Shown here one piece after another: positions 1-64,000 of a stretch of DNA of 64,000 nucleotides. The translations under genes and the position numbers were made by a program. This DNA comes from Folioceros fuciformis (lineage: Eukaryota): assembly GCA_049999805.1 (NCBI GenBank), contig JBNGIO010004204.1, positions 1 to 64,000 on the forward strand, in the 5' to 3' direction. How positions within the stretch are numbered: the stretch's first letter is position 1; each line of letters opens with the position of its first letter. The notes beneath the pieces are model-generated. The model searched no databases, had not been told where the DNA came from, and was given only the letters and a program-made list of their open reading frames with translations.

Positions 1-466
1 CCCTTATATCCAGGAGCAAGACATCACCTTTCCTCGGGACATGACCACTACCATGTAAGACGTTTGGGTTACTCACCCGTATATTAAACCTAACATGGCC
101 ATCCGATTTCCAAGTGATGAGAACACAAACAAAATCATGTGTAGGTTTCAGAAGCAACGAATCTGATACAAATAAGAATGTGGTTGCTACGGAGAGACAT
201 CCTTCGTCTTATCTCAACAACCGAAAATCAGGTGGTCGGAAGCTGTCACGCCAGTAATGCGATTTACAGCTAGCCACGAAGGTGGGCACTTTCGCTCCGG
301 AAGAAGAGCAAAACGAGCCAGAATTCAGCTGTCCCAAAGCGAGCAGCAAATCTGTACGGAAAAATGATCTCAGAGGAACTAGAGCATGGTGATACAGAAC
401 AGCATTCCTGCAAGAGATGCCTTGACTGGGGTGAACCCGAGATAAAGATTCACGAAACACCTCTCG

Positions 467-1678
467 TCACGAGTGTTTAGAGGTGCCACTGCTAGTAGAA
501 CTCGCTCCTTTCACGACACCAACATCAACTGCTCTGCTTGTGACATCCAAATCCCGCTTCCACCACTGGACAAGGCCGTGAGACTCCATGAAACTGTTGC
601 CTGATGTGCAGACATGCAAGTACGCCGAGGGCACCAGATGCATAGGTTCGCCTTTGCTCGAAAGCAGCAACCCTGCTGCAGAGAAAGGGGCAGTACGAGA
701 AGACAGATACGCTCCCAGCCCAGTTTTCCCCACCTCTGTGTCACTCAGAAAGAAGTCCACACAGCCAGACAAGAACCCTCCCATCTTAGTCTTAGCAAGG
801 TCTGCGTGTCTCTGAAAGTACTCCACATACCCGGAACAAACAGGGTCTCGCATGTTCACATACAGGTAAGGTCTCCATCCTTGCAGAAGCCCAAACTCCT
901 CATACGCTTTATTCCTACTTCCCTCGTCCTTGACGTACTGGCTGAGCCCAACAGCAGCCACAGATTTCACAAACTGGAACACCTTGTGTGCATCCTCACC
1001 CCACAACTCCCGCAAGGAGAGAGTTGAGAAGGGCGGGTTGAACAAGTGGGACTCTATCCGCTGCCCAGACAAGGCCAACGTTCTGGCCACCATGAGCCCC
1101 AGAGCTGCACCAAGCGAGTGACCACAAATGCAAATCTTGCTGTGGCCGTACTTCTCCACTGCGTTTGTCACCACTCGCAGCGTGTCACCGAACCGCGTGG
1201 TTTCGTGAAGCAGGTGCTGCAAAGCCATGCCGTCATGGTACAAGTCGCTCTTCAGCCTTAAGTCCGTTCCCCGCAGGGCAATCACAACCTTGGGTGCCTT
1301 GGGCGGACGCAATAACCGCGACCTGTGATCCCACTCATACACTGCCAAATCAATGCGAGGCGCCCTCTCCTTCGACTCGTCTCCCTTGCCCATCAATTTC
1401 GCCAATTCCACCACCTTGTAGTGGAATGACCTCCACCACGAGCTTGTCGTAGCCGACCCTTGCACCTTCTGCTGCCGGTCCGCTTCCAACATGTACACGC
1501 CATTCACAAGGCAGGCGAAAATCCTTCTCCGGTCGACTGCATCATCCCAGCTCAGAGAGGAAGCCACAGCTGCCGGCCCTTCTGCCAGCTGAATTTCGGG
1601 GCCGGCTGCCATTGCGGAATCATTCAAGCGGGTAGAGAGGATCGTCCCAACGAAGAGCAGCACGAGAAGACCATTCAT
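467..1678 (-). CDS. Class-3 lipase / alpha-beta hydrolase, At4g10955-like, intronless (403 aa; true start may be the second Met, MAAGPE)
   Basis: Single ORF with lipase nucleophile motif GHSLG, 'VIALRGT', 'HLFNPPF', 'LYVNMRDPVC' and 'HGLVQWW'. The N-terminal 'W...RRRIFACLVNGVYMLEADRQ' is typical of the plant At4g10955-like family. Confidence 0.85.
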   Translation of the reverse strand: MNGLLVLLFVGTILSTRLNDSAMAAGPEIQLAEGPAAVASSLSWDDAVDRRRIFACLVNGVYMLEADRQQKVQGSATTSSWWRSFHYKVVELAKLMGKGDESKERAPRIDLAVYEWDHRSRLLRPPKAPKVVIALRGTDLRLKSDLYHDGMALQHLLHETTRFGDTLRVVTNAVEKYGHSKICICGHSLGAALGLMVARTLALSGQRIESHLFNPPFSTLSLRELWGEDAHKVFQFVKSVAAVGLSQYVKDEGSRNKAYEEFGLLQGWRPYLYVNMRDPVCSGYVEYFQRHADLAKTKMGGFLSGCVDFFLSDTEVGKTGLGAYLSSRTAPFSAAGLLLSSKGEPMHLVPSAYLHVCTSGNSFMESHGLVQWWKRDLDVTSRAVDVGVVKGASSTSSGTSKHS

Positions 1679-1935
1679 ATGTAGCGCAACGATTCACAAG
1701 GATGCGAAGGTACTGAGAAGGAAAGCGGACGCGGGGAAACAAGTGGTCGACATCGGCCATTACAAAGACAAGCGATCCTAGAAGCTTTTCTGTTATGGGA
1801 CCGGTGTGGGCTAACAAAGTGACCCCGTACCGTTGACCGCCAGCACGCGTTTGCTACTAGTACACAATTTGGCTACCTTTCACCCGGGACCATCAAGGAG
1901 TGTTTGTACAAAACTGGGAAGGTTCCTGTCCGAAG

Positions 1936-4900
1936 CTAAGACATGATTTGTAGGGCTTCCCTGGTTTTACCGAGAACGTTCAGGGCAGTGGCTGCGATGT
2001 GTTGGGACGTTAGGCCGGCCTCGGCGAACTGGTCCTTGGGAGCCCCGTGGTCGATGTAACGGTCAGGGAGGACAAGGGGTCTCCACTGCACAGGACAGAA
2101 ACAGGTGGGGGAACTGTTAGACAACTGGTTGCAACTTGCTGCTGAAGGATGCCGAAATAGCAAGACGAGAAGGATGTAGGACCTTGAGTTTCCCGTCAAG
2201 GAGGCCGTCGAGAGCCATGAACTGCACCACGTGGGAGCCGAATCCTCCTATGGAACCTTCTTCCACGGTGATGAGGACTTCGTGTTCTCGTGCAAGTTCT
2301 CTGATGAGTTCACGGTCCAGTGGCTTGCAGAACCTGGCATCGGCAACCGTGACCGAGATGCCGCACTGCACCAGCATTCTCTCTGCGGCAAGACAGTGCT
2401 GTACCATGGTTCCATATCCGAGAAGGGCAACTTGCGTTCCCTCCGCTAAGACTCTCCCCCTGCCGACCTGTGTGGAAAACGGAGCCTGAGTGGATGAGTA
2501 CGAGAGGGAGTGGGAAAAACGGTGAGGTTTAGGGTTTCGAGCTTAGGGTTTGGGGAGGGTTACCTCCAAGGGCACACCCTTGTTTCCGGGTGGGAGTTCC
2601 ACGCCGACGCCATTGCCTCGTGGGTATCGGAAACAGCTTGGACGGTCGTCGATGGCGGCAGCCGTGGCCACCATGTGGAACAGCTCGGCCTCGTTCGAGG
2701 GCGCCATGACCACCATGTTGGGGAGGCAGGCCATGTAAGTCACATCAAAAGATCCAGCATGGGTGGGGCCATCCGCTCCCACAAGCCCAGCTCTGTCCAT
2801 GGCAAACCGGACAGGGAGCTTCTGGAGGTCGACGTCATGGATCACCTGGAAGCATAGCACGAGAGCCGAGATGAGACGGGATGTTCCATACAGAACACAC
2901 TGGTACCAGTGCGTGAAGTCAGGGTTGTACGTACCTGATCATACGCTCGTTGCAGGAAGGAGGAGTAAATTGCACAGAAAGGTTTCAAGCCCTCACAGGC
3001 AAGTCCTGCGGCAAAAGTGACGCCATGCTGCTCGGCTATACCGACGTCGAAACAACGCTCCGGGAATCTCTTGTGAAACATGTTGAGGCCCGTGCCACCA
3101 CCCATGGCAGCGTGGATTGCCACGATGTTCTTATCCACTTCGGCCTCGGCAATGAGAGCCTCGGCGAAGTAGGTGGTGTAGGCTTGCGTCAAGGTCTTCC
3201 CCTTAAACTGCCTGCCTGTTGCCGGGTCGAATTTGACCACACCTGAGAAGGATGAAATGGAAATGCAGCTGCTGGTTAGGTCCGGCCTGGATAAGAGGCA
3301 TAGTTCAGGTAGGCTGACGGCATGACTTGAGGCCGAGCTTACCGTGATACTTGTCTGCAGCCCGTTCGGCATATGGGTAGCCTCTGCCCTTCTCCGTGAC
3401 CAGATGAATCAACACAGGCCCTACTGTGTGTGTGGACTTGACTTCTCGAAGAATCGTGATGAGATCCTGTATGTTGTGCCCATCCACTGGACCGATGTAG
3501 TACAGCCCTAGCTCCTCGAACAAAGTAGACCCGGACCCGCTGATCATCCCACGAGCATACTCGTCAACCTTGGCTGCGAGCTCGTGCATGGGTCCTCCCA
3601 GCTGCTTGGTCACACCCTGCGAGCAACAACGGAGGAAAGGTCAACCCACCACATCCCTGAAGCTCGTCCCTCCCACTCAGATGCCACCAAGTCCTCTTCC
3701 TACCTTGGCGACTTCTCGAAGCTCCCGAAGCGGCCTGCTGGACTGCAGCTTGCTGAGGGCACTGCTGAGAGCCCCCACCGGCGGGGCAGGCCCGTCCAAG
3801 GTGGCTGTGGGAAGGGACACCTGCTTGTTGTCATTCAAGATGACGATCATATTGGAGTCCAAGTAGCCCGCGTTGTTCATTGCCTCGTACGCCTGGCCGG
3901 CCGTCATGGCCCCATCCCCGATAACCGCAATCACATGGTTCCTCTTCCCCTTGAGATCTCGACCGACGGCCATGCCTGCAGCCCATGCTCGCATCAGTCA
4001 GCACCATCACACCTCGACTACAGAGCATGAAGAGCAACACGAAGGGCAGTGAGATCCATTTAATTACCCAAGGCTGCGGATATGCTGGTAGAGCTGTGCC
4101 CTGCTCCGAACGCATCGTACTCGCTCTCCGCGCGCTTGGTGAAGCCGGACAAGCCACCCGTCTGCCGCAAAGTGTGCATCCGGTGCCTCCTCCCAGTGAG
4201 GATCTTGTGGGGATAGGCCTGCCATCACCATTCCAGCCATGAGACAAAGGTCGCAGGCTAGCTGGGACATACAATGCGCCCCTCCCCTCGCAACACCCAC
4301 CTGGTGACCCACGTCCCACAAAATCCTATCCTCCGGAGTGTTAAAAACATGGTGCAGAGCCACGGTGAGCTCCACCACGCCAAGACTGGACCCCAGATGA
4401 CCCCCGGTCCTGGACACGGTGAAGATAGTCTCGGAACGCAGTTCATCCGCCAGCTGCCTCAGCTCCTGCCACACAGCCCAGTCCACCACTTGTGAGCTCC
4501 AAACCCACAGAACTCCTCCCAAATCCACGGCAAAACCAATTCCAACGACGACGCACTCTGGGAGACAGATTCTTCATGTGTATCGGAAAATTGATGGTAT
4601 CCAGCAACGGAGTGGGCGGCTTCTCCGAAACATACTCTCCGCCGTCCGTGATGGCCGCAACAATCCACCCGCCCCGCTGCACCCACCACCACCCCAGTCA
4701 GAACCCACAATCCCCACCACGAGCTCCACCCGACCCACGCACACCCACCATGGACGCCCTCCTGGGAGCCGCACACCACGCGCATTTGAGCCAGGCGAGG
4801 CCATGCCCCAGCCCGGCGCTGTCCTTGCATGCAAGCGAAGAAAAGGCGAGCCGGAGCGAGCTCCCGGGCAACACCCGGGCGCGTGCCGCCTCGGGCTGCG

Positions 4901-4943
4901 GCAGGGCCACAGAGCGCGCTCCCGCGCCGGCAAGAGTCGCCAT
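1936..4943 (-). CDS. DXS: 1-deoxy-D-xylulose-5-phosphate synthase (MEP pathway), about 10 exons, with an Ala/Ser/Arg-rich putative plastid transit peptide
   Basis: Motifs '[19 protein letters not shown]', '[14 protein letters not shown]', 'WDVGHQ', TPP-binding '[16 protein letters not shown]', 'FDVGIAEQH' and '[15 protein letters not shown]'. Exons read by eye: 4943-4749, 4676-4557, 4465-4301, 4218-4068, 3975-3704, 3616-3343, 3242-2935, 2845-2564, 2467-2183, 2085-1936, all GT-AG. The first exon is the least certain. Confidence 0.96.
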
Positions 4944-6048
4944 TTCCGCCTCACAACGCAGCGCGCAGCTCCGCCAAGGGCTTCATGCACCCAGCCAGGC
5001 CTTGGCCTGGGCCTGGGCGATGGCGATGGCAATGCGCCGGTGGCCGTGCGCGCCCGGTGGCTGGGCGCCACCAGTCACGGGTCTCGCACTGGCTCAGCAC
5101 CAGCAGAGCGTCCCGCACAGCCACAAGGACTGTGGCACCGCAAAGGACGAAGAAGCAGGGACTGAGAACTCGGGAGCCGCCCCGTCTGCACCTTTGGGCG
5201 CGGCCGGCGGTAGGCCGAAACGAATCGCCGGTCCTCGGGCAGGACAGGATTCCTGAACTTGAGCTTAATCGCAGTTGCAGCGGACACAGCGGACTTCTTC
5301 ATTTGCCCTGGCTCCCGTCCGGTCCACCATTATCCCTGGGGCCTACGCCTCTGCTCCTCATTGGCTCCCCTGCCCTACGCCACCGCCGTCCCCAACCCAT
5401 GGCGTGCCTGCCCGCCGCCCCCCCCTGAAATTCACGACCCGTCCTCACCCCGATTGAAGCCAAGCCTTGCCTCGCCTTGCCTTGCCTTGTCTCGCCGTGC
5501 CGTGCAATTTCAGGCACCGGTCTTATACCTCGTCTCCAATCCCAACCCCCCATACCCACCAAAAGGGGCCTTCTTCTGGCCATCTCACCACCACACCATC
5601 ATCCTACGTACATACGCCCCTATACTGCACTAACTAAAAGTTCAAGGAACGAGCTGCCATAAAAAAAGATCACCTCAAACAATGTTCCTCACTATCTTTG
5701 GGAGGACGTTAATAATCATTTTTATAAAGATTTATATAGTAAGTTTATATTTTAAGCTTTAAGTATATATATAAGTTTAAAATTATCCTTTATATATATG
5801 TCTTAAACCAGATGATGGAAAGAAATCAATCTACTGAAGGACAACCAAAGGAGGAATACAAGAACGTAATGGGAAGGAGCAAATGGTTTTGCTAACATAC
5901 GGTAAAATGACATGCCCTGTTTAGTAGGCCTGGACAACCCATACGGATTGGGACTCACATATTTCGCTCTCACTAGAGTGTACACTGTAATAATATGTGC
6001 ACGAACATCACAACTTCACAACCTCGAGAGGAATAATATTGGACGTAG

Positions 6049-6225
6049 CATGGTACATTTGTTCGAACAACTTGTACTTAGGCTTAAGCACGGATTGTGA
6101 AATATGCACAGTAGACTTTGTATGGTACATTTGTTCTAACAACTTGTACTTGCATGAACCTTGAGAAAGAAAGATATAGATGTATATATCTAGACTTCGT
6201 ATGGTACATTGGCTCAACAACTTAT
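6049..6225. repeat. Three spaced copies of an approximately 30-bp motif (ATGGTACATTTGTTC..ACAACTTGTACTT), period about 72-80 bp
   Basis: Copies begin at about 6049, 6122 and 6201; the third is the most diverged. Confidence 0.75.
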
Positions 6226-6286
6226 GTTGTCCTTAACACATGCACGAATTGTCCCTGATTCTCATTCAGATTTCTGTCCTTGTGTT

Positions 6287-6410
6287 CTTTAGATTCACAC
6301 CACCAGCATGGTCCTTAGATTCACACTAGGACCATGTTCCTTAGATTCACACCATGAATGTGTTTCTCTAATTCATACCATGATCGTGTTTCTGGGATTC
6401 ATATCACGAT
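6287..6410. repeat. Degenerate tandem repeat with a unit of about 26-27 bp (TTAGATTCACAC...CATG), about 5 copies
   Basis: 'cttagattcacac'-like core recurs about every 26 bp with progressive decay. Confidence 0.7.
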
Positions 6411-6559
6411 AGTGTACGAAAAGAATCTAAATAGACAAACATTATTTATATCGAAGCTTTAGTTTTTAGTCTTTTTCTAATATAGACATAACTAGCCAAG
6501 ATAATTGTAGCATTCTTTCCACATTTTTCCTCTTATAAACCACCTTGACACAAGTCTTC

Positions 6560-7275
6560 AAAAACTTGACCATAGGTCTCAATGGCAAGAAGGATAAAGA
6601 TGTGGCCAACCTAGAGAGGGGGTGTAGTTGTCAATCTTAGCCAATTCGCTCAACTTTACTGCCCAACCAGTAGAATGAAGAACAACATGGTTGTAAACCG
6701 AGACCTGTGTAGGATTAGTTACAATCATGTTAGCAATAGAAGCTTGTTGTTCTTCTTGGATGAGGAGAAAAGGTCGGCACGTAGAGTGTATGGCCTTATT
6801 ACATAGAGTGTATGCCATCTTGCACAACGTTGTGTATAATAGTCCGTTGACCTCACATTGGATAATGGACAAGATGAATATGAAGTTGTCTAGTGGCGCC
6901 TCACAATTGCAAGAAGAGAGACAGCATGCCAAAGCTTGGAGCAATCTAAGGTGAAACCTCACTACGATAGAGAGTGTTGTTATGTGATTTGCAAAGTCTA
7001 GATGCTAGGTTGAGCCAAAGAGCCAAGAATTTGTGCCCTTTATTGAGCACGAATAGAGCCATGCTTGAATAGGCCTAGGGATAGAAGAATTCTGAAGACT
7101 GAGCTGCACCTGCTCATATGTCTTCTCAAGAATAGAAGCTTGGAGCCCTTGAATCTCCACCGCAAGAAGAGATGAAAATTGAGGTATAATAATCCTAACC
7201 ATAGAAGAAAGAGAGTCCCTAGCTAAGAGATCTGCAAAGGGTGGGCACGAGATTCCAAAATGGAAGCATCATAGA
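6560..7275 (-). mobile_element. Decayed 3' portion of a CRE/SLACS-like non-LTR retrotransposon (zinc finger plus restriction-like endonuclease region)
   Basis: The minus-strand translation, with stops and frameshifts, gives 'AWLYSCSIKGTNSWL', 'RFHLRLL...SCNCEAPLD', 'GQRTIIHNVVQD' and 'IANMIVTNPTQ...LAKIDNY'. This matches from memory the order of motifs in RLE-type elements: ARLLS.SG.GAGAWL, C.CG..D, GER...HD.VRD, DV...DPT and K...Y. Confidence 0.65.
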
Positions 7276-10191
7276 TAAAGGAAATGGGAAGAAAAAAAAA
7301 AAGGAGCTGAAAGGCTCAACTCCCCAAGAAATGGTGTCGATGCCAATATCTCCATTGCAAGCAAACCAATGCCTCTAAACAAGATTGGATGAAATGTTTC
7401 TTGCCTTGCAAAATCCTGGCGTGGCACTCAAAAGTACCACAGCCCATTATATCAGCAAAAACCTGCACGATCCTATTGCCGATGCTTCTCAAACTTGCTA
7501 GAAATGTCAAAGAGGGTGCTGTCTGCAGAAGGTATCCTGACATGCACAAAACACAAGAAAAACAGTTATAAGTCCCCTAAATCTTATGTAAATGCATACT
7601 TTATTATGAGCTAACACTCATATTCCATGAACCATGCAAGGCAAGGCATCCTTGCATTGCATAGGTGTACTCGTATGTTCAACCTATAGTTGTTCCTTAT
7701 TACAGGTTTTATTTTAATTCCTCGCTTCTTGGGACGGCATGTCATCTATGTAGTTTTCTCTTTTCCTTGGTCCTGTCCAGCATGATGTTGTGTTGTCGAG
7801 AAGTCCCCTTCCGAACTCTAATTGGCAACTCGGAGTTCGGTTTCCTGGAGCTACGACTGCAGCCAATTTTTATGCTTTTAAGATCCCTCATGGTGAGTAT
7901 CCAACTAGTTGCGATTGATTTTCTGGGTGTGACTGGAAGCCTGGGCCGGTCTGCCACCTACTTCATGGGGCATGGTCAGGGAGTGGGCCTGGAACGACTT
8001 TGCTGCGGCTGTTGCTGTGCTCGGGGGTTGGGCAGTCTCATCCAAGCTCTCTGCTTCAGCGCTGGTTCAGAGTCTAGCTGAAGTGCTATTTTCTTTTGCA
8101 CGGTATCTGTGCACTTGTGGAATGGAAGAAACCCTTGTTAAAACAGGCCGTCCCGGATTTCTGAGGAGACCACGCTTTCCCTGCCCCATTTCTGACAGTA
8201 GCTGCAAGAACTACATGGACTTGGGGTTCATATCCATGACGGATGTCAAGATGGTTCTTTGTAATGGCCTCGACGAATCGACTTCTTCAAGGCTCTCCTT
8301 GGACAATGTGATATCTCTCCGTGCACGAGGAGTGGGGTGGTGGTGCCCCCACCCCTTCTTTCGTGTAGTCTCTCACTCATGGCTGGAGGAGGTGGCCTAG
8401 GTTCCTTAATGTTCCCTATGCTTTGTTGTTCTTGATTACCGTTTCCAAGTCCAGGACCTTGCAAACTTTCTTATGCTGGTGTTGGGTGTTTCGGGGGCCC
8501 TACAGGCTCTGCCTACCTGGTGCTGTTCCTAGTTCCCTCTCAGACTTATTTTCGTTCTGTTCATCCCACGTCTCAGACGACATTGTAATCTCCCATTATG
8601 AATCTTGTCCATTCATCGGCAAAAGAAATGTACCCTGAGCTGTACATGAAACGTTCCCTGACTTAGATGCCAGTTTGACAACAATAAGCTCGGCCTGGAA
8701 ATCCCCTCAGAAAGCTGGAAGGATCACAGTGGAAGCGAAGTTGAGAGCCTTTGCCGGGCGTTCTCGTGCTCACAAAGCGGTGTCATATGGGTGTTTGCGC
8801 ATCCCATTTTGTGTCAACCAGTTCGACTCAGGAGGGGATGATGGGTAGGTAGTGTGATCGATGCTCACGGTTGTTACAACTCTTCAATTACGTCTGATGC
8901 AGTCATCCGCGACGTTTCTTCCTGTCAACGAGACGTGGACGAGGATGCAATGCGACTACGACTCCTGAGGCAAATTGCACATTTCCGGGTCTCTTTCTTG
9001 CAAGTAGGCACGCCACCTCCGGGGACAAGTATCCGAAGCTGCAAAGAAAGCTGCAAATTATTAACGCAGATGACAGCATCAGTGTAATTGAGGAGCGTTA
9101 ATGTTGTCTCGTTAATCCTATTGGCCTTTCTCGACTCGTGACCTAGGCTCAACGCAGAATACCAACGCAGCACCATTTCTTACCTGTCGGGCTATCCTTG
9201 CTGTGAGCTTGCCTCAGATGTCGACAAGCAGCACTTGCCACACTTGCATTGGCGTATGCAGAGACTCAAGAAGCTGCGGCATGAGTTCTCGAGGCTAACG
9301 GAGGGTGCGAACCCTAGCTCTGCAGAATCACAGTAAACGAAGGCACGGCTAGATCCTGAGCAGAGAGCTGAATCCACCATCAAGAAGAGGTGCTCAGATT
9401 AGAGGCAAACAACTGAAAACCTGGAGCCATCATCAGAGACATGACGACGATGCCGCGCGTACATGCAAGATAAAAAGTGAAATGGATTCATTTTCAACCA
9501 GAAGCTGCGACACATGGGAAAGGGTGACGACTTGTCTTGTCCGGTACTCCGAGGTGTCAAGACAGTCCGTTTCTTATTTCAATTTGTAGGTTTGGTAGAG
9601 CGGTAGGTGGTCAATTCGTGATCAAAAACAATTGCAAAGAAAGCATTTGAGCGTGGTGCAGGAGGCAGGTGTTCTCTGTTGGCATTTTGCAGACACAAAG
9701 CCACCGATCTTGACCGACATGTACAGCCTCTGGAGTAAACTGGATGCTCGGCATCGGCGGCCAGTAGGAGCCGAGGAAAATCCGCATTGCAGCCAACCCA
9801 AGTTGAAGAGGTTTTGTTTACACGAAGTGAAGGAAGCCGCTCGCCCATGTGATCCCCATTGACCCATCCTGGCAAATGGAAATAGCCCACCCAGATTTTT
9901 CTCACTTATGACTAGCTACTTTACAAGTGTTCCTGCAATGTTTGCTGTGAGCACCGTCTCGTTCGTCAGGCAGGAAGAACGGAAGCCCAGACCAGCGTGC
10001 GGTGAGTGATCAATGAAATGCGTCTGCCATGGTTCATGCTTTCCATGGATTGCTTGCTACCTTGCTTGCAAACCAGTGGGCGAAATTTGGGGGGTTTGAC
10101 AGGCAGGCTTGGCTTGGCTTCTCGCTTCCTTGCTTGGGGACCTGGGATGACTGTTGTGTGGTTTCTCTGGCAGGCTAGCTAGGCTTGCGCG

Positions 10192-13100
10192 ATGCAGAGC
10201 CTGGCAGGAGCGGGCGTTTTGCCGTGCGCCGGGCATGGCACTGTGGGAGAGAAGCCCAGTGGCTGCAAGCCGCAGCCGATGGGACGGAGCGGGGGGGTGC
10301 GGCTTCCGTCGGAGATCAGAGGCGCCGGCCTGACGCACAGCAGGGTGCAGGCTCTGGAGGAGAAGACAACGCACAGGAGCCTTGTCAGCTTGCGAGCGGC
10401 CCAGACTGTCAGCAGAGGCGCCGATCTGGTGGGATCGTACTCGGAGCCGGTGCTCGAGTTACCCCGGGCTGATGTGGTGGAGCTCAAGGGCAAGGTGGTA
10501 CTGTCCAGAAAGAACCACGGTATTCTTGTGGACATTCCGGCGCTGCTGTGGGACAACTACGCCGAGCTCTTCCAGGGGCAGCGGATTGAGCTCCGTCTTG
10601 TCAGCTTGGATTTGGATCCAGGTGAGGAAATCGCTGTCCTTAGCCCTCCTTAGCAGCAGGCCATGACACCCTGTGCTGATTTGAGTTGTCATTCTGCTGG
10701 ATTTTGCCAATTTCTTCGCTTGGTGCAGACACGAACGGGCTGAAGCTGAGCTCTCCCACGACGGTGGAAGGCTGGGCTGTCCGAGAGCTCTTCCTGTCAG
10801 GGGACACCGAGTTCGATGTCACCTTCAAGGTGCCTGCGGATTTCGGCGAGCCCGGGGCCTTCCTGGTGCGCAACAACCATCCCCGGGAGTTCCTTATGGT
10901 GTCGCTGACAATTGAGAAGCCCACCGGGAGTGTCGTCAATTTCCGTGCCAACTCATGGGTGTACAATACCTCCAAATACACCTCCGACCGCGTCTTCTTC
11001 AGCAACAAGGTACGTGGAACCAAGTCCCCAAGGCCATCCATGATTCGAGGCGAGCACTGTTGTAGCAAAATCAAGCTGTGGGAAATTTTCAAGGTTTCTG
11101 ACACCTTCTCACTCTTTTCTTCTTGCAGACGTACCTGCCCAAAGACACTCCACAAGCCCTCCGAGCTTTCCGGGAACAGGAGTTGCGGACGCTGCAGGGA
11201 GATGGCACGGGAGAGCGGAGACACTGGGAGCGCGTCTACGATTTCGACGTCTACAACGATCTGGGAAATCCGGGCTGGACCTTCAATGGGAAGAGGCCCA
11301 CGCTGGGAGGGCCGGAGCAGCCTTATCCTCGCCGGATGCGGACGGGAAGGCCTCCTTCGTTTTTCGATCCCAAGGCAGAGAGCGTGGTGAACATGTTCAC
11401 GGGAGATTTCCTCACCTTCAAGGTAGGCCCTGACCCCCTGGGAAATCTCTACATTCCCCGGGACGAAAGGTATGACAGGACCAAGTACACGGCAGTGCTG
11501 CTGGGGAGCGTCTTGGGCATGGTGCACGGGATTTTTCCAGTTGTGCGCAGCCTCTTCTCCGGCAAGCCCAACGAGTACAAAAGCCTGTCCGAGGTGCGCG
11601 CCATGTACGAGGACAAGTTTGAGGACGGAGGCAAGAGCTGGTTCAAGTATCCTCTACCTCAAGTTGCTGCCGGTGCGCATCAACCTTCCCTTCCGTTCCC
11701 TGTTTGTGCATGCTTGGAAGAATTCCTAACGCTCGCCATTCTTTCTTTCAATTGCACTTGGCTTGCTCTCTTCTCATCTGATTCAACTGTAAATGAGATG
11801 TTGCAGCTGACGATCTGGCATGCCTGGACGACGAAGAGTTTGCTCGACAGGCTGTGGCAGGCTTCAGCCCCATGGTTGTGGAGAGAGTGACAGTACGTGC
11901 GCTATTCTTGACGTCCCGTGTGGTTGTCACCGTTGCTGGTGTGATGACTTTTTGTCATTGGTGGCACGGAAGTGTGAGGCACACAAAGGGAGTCGTATGG
12001 TGCTAACAAAAGTGGCCCGTGACAGGAGTACCCGCCGCGAGGCCGGACCGGGCTTACCACCGAGCACATTCAGCCCTACCTGGAGGGGTTGGGCGTGGAG
12101 GAAGCCATCGCAAGCAAGCGGTTGTTCAAGGTGGACTCCCACGACCTCTACTACCCCTTCATCGAGCGGATCAACGCTCAGAAGAATCGCAAGGGGTACG
12201 CACCTCGCTCCATCCTGTTCCTGAACGGCGAAGGGAAGCTGACGCCGGTGGCCATCGAGCTGGACTCGGGGAAGGCGATCCAGGTGCTGACACCTCCGAG
12301 GGCGAAGGACGGGGAAGCGAAGGCGGCAAAGGACTGGCGCTGGGAGTTGGCCAAGCTCCATGCTAGCCAGATGGACTTCGCTTACCACGAGCTGGTGACG
12401 CACTGGCTGCAAACGCACGCGTCCGTGGAGCCTTTCATCATCGCGTCGCACCGGCAACTGAGCGCGCTGCACCCAATCAAGACCTTGCTGCAGCCGCATC
12501 TCATCAACACGCTGTCGGCCAACATGTCCGGGCGGCAAGTTCTCGTGAGCGCGGGCGGTTATATTGAGCTCTTCTTCGTCACCGGGCCTGTGACGATGGA
12601 GGTGAGCCAGGCGGCGTACCCAGCCTGGCGCTTCGACCAGCAGGCGCTCCCGGAGGACCTGGTGGCGCGTGGCATGGCGGAGCGCACCCCGGATGGTGGG
12701 GTACGCTTGGTGCTGGAAGACTACCCCTACGCTAAGGACGGGCTGGAGCACTGGTCGGCCCTGCAGGCCTGGGTGGAGCGGGTGGTCGGCTTGGCCTACT
12801 CCAGCGACGAGCAAGTGGTCGCCGATCAGGAGGTGCAGGCCTGGTACCGCGACATCCGGGAGCGCGGGCACGGCGATCACAAGGACCAGCCATGGTGGCC
12901 TCGGCTGGACGGCCGCGAGGGCCTCATCCGGGTCCTCACCATCATCCTCTGGATCACCAGCGTCCGCCACGCCGCCGTGCACTACGGCCAGTTTCCCTAC
13001 GCAGGCTACGTCCTCAACCGTCCGGGCTTCCTGCGCCGCCTGATCCCGGAGCCTGGCACGCCAGAGGATGCGGAGCTGCAAGCCGATCCAGAGAAGTTCG

Positions 13101-13417
13101 TGCTCTCCACTCTGGCTTCCCCGTTCAAGAACTTCGCGGTGGTGACGGGGGCCGAGACGCTCTCCATCCACCCGACCAACGAGGAGTACATTGGCACGCG
13201 GAACCAGGACAATTGGACCTCCGACCCCGAGCTGCTGGAAGCCTTCCGCCTCTGGGGCGAGGATCTGCGGCGAATCGAGCGCAATATCGAGGATCGAAAT
13301 GCCGACCCCTCTCTGCACCACAGGACTGGCCCCGCCCGCATGCCCTACACCCTGCTTTATCCCTCGTCTGGCCCGGGCGTCACCGGCAGAGGCGTGCCCT
13401 ACAGTTTGTGTGCGTAG
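10192..13417 (+). CDS. LOX: Plant-type lipoxygenase (PLAT plus catalytic domain), 5 exons, 910 aa, with a possible N-terminal transit peptide and atypical active-site residues
   Basis: Exons 10192-10621, 10729-11009, 11129-11672, 11807-11892 and 12026-13417 total 2733 nt and stay in frame. Motifs include 'FGEPGAFLVRNNHPREF', 'RVYDFDVYNDLGNP', 'PYPRRMRTGR', 'DEEFARQ', 'HELVTHWLQTH', 'HRQLSALHPI' and 'PYTLLYPSSGPGVTGRGVP'. Confidence 0.95.
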
Positions 13418-15717
13418 GCCATAGCCAAGCCTGTCCTTGTTTGGAAAGACGCATTGGGTGCTCTACTACTTTTTGTGCCGCTCTCTGGGAGTAACTATGT
13501 ACAGCATGCAGAGCCTGCGGTTGTGACAACCTGCAGAGCTGGCGTCGTTGATGATGCAAGTATTGCAGGCTCTGATCCGAACTGCGACTGTCCGTGTTTT
13601 TAGCCTCATGTACGTATTTGTAATACAGTAGCTGGCCAGCTGTGCATGTCTGCGATTTCCACTTCACAAGAAAGCAACAGGTTAAAGACTTTGTTTTTCG
13701 TTCATATGCGCTGATTGAGCCTTCAAATACGCTGCCTTGGTGCGCAGAGACGGAAATTTCGGTGCCCCTCCAAATCCGGCCAGGATAGATGCCTTAGTCG
13801 TGCCCAGCTTGAGAGCCAATCCAAACGACAAGAATCCAAACGGCAAACGAGATACACAATTCAAATCGGTGACAGGCGTATGGGCCATGGAGCCGTGGAC
13901 GGAGTGTAGAGGTGGGTGTTGTTGCGGAGAGTTTCGGAGCTGCGCAGTTGCAGAGGCTTGCGATAGAATAAGCCCGCGTCCTCGCTCGTGTCTTCGTGGC
14001 AGCGGTGACCGTCCGCCCGGCTCCGGGCTTCTAGATCTGATGTTACATTGCTGATGAATGAATGGCATTGACGAGTAGCTTTATTCACGAGACTTGAGCT
14101 CTTGTTGGCTTGTTGTGGTACTGAAGGCGAGCTTGAATTCTGCTGAGCGACGCTGCGCGCCTTCAGTTTCTGGAAAGCTGGCTGGCCAGCGCCAACATAG
14201 CCGCCAACTACTGTGAGCAGACTCTGCCTGAGGAGAGCGTCCCAGACGTGACTTGAAGGCTGCTGGTCGGCCGCGGACGCCTCCAGGCTTGCCAGCAGCA
14301 TTTCCACCCCGCGCTCAAGCGAAGAGGCTCTAAACAGCTTTGTGCAGGCCCATTTTCTCCTTCGATCTCCGTGCCAAGTAGGATGAAGCGTTGTGGTTTG
14401 CTTGCATTTCTTTTAATTAGAAACCTTAAAGATTGTCTGAGAATCATCGTTTTATTTGTGTTCTACGAACCTTCCGGACCATCGCCTCCATCGCCTAGGT
14501 AGTTTTTAGGTTCATGGCATCTAAAGCTTTGAGGTTGAAGACGGTCACCTTTAGTGGATTCTGGCACCTCTTAGGTATAGATGAAAACTAGGAGTGCCGG
14601 ATTTAAGAGTGCATTCACAGGTTCTAGGAACTAGGTCTTCCAATTAGTTTTTCTCCATTTAAAATATATAAAACTTTATTTAAAAATATGTAGGGTTTAG
14701 AGTAGAATATATTATGAATATTATAGATTTATATTATTCATATTTTGAATTATAGATTCTACAAAAAAAATCTTGGCTTTCTTGGAATCTTTGAAATCCT
14801 ACTTCTACAAGCCTTACATAAGTTCTGAAGCCATCCCTTTCCCAAAAGGCTTACTTTAACACTAAAGGAATGTGAGGCGTAAGTAGAAGAAGCCTAACTA
14901 TATAAAACGCTAGACGCAAGCAAAATATCCTCAATTTGAAACATCATGGACATCACAGTCCAGAAGGAAAAAGGATGGAGGCGTAAAGAAGAAGTGCGGG
15001 TAATGAAGGAAATGTGGGCAATATAATTTAGGAGTTTTGAAAATCATGGTACAATGAGCCAACGTCTCACTAGCCCTAAGTCGCTAACCGATCGAACAAA
15101 AGTACACGCATTCTATAGACATCAGTGCCCACAATATGTTGATTGGATGTGGAAGTAAACGCGTCCACGATTTGTACATGGACGGAAAGACACTTGCCGA
15201 TCCTTAGCCAACAGTAAAGACCACCCGAATAGGTCCTAATAACTCGCGTAAGGAGTCCACACAACCAAGGCGAGGGTAAGTTGAAGGATGATAACACGTT
15301 GGCCACGCTAACGTAGCATCACCGTGTTGATGAAAGCGAAGGCACATCCAACTCCTAGTCCCACTACATTTACTCTCTTCTAGCTCAAACGGACCAGGCA
15401 ACAAGCGATCCAGAGCAATGTGATGAAAGCAGGCCGACAGTACTATGTAACAGGGTACAGCCAAAACGGTATGAAACAAGGCAGGCAGGCAAGTTCATTT
15501 GGCGGGACAGGAGTTTAGGCCAACAACTTCGATGAGTTTACTCATTCGAAGCTATGTCAGGCAGGTGTGGGAAAACCAGGAGGAGGATTGCAACCCAGTG
15601 CCATGAGGCTTGCCACGACGCGACTGCGATTAGTCACATACACCCCACCCCAGGCTTGCCTTTTTCTTTTTTTTACCTTTCCACGGGAAGAGCCCATCTT
15701 CCCCATGAAGTCATGCA

Positions 15718-18700
15718 TCACAGCTCCGACAGAATGGCTGGGATATAATGAGACAACTCCGCAGTGAGTGACTGAAATCCATTCACCAGTTGAGAGTGAA
15801 AGTCTTGATCTTCTTCCCCAATCATCCTAGCATGGACGCGAATGGCACGTTTACACACACCCATGAACTCCAATAATGCCTGAATCAGCTGCTGCAGTTC
15901 TTGAGACCGTAATCTCAAAGATGGCTCGTCAGACAGAAACGCTGTACATACACCCAGCACCCCACTATTCACCTGGACCACATTAAACATGAGTCTATTA
16001 GCCAGCCAACCACACTCAAGATATACAATATCCTGTTCTCCAGAACAAGGAGACAAGATCCTTACCTGAACTGCTACACTCCCTTGCAAAATCCGCTGGA
16101 GGCTCTGTAACCGAGGCAGCTGATCACCTTCCGCACTCCTTGGTTCATCCAGTTCGCCCACCAGTGCAGCAGTCCTTGTTTCAATCATCCCAATTGCATT
16201 CTCGATCGGTGAAAACTCTCGGGATTCTGATTTCGTAACGATGAGTCTATTGACAAGTGCAGGAAAAGACCCCTCTGTTTGCACGACGGTCCTCCTTTTC
16301 CACTGGTCTTCCAATCCACCCTGCGTTCGCCCGTTCTTCGTGAAAGGAGTGTCAAACAGGAAGCGGTCGAATACACGAGCACTCACATGTCCTGTGATTT
16401 GTCCCGAAAGCCGCTCCCTTCGACTCTCCAGGTCTTCATTTTCTGTCACTGGGTCCACCGAGGTAATCTGTAGATAACAGACCCCAGGCTGGAGCTCCTC
16501 GGCATTAACCTGTCGGGAGTCTGGAATAATGTGTAATGTCAAATCACTATCTAACCTAGATTCATATATGTGTCCTAGCTTCTCCATTATATCCCCAAGT
16601 CGTACATCACGAGCCTCCCTATATACATACTCCTTGCGGTTCAGCTTACCAAATCGCTCTCCATAGAAGCCTACTCTATAGTAAGTGGCATCAATAAATG
16701 GGATGGGGCTCGACTCCTGGTCAAGGATCGACTCATAAATGCTGGTGAGAGAAGTATGGCATTTAGATAGCTGCCCATACGCATGCCGACTCTTGTGAAC
16801 TGGAATGATCAGCTCCAATATACCAGCGCAGAAGTGAAACAGCTCAGCTTGGACAAACAGCTTGTTTGCTAATTGCAAGTACTTCACAGCAGAATCTACA
16901 GTCAACTTTGAAGCACCATAACCTTCCACCTCTGCTGCAGCTGCCTCCGATGTAATTTGATCACTGAGCATGGGACATATTCGCCGAAGAGCCTCTACAT
17001 GCTCCTTTCCCCATACAGCATCTTTACGCCCCACCAGTGCCTGAGAAAAAAACATGTGCCGACGTCAAAACCCTTGTCACTGAGGATGACAGCAACATTT
17101 TAGTCAAGCTAGGATACAATTGAACAACCTGCATAATAACGCCTGCAACAGCAACAGCACACTGAGCTGCTTCAGCCCATGACTGCATTTCCTGATGAGC
17201 ATCACAAAGGTGAAGGAGCCACATAATGTGAAGATCAGGAACATGCGCATATGCCCATGCCAAACTGTGGTAGCTCTCAGCTGTAGCGTACTTATCAATG
17301 GCCATCATCGGTCCCTGCAATTCCATGACGATGTGTGATCAAGGAGGTGCACAGTGAAAAGTGAAATCGAAACACGGCTGAAAACAATCATGAGCATCTC
17401 CAGAAGTAGGCACCAGAAGGGCATGCTCCACAGCCGCCTCTAAAGCTTTTTTCAGAGTTTCAGATAGCTCGACAACTTCAGACCACCGCCACCTGTTGTC
17501 CAGAGCACCATCTGGCCCAGTCTCTAAGGTATTCTCGCTCAGACCACATTCTTTCAAAACTTCTTGGCTGATGTCCTTCTGAGCCATTTCCTGCAAGGAC
17601 TTTCGGAGTCGACGTGCCTCACCACTTTCCTCCAGACTACCATCAGATCTCATTTGGGTTACTTGTACATCAGACATAAGCTCCGATAACGTGATACTCA
17701 GCATCACCCGCAACCTCACTGTGTGCTTGAAAAAGTAAAAGGAATTCTGCAGACCAATCAGAGCCAACCCTGTACGAACATTAGCTCACTATACAATTAC
17801 AGGACTGCATGGAGGCTTTTCACGGCAGAGATCAGCAATGTAAGGCATATCCACAATTGACTTACCCTAACAAGAATCTGAAGCCCTACCACTGCCCTCC
17901 TGCGAATAGATTCATTTCGGAACACAGCCAATCGCAATAAGTGAAAAGCAATTTGTTTCAGAAAACGATCATTTTCGTGACCCATAAGTATTGCTCCATG
18001 ACGACTGAGGAGATTGTGAAATACTGGAACGAATGCCTTCCAGAACACCAGAGGCTGACTACGACTCAGAAAGCCGGTGAAAAGTGCTGTGATACAGTCC
18101 AGCTTGTCAAAATCCGTCAAAATACTCTGAGATGATGCCGCATCAGTGAACTTCTCCGCGACCTCTAAAACCTGAAGGCTAACAGATGCACTGAGATTCT
18201 CCTCCCAGAGTTCCTACAGCAAAACATACGCACTTCGCTCAATGACATTCATGCAGGATATTTTATGTAGCTGTGGAGACAAGAATATTTCAAAAAGGAA
18301 GCAAAGGAAACTGCTGACAGTTCATCTCATCAGGCAAAGTTCACCCCACAGTTCACATGTCCAAGAGCATACCAGCTTCTGCCGATGAACTGGGTGTAGG
18401 CTCTCACGAAGGGCCCTGTTGGCAGGACCTCGTCTCGAAGACTGAGCTTGAGCTAATGCTTCACGAAGGGAATATGGCTGGTTTGGAGAGGACATATGTG
18501 GGCTCATTTTCTTCCACACTAGTCCAGTTTCAGGAGTTGACTGAGGCTGCATCCACTGGTCAGGGAATTGTCAGTTAGCTACGTAGGAAAAATTATCATT
18601 CGTGAGACCACCTACGCAGAGGACGAATAAGAAATACACACCCTGACTTCTAGACGTGCAGCCTCTGAAAAATATGCATGTATTGCTGGAGATAAAATCT

Positions 18701-21700
18701 CAGAATATCTTGGCGAGTTCCCTCCTTCACCCTCTTGAGGTTGAGAAACAGGTCCAGCGACCGAGATTTCAATACCTGCTCTCCTATGCTGGAGTCCAAC
18801 CACCGCAAGAACAAATTACAGATTGCCCCTTTCACGTGTTCCATGTATACAGGAAAGGGGTAGTCCAGTCGAATCATACAACAGTGCATACAAATTGCAA
18901 CCCGCACATTTTAAAAGTGAAGCAACCATCACATTACCTCAAACAGTACAAGGCATTCTTCCATAAGCTTGAAGAATAGTCTGGTTCGTGCAACACTTTG
19001 CTGCCAGGCTTTGGTCAACGATGGATCATCCAGATGCCGGATGATTTGCAGAACACAGAGTAGCACCTCCCGCTTCTCGGAAGAACTCAGATTGTAAAAG
19101 ACAGGCATCTCATCCAAGATCTGCATCACAGTAAAATGAGTCCGCAGACAGGAGGAATCTTCCTACCCAACCGATGCACACTGACGTAAACCTTCATCCA
19201 TGTAACATCGTATACGTACCAAGCCAATCAAGGGGAAGTAGAGCTGCGCAATGTAGAGCTTGTCTTCCAGCTTTTGGTACCTCACATCGTACTCATGCTT
19301 CGCCATAAGCACAACAAGAATGCGGGCAGCCTGTTCCATGGACAACAGTGGAAATCATGGCAGAAATTATCAATGCACGTGGCTCCAATGGGGTTTGACA
19401 CTAAGCACAAGGATCCAAGGTGACTGTCCTTCAAACCAAATATTCAAATTCTAAATCCAGCACACCCAGAGGGAGACAGCACGGCACAGCACAGACATTG
19501 TACCTTCGATCTTTGATTCAGATCTTCATGATCCCAAGTCAAGAAAAGCTCCTGCATGAGCACAGACGCCAAGTAGTTCCTGCAAAAGGGCTACGATCAG
19601 AACACGCTGTGCTGCACAGCATTGAAGTCTAAGTTGCAAAAACACTCACCTCTCTGAGGGATCCCTGCCAGGCATCTCGACAAACAAATCATGGTCGCAA
19701 ACAATGCGCAAAAACAAAAGCTTGCATTCGTGGAGCACTGGTTGACATATACCGGTGAACTTGTCAAAGTACAATGCCACCTGCGATATTCAAGGAGTTC
19801 AGCAACAGTTTTGAAAGGGTTTAACCTGGATAGGGTGTTGCACTTGCTCCACAAAGAATAACTCACCAGCTCAAAAACCTGACGAGGATCAATAACAGAA
19901 AGCAAATCATAGCAGAAAAATGCCAGGCTGCTATTTAGACGCCTTGCAAGGTTGAGGCCCTTCTTGCAACGTTCATGAACTTCAGTCAGCAAGCAGTCAT
20001 ACAGCTGCCAGATGCACTTGAATACTTCTTCTTTAAGCTGCAGTGGGGGAATATCTTCTCCTGAATCATAGTTCACCAACAGGCAAGCGTGTCAGATGAT
20101 GAAGCCAGACAGAAGATTACTCGATGTGAATCCACATGTGACCAGTTCACCCTACCAGACAACTGGTGGTCTGGAAAAGCTCGAGCTTGCTCAAGAGCCA
20201 TGGACTTGACAATGATCTCCAAAAACACCCATGCCATTGATAAAACGTCATCATAAACAGGACCCACTCTGTAACCTTTCGCCTGATGAACCACACCACT
20301 AGCATGAGCAACACTGTTTGAAAATTGATGCTGCGTCCACTTAAATTGACTCCTGAATCTAGCAACTGGAAATGAGGACTTCAACTCAACAATTCCGCCA
20401 TACCTTGCTTCTTGCTAAGCTCCTCCAGACACTGCAAAGGCCAGGGTAGACAGGAGCTTGACTACCATCAAAATCATCGAAGGCAAAATCAATATATTGG
20501 ACCAAATATCGGTTGCGCTCAGCTCCATCAGTTGATTCCTGCTGTACTCTGCATATAACCGCAAACAGCAATCTTTATTTTAACAACGTCTAAGCAGGCA
20601 GAAAAGAGTCATGCTTCCTTCAACCTGGAAATTAGGAGAAAGTACCTGGTCAGAATGTTCACCATGGCACGGAATGCAGCAACCTGAAATTAAGTTGGAG
20701 AACGATCATTAGGTCGACAGTGCCAAACAATGCGGTATTCAAAATCTCACAGGCCAAACAATTCATGGTTCGGAGAGAGGATACCTGGAGTGTCTCCCCA
20801 CCGTCTGCAATCATCCTTAGGAGCATGTTCATAGTTGGTTGGAGGAACTGCAGCATTGCAGTTGGGTCCACCCCCTTTAGGCTATTGATGGCCTGTATGT
20901 GTGACCACAAACCCTGACGTTAGATTATGCAATGTCAAAAAGTAGAAATTCGTTTCTGCTAATCTCAGAAGGAGGTACAAACCTCAAGGAGCTCTGACCC
21001 CCATGGAGGACTTGTTCGGAGGACATGACGATCATACTCTGAAAAAAATTCCCGTATCTTTTCATTCACAGGATAGAGTGATGAGCAAAGTCGAAGACGT
21101 AACTTAAAAACAGCTCGAGCATCTTCCAGATAGTCCATCTTCTCCTGTAAAAGCAGCAGCAAACGATACTAGAAGGCTGAGCTTAAGTAATACTTCGATA
21201 CTGGCAGATAGTTGAACATGTTACCTTCACAGATTCCTGCAAATAATGTGGAAGCAGATCCCTGCTGATAACCAGACTGCCGTCAGCCCTGAGGACTCTG
21301 CAATACCAAGGGGCAAGCACTCAGTTGGAAGTCACAGAGAGCTCTTGGACAACAAACGGATGGCTTCTTTACAAATTACTGCACGGGAACAAACGTCACC
21401 AAAAAACAGCCACAACAGATAACTGGTAGAACTCACTGAGCGCCCATGGAGAGAGGAAGAACTGAGTAGCCCACCACAACCTGCAAAGAGACCCAAAAAA
21501 GAGATTCTCGGCCAAAAGAAAATGGAACAAGGAACCAAAGTACCTTAGCAAGACTAGAAGAGAGCCACACACTCAGCATGCACATGGTGGCAGGTATGGA
21601 ACAAGTTGCAGGTGATAGGCAGTACTGACCGGCTTTGGAGCCTCCAACTTCATTTGAAGATCAACATGAAAGAAGGTGAACAAGAGATGGTGATGAGGAG

Positions 21701-24700
21701 TGAGAATGGCAGGCAGCTGCACTTTAAACTCATCATGAAATTGTGCAGTTCGAGTGTTCACAGCAATCTGTGAATGGGCACTCCTCTGCATGGCTATACC
21801 ATTACCACTCCTGGAATAGAAGGCCTGCATCAATACAATATCGATTTTAGCAGCGGGCAATCCAGAATGACAAAACAGAATAGCAGACAGACAAAGCAAC
21901 AGATGATCCTCATCCATACAAGAAGGGGAGGCTTCTTCAGATCAGCATCATCTTTTCGTAGCTCCACACGTATGAACAGATTGCGCTTTTTGCTCAAGTG
22001 CACGGAGAGGGGATAGACGAACAAGCAATGCACAAGCTGAGTGAGCGGCTCATTCTTTGTGAGCACTCGAAATTCCAGCGCTGCAAACTGCAGAGACATT
22101 TAACAGCAATAAGCATGTGTTGCCAGAAGTAAGAAAGCCACAATGATCGATCAGGGCACTAGGAATGCAGGTGCATCTGCAAAGATAAACCTACATCAGC
22201 TCCTGCAGTATCATGCATCATTTGGGTGGTGTCAGGTTCCACCCGATCAACTTCTGTTTGTTGCCCTCCATTTTGACTTTTCCGTCCAGATCCATGCCTT
22301 ACTCGCCTTCCTGAGCCGATTTCCGACAGTCTGTCCTCCCCCTCAACAGACCCATTGCTGGACAATGTATCCATGTCAGGCTCCTCAATTGGAAGGCGTT
22401 CCACTTCGATAGTCAGCGTGCCCTTCACATGTTTGTGAACTTTGCGTTTTGGGTCCTTCAGAGATTAGAAGGACAGTGTCAACCTTAAGAACCCAATAAC
22501 CGTTAAGCTAAGGTCTGCATCACATCCATATTGGTGGACACTTGACACTACTTTGCAAGTTCTCAAGTATGGGCAGCATAACAGCTAAATCAAGTTGACA
22601 AAACTTCAGGCCTTGAACTACCTGAAGTGATTCTTCAGTGTAGCACTCCTTAACCCGGTTCATTGCTGATACTTCCACTATGGCAGAGGAATAGAGAGAA
22701 GCATTCTTGTTGGCAGATAGAGATCTTGCATCAAGATCCAAAGCAGAGTCAACCAGCCCTGAAATTCCTCCTCCAGGAGATGGAAGTGGACTGCTTGGCG
22801 AGTTGAAACCACCAATGATAGTTGAACTAGGGTCAAACAAGGGAATAAACGTCCAAGCAAAAGGTTCTCGGTACGGCATGATTCTCGCCCATACTTGCAG
22901 TTTCTGTTTTTCTCGTTCCATCAGATGCACCTGCAGACCATGGATGATGGTCATTGCTCCGATTCGTGGAACCCTATCATAAAAGAAAAGGCACCAGACG
23001 AGCCTGAAGCTCCATACACATTTCAAATGCATGCGACAAATCTACCAGACTTACAGGCTCCTTTCTAGAATATACTGAAGACGTTACTCCACCTTCCTCG
23101 GTGGCATGCTTTTCTAGCTGAATGAGAAAACATACTGAGGGTGATGGCATATCAAGTGTAAAAACTGCACGTCTTTCAGGTGGTGGCCCTTCCTGCCCCA
23201 AGTTCCAGGAAATAAGATTAACAAGGACGAACAAACAACAAAGCACCATGAAGAAAGAAGAACAACCAAGAAATTGAATCTCCTGCAGCTGAACTCACCT
23301 CCTGAAACTCATGAGGCAAGAACTGAAAGTAGAAGTCCTCTGATAATTTCTCCCGCTTCTCTCGATGATACAAGCTCAAGGTTCCATAGACCGGTTCAGC
23401 TTTACCACAAAACAGGAGGATGTCACTAAGAGTTGGTGAGTTGAGACCATGCCTGAAATTCCTAGCGGTTCTGAAAGAAGAGAAGGGAACACACCTAAGG
23501 GACCAGCCTGGAATTTTATACCCTTCAGTTTCACTGCCACTTTCAACGCACTGGGAACAAACCAATTCGTCAACAATAAGAACCCACATAAAACAATATT
23601 GGACCTCCATTTCTAATGGAAAGCAGGAAAGTGGGAAAGTTAAGCACGAACCTTGAGGATAAAGCTGAAGGAAGCTCGGGTATTCTCTGGCCAAACACTG
23701 TAGCTCTCTCAGACTCCCAGTTGTAGACAGGGTCATAGGCCGGAAGTGGAGACATGCCGAGATGCTGCATGACCACAAAGGCAAACACTTGAAGTTCGTA
23801 ATTGCAGCTAATGAACTATTGTCAAACGGTCAGATCTATCAAAAACCTGAAGGCACCTGCCCACAGACCTGACGACCATGATCCCCCCATTCTTTCCCTG
23901 GACAGAACCTTGCAAACTGAGGAGCAGTTCATGCCTGAAGATTTGCCAGGCTGCACGGTCTTGGTGATGCATCTCGTTACATGGAGAATGGGAGGCTCAA
24001 ATGAGTGCACTGCAGATCAACAACGTCCTTGTGTACAATTCTCAGCAGAAGAGCTTCCAGAGCTCAGGAGACGGGACTGGAGGTAGTCTAATTATTTGAA
24101 ACCCAGGGAGCCTTCAGAATGGCTGGGAATGGTGTATCGGCTCATAGGTCTTGGCCAATCCACATTTAGCGTCTTGACCCCGAATCAACCCCCAGGAATA
24201 AGTGACAATGTACAGCACTGCCCCCACATTTCTAATGGTTTATAGATGAAGCTCAGATGCGAGTTTAACTACGATGCCAACATTGAAGACGTTAGGGTTG
24301 CAAACAGGCACGAGAGGCTGTGAGGGGTGCTTTCATGTATCCAGCGGGTTTGAAATGAGAGAACATAAACCTTTGGCATCAATTTTCTGCGCCGGTGGTC
24401 AGCATCCCCATCATAGGAGTGCCTTCCAGATGTGCTCGGCTCCTCATCATCTGTGGTGTCTCCTGCCCTACCTAGCCTCAAATTTGAGAGTCGTTGCTCT
24501 GGACACGCTAACAGTGAAACGTCAGAAAGCTTCATTGGCCGAACAGCAACCCTGTTCCTTTGCTCCAGATAAACTTCGACCGACACAGCTAGACTCGAAG
24601 CACAGGATTCCGACGGCACAAAAGGAACCCATGATATTTCATCCAGAAGCTTACCCGTCTCAACGTCAGTATCAGGCCCCTCAAAAGTCTGAGTCTCGAA

Positions 24701-25021
24701 GATCGGAAGCGGGACACTTTCATAGTGACCGTATTTAAGGTCATCTTTCAGCCAATCTGCCTTGAAGCACTGGACCAACTCCCGCAGATGGGGCCATTGC
24801 TCCAGGTTCCCATTCAGCTTCAACAGAGAAAATGGTAACGCCGTCAGCTAAAGGTTCCAAGATTCCATGCTCTGAGACAGACCCAGTCATTAGAATGACA
24901 ACAAAACACAATCCACAATTTCAATGATGAGACTGACCAAGGGGTCAAGGGTAAGGCCAGGCGAGGAGAAAGGATGGGGAACGCGTCTAAATCGCTGCGT
25001 GCTCAACGCAGCGTCTGCCAT
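15718..25021 (-). CDS. SPK1: SPIKE1, DOCK-family guanine nucleotide exchange factor for ROP GTPases (many short introns; DHR1/C2 and DHR2 domains)
   Basis: N-terminus 'MADAALSTQRFRRVP...LDPL / LNGNLEQWPHLRELVQC'. DHR1-like 'KRNLFIRVELRKDD' and '[27 protein letters not shown]'. DHR2 'YYRVGFYGERFG', 'WKRRT', 'SPIENAI' and 'LQGSVAVQVNSG'. C-terminus 'TAELSHYIPAILSEL'. Confidence 0.95.
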
Positions 25022-25490
25022 ATCCTGCAGGAAAGGCAGAAGAAAGATTCACGTCAGTCCGCACGGTAACTTCTCCTCCATTGCTGCAACTACAGATGGC
25101 CTCCACTCAAAATTTCAACCAGCTTACGAGGCACATCCAAGAGAGAAACGTTCCAAGCAACATTGTTGCTCAACCACACGGAGAAGAAAGCACGCAACGT
25201 CGAAAAGCTAGGCGGGCCACGTACAACGGTCACAGCGTCCGTACCTCTCAAAGCCTATTGACAGTCTAAACGATTCCTCGATAGCTGGTACATACTATAC
25301 GGTAAGCCATGTACGCTTGCGGCCTGGTATGGGCAAATTTCAGCATCGGTGTGCGTCACAGCATCGAGATTGGGCAAGCGTGGGGGCAAAGAGAGCGCGA
25401 GTACGTACTTCAAGAAACCGATACGCAGTAGATGAGGAGACTCGCTATGACAACATCTGCAAATGCTTTGCCGCTGGCAGAAGAGCATAC

Positions 25491-25534
25491 GGCTCCAGCT
25501 CCAGCTCCTGCTCCAGCTCCAGCTCCAGCTCCCG
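25491..25534. repeat. (CCAGCT)n hexamer microsatellite upstream of SPK1
   Basis: 'gctccagctccagctcctgctccagctccagctccagctccc', about 7 units. Confidence 0.85.
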
Positions 25535-28283
25535 CTTCAGCCTACAATGGGACACCTCGCATTGCCAGCGCGGCCTTAATTTTCAGCTCCCTCGTGTACC
25601 AAAGAAGACGCCTGCCATGGCCAAAAACCTCGACCTTGACCTCCAGAGAACCACTACATTTTTCCCGGAACAAACTCCCGAATCGCAGGGCGATGCACAG
25701 CAATGCGACAGTGTTCAAACCCTAACACCCGCTGGTTGCTCTGCGGACAAACAGGAGCTGGACGAAATTCCCCGGCCTTGGTTCCCCCTGATAAAATGCC
25801 TCTCCTCCTTCACATGCGGTTGCAGCAAACCAGATCGCTCCTGAAGAAGCTACGGGCGAGGCAAGATCGGGAAAACGGAGTTCCCTGACAGGCCAATTGA
25901 CGAGGCAATGAAGGATGCCGAGCTCTAGCGGCCTCCGCATTCAGGGGCGGGAGTGCGTGAAGATGGCATTCAGCATGAACACAGGCGAAGCGCGGCGCAG
26001 GCAGCAAACAGATGCTGGGGCATCTGTCTGGACGTCCACACAATCTACCGCCTCTCTCTTCCTGCTCTGACCGGTCTGCGGGAATCGGGAAGACAGCGTT
26101 TCACGCAGGAGCCATCACAAAGATCAAACAGGCTGATGAGCAGAGCACGGAGCACAGCGGAGCCGCTTTGTGTCAGGCATCAACCTGCTGCACACTTGCC
26201 ATTCTGCATTCAAAGCTGCTATTGGGCGCAAAAGAAAGGTAAAAGACAACCGATAGCGGGCATGGCAGCAGCAGCAGACTGCAGCGGCAACGAGCAATCA
26301 GCTTCTTTCTTCTCTCTTTGAAGGTTTGAGCAGCTCTCACATGTGCCATTTCCTCTCTTTCAGGAGCAGGCCGCCTCCATCCTCGGCACCTAGTACAACC
26401 AGTGCGTTTGCCATGGATGCACAGTCAAAAAGCTTCCGAGTTTCTACCCGCCTCCAGTGGGCGGTAAAAATCCTACTGGCACTAGAGGACACCCACCGTG
26501 GCTCCGATGCCGTGCGCACCTCCCCGTATCTGGCGGATGGGCCGCGGAATGTAGGCTGGCAGGTTCAAGTTACAATCCGGCCCGGAGGAAAGATGCCACT
26601 GCTACCCAAAATGCTTTGGGACTGATTGTGATCATGTGCTTCCTTCCCGAAATCGATGCCATGCAGGTCAGGAGCAAAACCACCTCTACCCAGTTACTTG
26701 GACATGTGTGTCGGCCTCAGCAGATGTCTCTACATCGCCATGACCAGCCAGGCATGCACACATGCAAGCATGTTTGTAGCAACAGTACTTTCATCGAAGG
26801 AGAAACTGGGCTCTTGATGAGCAGGCAGAGCACGGCAGTGGCCACAGGGGCGTCCTGAAGGGCAGCTGTTATGGGTGATGGGGAAGCACCCAGCCATCAT
26901 CTCCAGGCCGTCAGTGCCATCGTTGCTGGCGCTGGCGGACAAACATCATGTAGCCACATCTATCAACATACACATGTACCTTCTGTTGTACATCTGTACA
27001 ACTGCTGCCGTCCAGCTACAAACTGTACATACATGTATGCACACACACATCTCTCTCAACTTCACCCGAGGCGGATTGCATGATGCATGGGACTGGAGAG
27101 GTGATAGTCGAAGGACTGCGAGTTATCAAGACGTGACGGCTTAGTCAAAGATGTGAGAGGAGAGTTAAATGCCCCCCGCACTTGCTCATCACAGCTTACA
27201 CCCACTTCGAGGCAGCCTCGAATGTCGGTCTGCTGAGACTGTGGCCCGTGGGCCTGTGGCCTTCATGCACGCTACCGTGGACAATTCCCGGTCAATCTGC
27301 CTCACGTCACGTTGCTCATCACTGATCTACTGTTGGCCAGCTTCAGCATCCCGCAACCGCTCGATGTTCATATCGTTGGGCTGTTACCGACATCTACTGC
27401 AGTGGACTCGGGCTCGGGCCCGCTTACGACTCCTTGATTCATCAGCCAGGCAAGAATAGCTGGGCTCAATAATAACCCATATCGTTCACAAAAAATTTCG
27501 TGACCACGCATCGCGTGCAAATGTTCTCGTACTTCGAGGAAGGCCCAGATCCGCGACCAGGGGGGCCGCCGGCGCCCACTCTACTTATTGCAAGCCAGGT
27601 CACACAGCACAGCACAGGATGTGCCGGTGCCGTCGCTTCGGGGCGGCAAACGTTACACACGCTTATGGGACGGAGATGCCAGGTTAACTAACCGGAATAA
27701 TCTCGTTCAGCCAGTGTATACAAACTCGGCGAGAGGCACCTGCAAAGATCCAACAATGTTCCAACGCGGACCCAGAGCTATGCGATGTGCTGGGCCTCCG
27801 AGCGGGTAACAGTGTCTGGTGGATCCGGTCCAGTGGATCCGGTCCGCCGATATGTATGTCGGAACAAGTGACATCAAGACCGAATTTTATTTCTTTTGCA
27901 TACAAACCGCAACGGTATATCATACCAGACACAACCGGTTGTGGGCTGTTTACTTGCAAGATGACAAGGAATAGCCGGAGAGCTGCAAGTGTGGAAGGAA
28001 GAACGGGGGGAGGAAAGGACGGCTGGCCGGCCCTGGGCCCTATGAGAGGGTCAGCGGCTGCTGCGCTGACAGGAGGGCGGGCAGAGACTGTCCGTAGCCA
28101 TGCGTGTCCTTTTGCAACCCCTCTTCACATGTGTGCAAACCTCTTAGCACAAAGTCACAATCTATTCCATGGCTCTGCTGGTATGGCATATTCAATATTC
28201 CTGAGGAATGCGTTGAAGTGGCTACACAGATGACTAGTTTCGGAAATGTTCTTGCCCAAGTTTAAACACTGCTATTTCTTGAA

Positions 28284-28459
28284 GGATTGGATCCGTGCAC
28301 TGTAATACATCCTCCTCCACATGCTCTGTCACTTGAGTTGGATTGGATCCGTGGACTGTAATACTAGATCTCCACATGCTCTGTCACTTGAGTTGGGATT
28401 GGATCCGTGGACAGCAATACTAGACCTCCACATGCTCTGTCACTTAAGTGGGGATTGGA
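28284..28459. repeat. Tandem repeat, unit about 55-56 bp, 3 copies
   Basis: 'ggattggatccgtg(c/g)ac(t/a)g(t/c)aatac...ctccacatgctctgtcactt(g/a)agt' is repeated head-to-tail three times. Confidence 0.9.
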
Positions 28460-30202
28460 ATAGATTGGACTCTTGCTTTGAGAAGAGTGCTTCTCTGAGT
28501 TTCCGTGGACAGGCTGACAGAGAGGAACTGCCATCTGCGACAGACTCTAGGTGATAAACCTGGATAGCTTGAGGTTGAACAGCCTTCCCAAATACCAACT
28601 CCCGTTCGTGATTGCACGTGATAAAGTCGTTCTTGAATGAAATTCATAGACCTAGTTAAGTACAGGACGGAACTCAGTTTGCTAGCTTGGCAGACGGCAG
28701 AGCCTTGAGAGTGCTTTCACCGGTGGTTGGAGGGCAGCCACCTCGTGCAAGGAGAAGGCATTGCCCTCCAGCTTAAATGCCTGTACAATCTGTCCCCAGG
28801 CATCTCTGGTGTGCAAAAAAGGCTGCCAGGCTCAACAGCTGAAAGACTGTGCTAGCACCACGTCAATACAGGCTTTCACCCTCAGGGATGCAATCCAGCT
28901 ATGAACCGTGCTGGGAGCTCACGAGGGACTTGCAGGACAAGCTGTCCCTTGGAGCTAGAGTGTATCCTCACAGACTCGACAAAAGCGGGCGATGTGACTC
29001 ATCATGGGATAGGCTTCCTGCAACATCGACCAGTTCAAAGCGCTTCCAATATGTACGCAGTCCCCTCCTGCTGTGAGTACTCTGGTCATGCTCCTTTCGC
29101 TGATCCGGTGGACATAACGCCTTCAATCAAGGCCAGTGGGCAGGGGATGAGTGCAATTGCAAACACCACTTTCCCAGCCGATGGAAAGGGTTGAGAAGGC
29201 ATCCCCCCTGTCCTGGATTTTAGACGATCGCCTAGTACCGCCAAAGCGGAGCAGAGAACGAGGAAATGGCGTGCATGCTGTTTGCAGGGAACAGCTTCGC
29301 CTGAGAAGAAGAGCGAGGAACACCTCGGGCGTGGTAGATCCGCTCACTGAAAGTCACTGAAAGTGCGGTTGGTATCTTTGAGCGAAGTATCAGGGCCAGG
29401 GTGATATAGAGACGGCAGCTTTAGGAACGAAGTACAGCATTCGTTGGACGGCAAGTCGATGAAGCACGCCTCCGCCTCCAGCATTCTGTTGAAACTGGAT
29501 ATCTGGCCTTCACTTTATCCAAAATGGTCTTCACCGCATTCACCAGAACATCGAGTTCTTTTCAGTAGTTGGTGTCCCCGGATATGCTGGATTTGGCAAA
29601 TTACTGGCCAGACGTTCACCTGTTCTAGATTGTCATGTTGAATGACAATGCGGTAGGCGGCGTCACCAAGGCTTCTTCACCGCATGGCCACATGACCAGC
29701 CTGAGGGCTTTAAGGCGTACCCACACTCCGTGCAAGATCCGTTCTGCCCGACCTGTGCCATAAAGCTAAGGAACTTCACGGCTATGCACAAAGACCTTTG
29801 GCTGTTGGTGCATTCTGTAAGGACAGGAGTTTACAGTATTTAGGAAGAAGACAATTCACGGTTTTGGGGTCAGGCACACTACTCCGCGGAGGGGACGCCA
29901 GTAGTAGATGAGGATCTGGTTCTTGTGGGGTGTAGCTTGTGACGGGAACGATGATGGGTGTTCAAAAAAAGATGTGTAGTCCCACGATGTTTCACACAAT
30001 TGTGTGAGACATCATGCAAACAAGAGTGGGATCGATTCGAGCACCACTCATCGGCACTGCCAAGCAGGAGTACCCAAGAGGCTTGTGACTAGCCAACCAG
30101 CCCTGACATTCTGGAACGACGTCACGAATCCGTCACCATGTCTACTACCACATTTGCCAACATAGAAGCCCGAACTTGTATACAGCATGCACAAAGAGAG
30201 CC

Positions 30203-33200
30203 TCAAGTCCTGTAAGCTGCTCTGGAAGAAGCTTCAGCTGCAAGCTTCAGCGCTTCTGATGCGACACCTGCCTCAGCCACCAACGCTGCAGGGAGCCTGC
30301 CTTGTAGACACGGATTGATATTGAGAGGAGCCAGCCAGGACCCGTTGAAAATCAAGTTCACTCCAGGGAGCGGTACCTCCCCGCTGTCATCCTCCAGCCC
30401 ATTGGCCTTTTGCCCAGGAGTCGGCGGACTGTTATCCATGATTAGTCGTTGATTAGCTTCATAAACTGGGTACTGAGACTTTGACGACCTGCATCCATGA
30501 AAACCACAGACAGTCTTAGATGTTCCGATGCCGACAACGAAGCCCAACTGCATACTTGAAAGACGAGGCAGCGCTACAGACCTTGGAATATCTCCGTCGA
30601 AACTCATGACCTCGAACCGTCTACGCTGTCGGTCTGTGCGGCTGAGCTTGGACGACATAACAGGTGAGAGCGGGGTCGAGGGCTCCTCACTGGGTAAGAA
30701 CCATCTTCCACTACCGTGACTTGTCAGCTCCGATGCTCCTGTTGTGAGAAGTTTCTCAGAACCATATGTAATTCTTGGAACCACACCATTCGCTTGATGA
30801 TCTCCAATAAATTCTTGCAGCTGTTTTCTCAAAAGTAGCATCTGCTCACGGTGCCTCAACACGGATACAGGATGGAAGAGACGATGCTGAACGGCTGCTT
30901 CACAAACACGCTGACATAGAGCTGTGTCAAAAAGAGGGACACCAAACTCCACACCTTGTGGAACCCACACATAGTCACTATCATCTGCCTCGTTTACTGG
31001 ACCTTCATATCCTGGGGTAGATCTGCACATGCGCAAGAAGGTCATATATCCGACAGACTGAACATGCAGTTCGCCTGCTGCCTGCATGATGGAGGCATGT
31101 GGATAAAAGCTGTCCTTCGCCTTACTTTCTACCTCGGCCTGCTCATCCATTGGTAAAGCAACATCTTTTGTGACAATTCCCTCCTTGTCATCAAGGGAAT
31201 CACGGTGAAAGGGTTGCACGAAAACGGCCGAATGTCTCAGAAGAGAATTCAAACAGTGCAGCAAAATTCGACCATCCACCACAGTGCCGTCGAACTTCCC
31301 CCCTATTCCGTTCACTATTGTGCCATCCCATGACCATACCAGAGCCTTGGTGCAACCAGACAATGGAGGAGGAAGTAACCGCAGCCGAAGCCCCCTTATT
31401 AAAGCCACTGACACAGGTCCAGACCCAGCAACATGGTACAGAAGAAGGCGCATCCATGGACTTACAGCAGCACGAGAAGGGGGGCCAAAATGGACAGGAC
31501 CTTCGCCATCCGCTGACACAAAAGGTGGAGGAGACGTTAAAGGGGTCATTGATACCACAACACTGTAATCTCGGCGGAACACTCTTTGCAGTGTGGCAGG
31601 TGTGAGCCCAGCAAGGCTCTCACAACGGACCACATCCACACGATACTTCCTACCCTTCCGACTTCGTGGCTTACTCTGAAGAGCATTGTCACTCACAGTG
31701 GGGGAGCTTGCAACTTGAGTTCCATCGTCCATGTCCAGGATGCCCTCGCTCCTTGTCTTGGTACCATCTATATTGAGGACTCCATTCTGCCTGCTGATAG
31801 ATCCAGCCTGATCTCGTTGTCCATTCACTGTATGAGATTCAGCACTATCCACAACTCTCGAGGACATTCCCAGTAAGCTGTCAGAGGTCATGAACGAGCC
31901 AGAGGGCAACAAATCGACTGATTTTCTACCCAGTGAAGAGTTATCCAACAAAGACACTATGCTGAATTGCTCATCAGCTGAGGAAAGGCGCCTATCAGCA
32001 TCTGAAACATACTCCTTTGCTGCCAGCTCGGCGGAATCAACGATGTCCACTTCGGAGGAAGGATCAATCCCACCAGATCGAAGGCATTCTAGGGCAAGAC
32101 GTAGGCTAAACGCATGATCTGCAAATTGCTGTATCTCACCCTCAAATTTAGTGCCTTCTACTTTCCGTAGATCTTCACACATGTCCGCAACACTTGAATC
32201 TCCCAGCTTTCCAGCTTCATAAAGTGTAACAGCATATGCCTTCAGACCTGAGACAACAAGAAAAATGGAAGAAGACAGAGATATAGCACCCAAACCCACT
32301 GAGAGATGTAGGGCAGCAAATCATGCCACAAGGCCTGTGAACAAACCTGGTGATACAGACCCCATCATCAAATATGATGTGAGGCTAGCGTCCACCATAA
32401 AAGCCATTCTTGCTGATAATGGAGCTTTTGGTATTTCTCCAATGGAAGCATCTTGAGGCTCAGGTCCATCCCACAAAGAACTCACTCCTCGGGGACTCCC
32501 TAAGCTGAGAAAATCATCCCCGCTGCCATCACTGGTCGGAGAACCAGGTGAGCTCCGAAGTAGCTCCGTTGGGTCTAACACCTTCTTAGCCCAGCCCAAC
32601 CGGGCTGCCAATGATACAGCAGCCTCGAGCTGTGATTGGTTTGCCTGTAAAGTCGCACCCAGCTCAGCAATCGTGACATGCTCGCTGGAAGCCACAAAAA
32701 CAGCGTACAAGAGCCTGGGAAGCAGAGGATCCCAGCCATCAGATTATCTGGCAGCATTGCAAGATTGACACCCAACTTCCAAGAGAAGCAATTCAGGTCA
32801 AACACCTTTTAACCGAACAGGTATGCGCCAACCATGACTCACTCTTCTGTTGGATCTTCATATGATTGCTCTCTATTTGAAACAAAACCTTCCAAGGTAG
32901 AGACTGCACCAGGCAAAGTAATTCATCAGGCAGCTTAAAATCAGGTCAGGCTGGTTAGTACTGTCTTCAAGCAATGCTTGCACTGTATGGGCATGACTAG
33001 ACCTGTCCTCGGATGTGTATGGCATGCAATTAGCAGAGGTATGCGTGTGTGACTCATTTCAAATAACCTGTGAGGAGCAGCTCACCTTGAAAGTGATCAT
33101 CTGGGAAAACAGGCACGTCAAGATATACCAAGCCTCTCCGATAAAGGACACGCAATACATTTATGTCAAATTCTCCAACTAGATTGACTTCTTCATTGCA

Positions 33201-34505
33201 GACCTTGTCGATTACAAGCATTTCCTCTTCTGACAGTTTCTACAGAGGAACATGTGTTATCCAATCACATGCAGCATGCCGATCTGTTGATAAAAATTCA
33301 ATTAAGTTCACAGAACTCAAAGCAATGGAAATAATAAAACTGAGTCAACCGAGATCCTCACCCGAAACTCCTCCAAGGATAGATTTACAACACAAACTGT
33401 CCACCATGGTTCAATAGGGAAATCTACCGGTTGAGTGGGCAACATGTCCTTCACAATAGACTTGTTAAGCTTCCACATCAGCTTCTGCATGACACAAAAA
33501 AGAGGAAGTTGTGGAGCCATAGTAACACAAAAGAGACTCAAATCACGGTCACTGGTATACAGTATGAGCCAACATGTAACCCATACGCCCAAAGTTCCAC
33601 GGTATACACATGGTTGACGCTGGGAACTTACCTTGGACCTGCACTTGTTCATGATGGCAATAAACTCATTTCGTCCTATCCCCACAACTCGAAGAGCATC
33701 AGCAGCACTGAAATTAGGAATGGCATCATATGGGCGTTCTGCAACAGAGGCACAAGCTCTGCATGTTAGGAGCCATTTGCAAAATCGGCATACATTAGCA
33801 TCTCCTTGAGATTATAGTCTTTTGCAGTCAAGAGATTCCTACCATTCTTCATCACCTCGTGGAGCATGTCACAGTAATAGCGAAATGGAGATATCCGCAA
33901 AATGCGACATATGTTTTCAGAGAGATGGTAAGGAAAAAGCTGTCACAAGCCAAGGTTCCAACAAACACAGCCTGAGATAGAGGAACCTCTACAGTTCTAC
34001 TGGCACAAAGTGTCTAGCACACCTTTCACACAAGTGCATCCAAGAAGCAAAACTCTTGTATCATTCTTGTGGCAAGTCAGCCTCCTGTTACAGCGCAAGC
34101 ATTTTGAAACTTAGTGTCAAGCAGCTCCATTTATATGGTGCTACGAGATGAAAGAGACACATCATGCAGCATCTTGTGTTAGAAGAAAATACCGCTAGAT
34201 TCTTCCGCAGGTAACGCATCATATCTTCATAATATTCATTTTCCTTACATGCATTCCTAGCATGGCACTCGTTCCATTTCAGCCGCTTCTTGATGCAGTA
34301 CTCCTTCACCCTGTAAAGAGGAACCTTAGACGACAGTGAGAGAGAATATCGAATTGATTGACACAACTGAAACCCACTTCTTGTTCCAATCTTCACTTGT
34401 GGGGAGGAATAACTTGAGTCGCTTTGGCAATCTCTCCCATGATAACTCCTCCTCAATTGCCTTCACCATCATCTGCTCCTCCACAATCGTGGGTAGGCGC
34501 TGCAT
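30203..34505 (-). CDS. FAM91A1: FAM91A1-like protein (endosome-to-Golgi trafficking complex subunit), multi-exon
   Basis: N-terminus 'MQRLPTIVEEQMMVKAIEEELSWERLPKRL'. Further motifs 'VKEYCIKKRLKWN', 'YYEDMMRYLRKNLA', 'GIGRNEFIAIMNKCRSK', 'LPTQPVDFPIEPWW', 'AFMVDASLTSYLMMGSVSPG', 'AVTLYEAGKLG', 'FEGEIQQFADHAFSL' and 'HFGPP...SPWMRL'. Confidence 0.9.
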
Positions 34506-35130
34506 CTTGGCAATTTGCCTTCACTGGGTGCTTCTGTATGCAACCAAGGGGAAAGAAGGGGATTGAAACTCCCAATAGACCAAACAAAAGCGGATGCAAC
34601 GGCTAAACACGCGGTTCAACAATCCCTCATCACCCAACAGAAATGTGACTCACAATGAATTGGCCTAGAGGACGTGCCGTTCTACTCCCTGCCTTGTTTT
34701 CATCAAATGCCAATGCAGCCAAATACGCTGCCACGTCCAGAATGGCCTCTCAGGATATGCGCCTGAGCGCCACCAAAAATCGCAGAGAATTTGACGGGAC
34801 CTGTGGCACGCGAGCTCCAGACACGTCCTGAGCTGCTCCAAGCTGCTCCGAACCCTAAGATCCTGCTAAGGACCATCAACCCAGCTGCTCAATCGTGCAA
34901 TGAAGATCTGAACCGCACACCTAGAGGGTAAACCTTGTCCCTCAGTGACACGAATTTCAGTGCGTGAATCGTGACACCTGAAAACCAAGTGTGGAGGATG
35001 TTCAATGAAATCAGCACAAAGGAACTCACATTTCACGATCCTCAGGCGGTTGGGTGTACTTGGCCCAACTTCTGAAGTACTACATATCTTCGGCCAGTTC
35101 AGTTTCAGGTTTACTTGTGTCCATACAGAA

Positions 35131-35199
35131 CATACCCACTACTAACAGGACATACCCACTACTAACAGGACATACCCACTACTGACAGGACACACCCCT
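35131..35199. repeat. 20-bp tandem repeat (CATACCCACTACTAACAGGA), about 3.4 copies
   Basis: Head-to-tail copies are directly visible. Confidence 0.9.
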
Positions 35200-35989
35200 T
35201 TTTGCTGAAGCCTTCCACACACCAAAAGGCTAGCTTGACGAACGGGGGTACTTGACTGGAGGCCTCGTACACACATATCACACGGGAAATTACTTTTGCG
35301 ATACCGGTCACCGAATGTTGTTCACGTTTCAAGAGTTTTCCAGAAACACTTCTCTCCCGTTCAACGTGTTTTTGCATTCAGCATTCGGACTTTCATTATT
35401 TTGGGTTTGTTTAGGGGGGCTGCTTCATCATCGCTCAAGGCCGCGGAGCCGCCAGGCTCAAGCCCCTTCCTAAAGGGGCGACCCTCAGCCGGCGCCTCGT
35501 TTCTCCTACCTATGGGATTCAAGCATGAAGCATTTCATCACCTTACGTACGGACATGCCTTCGCGACCAGTGGTTGGGACCATCTGGGCCCGTGGCATTT
35601 TGCCAAGGCCTCACCGCCGCGCCTTTCTTCGGGGAACATCCAAGCTGCGCCCACTAGCTGTCAGCGGGGGGCCTCTAGTTCGCGGGTTTCGGCTTGGAAT
35701 GCGTGATCTGCATCCACTAGAAATGTAAAACAAAACACAAAATAGTCCTCCAACAATAGTTAAGGGACTCTGCATTACTGTTTCTTCCGGGACAATCCAT
35801 CCTACATAAACACAAATCAAATGCCACAACACAAACGAGCTGTAGTCACCACAAAAAAAAAAAAAAAAATCAAGCTCAAATGTCCCGATATTGTTGCTTC
35901 CTCCCTAAGCATCACTTGTTTAGCCCTCACTCACTCTCCCTCAGCATCACCTACCTAGTCTTCACTCGCTCTCCATAGCCCTCCCTTAT

Positions 35990-37350
35990 ATCCTATACCT
36001 AGCCTACTTTGTGAACTCGACGACTTGCTTCACATCATCCATCTTCGCTATGATTTGTTGTAACCTCTCCTTCAAGTTGCCCAGTCCAGATTGCATGCTT
36101 GCCTTCAAGGAATATAGCCCCACCTGTAGGCCTCCTTGCATGCTTTCCATATCACCCTCCATGGACTGCAACCCTTGTATCATTTCCCTCACTACAGCCT
36201 CTCAATCCACAACCCCTCCCACTGACCACCGTCTAATAATTCCCTTAATCACAGCAGCTTGGGAGCGTCGGAAACCCCTCCCACTGACCACCGTTAGCAA
36301 TTCCCTTAATCACAGCGGCCTGGGAGTGTCGCATTGTTGTCTCATCCCCTCTAATCGCAGCAGCTTGTGAGAGTTGTGCTACTGCCTCATCCTCACTTGA
36401 AGAGGCCACCTTTGAAGACGATGGCTCTCGTTGCCGCTTTAGGGTGCACATCCTAAAGCGGTGCCTATTGGGCGAAGCTGACTCCGCGTGCACCATAAAG
36501 CAGTGCCTATTGGGCGAAGCTGACCCCGCCTCCCCCTTTCAACTGCATCTCCTATGCATGAACAAGGGTTGGAGGCCTGTCGTTAAGTTGCCCACTCACC
36601 AATACAACCTCTCCGTCGGCAACCCCTCCCACTGACCACTATCTAGCAATTCCCCTAATCATAGCAACCTGTGAGCGTCATGCTACTACCTCATCCTCAC
36701 TTGAAGAGGCCACCTTCGAAGACAATGGCTCTCGTTGCTGCTTTAGGGTGCACCTCCTAAAGCGCCACCTATTGGGTGAAGCTGACTCTACAGTACACCC
36801 CGCCTCCCCTTCCAACTGCATCTCTTGCGCCTGAACAAGGGTTGGAGGCCTTTCCTCCTTCCAACTGCATTTCTTGAGCATCAACAAGAGTTGGAGGCCT
36901 CTCCCCCTTTCAATTGCATTTCCTGCGCATCAACAAGAGTTGGAGGCCTCTCCCGCTTTCAACTGCATCTTCTGCGTATGAACAAGGGTTGGAGGCGCAA
37001 CCTACGCATCAATGAGTGGCGCCGCACACTTGCCTCCAACACCTCCAGCAACAACGTGCGGCACTCCTCGAATCCGTAGCTTAATTTCGCAGACGTCGCT
37101 CAAGTTATTGTCTCTGCTACATGTTTAAATACCTTACATGTTGAAAACCCCATTTGCATCGTACATAGCCTTCCTCAACCTTCCTGGCTTGCTCCAATCC
37201 CACTTTCCTGCAGCAATGGTTGCAATGATTTCAGCTATTGCCTCTACAACACAACCCTCCTTGGTCGTGGCTTCCATTAGTAAGGCCATTACATCTTGCC
37301 TTAGCCTAAGGTTCCCTTCAGGAAAGGGGTGGAAGAGAGGAGGAAACTTA
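35990..37350 (-). mobile_element. Probable transposon-derived relic ORF region with internal duplications
   Basis: A block at about 36270-36580 recurs at about 36620-36850, followed by approximately 47-bp units ('aacaag(g/a)gttggaggcct...tccaactgcat'). The minus strand gives broken coiled-coil/acidic reading frames. The region lies next to the Gypsy relic. The family was not identified. Confidence 0.4.
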
Positions 37351-37485
37351 ATACGTCCACAACGTGGCCCCTAACCTTATACACAGCAACCCTAAAACCT
37401 GAGGTCGCAAACCAGGGCCTCCATTCACCATGAAGCCTAACCCTAAGCTGACATACTTGCCTAGATGTTAATATGAGCGTGCATG

Positions 37486-38055
37486 GTATGGAATACGGAT
37501 ACAGATAGGAGTTCTTTCACAAAAATTTTAGGACGACGGTATACGATGTAAACAGTTTGGACATAACGTTTGTGCCCGCTTCGGTCATAGGGCACAAAGT
37601 AGGTGTCCCGATCGGGACACCTACTTTGTTTTATCCCTCATGTCCTGGTCCGTCTCCTCTATGGAATACCAATGCCAACAGGGACTACAGACTCATGTTT
37701 GTTTTTTGTCGGAATATGTATTTTTTTATATACGAATATTCTATGGCATCTAAGGAATATTCCTCTACTCTACCCTGCCACATCATCCAACCCTACGTAC
37801 ACACCGTATAGCAATTGTTTTTCAAACATCTCTAACCTCTTTGTGGATCGAAAGAAACATAGTCTTTAAAGAATCGTCCAAGTCCACGACCTTGCTGTCT
37901 CCAGACGAGGTGCTGCGAGATGGACAGCTCAAGGTGCAATTGGAGTAGCAGGAGTGCCTATGGGCAGAGCAAGCACAGCACCAGCATAAGCAAGGTTCCG
38001 GAACTTCCTGCAGCTCAGGGGACGACACCGGCTTTTACCCTGGTCTACTGCCCTC
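37486..38055 (-). repeat. LTR-like repeat copy, reverse orientation relative to the Gypsy pol, containing a perfect 36-bp palindrome (37594-37629)
   Basis: 37486-37630 is an inverted match to 40931-41075, and 37614-38055 is a direct match to 40303-40737. Confidence 0.8.
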
Positions 38056-38059
38056 ATCA

Positions 38060-40150
38060 ACAACCGTGACAAGGTCAAAATCATCGCAGCTTTCCAATCA
38101 CCGACGACTCTGAAGGAGTTAAGAGGATTCTTGGGTATGGTTGGTTATTACATAAGATTCAACAAGAATTTTGCCAAGAGGGCTGCACCATTGATTAGTT
38201 TGTTGTGGAAGGACTAGGAGTGGGAGTGGACATCGCAAAAGGAGGAAGCATTAACGATATATAGTTCTGATATATGATTAAAGGGTTTATGCTTGATTTA
38301 AGATACGTTGAGTTATGGTTAAATAGTTTATGGTGTCGTTTCGTTAGAGTTACGACTCCAAGTGAAGAGCTACAACGTTTCACATTTTTTAGTTTAATTT
38401 GTGCTATATTTTATAGACACTTACTTCTTCTTTTCTAAGAGAACCAATTATGTAAATGTTTTTATAAAATTAATTGTTTTAATTGTATTTACTTATATTT
38501 CATCAAGCATTTTATGATCTGCGAACAATGCTCATTTCAGTGCCAACGCTCAAGGGACCCGAGTGGAGCAAGAAGTTTCATGTGTATGTCGATGTTTCAG
38601 CCTTTGCGATTGGAGTGGTGCTTAGCCAGCGGGGCGAGAAGAAACGAGATTATTCCATCTACTACGCTGGGAGGCAACTTACCGAGGCAGAGTGGAAATA
38701 CACCACCGCCGAGAGGGAAGCGTTAGGGATGGTGTACTCAGTCAAGAAATTTCAACACTACCTGCTCTCATATGAGTTTGTTTTCCATGTGGACCATTTC
38801 GTACTCAAACACTTGGTGAACAAGGTAGACTTGTTGGGTGACGGTAGATGAGGGCATGGTAGGAAATGAGAAGGGGAGGGTCGGCTTCATTAGACCCACC
38901 TACCAAGAAGTGTTTGAATTCCTGGAAACGGGAGTCATTCTTGTTGATTTGTCGAGGCAGCAGGTGCAGATGTTTGTGCACTACGCAAGACCATTCACTC
39001 GCAACGGGAGTGAGCTGTACAGAATGGGCCCAGATGGGCGAGAGAGACTTTGGGTGACGGGGAAGAAGATTGAGCGGGTACTGACGAGGTTGCATGAGGG
39101 AGAAGCAGGTGGGCACTTCGCTACGCACATCACCTACAAGAAGATGCTAGAGATTGGCTACTGGTGGCCAACCATGTACAAGGACACAACGGAGTTCGTC
39201 ATGAGGTGTGAAGCGTGCCAGAGAGTGGGTAAACCAATAGTGACAACGTAGTGGTCCTTAGTCCCGATTCTGGCTTTAGCTCCATTCGAGAAATGGGGAA
39301 TCGATTTTTTGGGACCTATCCAACCAAAGACTAGGGTCCGATAGAATCAGTACATCTTAGTGGCGACGCACTATTGTACGCAGATGGTGGAAGCGCAACT
39401 TCTTCAGGTTGACACAGCCCATGTGGTAGCTAAGCTTTTATTCAAGCAGGTGATTGCCCGCTATGGTTGTCCCTTGGAGCTGATGAGTGATCGAGAGACA
39501 CATTTTGATAATGAGGTTATCACTCACCTGGTGGAGCATTTCAACGTGCAACATCAACGAACGACTCCCTACAACTCAAAGGCTAATGGACTGACGGAGA
39601 AAGCGAATGGACTTCTGTGCCAAATCCTAAGCAAGCTGACAGTGGAGCACGCCTACGGTTGGGACCTCAAGCTTTACTCGGCACTATGGGCGTACAGGAC
39701 AGCAAAAAGGATCACATTAAAGAGGACGCCTTACTACCTTACCTATGGGCATCACCCGGTGATGCTAGTTGAGTTTGAAGTTCCAACCTTGCGCATTTAG
39801 ACGGAGAAGCGAATGTCAGTGGAGGAGAGCCAACTGGAGCGCCTGGTTAATTTTGTAAGGCACACTGAAAACTGGGAGCAGGCTCTGGAGGCGATGCAGA
39901 AAATGCAGGCAAAACGGAAAGAGTGGCATGATCGCAAGCTGAAGAAACAGGAATGGGTGGTATCTGGAGATTTAGCTCTGTTGTACGACAACAGGTATAT
40001 GCATTTCCTGAGGAAGTTGCATTTGAGGTGGATGGGTCCCTACCAGGTAGTTGAAGTTTTTGCCAACGGCTCCATTTAGTTGTAGCAGTTGGATGGGCAA
40101 CCACTGCCAACTAGAGTCAACGGTTGGCGAGTGAAGAAGTATTATGCATA
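38060..40150 (+). mobile_element. Decayed Ty3/Gypsy LTR-retrotransposon pol (RT C-terminus, RNase H, integrase)
   Basis: RT thumb 'KELRGFLGMVGYYIRF'; RNase H 'FHVYVDVSAFAIGVVLSQ...YTTAEREALGMVYSVKKFQHYL'; integrase zinc finger 'LHEGEAGGHFA...GYWWPTMYKD...CEACQR'; core 'PFEKWGIDF', 'ARYGCPLELMSD', 'TTPYNSKANGLTE'; GPY/F 'LRWMGPYQV'. RT-RH-INT order indicates Gypsy. It has multiple stops, an AT-rich insertion at about 38260-38500 and a deletion after RNase H. Confidence 0.93.
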
Positions 40151-40173
40151 GGTTGGTGAGGACGCCAACAATT

Positions 40174-41736
40174 AAGAAGGGGAGTATGTAGAGGAAAAAA
40201 ATATTCGGAATCCCCATTTTCAGTGACAGAGTGCGTGAGTCCAAACGAGTCTGTAGTCCCTGTTCGCATTGATATTCCATATAGAGGACGTGAGGGATAA
40301 AAGGGACACCTACTTTGTTTTATCCCTCACGTTCCAGTTCGTCTCCTCTATGGAATACCAATGTGAACAGGGACTACAGACTCATGTTTTTTTGTTGGAA
40401 TACGTATTTTATACACGAATATTTTGTGGTGTCTAAGGAATATTCCTCTACTCTACCCTGCCACATCATCTAACCCTAAGTACACATCGTATAGCAAATT
40501 TTTTTAAATATCTCTAATCTCTTTGTGGACCGAAAGGGACATAGTCTTTAAAGAATCGTTCGAGTCCACGTCCTCGCCGTCTCCAGACGAGATGCTGCGT
40601 GATGGGCAGCTCTAGGTGCAGTTGGAGTAGCAGGAGTGCTTATGGGCAGAGCAGGCACAACAACTGCAAAAGCAAGATTCTGGAACTTCCTACAGCTCAA
40701 GGGACGACACCGGCTTTTGCCCTGGTCTACTGCCCTCGTTCTTTGTGCCCGCGCCCTTCTCGCCGATTGCGGGCACCTCCTTCTTCTCACAGCTCTATAG
40801 TCCGGGATGGACGGTGAGCGGCGGGTGCGGAATCGGAGCCGCGGCGGCGGGCATGCCGGGTCTGAGCTGGATGTAGCAGCTGGGCTCCGTGAGCGGAGCG
40901 GGCGGCCAGTTGCTGCTGCAGGGCTCGCCGCACAAAGTAGGTGTCCCGATCGGTACACCTACCTTGTGCCCTATGACCGAAGCGGGCACAAACGGTATGT
41001 CCTTTATCTTTGCACCGTATACTGCCACACTAAAAGTTCTATGAAAGAACCCTTATCCGTATCGGTATTCCATACTCCTCCACTCACACTCATTCCTTTC
41101 TTTTAGTTAGTTAGGGTGGCGTGCAGCGTGGCTGGGTGTGAGTGCTTGCGAGGGTACGGGGCAGGGAGCCGGTGAGCGAGCGACATTGCTGCAGGCCAAG
41201 GGAGCAGGCGCGCGGGCCTGATTGGTGTAAGCCAAGTGAGCAAGGGAGCGCGCACCCGAGGTCTACAAACAGGGAGAAGGTGGCGGCGATAGTGCGAAGG
41301 GGACTGCGAAACCCTAAAGCAGAGGATGGCAAAGACTCCAGCAGGAGGGGTAGGGGGCAATGTGAAGCCCGTCAACATTGCTGCAAGTATTAAACTTGAG
41401 GCTGTGGGGGATGCGGACCATGCCCACAGCCTTGCCATTGTGCTGTATGAGGGGAATGGCGGCGCACCTGCAAGGCTGCCTTTAGACCTAATCACGGATA
41501 AAAGACACTCTGTATAAACCAAAATGAAGAAAAACAGTGTCCCTTTCGGTCCACAAAGGGGTTAGAGGTAGAGAAAATTTTTTGCTATACGGTGTATATG
41601 TACAGGTAGGGTTGGATGACGTGGCAAGGTAGAGTCGAGGAATATTCCTTAGATACCTTAGAATATTTAAATATAAAATATATATTCTAATTAAAAAATA
41701 TGAATATGTAATCCCTATCCCATCGGTATTTCATAG
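40174..41736 (+). mobile_element. Polypurine tract followed by a rearranged putative 3' LTR region of the Gypsy element
   Basis: 'aagaaggggagta' is followed by TG at 40187. Downstream sequence shares blocks with 37486-38055 in both orientations (40243-40302, 40303-40737, 40931-41075, 41535-41736). The LTR end is not defined. Confidence 0.55.
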
Positions 41737-41763
41737 CATGGTGCGGATGGCGCGGAAGTTTTG

Positions 41764-41828
41764 AATCCATATTTCCTGAAACCGAAAGCAGCTACATTAG
41801 CCGCTTTCGGTTTCAGGAAATATGGATT
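41764..41828. repeat. Near-perfect inverted repeat (31-bp arms, 1 mismatch, 3-nt loop) about 310 bp upstream of RPT6
   Basis: aatccatatttcctgaaaccgaaagcagcta-cat-tagccgctttcggtttcaggaaatatggatt. Confidence 0.9.
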
Positions 41829-42139
41829 GATTTTTATGGTCTATCCTAAAATTAGGACAGACCCTCTCTCCGCTTTGGTATGCCACGTATTTCACCTTTA
41901 GCTGGCAAACAAACCAAGCCGACACACGAATTGTATTTATTAGCCTTGTCACTTCGGCTTTCCATTTTGATTTTTGACAGTTTCATTGCGAAGTAGTCAG
42001 ACTATTTTATGAAAAGGGAAGCCGGAGCCTCGAGAAACGAAGGGTCCTGTCACAGTGAGCGGCACCTGAATTAGGGTGCAGCGCAACAGAGCAAACCGGG
42101 ACGTAGTGGCAGTCTCAGACCAGTGGAGAGCTGAGCACG

Positions 42140-44190
<2,051 letters not shown>

Positions 44191-44715
44191 AAAGATGCGA
44201 TCATTTTTTTGTACATATATTCCACAGCAGCTTGTCGGGACAGCTTTGTAACTGCAATTACTGGATTGGGTATTGTGAGCGGAGTCCTTATCAGACGACA
44301 CGCCTAGGTACACAAGGCATATTCTTGGTCTGAGGGACGAGGGTGTTCGGCTTGAGGTTGTGGGGATACAGAATATCTGGGGTGTCATCGTCAGGTCTGT
44401 TCCGCCTGGCTTGCTGTTGCCCACCCATTCAAACTCCTGGATCATAGTTAGGCCTACAGCTGGTCCACGGTGGCATGTGCCGAGAAACGCTGAAACAAGC
44501 GCCATACCTTACGTACTGTTCCAGCGTTCCGGTACGAATGTGTCGTCGGAGCTGGTACCTGTCATACACTTTTGCAGCGGATATGAACAAGATTTCGGCA
44601 AGTGGACAACGACTGGAATTGGAGTAGTCAAGTTCAGAATGAACCTAGTGTTCGTACATTACACAAGTTTTGCCGTGCAATTTGCAATTTCAGCTTCCAT
44701 ACAATCTTGCAACTG

Positions 44716-44815
44716 NNNNNNNNNNNNNNNNNNNNNNNNNNNNNNNNNNNNNNNNNNNNNNNNNNNNNNNNNNNNNNNNNNNNNNNNNNNNNNNNNNNNN
44801 NNNNNNNNNNNNNNN
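44716..44815. other. Assembly gap (100 N)
   Basis: Run of 100 n characters, probably a placeholder length. Confidence 0.98.
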
Positions 44816-44879
44816 GCGGTTCTCTCAGGCCCACACTCATCTATGCAAAAATACTGGACCAAAGTGGAGTTTTTCAAGT

Positions 44880-46359
44880 TCAAAGAACCTTCTTCTTCCT
44901 TCTTGCCCGCAATGCAGCGGATCGTTTCATACCCACGTAGTTCAGCAATGCCCCGAACAAAGCCAAATTCTGCAAAGATAGCCACGAGGAGTTAAGGCAA
45001 ACATACAGGAGGAAGTTAGAAGCCAAACACTTCAAACCACCCGGACCTTCAAGAAATGCGCGAACTCTTGACTGTATTCAAGACTGGCGATTTTGTAGTT
45101 ATAAAAGTCATGCCAAATAGGTGTCACAACCACGAGGAATAACAGCTGCACAGAGAGCGCCGACACAGATCTTAGTTCCCGTCAGCGCTCTCGTTCCACA
45201 TACGCAGCTACGACGGAAAGGAAATCCACAAGCCAAATTCATTTTCGGGTGTACAAATATCGTAATAATCTACTCTCAGCTGCGATTGTCACAGTCGGCT
45301 TACCAAGAGATACGCCCCAAAAATGCTGTCAAAAATGAAAAGGAATCCGCCCACGCCTTCTAACACTATTGCACCCACCAACAGGTGCTTGGCCTGCTCA
45401 GATCAGCTCATTAGTACTGTCGTATGCACCCTTTTGCCACTCCCGGCTAAGACAACAGAATAGTAGAAGGAGCAAGATGCTTACGTCAATCTCTGGCAAC
45501 TGGAAACCAGATCTCTTAAGCACATGCTCCACAAACGAATCCAGTTTCTTATCGGCAAGTGCCCCGGCGCCGGTTGCTTCAAAGCCAACGCTGAGCTGAC
45601 TGATCCTGAGACACACACGTGGACACTTAGGCCAAGAATTTCAACGGTTAAACTAACCCTCAGCAAGTTGGAGGAGGCCCGAATGTAACAGAGTTAGGTC
45701 CGGAACAAGAGCAGAGCTGTTGATTTCGCCCAGTGTTTGCACTCCACCTTGAAGAAGAAAATGGACACAACTCATTCCACATCACCTCCATAACCTCACT
45801 GCTTACTTCGATTCTCATCGGCACTGGCAGTTTCGGTATGCACAAGACTGTAACTGTTGAGGCAAAGGCACCTGCATGCTAAAATCACAGCGGGAGCAGG
45901 CTGAGATGCCACATGTTTTGCTTCAACCAGCAACAAATCCCGCAGTCTCAGATGCGGAAAACGCTGCCCAGGGCCGCGCTAAAGACACCAGACATACAGC
46001 TGCCAGGCAGACAGCGCCTGACCCTACCAGATATGCAGCTGCCCGCAAGACAGTGCATCACCCCCACGCGCGATAACCAGTCTCACAAGACCGATCTGGC
46101 ACGTTGTTCTTTGTGGGTCTCACAGATTGTAGGCGTGCGGAGCAGGGTTGATACACTCCTTGGGAGGCAGCAAAAAAAATCTGGGAAATTGACGACCTAA
46201 ACACACAAGAAACCAAACGCAGCACCAGAAGCAGCGGCAACACAAGCAAGCATCCCACAGCTGGCAAGCTGGGGAAGGAATGTGGACACACTTTTCTACA
46301 GCTGCCAAGATGAAGATGGCGGCAAAGAACAATCGGCCCACGAAGGATATGAAGCCCAT
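44880..46359 (-). CDS. HR-like lesion-inducing (Nicotiana lesion-inducing-like) family membrane protein, 5 exons
   Basis: The spliced reading is 'MGFISFVGRLFFAAIFILAAVEK / LSVGFEATGAGALADKKLDSF...LPEID / AKHLLVGAIVLEGVGGFLFIFDSIFGAYLL / LLFLVVVTPIWHDFYNY...FAHFLK / NLALFGALLNYVGMKRS...RRKKKVL*'. The MGF.SF.GR, TP..DFYNY and NLALFGALL motifs are typical of the family. Confidence 0.88.
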
Positions 46360-47369
46360 GTTGGTGACAGTGAGCTAGCGCGTCCAATCCCCCTCCCACG
46401 TCCCTTCAGCTCGAATTCCCACGTAACAATGAGGAAAAACCAAATGCAGGCGCGGCATGAGCCGACCACGAGTCAAAAACTTCGATGTCCTGGGTTTAGG
46501 TACCTACCCGATCTTATCGTTGACAGTGTATTCCAACGGCGCTCATAAGCACGTACAGTCACACAAGCAAAGAATAAGACTGCATACATTCAGAAGAATA
46601 CCATTGAGAGCTTATTAGTTAGGGGAGATCCGAAAAGAAAAAGTAAACAAACAAAAAGCAAAAGAAAGAATTAGAGGATCAAATTGAAAGGAGCCTGTAA
46701 AATGCTTACCCAAGGCAACAAGAGAGATATCCCATAGAGGGCCAAACCAACATCAAAAATCAAACGAATGCCCCTTTGTGGCCAAACCATTACTAAATCA
46801 CACCAACCAAAAGATGAAAACAAAGTATGCGTAAAACTCAAGCCAAGCCACCGGTAAACTATGCCATGTCTACCTACAAATGTGAAACTAGAGTCAGATG
46901 AGCTTTGAACCTTGAGCCTTTAGCTCATAGCTCAAAGCATTGAGTACACAACTCTCAACCACGTAAAAAAGCCAAGACTTTGGTATGACCTCACCTCTAT
47001 TTACAATCACTTTTAAGGTTTTGCTAAGGTGTGCACAATTTATGTTACTTAGAAGATGAGATCTTCTAATTCTAAACCCTACATACTTTGGACCTAGCTA
47101 GCACTTGTTCAAATTAACTTGCTATGTCATGAGTGAGTATTCTTATGCAATCTAGCAATATATGGGAATTCTTTGTTGGATCTCTTTTCGAGACAAAGAT
47201 GATTACTTAATATTAATACATGGAGGTATCTCTTCTTATGGTTTTTTGGCTCATTGAAGTTGTTGTCTTATTTCAGAGAGAATGATCTAAGTCGTGACTA
47301 AGTCATGTCTTTATGTCTCATGAGCTCCTTCATCAACAACAAGATTGAGGAGGATTAATTTTCGCTTCT

Positions 47370-47700
47370 AGTGGGATGGGATGGAAGATTCTGGAGGCCT
47401 TGAGGAAGGGCAAATGCGAATGGTGGGGTCATAGCATGCTAGGGTAGTGGAGTCAACAAAGGCTATGGAATCGCAAAGGCTTATGAGGGGAAGATCGGCA
47501 ACAAGCATGTTGGTAGATGTTGTCAATGTATGCAAGTTTGGAGTTGTTGAGGGTATGAAGGATATGGATGGAGGTGCAAGCTTTTGAGGTAAAGCAATGA
47601 CACAGGCCCATGTCCCTAGGCACACGTCAAGGGCACCCTCCCCACCACCTCCACAAGGGAAATCGAGGAGTGGGTGCGGCAATCATTGGAAGTCCTCCAA
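47370..47700 (-). mobile_element. Possible highly decayed non-LTR retrotransposon fragment
   Basis: The broken frame 'GGGGEGALDVCLGTWACVIA' loosely resembles the post-RT 'GGLG...A.LGSWA' region of CRE-like elements, and it lies in a transposon-rich AT island. The evidence is weak. Confidence 0.25.
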
Positions 47701-50700
47701 CATATGCCATCGTAAAAGAGGATGTATCCTTTCAACTTAAGTGTGATAAGTTTGCAAAAGGCATAGCACTTTTGTGAACAACGATTCCCTTTAGGAAATC
47801 CATTCCAATGCTAGTAAAGGCTTGGTCACAAGATAATACACTCAAGTGTTCAAGGTTAAAGTACTATATTCTATGGATGTGAGACTCTCAATTTTGCCAG
47901 CCCAATTGGTGCGCATGGTCAGGGGAATCTTGAACTCAATTGGTCGCATGGTTAGTGGAATGTTGAACTCAATTGGTCGTGTGGACGTGATTCCTAAGGT
48001 AGACTTAGGTTTTTTCTATCTTAAAACTGCCAAGGTTCAGGGTATGAGTGGATTCTTTACCCTCTTTGCCTCTAGAAGTAGTTTTCGAGAATCCAATGGA
48101 TCTCGCAAAGGGCTATTCCCAGCTCTTTGACTATCCAGACCTCTTGCTAAGGTAATATACTTGTAGGTTTCACATTCATCTTCAATAGGACTACACACTA
48201 TGAGCAAGTTTGGGATTTATGGTTTTCAATTTAGATGTCATGAGACAACAAAGATTTCTAGTAGGAGGGATTTGTGTCGCTTTTTTGTACGGTGCTTCAT
48301 TGGTTTGTGAATGTGGTTGCATATTAGAAATGTGTCACCTAGTGGACTGCAAAACCTTTCTTCAGTATGAACACCTCTAGACTTTTTTAGATTATTGGCG
48401 ACTAAATATTGGCCTCACTACTTGTGGCACGCATTGAGAATACTATGGCAAAATGAGATAGGTGGAACAACTTCTTTGAAGATATGAGAAATCAGTCTTG
48501 GACTTCATATGACTCAGCAAAGGAACACATTAGATACAGTAAGCATATCTTCTGCAAACGTAATGTGACTTGAAGCGTTTGTGTCAAACACAACTTTGGA
48601 TTTGCTATATCATGAAGAAGCACACACTTACTATCTTAGAGCTCATACTAGTAATATTTGCCCAAGAGGTTGCCACTGGCAAGGTTTGGATAACAACTCC
48701 AACATTGAGAGCACTATACATTGTCTTATCTAATGGACCCTACTTCTTCTAACAAACTTTTGTGCCAAGGGTGAGAGTCTCTTACCTTTAGAATGGTAGG
48801 GCTTTTGAAGGTGGAGGACGAATCGCACTAGTGATTGAAGCCAAGTTTGAGGCCCCTCATTAGATCTTTCAGATCTTGAAGTCCAAGAGAGTACTGGATT
48901 TGGCAAAACCACCCTTGCAGGTGCACCCTATTAGTGGTGTGGAGATATTTCTGCACCTCATTAACCATAGTAGGGTGTAAGCATGCTTTAGTGCTCACTT
49001 TAGTGGGAAATGGGTAAAATACATTTATTTTTTCCTCTTTAGTTTTAAGAAAATTTAATTAACTATTTGTGACTTGAATAAGATTGAATATTTTATAGCC
49101 AATAGGTGATAGGTAGTTAATGGTCCTCTTAAATTAGATTAATCATCAAATGAATAAAATATAGTAAATTAAATAAAGTAATGTTCAGGTGATATATCTA
49201 TTCATGTATGGCCCCTTTGTTGAGCAACCGACAAAATCACAAATGGTCTCTTTCTAAGTGTGTGTGCTGGGCGTGGGGAAAGGTGTGCTTGCTAGGCGGG
49301 AGGAAACTTGAACCCATGGCGGATCATTGGTGACCTAGCAGTTTGGCAAGATGCGCAGCCATGGCAAACATGCTTAGATGCAGAGTGTGACGGGAAAAGG
49401 CCGTGGCAAGCATGCATGGATCCAAAAGTGTGCTGGGAAATCGTAGTAGGGTGCGTTGAATCGATCGCAGGCTGACCGTCGTTGAGTCAAATCTGGTCGT
49501 GCATTTGTCTGATGGAACCTAGATCTAGCCGCGAGTGGAGTACCTAAGTGATGTTGCTGATCAAGCTTGCTGCTGCAACTGCCTTCATTCCATGGCGACC
49601 ATAGATGGTGAGTAGGCACACCTCATCCACCACATCTCTTACCCAATGATGAATAGGCTCACCCAACGGCCTTTTGCAGCCCAACTACTTAACGATTCCA
49701 GCTGCAAGGGCCTTAGCAGCCCATGCTTTTCTCTTCCATGTATTCAGTTATAGTGCAGGCACGATGTATGCCATATGCATGCATTCTGAGGTTTTTTCAG
49801 AATCCGGTCTCTTTGATTCTATCCTTGTAGCCACATGCCTTTGCCTATGCAGGTTTTCGTGCATTATGGTCTGCGTTTCGGAACCGAGAATTGCTATGAT
49901 CAAGTGGTTTTGCATGTGTCATTTCGTTTGAGGCTCGGAAGGACGTCCTTGCATTTGAGGGTTGCCAAATTCCCTGGTTTTATGTGTGGCAGATACATGT
50001 GTAAGTATTTGGACAACTCGAGTGTGAGGATGTGCTGCATTGCTAGCAAGGTCCAAACGATAGGTGAAATGCTCCGCCTACTTGTTGATTGTGGGGCAGG
50101 ATTGAGTTTTTGGTATGACTAGCATAAGTTGCAAGAGGATGATAACTGTAGAGGCGTTTTGGGTCTTTGTATTAGGACTGTTTGCTCATAGAGGTGTGGT
50201 TGTGTTTAGCGAGCTGGCTTGCCAACTTTTGCACCTGATTCTCATAGAGGGGTAGATGTGTTTAGGTTTGAGGCTTGCCAACTTCCCTGGTTTTGTGTGA
50301 AGCAAACACAATTGAATCGCAATACTATTGCGATTCAACTTTGAGAGCACTTTCAAGAGCATCTTCACCCCTAGTTATTTGCAATTGTCACTCCATATAG
50401 TTGTAAGTTGACAACCTTTGGTATACTAGCAGTTATTTAGTGTTACCCGTATTGGATGGCCATATAGGTGGATGGTTAAGAATGCCTTTAACATTATCTT
50501 TAGGGTTGTCATTTTTTTGAACTTAAGAATGCAAGCATACACCTGGTCTCCAAGAGCACGATGGATTATGCTCTTGGAGGTCAATCCATAGGCTCCCTTT
50601 TAGATTGAGTGGCATATAAGTAAAATAATTTGACTAAAGTTTATATTTTTGAAATAAATATTTAAGACAATAAAACTTAAGTTCTTTAAAAATATACATT

Positions 50701-51136
50701 ATTAAAAGAGAAACATTTCACGAGAACTCTAGATCTATGTATGTAGTGAGGTATGTTCTAGTCTTAGATATTTAATTCCTTGGAACCTTGTTTGCAACAA
50801 TCCTCTTGATTATGACAACTTGGATTCATAGTGTAAAATTAAAAGTAAGCTTTATAAAGGAGATCTACAACAAAGAGAGGTACACTAAGGCCTAACTAGG
50901 AATGTGAGTGGCAAAGTAAACTCTCTATTATTACTCTTATTTGCAGCAAGACGAACACAAAAGGTGTTAGTTAAAGACTTGTTATCGTTGGAAGGGTTTA
51001 TTGGGAGAAATAAGGCACAATTTAAGACAATGCCAACTAAGCTTGTACGCATGCTATAAAAAGCAAATGCTTAACGCTGCTTTTACCAAACTAGTTGAGC
51101 TTGTGAACATGTTATGTAAAGGCAAGTTTGAATAAA

Positions 51137-51236
51137 GAAAGAGGAACAGAAATAGAAAGAGGGACAAAAATAGAAAGAGGGACAAAAATAGAAAGAGAGA
51201 CAAAAATAGAAAGAGGGACTAAAATAGAAAGAGGGA
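51137..51236. repeat. 18-bp purine-rich minisatellite (AAAATAGAAAGAGGGACA), about 5.5 copies
   Basis: Directly visible; it explains the spurious (SFYFCP)n ORF on the minus strand. Confidence 0.9.
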
Positions 51237-52230
51237 AGAAACGCGTGGTCAAAGGACCTAGCTATAAAGTTGAAGCTACTTAAACCATTTGTATTGTGAG
51301 ATATACCCAAATATGAATCTCTATCATTATAAGAGAGGGATCTAGAGAGGCTCAAGCTATAAAGTTTAAGCTTATGAAATCTTTATATCTTCGTAAGAGA
51401 AGGCCTTCTTTGCATAGGCTTTATCTTCTCAAAAAGTTTAATTGAAAAAGTTAAAATGGACAACACTCTTGAAAATTCACAAGAGATGCGCGCAAGATTT
51501 GTCACTGAAGTACATCATTCGCTAAACCAAGCACGGATTGTGCGAAATGAAGCACGTAGTTTCCTACATCAAGTGTATCAAAGACAAGCTCAAATTCAAA
51601 ATAGAATCGATGAGATGCAAAATAACATGGATACAATACAATCTCAATTGGATAATCTTTCAAATGAAGTTTTAGGCCAGGATGGGCCAACTCTGCAGCG
51701 ACAACAAGATTTTCTTCAATATTGTCGTCACAACCTTATTGAAGAAATTCTTCCTTCTTGAATTTTTGGTGAAACGTGTAGTATATGTATGGAAACTCAA
51801 GAACAAGGTGGTCGAATATGTAGGATACGATGGTGTACACACACTTTTCATGAGAATTGCATTTTGCAATGGCTTCAAAGACGACAATCTTGTCCACTTT
51901 GTAGGAGAACAATGGTTTGATCTTCAATGCCACTACTAGAAACATGTATCCTTTATAAGGCATTTAAAAATGTTGCACCTTTTGTGACAATCTTTTAAAG
52001 TCTTATAAAGGATACTTGGGTGAGAGGCTTAGTGACCGCTTCTATTGATGTTGCACTTCATTGTACTACACATACTTTGTATAATTAAGCATAGAAAATG
52101 AACAAGTGCATTCACCACTAGATTTTTAAGGTCAAAACAACATTTGGAAATAACCATACTTCTAAGCATTTATAATGGGTTTCTTTAGATTTGGAAATGC
52201 ACTTAACTACAATCTAGGGATTCAATTTGC

Positions 52231-52620
52231 GAGCATGTTGTCATCGATCACCCTACATGGGTGGCTAAGGGTTGTGTGATCACCCTACATGGGTGGCTAA
52301 GGGTTGTGTGATTGCGAAAGTGAATAAGTATTCTCCCTTGTAGGATGGACATGTTTTAATCCCCCTTGCTATAGATCTTGAGGCCCATGGAGCCATGGGT
52401 AAGGTCTTTTTAAGGTTCATTAAGGAGTGTGAAAATATATATCATGTCATACAAGTGGGTTTCTTCCTCTTTCCTTAGTGGCGGCCTTCTTTCATTAATG
52501 TATATCCATCCCTTTGTAAAGAGCATTAGCCAATGCGGTGTTTTGAACTACTATAACTGTAGATCAAACGACTTCTTTGGCATTGGTTGTGGGTAGTCCT
52601 TTTGTTATTTAGCACCAAAA
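52231..52620 (+). mobile_element. 3' fragment of a CRE-like restriction-endonuclease non-LTR retrotransposon with an internal exact 32-bp duplication (52246-52277 / 52278-52309)
   Basis: Collapsing the duplication gives 'HVVIDHPTW...AKVNKYSPL*DGHVLIPLAIDLEAHGAMGKVFLRFIKEC', then 'SIPL*RALANAV'. This fits the RLE tail consensus DV...PT / K..KY / F.PLA.E..G / S..LQR. Confidence 0.65.
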
Positions 52621-52872
52621 TATTTTGGGAGCAACAATTAGCTTTAGGAATGATATTCAAGGGGCCTCGTACTATTCCTCTTTTGGGTTTAGAGTTTAAG
52701 GTTGTTCCTCCTCATCTTTGGTGTAGATAGAATTTTTCATATATTTATTTTAATAATGTATATATTACTTCTTAATTATGACATCCGGGCATCTTCGATG
52801 CAACGATGTGCGCAATGAATCTTAATAGAGTTGGATTGTATAGTAGAGGTCGATGGAGTTGTGGATTATGCT

Positions 52873-53190
52873 TTTACTGAGTTGCGTGGTTGCTCTCAAA
52901 TTTTGTAGTCCATGCTCTTTCCAATTATGAGGCCTTACAACATTTTTGAGTTATTAGGCCTCACTAATTTTTGAGTCATCAAGCTCCTATGTTTTTGCTG
53001 AGTTGTGTGGTTGCTCTCAAATTTTGTAGTTCATGCTCTTTCTAATCATGAGGCCTTACAACATTTTTGAGTTATTAGGCCTTACTACATTTTTGAGTCA
53101 TCAAGCTCCTCATTGCACATTTTTAGGTCATCAAGCCTCGGTGCATTTTTTGGGTCATCAAGCCTCATTACATTTCTAAGTCATTAGGCC
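52873..53190. repeat. Approximately 120-bp direct duplication followed by approximately 29-bp degenerate units (CATTTTTGAGTCATCAAGC...)
   Basis: About 52873-52990 matches about 52993-53110, followed by shorter repeated cores. Confidence 0.8.
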
Positions 53191-53926
53191 TTGTGTATGA
53201 TGGTTTTGCGTATGGCCACAAAGGGGACATACTCTCTCTTCCCCTATTATATTAGGGTATCTACTAGTATATTCTATGTAGAATCATTATCAAGAATCTA
53301 AGAATCAAGGAGGGATACATATATTCGATTTGGTTCACGAGAGGGGGGATGGGACAAGAAACATAAAGCGGGGTACCAACATGGGCCGATTGGTTTCCAC
53401 AATAGTTCTGGAGATCTGGTTTCCGTTCTTGTCTTCCCGTTGAACTTGCCGCATTGTGAATCACGGAGGAATGACAATGGAGCTTATTGTCATTCATAGC
53501 CAATAACAAACATGTGAAAAATATCCTTTGTTCTCAATTCCGGTGCTATAAAAATGACAGTTGAGCTTACCCAAAATTGTTGATGTGGAACAGAAAAGTT
53601 TGGTACTCGATCTAAGAAAGGCTAACTTGGTTTCTTTTTGTTGAGAATAGTTCGAAGGGAGGCATGTGGAAGGTAGGTTTTTGGGCAAGTGCTCATGGTA
53701 GGTAGTGAGCGGCTGGTGAAGGCTTTTATGGAGTTTTTTTAGTTCTATTTTGGTAGGTTAGAATAAGAAGATACCTATATAGTAGGATGTCTACCTACAC
53801 ACGTAGAGAGAGTACCTACTTGGGAAAATGGAAGATACCTACGTAGGTAGGGAAGGTACTTATACGGTAGACACCCCACCTATGGCAATGGGGTAGGCTG
53901 TCTACCTACGACAATAGGTGGGAATG

Positions 53927-54058
53927 GTAGGGAACCTACCTACGAGAGGAGGGGTAAGGAACCAACCTACGAGAGGAAGGGTAGGGAACCAACCTACGAG
54001 AGGAGGGGTAGGCAACCTACCTATGAGGGGAGGGGTAGGCAACCTACCTACGAGAGGA
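53927..54058. repeat. 27-bp tandem repeat (translates as GNLPTRGGV) inside a probable transposon relic spanning about 53700-55400
   Basis: 'g(g/c)aacc(t/a)acctacgagaggaggggtag' occurs about 5 times, and degenerate 'acctac' cores continue on both sides. Confidence 0.8.
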
Positions 54059-55761
54059 GAGGAAGGAATGGTAGAGACCCTACCTACGAAGGGAGCAACA
54101 AGTACCCTACCTATAGAGGGAACATTCCCAACCTACGTAAGGAAGGAGCCTCAAGTTGAGGAACAAGGGGATCCCTCCCCTACCAAACTTGTAGATGGTG
54201 GTGAAGGGATATCCCAAGAGATCCACACAGAGGAAGGTACGGTGGAAGTTCGTGGATCCAAAAGAAAACGAATCCCAATAATGGAGGGGGGCCCATTAGC
54301 TCAGCCTTCAAACTCTGCCTCCCTTCAGGAGCTATCTTAGCCACACTTTTTTGAAAAGGGGGTCAACGAATCTTCTATGGCGGCACTAATAGTCCTACTC
54401 TTCATCGGCGTGCACTACCCTAGCAATTATTGGTAGGACTTAGCCTCTTGGTAGGTGTGCGCAGTTCAAGTTGGTGGCGCCTAGTGTGAGAGAAGGGTAG
54501 CCCACCACCTACATGTAAGAAAGGGTTCATGTGTCGATCTCTCCTATAAAGAAGGGCTACACAAAGAAATGAACCACCACATTCTGCACTCTTCTCATGC
54601 TCAGCAGAGCGTAGGAATCTCGTTGCCGGCTGTGTGCCATCATAGTGCCTGGTTGTGGCTAGAGTTGCAATGGTCGAAGTGCTTGGCGGAGGGCTCATAT
54701 TTTTCCATGGGCACCCCTGCAAGTTGCTTCCCTTGCGAATGGTTGTTGTGCTGCTGTAGGTGGGTGGCAATACCTGTGTGACTCTTGGCTTGAGGGTAGA
54801 CTCCAGGGAAAGACTCCTAGAAAGTTCTCGCTAACACGCACAAGCACGCAACAACCGGCCCAAGAAAAAACTTGTTGCACTGTTTTTTGGATTGTAAGTG
54901 TTTCGTGACGAATAGAGAACCAACTTTCGTAAGCTTGCGTGAACATCCTTGCGGAAGGGGGAGCTGCGAGTGCCCTTTTTGTTGCCAATTGCAAAGTTTC
55001 TTGTGATGTCTGGTTGGGAGTGTTGAACGCAGGGAGACGAGCAGTTGGATCGCTTTGGAAGGTGTTGTGAGAAGATTTGTGAGAAAAAGGTATGGAGTGT
55101 AGGGAAGTAGAAATCGATAAGGGAAGTACTGGGGCCCTTCCAAGTGAAGGAATGGTGCCTACCTATTGACTAGACGTGTGGTAGGATTGGTAGGTACGTG
55201 GTTGGGAGGGTTGACTATTGTAGGGGAACGATAGATGTAGCTGACCAGGCTCAGAGGGGAGCGATTCCGAGGAAGCCTACAACGACTGTGGGATTGATGT
55301 GGCCACGATACATGTGAGCGGGTGCCTTGTAGGGATACTACACTTGCTTGCCCACATGATAAATGCGTCGAAATTGTAGGAGGGTTATGAAGTAGAGATG
55401 GTTCTTAGTCTTCAACTTTTAGAAGGTTAAAAGTGATTCATGTTCTTGAAAAATCATGAATTTGTATGTTTTGATGAATTAGTGAAAAAATGGGATATGT
55501 TATTATACTAAAATTAAAAAAAAAACCCAATTTATAATAGAAAATATGACATACATATACAGTTACAAGATTAAAAAAATAGAGAGTGCATAAAGTTTTG
55601 GGTCCATAATATGGCGGCTAACTCACATTGGTAGTTTTGGGCACCGGGCATGCCTATGCACCATGCATTTCACCGTGGCCATGCATGAGATATTCTATTT
55701 TTCTTTCTGTGTCCAAGATAAAAAAAATTGAAGAGTAAAGAGGTAATTTCAATAGTGGAAT

Positions 55762-56202
55762 CTAAGAACTATGAGAGTCTTCTCCTTGTGAGCTCATTTC
55801 TACCTTTTCATTTGACATTAAATCACAATTTGAGCTTTCACTTGGTGAGCTTATTACTACCTTTTCGTCAGGTTCTAAAGTGACATCTAAGTCTTCTCTT
55901 TGTGAGTTCATTATATCTACCTCTTCATTTGGTATTAGCTCAGAAACTGAGTAGTTTTCACCTTGTGAGCTTACTTGTACCTCTTCATTTGAGTAGTTAT
56001 CGTCTTCTGAGCTTATTTGTACCTCTTCACTTGCATCTACATCACTATACAAGTCTTCTCTTTTTGGGCTCATCGCTGCCTCTTCTTTGGGTTCTAAATT
56101 AATCCTTGAGTCTTCTCCTTGTGAGCTTGTCGCCACCTCTTCCTTGGGTTCCACATCAATTCTCCAGTCTACTCCTTCTGCTTGGAACATACAATCCCTC
56201 AT
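55762..56202 (-). other. Acidic low-complexity ORF made of degenerate repeats of about 19-21 aa (EP.EEV..SSQ.ED); possible exon of an unrecognised gene or transposon ORF
   Basis: A 146-aa stop-free frame with about 7 copies of E.V..SS(Q/P).E. A candidate acceptor ('ttccaag|') lies near its 5' end, and a neighbouring minus-strand ORF sits at 56540-56863. Confidence 0.35.
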
Positions 56203-58178
56203 ATGTCAAACTAGAGACTGTCAACACGACAAAAGTTCATCTTTCAATTCACTTACTATCAATATGACCAAGTTCATCTTTCAATTCACTTGCACTTGGT
56301 TCATGTATTTCGATTGACCTTCCATGTAGTCCTTGAGGAGGATAGCCTCTATTGATTTCGGGGATCTGCATTTTTAAACAAAAGGATATTCATTGACCAA
56401 GACTTATTCAACATTTAGAACTTTAACATTACAAAAGATGTTTTCGATTCTTTTCGCATCTAAGGTTTTGTGTTTTAATCAATATATTGACTTCAACACT
56501 TCATATATAATACTAAGAGAAATCTCTAAAAACTGAAATTCACTCATTTAGCGGAAAGTAAAGCACATTAGCCCACTCTCGTCCTTCTGCGTGGAAACTC
56601 CAATATTTCATATCAAATGGGAAGAGATTAGGATCAAGTGTATGTTCCGATTGTACTAATGAGTTTGATGGTTGTTTCTTTTGATCGCTAGACATAGAGG
56701 TCTTCTGAGTGTGCATGTCCTTAATGTCTTGACTGGGTGCATCTACCCCTTTTTGCTTGTCACTGGTGTCCTCTTTGTCATTTGAAAAGGATAGCAATGA
56801 CACGAGATTGCTTTCTTGTTTCTTCATATTCTTGTCCATCTTCCAACCACTAATCTCCTCCAATCTTTAAGTAAGCGAGAAGTTTGTTTCTAAATTCTTA
56901 CTATTGCATCAAAATTCAGCTTGTTTATCCTCCTTAGGGCTATAAGGATTCCTCAACTTTTTTCGAGATGAGCACAATACCAAATATGTAGGTGCTTTAA
57001 CTTTGGACTTCTAAGTTCCCCAAATCAAATTATAAGCAAACGAGAATGCTTAAAGGTGGATTTTTAAGCGATTCAATTCACTATATGGTGGAATTGAAGT
57101 GTTATTGCTCTAGTACTTTAAATACTTTCGGATTCATCTTATTTTTTAATTTAAAATAATGGATATTTTTTTAAAATATTTTATATCTGATTTTTAACTA
57201 TTTGTGCATGTGCATGGCTGGAGAAGGAGGCTCATGCACCAAGGGTGACCGGCCATCCTGTGCATGGCTTCACGTCGTAACCGGCTTCATGCACCTGGTG
57301 TGTGCGCCAGAGAAGCCAATTGTTCAGCGAAGAGGAGATTCCGTAGGAAGATTGAGGGTCTGTTCCTGGAAGTTACTTCATGCATGGACATAAATAAGAA
57401 GGAATATCATAGTGCGCATTGACAATGACTCCAAGTTACTGTACTTTGTTGTGCAACCGTTCCCCAATAATCGGACGCCAAGGCGCTTTGTGGCATGTCT
57501 CATAAAATGCCAAAAAGTTGAACAGGTGCAACTGTTTTTATCATCATACGAGACTCTCCGAACACGAACAAGCAAAGCGAAGTTGTAGTTTGTCTAAGTG
57601 AAAGTATCTAAGTATTTGACCGCCACAAAGATTTTAAGCTCGACGTTTAAGAGTTTCTTTCGAAATTGCAAATTAAGCAAAACCTTACCGTCTATCTAGC
57701 TCAAAAAACATGGGACACTGATTCAAGTTGCTCTCTTCGAGGGCTCTGACCTTTCTGCAGACAAGGCAGGGCCCAACCTCAGTGGCCAAAATGTTTTATT
57801 TTTTATTTTTATTTTTATATATTTTAGGAAAGGGGTTTTACAACTTGGAAGAGAATTTACAGAAAGAAATTCGGATGACCTTGAATGATATGGCGCTCCC
57901 ACTAAAGGTTCTCAAGCTCCGTCTTACTTTGTCTACAAAAATTGGCTGAAAAAACGTCAGGCTGGAACACCATTTTGTCAAAAAGCTATCTGAAGTTCTG
58001 CCATCAAGTAGGTAAGTCCCAACAAAATTACCAGGATGTGGTCCCATTGCTGTTGTACTTGTTATCTTCAAAACTTTGTGGGCAGTAACAGAAACCCACA
58101 GTCGACTAAAGGCACCCTCAGTCCTCGCTTCAGTTTCAGGGTCACATGAACGAGAGACTCACTTTATCCTGCAGCATG

Positions 58179-61100
58179 TCACGTGCCCACAGTCTCTGGG
58201 TAAGTCCTGAAAAAAACAATTTCCAGGCAGGGTGAGACTGACCCTGACCTCCAACACTGCTCACTGGTTGTTTGGGTGTTGGCATACGAGGTATTGATCT
58301 CAGCCTCTGGCTCCGATGCGTAGTCCACCACAGCGTTGGACTCGTCCACCTTCATAAAGCCGGACGTGTCCAACTCCGTAGCCGAGTCCCGTAGCACTGG
58401 AAAACTTCTCTCGCCACTCAAACGCTCAGCGGGGCCTCCTGCTCTCGGTGTCAAGCTGTTGATAACAGTTGGTGACAGCACCTCACCAGGCTCTGCCACA
58501 AGCAAACCAGGTTTCCTCTCCCCCAGCATCCACTGATCACATGATCAAAGGCAGAGAACCGATGTTCAAATATGGAAACCGATCCGACTACAGATCGACG
58601 GGCTCCCAGTCATACCAAGCGCGACTGCTTACCAGATCCGAATCCAACCTCTCCGTGCTTGCTCCCGGACTGTTTTGACCAGTTGGAGCCGAATCAGGCT
58701 GGAGCTGCTCTGGTGGCGTCGACGATGCCGGCAGCTGAGACCCATGTGGTGCACCCTCTTGATAGGGATGCATACCCCCCAGCGTTGGTGGACCTTGAGG
58801 TACTCCAGGGAAACTGTGCGTCGGCCCGCTGAAGTTGAACGGCTGCTGAGGTGCAGACCTTTCGGAGCCTGAAGTGGAAACCTCTGTCTGGGTGAGGGTA
58901 GAGACTCCAGAGTACCCATACACCATATCCTGCTGTGAATGATTGTCTCGAGGGTCACTGGATCGGCCAAGTGGAGGGGAAGGTGTACCTGCCATTGTCT
59001 GCTCATACATTTCTCCGCTAGTTGCTGCGAAAGAAGTACGCCACATGAAAATCAGACCAGTTCAGCTGAAGCGTAAACTTCAGACCGAAATGGCAAAAAT
59101 CTCTTGATGAAATTCATCTCGTGATAGTTCAACAAAAAATCTCTTGATGAAATTCATCTCGTGATAGATCATCGGTGCAGCCCTATCAATCACCGTACTA
59201 CAGTATGGTTCAGCCAGGGCGTAGGCAGGAGAATCTAAAATCTACATCTTTTACCCCAACATTCCCTAAACCGAAAAGCACTTTGGAAATCCAAATGCAC
59301 AGGGAAGACTTCAATAACAAGAAGGTACATGTTTTCGAAAAGGTACACCTACACTAACCTGAACCTGCACTTGGAGACGTCGACAGCGTGCCTTGGATCA
59401 TCCCTCCACCTGGCGGAGAATGCTGTAAGTTGCCCATGTTGTCGCATTCTAAAGCAGCAGCCGATTGCTCTTGCCCTTCATTCACTGCGCTTGTGTGAGA
59501 TCCCATACCATATTGTTCTGCGCTGCACATGAGCTGCACACCTTGTCCTGCATTCAGGTTGAGCGTCCGTTGGTCGTAGGGGTTGATACCTAGACCTGCA
59601 AGATCTGATACCCCTGTCTCCAGAGCCGGGTTCGTTCTTCCCAAGTTGTAACTCGATGGGCCCATGTTGCTAAAACCTGCTGCCGAATACAGGTCGTCCG
59701 GAGTTGCTTGGACCATTCTAGACAGGTTGGTAGTGGCAGACGCTTCAATCTGGCTGGTCGGTGTTGCACTAGCGTTACCCACTAGATAGTTTCCCAAGTT
59801 CCACGATCCACTGTTTTGCAACGACCCGGGATGCAAGGTACCGTAGCTAGGCCTTGGACCATAGGCTGAGGCACTTTGATATTGGAGCGCTTGATTGTAT
59901 CGAAGAGTAGCTTGGTCAAAAAGCAGGGGGGGAGTACCTTGAAATTTGGCCAAGGTATTCAAGTTTTGCCTGCAGAAATGCACAAGACAAAAGCAATCGA
60001 TCAGCACAAGCCATGAGCACTCAAGCCACACACCCCAAAAATTGTCCAGTCCAGAAAATAAAACAGAAATAAACGAGAGGGACAGGGACAAGAACAAGGA
60101 GGTGGAACTCACATGGGTAGGCCTGTGAAGGCCCCGGGTAAGCCCTGTAGCCCTTGCTGCTTAAACACCAGCTTGTGCGCATTATCCAATTGTTCCTTCT
60201 CCCTCTCTGCATTGAACAGAACTTGCGTTTATGCAAGCAAGCCTCGTCTATGGTCGACAACAAAAGGTACCTATAGCGCTCTAACATTTCACCTTGCCGA
60301 TGGCGGTTCATGTGTCCTCCCAGGGCTTGCGATTTATCGAAACTTTGAGAACAGAACCGGCACGCATATGGCTTAGCCGGTGTTTCATCGCTGTCGGACT
60401 TCCGCTTCTTCTTGTCTGAGGAGGAGACCCGACCGGCGTTCACCAAGGATGAGAACAAGAAACCTCAAACAAGCAGCAGCCACTCCAATTCATCGGACAC
60501 AGCTGTATGTGCTGAGGAGGAAGGTGCGAAGGGCATACCTGATCTATCCCCGGAAGATACACTGTTCGGGCTGGTAGGACTCTGCGAGCCAGATCCGTGA
60601 GTTCTCCATGAGATGGGGTCGACAGCGTCCGGAACGTCAGCCCCAACCTGGGGCACTCCGGAGAGCTGGAGCTGTTGTTGCTGGCGCTGCTGGTGGAGAG
60701 ACTGTGTCCCTACAGAGCTACCGTAGAGAGCAGCAGCAGAACCAGCACGGGCAGCAACAGAGCTAGCACGGGCAGGAGCGCCCTCACTATGCTGCCGCTG
60801 CAATGCGGAGAAGGAAGGGGGGGAGTTCCTGAGGTGACCGACTTGAGGTATCGTTGTATCAAATCCTCTAGAAAGAAAGGACGCCTGGTTAAATGGCCTG
60901 TTCGGGTTCACGGTGGCGGTTGTACGAGATGCAAGACCATGCATCCCGGAGGTGTTGCCGGGGTACAAGACAGTACCATAGGCCGTAGGTTCCTGGAGAT
61001 TATTGGCATCTGTGTGCTGAGGCTCGAACCGCCGACCACCTCCCCCTGGCCCGCTGCCTTGGTCAACACCAACACCATAAATGAATTGGGGCTGCCTCGC

Positions 61101-62093
61101 CTCTATGGAGGCGTCTTGAATTGTATCGCCAAACCGCCGCCCAGCAGTCACAGTGTCGTAGAAAGGGGTCGGGTTCTCAGAATTGCCCGGCCTTCCTGTA
61201 GACAAAGGGATCGTACCAGAGATGGCCCCTGCCTCTCCCGACTCCGCTACCTCGTCCACGTGCTCCGCGGTCACGTGAATATTTCCTGCATTCACGCGAG
61301 AAACTTAGAGGCGGTGCATGCCAGAGGCGGTGCGGTGTAAGACGAGGAGGAGAAGGAGGAGGAGGTGGAATTTGGAGACGGTACCAGGACCTTCCTCCTC
61401 CGCAAGCGAGCCGGTCTCTACTCCTCCGTGCTCATCGTCAGATTGAGTATTCAAGTCCGTTTGGCTCCGAGATCTGTCGCGGGAGCACACAGAATCGACA
61501 AACGCAAATGAAGAAGAAGCCTCGAGTAAATTGACATCCACGATCCACGATCGTGCAATCACCAGAGCAAGTCTCTCCCACTCTCTCTCACACACACACT
61601 CGCACGCACGCAGGCAGGACAAACGGCCTTCCGGGTCATGGACACATCCACCGTATCCAAAGTTCGCAAGAACAACTTCCGATGAAATTTGGAAGGTCTC
61701 AAATTACTCGGTAAGACAATTCACCGCCTGCACGAAAAGAGGCGCAAGAAGGACTGACAGGCGACCTCAGAAGAATGTACGAGCAAGCCAAAATCCAATG
61801 GCCCGTATGTTGGCTGCAATTCCAACCACCGGGTGAGGAACACACCTATCGTTATGTCGAGCTGCGGTGGAGAGTGGCTGCCTTGCACTCCAATAGTGCA
61901 TATTAGAGATGGGGATTTCGGTGAAGGAGTCGGCTAGCTGGATATCCAGATCCGAATTCTTTTGCAAGTCCTCCTGGATTCCGACATAGTTGTTCCCCGT
62001 CACCGCGACCTGACCGGGCACCACGTCCCGGTCCGTCTCTACTGTCACTGCCTCCAAAGGAGACGACCCTGTGTTGAGACGAGACGACTTCAA
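58179..62093 (-). CDS. Single C2H2 QALGGH zinc-finger transcription factor, JAGGED/NUBBIN-like; both termini uncertain
   Basis: The spliced core is 'DKKKRKSDSDETPAKPYACRFCSQSFDKSQALGGHMNRHRQ/EREKEQLDNAHKLVF'. Phase-consistent exons: 61285-60539, 60415-60293, 60206-60113, 59969-59359, 59024-58633 and from 58532 downward. Probable upstream exons lie at about 61473-61385 and about 62093-61846. Confidence 0.8.
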
Positions 62094-63163
62094 GTACGGG
62101 CACTTTCAGTCGAGGTGCGGGTGCCCGTGTCTGTGTGCGTGGTCATACGGGCTGCAGATGCCCAGTTCCACAAAAACCTCACTATGGTGGCCCGGCTTAA
62201 CGAACTTCCCCGGCACAGCATCCCCGGATCTGCCACTCCTTGTTTGTCTGGACTAACCTCCGCTCCCGCTCAAACAGTGGAATGACGATGCTTGCACAAG
62301 TACTGGCTCGGGAAGCCACGGGTTAGGAAACTTCTTAATCGGGCTCCTCGCGCTTTTAGAAACCGCGGGGCTCGAATCGCCATCGTTTGTGAACCATTCA
62401 AAACTGCCCTAAATTCTACAGCACTGTTTATCGCATTTCCGACACAATTCGGACAAGGGGCTTCCTAGAAGCATCGCGGATCGAAAAGGTCGATCTCCTC
62501 CGCATTCGACGAATTCAAGGGTGGCCATAATAAGGCCATTCCTAAATAAGAAGGGCTATTGGACCACATTTACGGACAACACTCCTTCGTGTCTTATCTC
62601 TAGCCGAGGGATGGGACTCGGAAGCTTTCAGCCCAAACCTGGTGGAGGAGTATCATGCGAGACATGCGACCATTCCACAGTGTGCCCCCTAAGTAGGGAT
62701 GGAGTCAGGGGAATGTGTGTGTTCAGTTCAGGCATCCGGTACTTTTGTAAGCACATAAAAGACGTGAAAAAGGATGGGGCCGCACTCTGGCTTGGCCAAC
62801 TTCATCCTCCACAGAAACCCAACTTCCCCCTTTCGAATTCGAATGTGACAAATGCAGGGGAAGCCAAGCACCAGACCAGGGAACACTCAAAGACATACGA
62901 ACTGCATCCATGCCTGAGACGCACATGTCACCTAGTCAAGTATTTACAAAGAGTGATACAAACAAATGCATCTCATGGGGACACAAGAAGAGAGTCGCCC
63001 TGATGCTGAACTAGAAGCAAAAGAGAGTACATCATTAAATACGTAATACTAGTAGTACCTGCCAGCTCCGTCCGTCTATGAGCGACCTGCACATTGCTAA
63101 GGCATGTCTATCCTACGGCTCGATTCCCGACAGAAGCGGCCCCTTTCCTACAGATCTAGCAAG

Positions 63164-63790
63164 CTACACATTGGAGGCTGGAGCAGTGACTTGTGCAGTA
63201 GCGCTGTAGCGGACAGCCAGTTCGCCATACACTCCCTTGTCATCATCACCCTGCAAAAAGGTGTTCCTGGCATTCACCGTGAGCATGACAACCACAAGCC
63301 AGAAGAGGGTGGCATCCAGGGCCAGGAACGCCGCTGCTCCAAACAGGCCCGGCTTTGCTGTAGGGCAGGACGAGACCGAGGCATCCACGACATGAAACTT
63401 CCGACGAGCGGCTTCAGCTAACGTGGCCCATAGAAGCAGGCCCCCTGCAGTCAGGGACAGGGCAAAGGAAATCACAGAGAAAAACACGAGGCCTTTGCTC
63501 TTCAGTAGAGCGAGAACGGGAACGGACTTCTGGTCGTAGGGGTACACCAATGCCACCAATGAAATGATGAGGGACACCACCACAAAAATCAGGCCCGCCG
63601 TGCCTAAAGCAGGACTGCTGTCCTTGGGGTAGGAGCAAAATTGAAGGTTTCCAATCAACACCGGCGCAAGAGCACCCTCCGTCGGCTTTGCATTCTCCGC
63701 TATCACTCCAAGAATGAAAGCCGTTACTCCGGAGAACAAGATAGCGTTACTCAAAATCAAAACATCTGAGAACCGCTTCCTCAACGCCAT
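63164..63790 (-). CDS. DUF1218 plant membrane protein (about 4 TM helices), intronless, 208 aa
   Basis: Motifs 'AFILGVIAENAKP', 'CSYPKDSSPALG', 'YPYDQKSVP' and 'CPTAKPGLFGAAAFLALDATLFWLV.MLT.NAR'. The ATG at 63790 is preferred over the upstream non-ATG extension. Confidence 0.85.
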   Translation of the reverse strand: MALRKRFSDVLILSNAILFSGVTAFILGVIAENAKPTEGALAPVLIGNLQFCSYPKDSSPALGTAGLIFVVVSLIISLVALVYPYDQKSVPVLALLKSKGLVFFSVISFALSLTAGGLLLWATLAEAARRKFHVVDASVSSCPTAKPGLFGAAAFLALDATLFWLVVVMLTVNARNTFLQGDDDKGVYGELAVRYSATAQVTAPASNV

Positions 63791-64000
63791 CGCGACTCGT
63801 GCTCCTGCTCCTACTCCCGCTCCTCCTCCGCCACAAGCAGTGAAACCCCTGCTCACAGCAGATCGAAGCCTCCTTGAGAGCTATGGTCGTCGGGTATTCC
63901 GCCCGCTACCCCGATCGTCCGGTCCCGGTCAAGCAAGAAAGCCGGAACACGGTAAGACGGCCGCCTTCCGTGTTCACACGGCTCCCAACAATATTGAACC

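Follow-up and report, generated by a model that had tools for sequence, protein, structure and literature searches.

The window, a 64,000-nt stretch of Folioceros fuciformis DNA, carries on its plus strand a lipoxygenase (LOX) gene of five exons (10192-13417), hereafter the query, which translates into 910 aa with zero internal stops. Exon 1 (10192..10621) contains the start codon, an N-terminal extension of ~95 aa and the onset of the PLAT barrel, exon 2 (10729..11009) encodes the PLAT/LH2 domain (PF01477, E 8.8e-11), and exon 3 (11129..11672) holds the onset of the lipoxygenase domain (PF00305, E 6.2e-38). Exon 4 (11807..11892) is placed by translation and splice joints, and the intronless exon 5 (12026..13417) encodes 463 aa comprising the catalytic core up to the stop codon, matching PF00305 at E 3.4e-166 and soybean LOX-1 at E 6e-131 (phmmer). 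This order, a PLAT/LH2 barrel followed by the lipoxygenase catalytic domain, is the architecture of plant-type LOXs. Exon 5 as modelled by AlphaFold (pLDDT 92.8, from a 67-row alignment) superposes on soybean LOX-1 with a TM score of 0.94 and an rmsd of 1.8, a confirmation at the level of the fold only. The neighbouring genes, all on the minus strand, include a lipase-3-like ORF (467-1693), a DXS-like gene (about 1936-5074, named from its translated exons and transketolase domain), a DOCK-type (DHR-2) GEF (15718-17064), FAM91 (30203-32320) and DUF1218 (63164-63880). Of the 26 ORFs in the window that reach 170 aa, a size range that excludes short exons, 21 were scanned and revealed no oxylipin gene cluster.

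Splicing of the gene is directly visible in sequencing run X3, whose contig 9 (2932 bases) spans 10223-13647 with 0 differing letters and lacks all four introns, each removed at its predicted GT..AG boundaries, including the joints of exons 2, 3 and 4. The contig begins 31 bases past the ATG and includes the stop codon. X3 is not recorded as RNA, yet it contains a spliced contig, and its RNA label is a guess; it belongs to study P2, which is separate from P1, the study possibly behind the assembly. Runs X1 and X2 are also concordant with the gene, but may derive from the same sample as the assembly. The last exon (12026-13417) lacks three introns found in all three paralogs, and the genomic ORF of the ortholog (P0121) also reads through one of these sites, so at least part of the 3' intron loss is common to both genes. 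X3 additionally contains a low-depth LOX contig of 3022 bases (record 12, at 12440-12474). Its loose end fits none of the intact loci among the four LOX genes, and the contig represents either a paralog missing from the assembly or carry-over from a different sample.

The ~95-aa N-terminal leader is probably a plastid transit peptide, judging from its pattern of divergence. In P0242, the full-length member of the ortholog cluster, only 15 of 56 residues of the N-terminal portion are identical to the query, compared with 579 of 807 in the remainder. The ortholog in run X4, from organism B, extends over 10179-13417 and differs from the query at 235 letters. Of the 221 rows of differences, 40 are listed for this comparison (39 of them in exon 1), and among these, third positions make up 12 of the 29 exon 1 differences in codons 1-95, as against 9 of 10 within codons 96-143 (p 0.011, Fisher test), a contrast that points to a fast-evolving leader followed by a constrained PLAT domain. 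Organism B also alters the second ATG, at 10279, which is a weak point favouring the first ATG.

The initial annotation had drawn attention to positions 12521-12577, which lie in frame in exon 5 and translate as it gave them, and had proposed that a Gly at the stereo-determining Coffa site predicts an R-specific LOX. Gly616, encoded by GGG at 12530-12532 (+), falls on soybean LOX-1 Ala542 in a phmmer alignment that is gapless from His494 to Pro559, and L620 falls on Leu546, so that the invariant Leu shield is retained beside the Coffa-site Gly. Y626 corresponds to Ile552, and F630/F631 (12572-12577) to the positional determinants Thr556/Phe557 (together 12560..12577, +), in agreement with the FF motif originally read there. 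A misregister of the Gly was ruled out by the gapless alignment, the structural match, and the coral 8R-LOX Gly, which falls in the same motif register in an alignment to P0378, not to the query itself. An assembly error at this codon, a concern raised at the outset, was likewise ruled out by the X3 contig from a separate study; contig 6 of X2 also spans the codon with 0 differences, and the codon is genuine.

Ala was presented in the initial annotation as canonical among plant LOXs, which holds as a majority but not as a rule: of 113 full-length homologs (120 listed proteins minus 7 of ≥1150 aa), 103 have Ala at the Coffa site, 6 have Ser and 4 have Gly. In a wider survey of 427 sequences, Gly occurs in 27 of 361 readable rows, a count that includes near-duplicates (6 Apiaceae, 5 Selaginella and 2 Nothoceros rows) and at least one misaligned row (P0368). 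Eight Gly tips are scattered with nine state changes across a 31-row tree whose rows were enriched for Gly by choice; each Gly tip with a resolved sister pairs with an Ala sister, and the eudicot Gly-bearing 9-LOXs form a clade apart from the query. Uniqueness of Gly among plant LOXs was ruled out by these counts and by apple LOX1:Md:1a, and uniqueness of FF by its presence in P0036, P0260, P0284, P0416 and P0423. In four of the six resolved Gly/Ala pairs (Selaginella, L011, Hibiscus and Nothoceros), the Gly member has a branch ~2x as long as its partner, a lengthening absent from the Daucus and query pairs. Hornwort-like LOXs seem to have acquired Gly on several occasions: a LOX of Nothoceros aenigmaticus (P0157/P0243) combines it with Met538, AT at 556/557 and a Pro-Cys-Val terminus, on a branch that differs from both Gly genes of F. 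fuciformis. Three Malvaceae LOXs (P0160, P0198 and P0238) carry the Coffa-site Gly together with Met in place of Gln697.

The F. fuciformis genome (87 Mb) contains at least four intact LOX loci and at least three fragments, with Gly in two of the intact genes. The Coffa site is Ala in paralogs L009 and L010, which carry TF at 556/557; in the 31-row tree, L009 pairs with a Nothoceros protein (87/86), and L010 and L011 sit in the 13-LOX clade (98/95). L011 (G000:C6099, ~24312-24611), on a long branch beside the canonical L010, combines the Coffa-site Gly with Met538, CV at positions 556/557 and Val as its last residue, and by analogy with the apple enzyme would be a 13R candidate. Among the fragments L043 (G000:C6191), L044 (C6415) and L045 (C4002), the first two are interrupted by stops or changes of frame, and L043 looks like a decayed L010 copy. 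An allene oxide cyclase was found in the genome; together with this enzyme, the two canonical Ala/TF paralogs could supply OPDA, which could free the query for another task. The genome also encodes an intron-containing LCIB gene (L012/L013, G000:C1919), which among land plants is reported for hornworts only (PMC8075897). This lineage marker, the placement of the genome's LOXs among those of land plants and the L009-Nothoceros pairing make a hornwort origin likely.

Beyond the Coffa site, the substrate pocket is extensively altered. The six-residue clamp described in PMC5437038 consists, in soybean numbering, of Trp500, Ile538, Ala542, Leu546, Val750 and Leu754. In the cyanobacterial CspLOX2, replacing Ile with Ala at 538, which faces the 9S side, gives more 9S product, replacing Ala with Gly at 542 gives more 9R, and a smaller residue at 750, which faces the 13S side, gives more 13S (PMC5437038). 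The query's clamp reads W-A-G-L-G-L, with A612 at Ile538 (12518..12520, +) and, in gapless alignment, G822 at Val750 and L826 at Leu754 (13148..13162, +); the Val750 register was checked via PDB 7SOJ (V750A). Ala at 538 occurs in 2 of 359 homologs, both belonging to the ortholog cluster, Gly at 750 in 5 of 371, and Tyr at Ile552 in 5 of 362, two of which are misaligned. Summed from standard residue volumes, the query's clamp adds up to 770, compared with a median of 956.5, below all 287 sequences with six readable sites, and that of P0242 (798.5) is the second lowest of the same 287. Because three of the four O2-facing sides are opened at once, Gly616 alone is not readable as "R-specific". The Gly and Leu shield of R-LOXs are present (G616, L620), whereas their clamp pattern of Ile/Val at 538 and Ile, Thr or Leu at 750, which is taken from the four R-LOXs in Table 1 of PMC5437038 and is no formal definition, is broken by A612 and G822. 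Since Ile552 and Val750 influence one another, and Leu546 as well, in soybean LOX-1 (PMC10013837), Tyr626 and Gly822 may form a compensating pair in which Tyr626 refills space. Bulky residues at 556/557 over Arg707 are associated with tail-first binding in LiLOX (PMC6587457). The remodelled pocket proposed initially is thereby borne out and goes further than was first seen, extending beyond Thr556Phe to Ile538Ala, Val750Gly and Ile552Tyr.

The metal site is also unusual. By alignment, E569, H573, the clamp residue W574 and H578 (12389..12418, +) correspond to Gln495, His499, Trp500 and His504, and H762, H766 and Q769 (12968..12991, +) to His690, the ligand Asn694 and Gln697. The protein ends in Cys-Ala before the stop codon (13409..13417, +; translation and X3 contig), placing Ala910 at the position of the carboxylate ligand Ile839. 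His at 694 (2 of 394 homologs) and a terminal Ala (2 of 343) are each confined to the ortholog cluster, and the combination of four His with a C-terminal Ala at the carboxylate position was found in no surveyed sequence beyond the query and its ortholog; the other non-Ile termini among the 343 are Val (11), Met (7) and Thr (5). Glu at Gln495 is unremarkable (57 of 333). The three fixed His, Gln697, Arg707, Leu546 and Leu754 are all kept. PMC13059375 describes the LOX ligands as three fixed His plus His, Asn or Ser, a pattern to which H573, H578, H762 and H766 conform, together with a C-terminal carboxylate that is usually Ile and occasionally Val. The terminal Ala falls outside this Ile/Val set, which leaves the predicted binding of iron uncertain. 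In rabbit ALOX15, catalysis proceeds with a four-His sphere (PMC11593649), and N694H is reported to reduce soybean LOX activity (PMC12058684).

The only close relatives found were P0121 and the full-length cluster member P0242, both Logan records. P0242 is sister to the query with 100/100 support in the 31-row tree and is identical at 594 of 863 residues (69%; 31% diverged). The two proteins share A538, Y552, FF, H694, G750 and the terminal Cys-Ala, and P0242 is identical to the query at the other five clamp sites and at all ligands, but carries Ala at the Coffa site, which rules out Gly as a defining feature of the clade. The conserved signature of the clade is thus, at the level of aligned residues, its metal site and pocket, with Gly as the variable part, and the remodelled site common to the query and its Ala ortholog is a better lead than the Gly. 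Ala predominates in most of the surrounding clade, which favours a gain of Gly in the query lineage rather than a loss in P0242, with one ortholog readable at this site. No further ortholog emerged from metagenome scans; a short-protein search gave 2 matches among 31 candidates, neither of them an ortholog, and a representative protein library contained none above 52% identity among the matches listed. The query clusters with liverwort LOXs and a Nothoceros LOX (94/98 in the 31-row tree, 99 in another tree), and together with its ortholog it probably represents a divergent, hornwort-derived clade within the bryophyte LOX group. A literature search on hornwort LOXs, R-specific bryophyte LOXs and N694H-type or C-terminal ligand variants, which covered few subscription papers and is a weak indication for that reason, gave no description of this clade.

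The reading we favour, held tentatively, is that the query encodes an active, probably plastid-targeted iron LOX of a divergent bryophyte clade, whose product would be a mixture that includes 9R, not clean R. The bulky floor, with F630/F631 over R779, would admit the fatty acid methyl end first, as in 13-LOXs. Iron held by His573, His578, His762, His766 and the C-terminal Ala carboxylate would abstract the n-8 hydrogen, and Gly616 would admit O2 to the carboxyl-side carbon, giving the 9R-hydroperoxide from 18:2/18:3 or the 11R-hydroperoxide from 20:4. Because Ala612 and Gly822 would open the 9S- and 13S-facing sides too, a mixture with a substantial R share is expected, and turnover would probably be slow, owing to the His-for-Asn ligand. 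The Gly would be a lineage-level change atop an older remodelled site that is run with Ala in the ortholog. The CspLOX2 clamp rules derive from cyanobacterial single mutants, and their effects may not be additive in a plant LOX. Some R product, whether within a mixture or as the main product, appears fairly probable. The proposed R specificity is retained in part: the Gly and a tail-first pocket predict some 9R, as in soybean Ala542Gly, but a clean R enzyme is doubtful in view of the Ala ortholog, of an apple Ala enzyme that makes 13R, and of Ile538Ala and Val750Gly, which favour 9S and 13S in CspLOX2.

That the query is a clean R-specific LOX, making 9R products from C18 and 11R from C20 substrates and opening a dedicated non-jasmonate oxylipin route as the initial annotation suggested, is unlikely. 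Gly616 and the Leu620 shield stand in the same register as in coral 8R-LOX, the Ala/Gly rule is described as general with few exceptions (PMC13059375), and hornworts contain arachidonic acid (PMC6052662). However, Gly is absent from the ortholog, iron R-LOXs keep Ile at 538 and Ile/Thr at 750 where the query has Ala and Gly (PMC5437038), both plant Gly precedents (the soybean mutant and the apple enzyme) are reported to yield mixtures, and the scanned ORFs include zero oxylipin genes. Somewhat less likely still is an S-specific or Gly-indifferent LOX, in which the outcome would be set by the enlarged pocket and by a substrate that is bulky or esterified, Gly616 would be tolerated and the ortholog would perform the same reaction. 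Such indifference would suit the ortholog, which has Ala but matches the query at every ligand and at the remaining five clamp sites, the comings and goings of Gly in the Gly-enriched 31-row tree, and Gly822, which is expected to favour 13S (PMC5437038), but Ala/Gly swaps altered specificity in soybean LOX, apple LOX and CspLOX2 according to the published accounts. Comparably improbable is an enzyme that mainly processes hydroperoxides, an isomerase or lyase whose retuned iron site (His766, Glu569 and terminal Ala) would act on the paralogs' products to give epoxy alcohols, ketones or C6/C8 volatiles. The ligand changes are common only to the ortholog cluster, and LOX-fold isomerases or lyases have precedents in eLOX3 and a Mn-LOX Gly-to-Ala mutant (PMC13319228), in MpLOX7 (PMC13364333) and in the red-algal PhLOX (PMC11507377); isomerase activity is, however, tied to restricted O2 access (PMC13319228), which Gly616 and the small clamp should widen. 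A dead or nearly dead LOX-like protein retained for lipid binding or storage is very improbable, for although two of the five ligands depart from the plant canon and soybean LOX is less active with N694H (PMC12058684), the three fixed His, Gln697, Arg707, Leu546 and Leu754 are all retained, the unusual residues are conserved in a 31%-diverged ortholog, and the gene is intact and spliced.

A more far-reaching proposal, to which we give little weight, is that the query and its ortholog form a new LOX subfamily, probably of hornworts, with a rebuilt metal site and the most open clamp in the survey, which would convert bulky or C20 lipids or hydroperoxides into oxylipins undescribed in land plants; the orthologs' Gly/Ala difference would then act as a natural S-to-R switch from one species to the other. 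A 2026 review calls the hornwort biosynthesis of jasmonates and oxylipins almost unstudied (PMC13364333). The query unites changes that have been engineered singly, namely Ala542Gly, Asn694His, Gln495Glu and a smaller residue at Val750 in soybean LOX and Ile to Ala in CspLOX2, and together with its Ala ortholog it offers a natural pair for questions of additivity in steric shielding and of iron ligation by a terminal Ala. If the prediction is true, a plant producer of 9R or 11R hydroperoxides would have value as a biocatalyst. The Gly alone is no surprise: it is known in plant LOXs, and in the surveyed sequences the pocket and iron-ligand changes are the rarer feature.

Compared with known LOXs, the query resembles soybean LOX-1, a 13S enzyme, in its PLAT domain and LOX fold, the three fixed His, Trp500, Leu546, Phe557, Arg707 and Leu754, with an aligned core that is 44% identical, but it has an N-terminal extension and naturally bears both soybean mutant residues, Ala542Gly and Asn694His, as well as Ile538Ala, Ile552Tyr, Thr556Phe, Val750Gly, Gln495Glu and a C-terminal Ala. 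The soybean Ala542Gly mutant forms 9R and 13S products and is not purely R (PMC13059375). Apple LOX1:Md:1a, like the query a plant-type LOX with a Coffa-site Gly, excludes the notion of a first natural plant R-LOX: with its natural Gly567 it makes ~77% 13R-HPODE, is dual-specific (13:9 = 8:1; 13R/9S), and becomes a 9S enzyme upon Gly567Ala exchange (PMC4595979). Its positional motif is the TV of 9-LOXs, in which Gly turns 9S into 13R, and its ligands include Asn and Ile, whereas the query has FF, from which the predicted R product is 9R. Apple LOX2:Md:2a carries Ala and yet makes a 13R product (PMC4595979), so the Ala/Gly rule has plant exceptions. By its sequence, the query is neither a jasmonate-type 13S-LOX (type II), given Gly616 and its position in the bryophyte clade outside the seed-plant/fern 13-LOX clade, nor a plant 9S-LOX, with FF rather than TV at 556/557. 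Fungal manganese LOXs have a C-terminal Val, Phe at the Leu754 position and no barrel domain (PMC13059375, PMC5437038), whereas the query has a terminal Ala, L826 and a PLAT domain.

Liverwort LOXs (Marchantia, Riccia and Calypogeia) share a clade with the query and frequently have Glu at Gln495, and the Nothoceros LOX of this clade also has Gly at the Coffa site, but none of the liverwort or Nothoceros LOXs has His694, Ala538, Gly750 or a terminal Ala. The characterised MpLOX1-3 are reported as 15S/11S enzymes (PMC13364333). Coral 8R-LOX and CspLOX1 (9R) have, like the query, Gly at the switch and a Leu shield one turn on; unlike the query, both retain Ile at 538 and have either Thr or Ile at position 750, and coral 8R-LOX also retains the Asn ligand and terminal Ile. 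Mammalian ALOX15 shares a fourth His four residues past the third (rabbit His541/His545; PMC11593649), but has a terminal Ile and Ala at the switch and is S-specific (PMC5437038). As ALOX15 is a distant homolog, its four-His likeness to the query, with its His766, would represent convergence.
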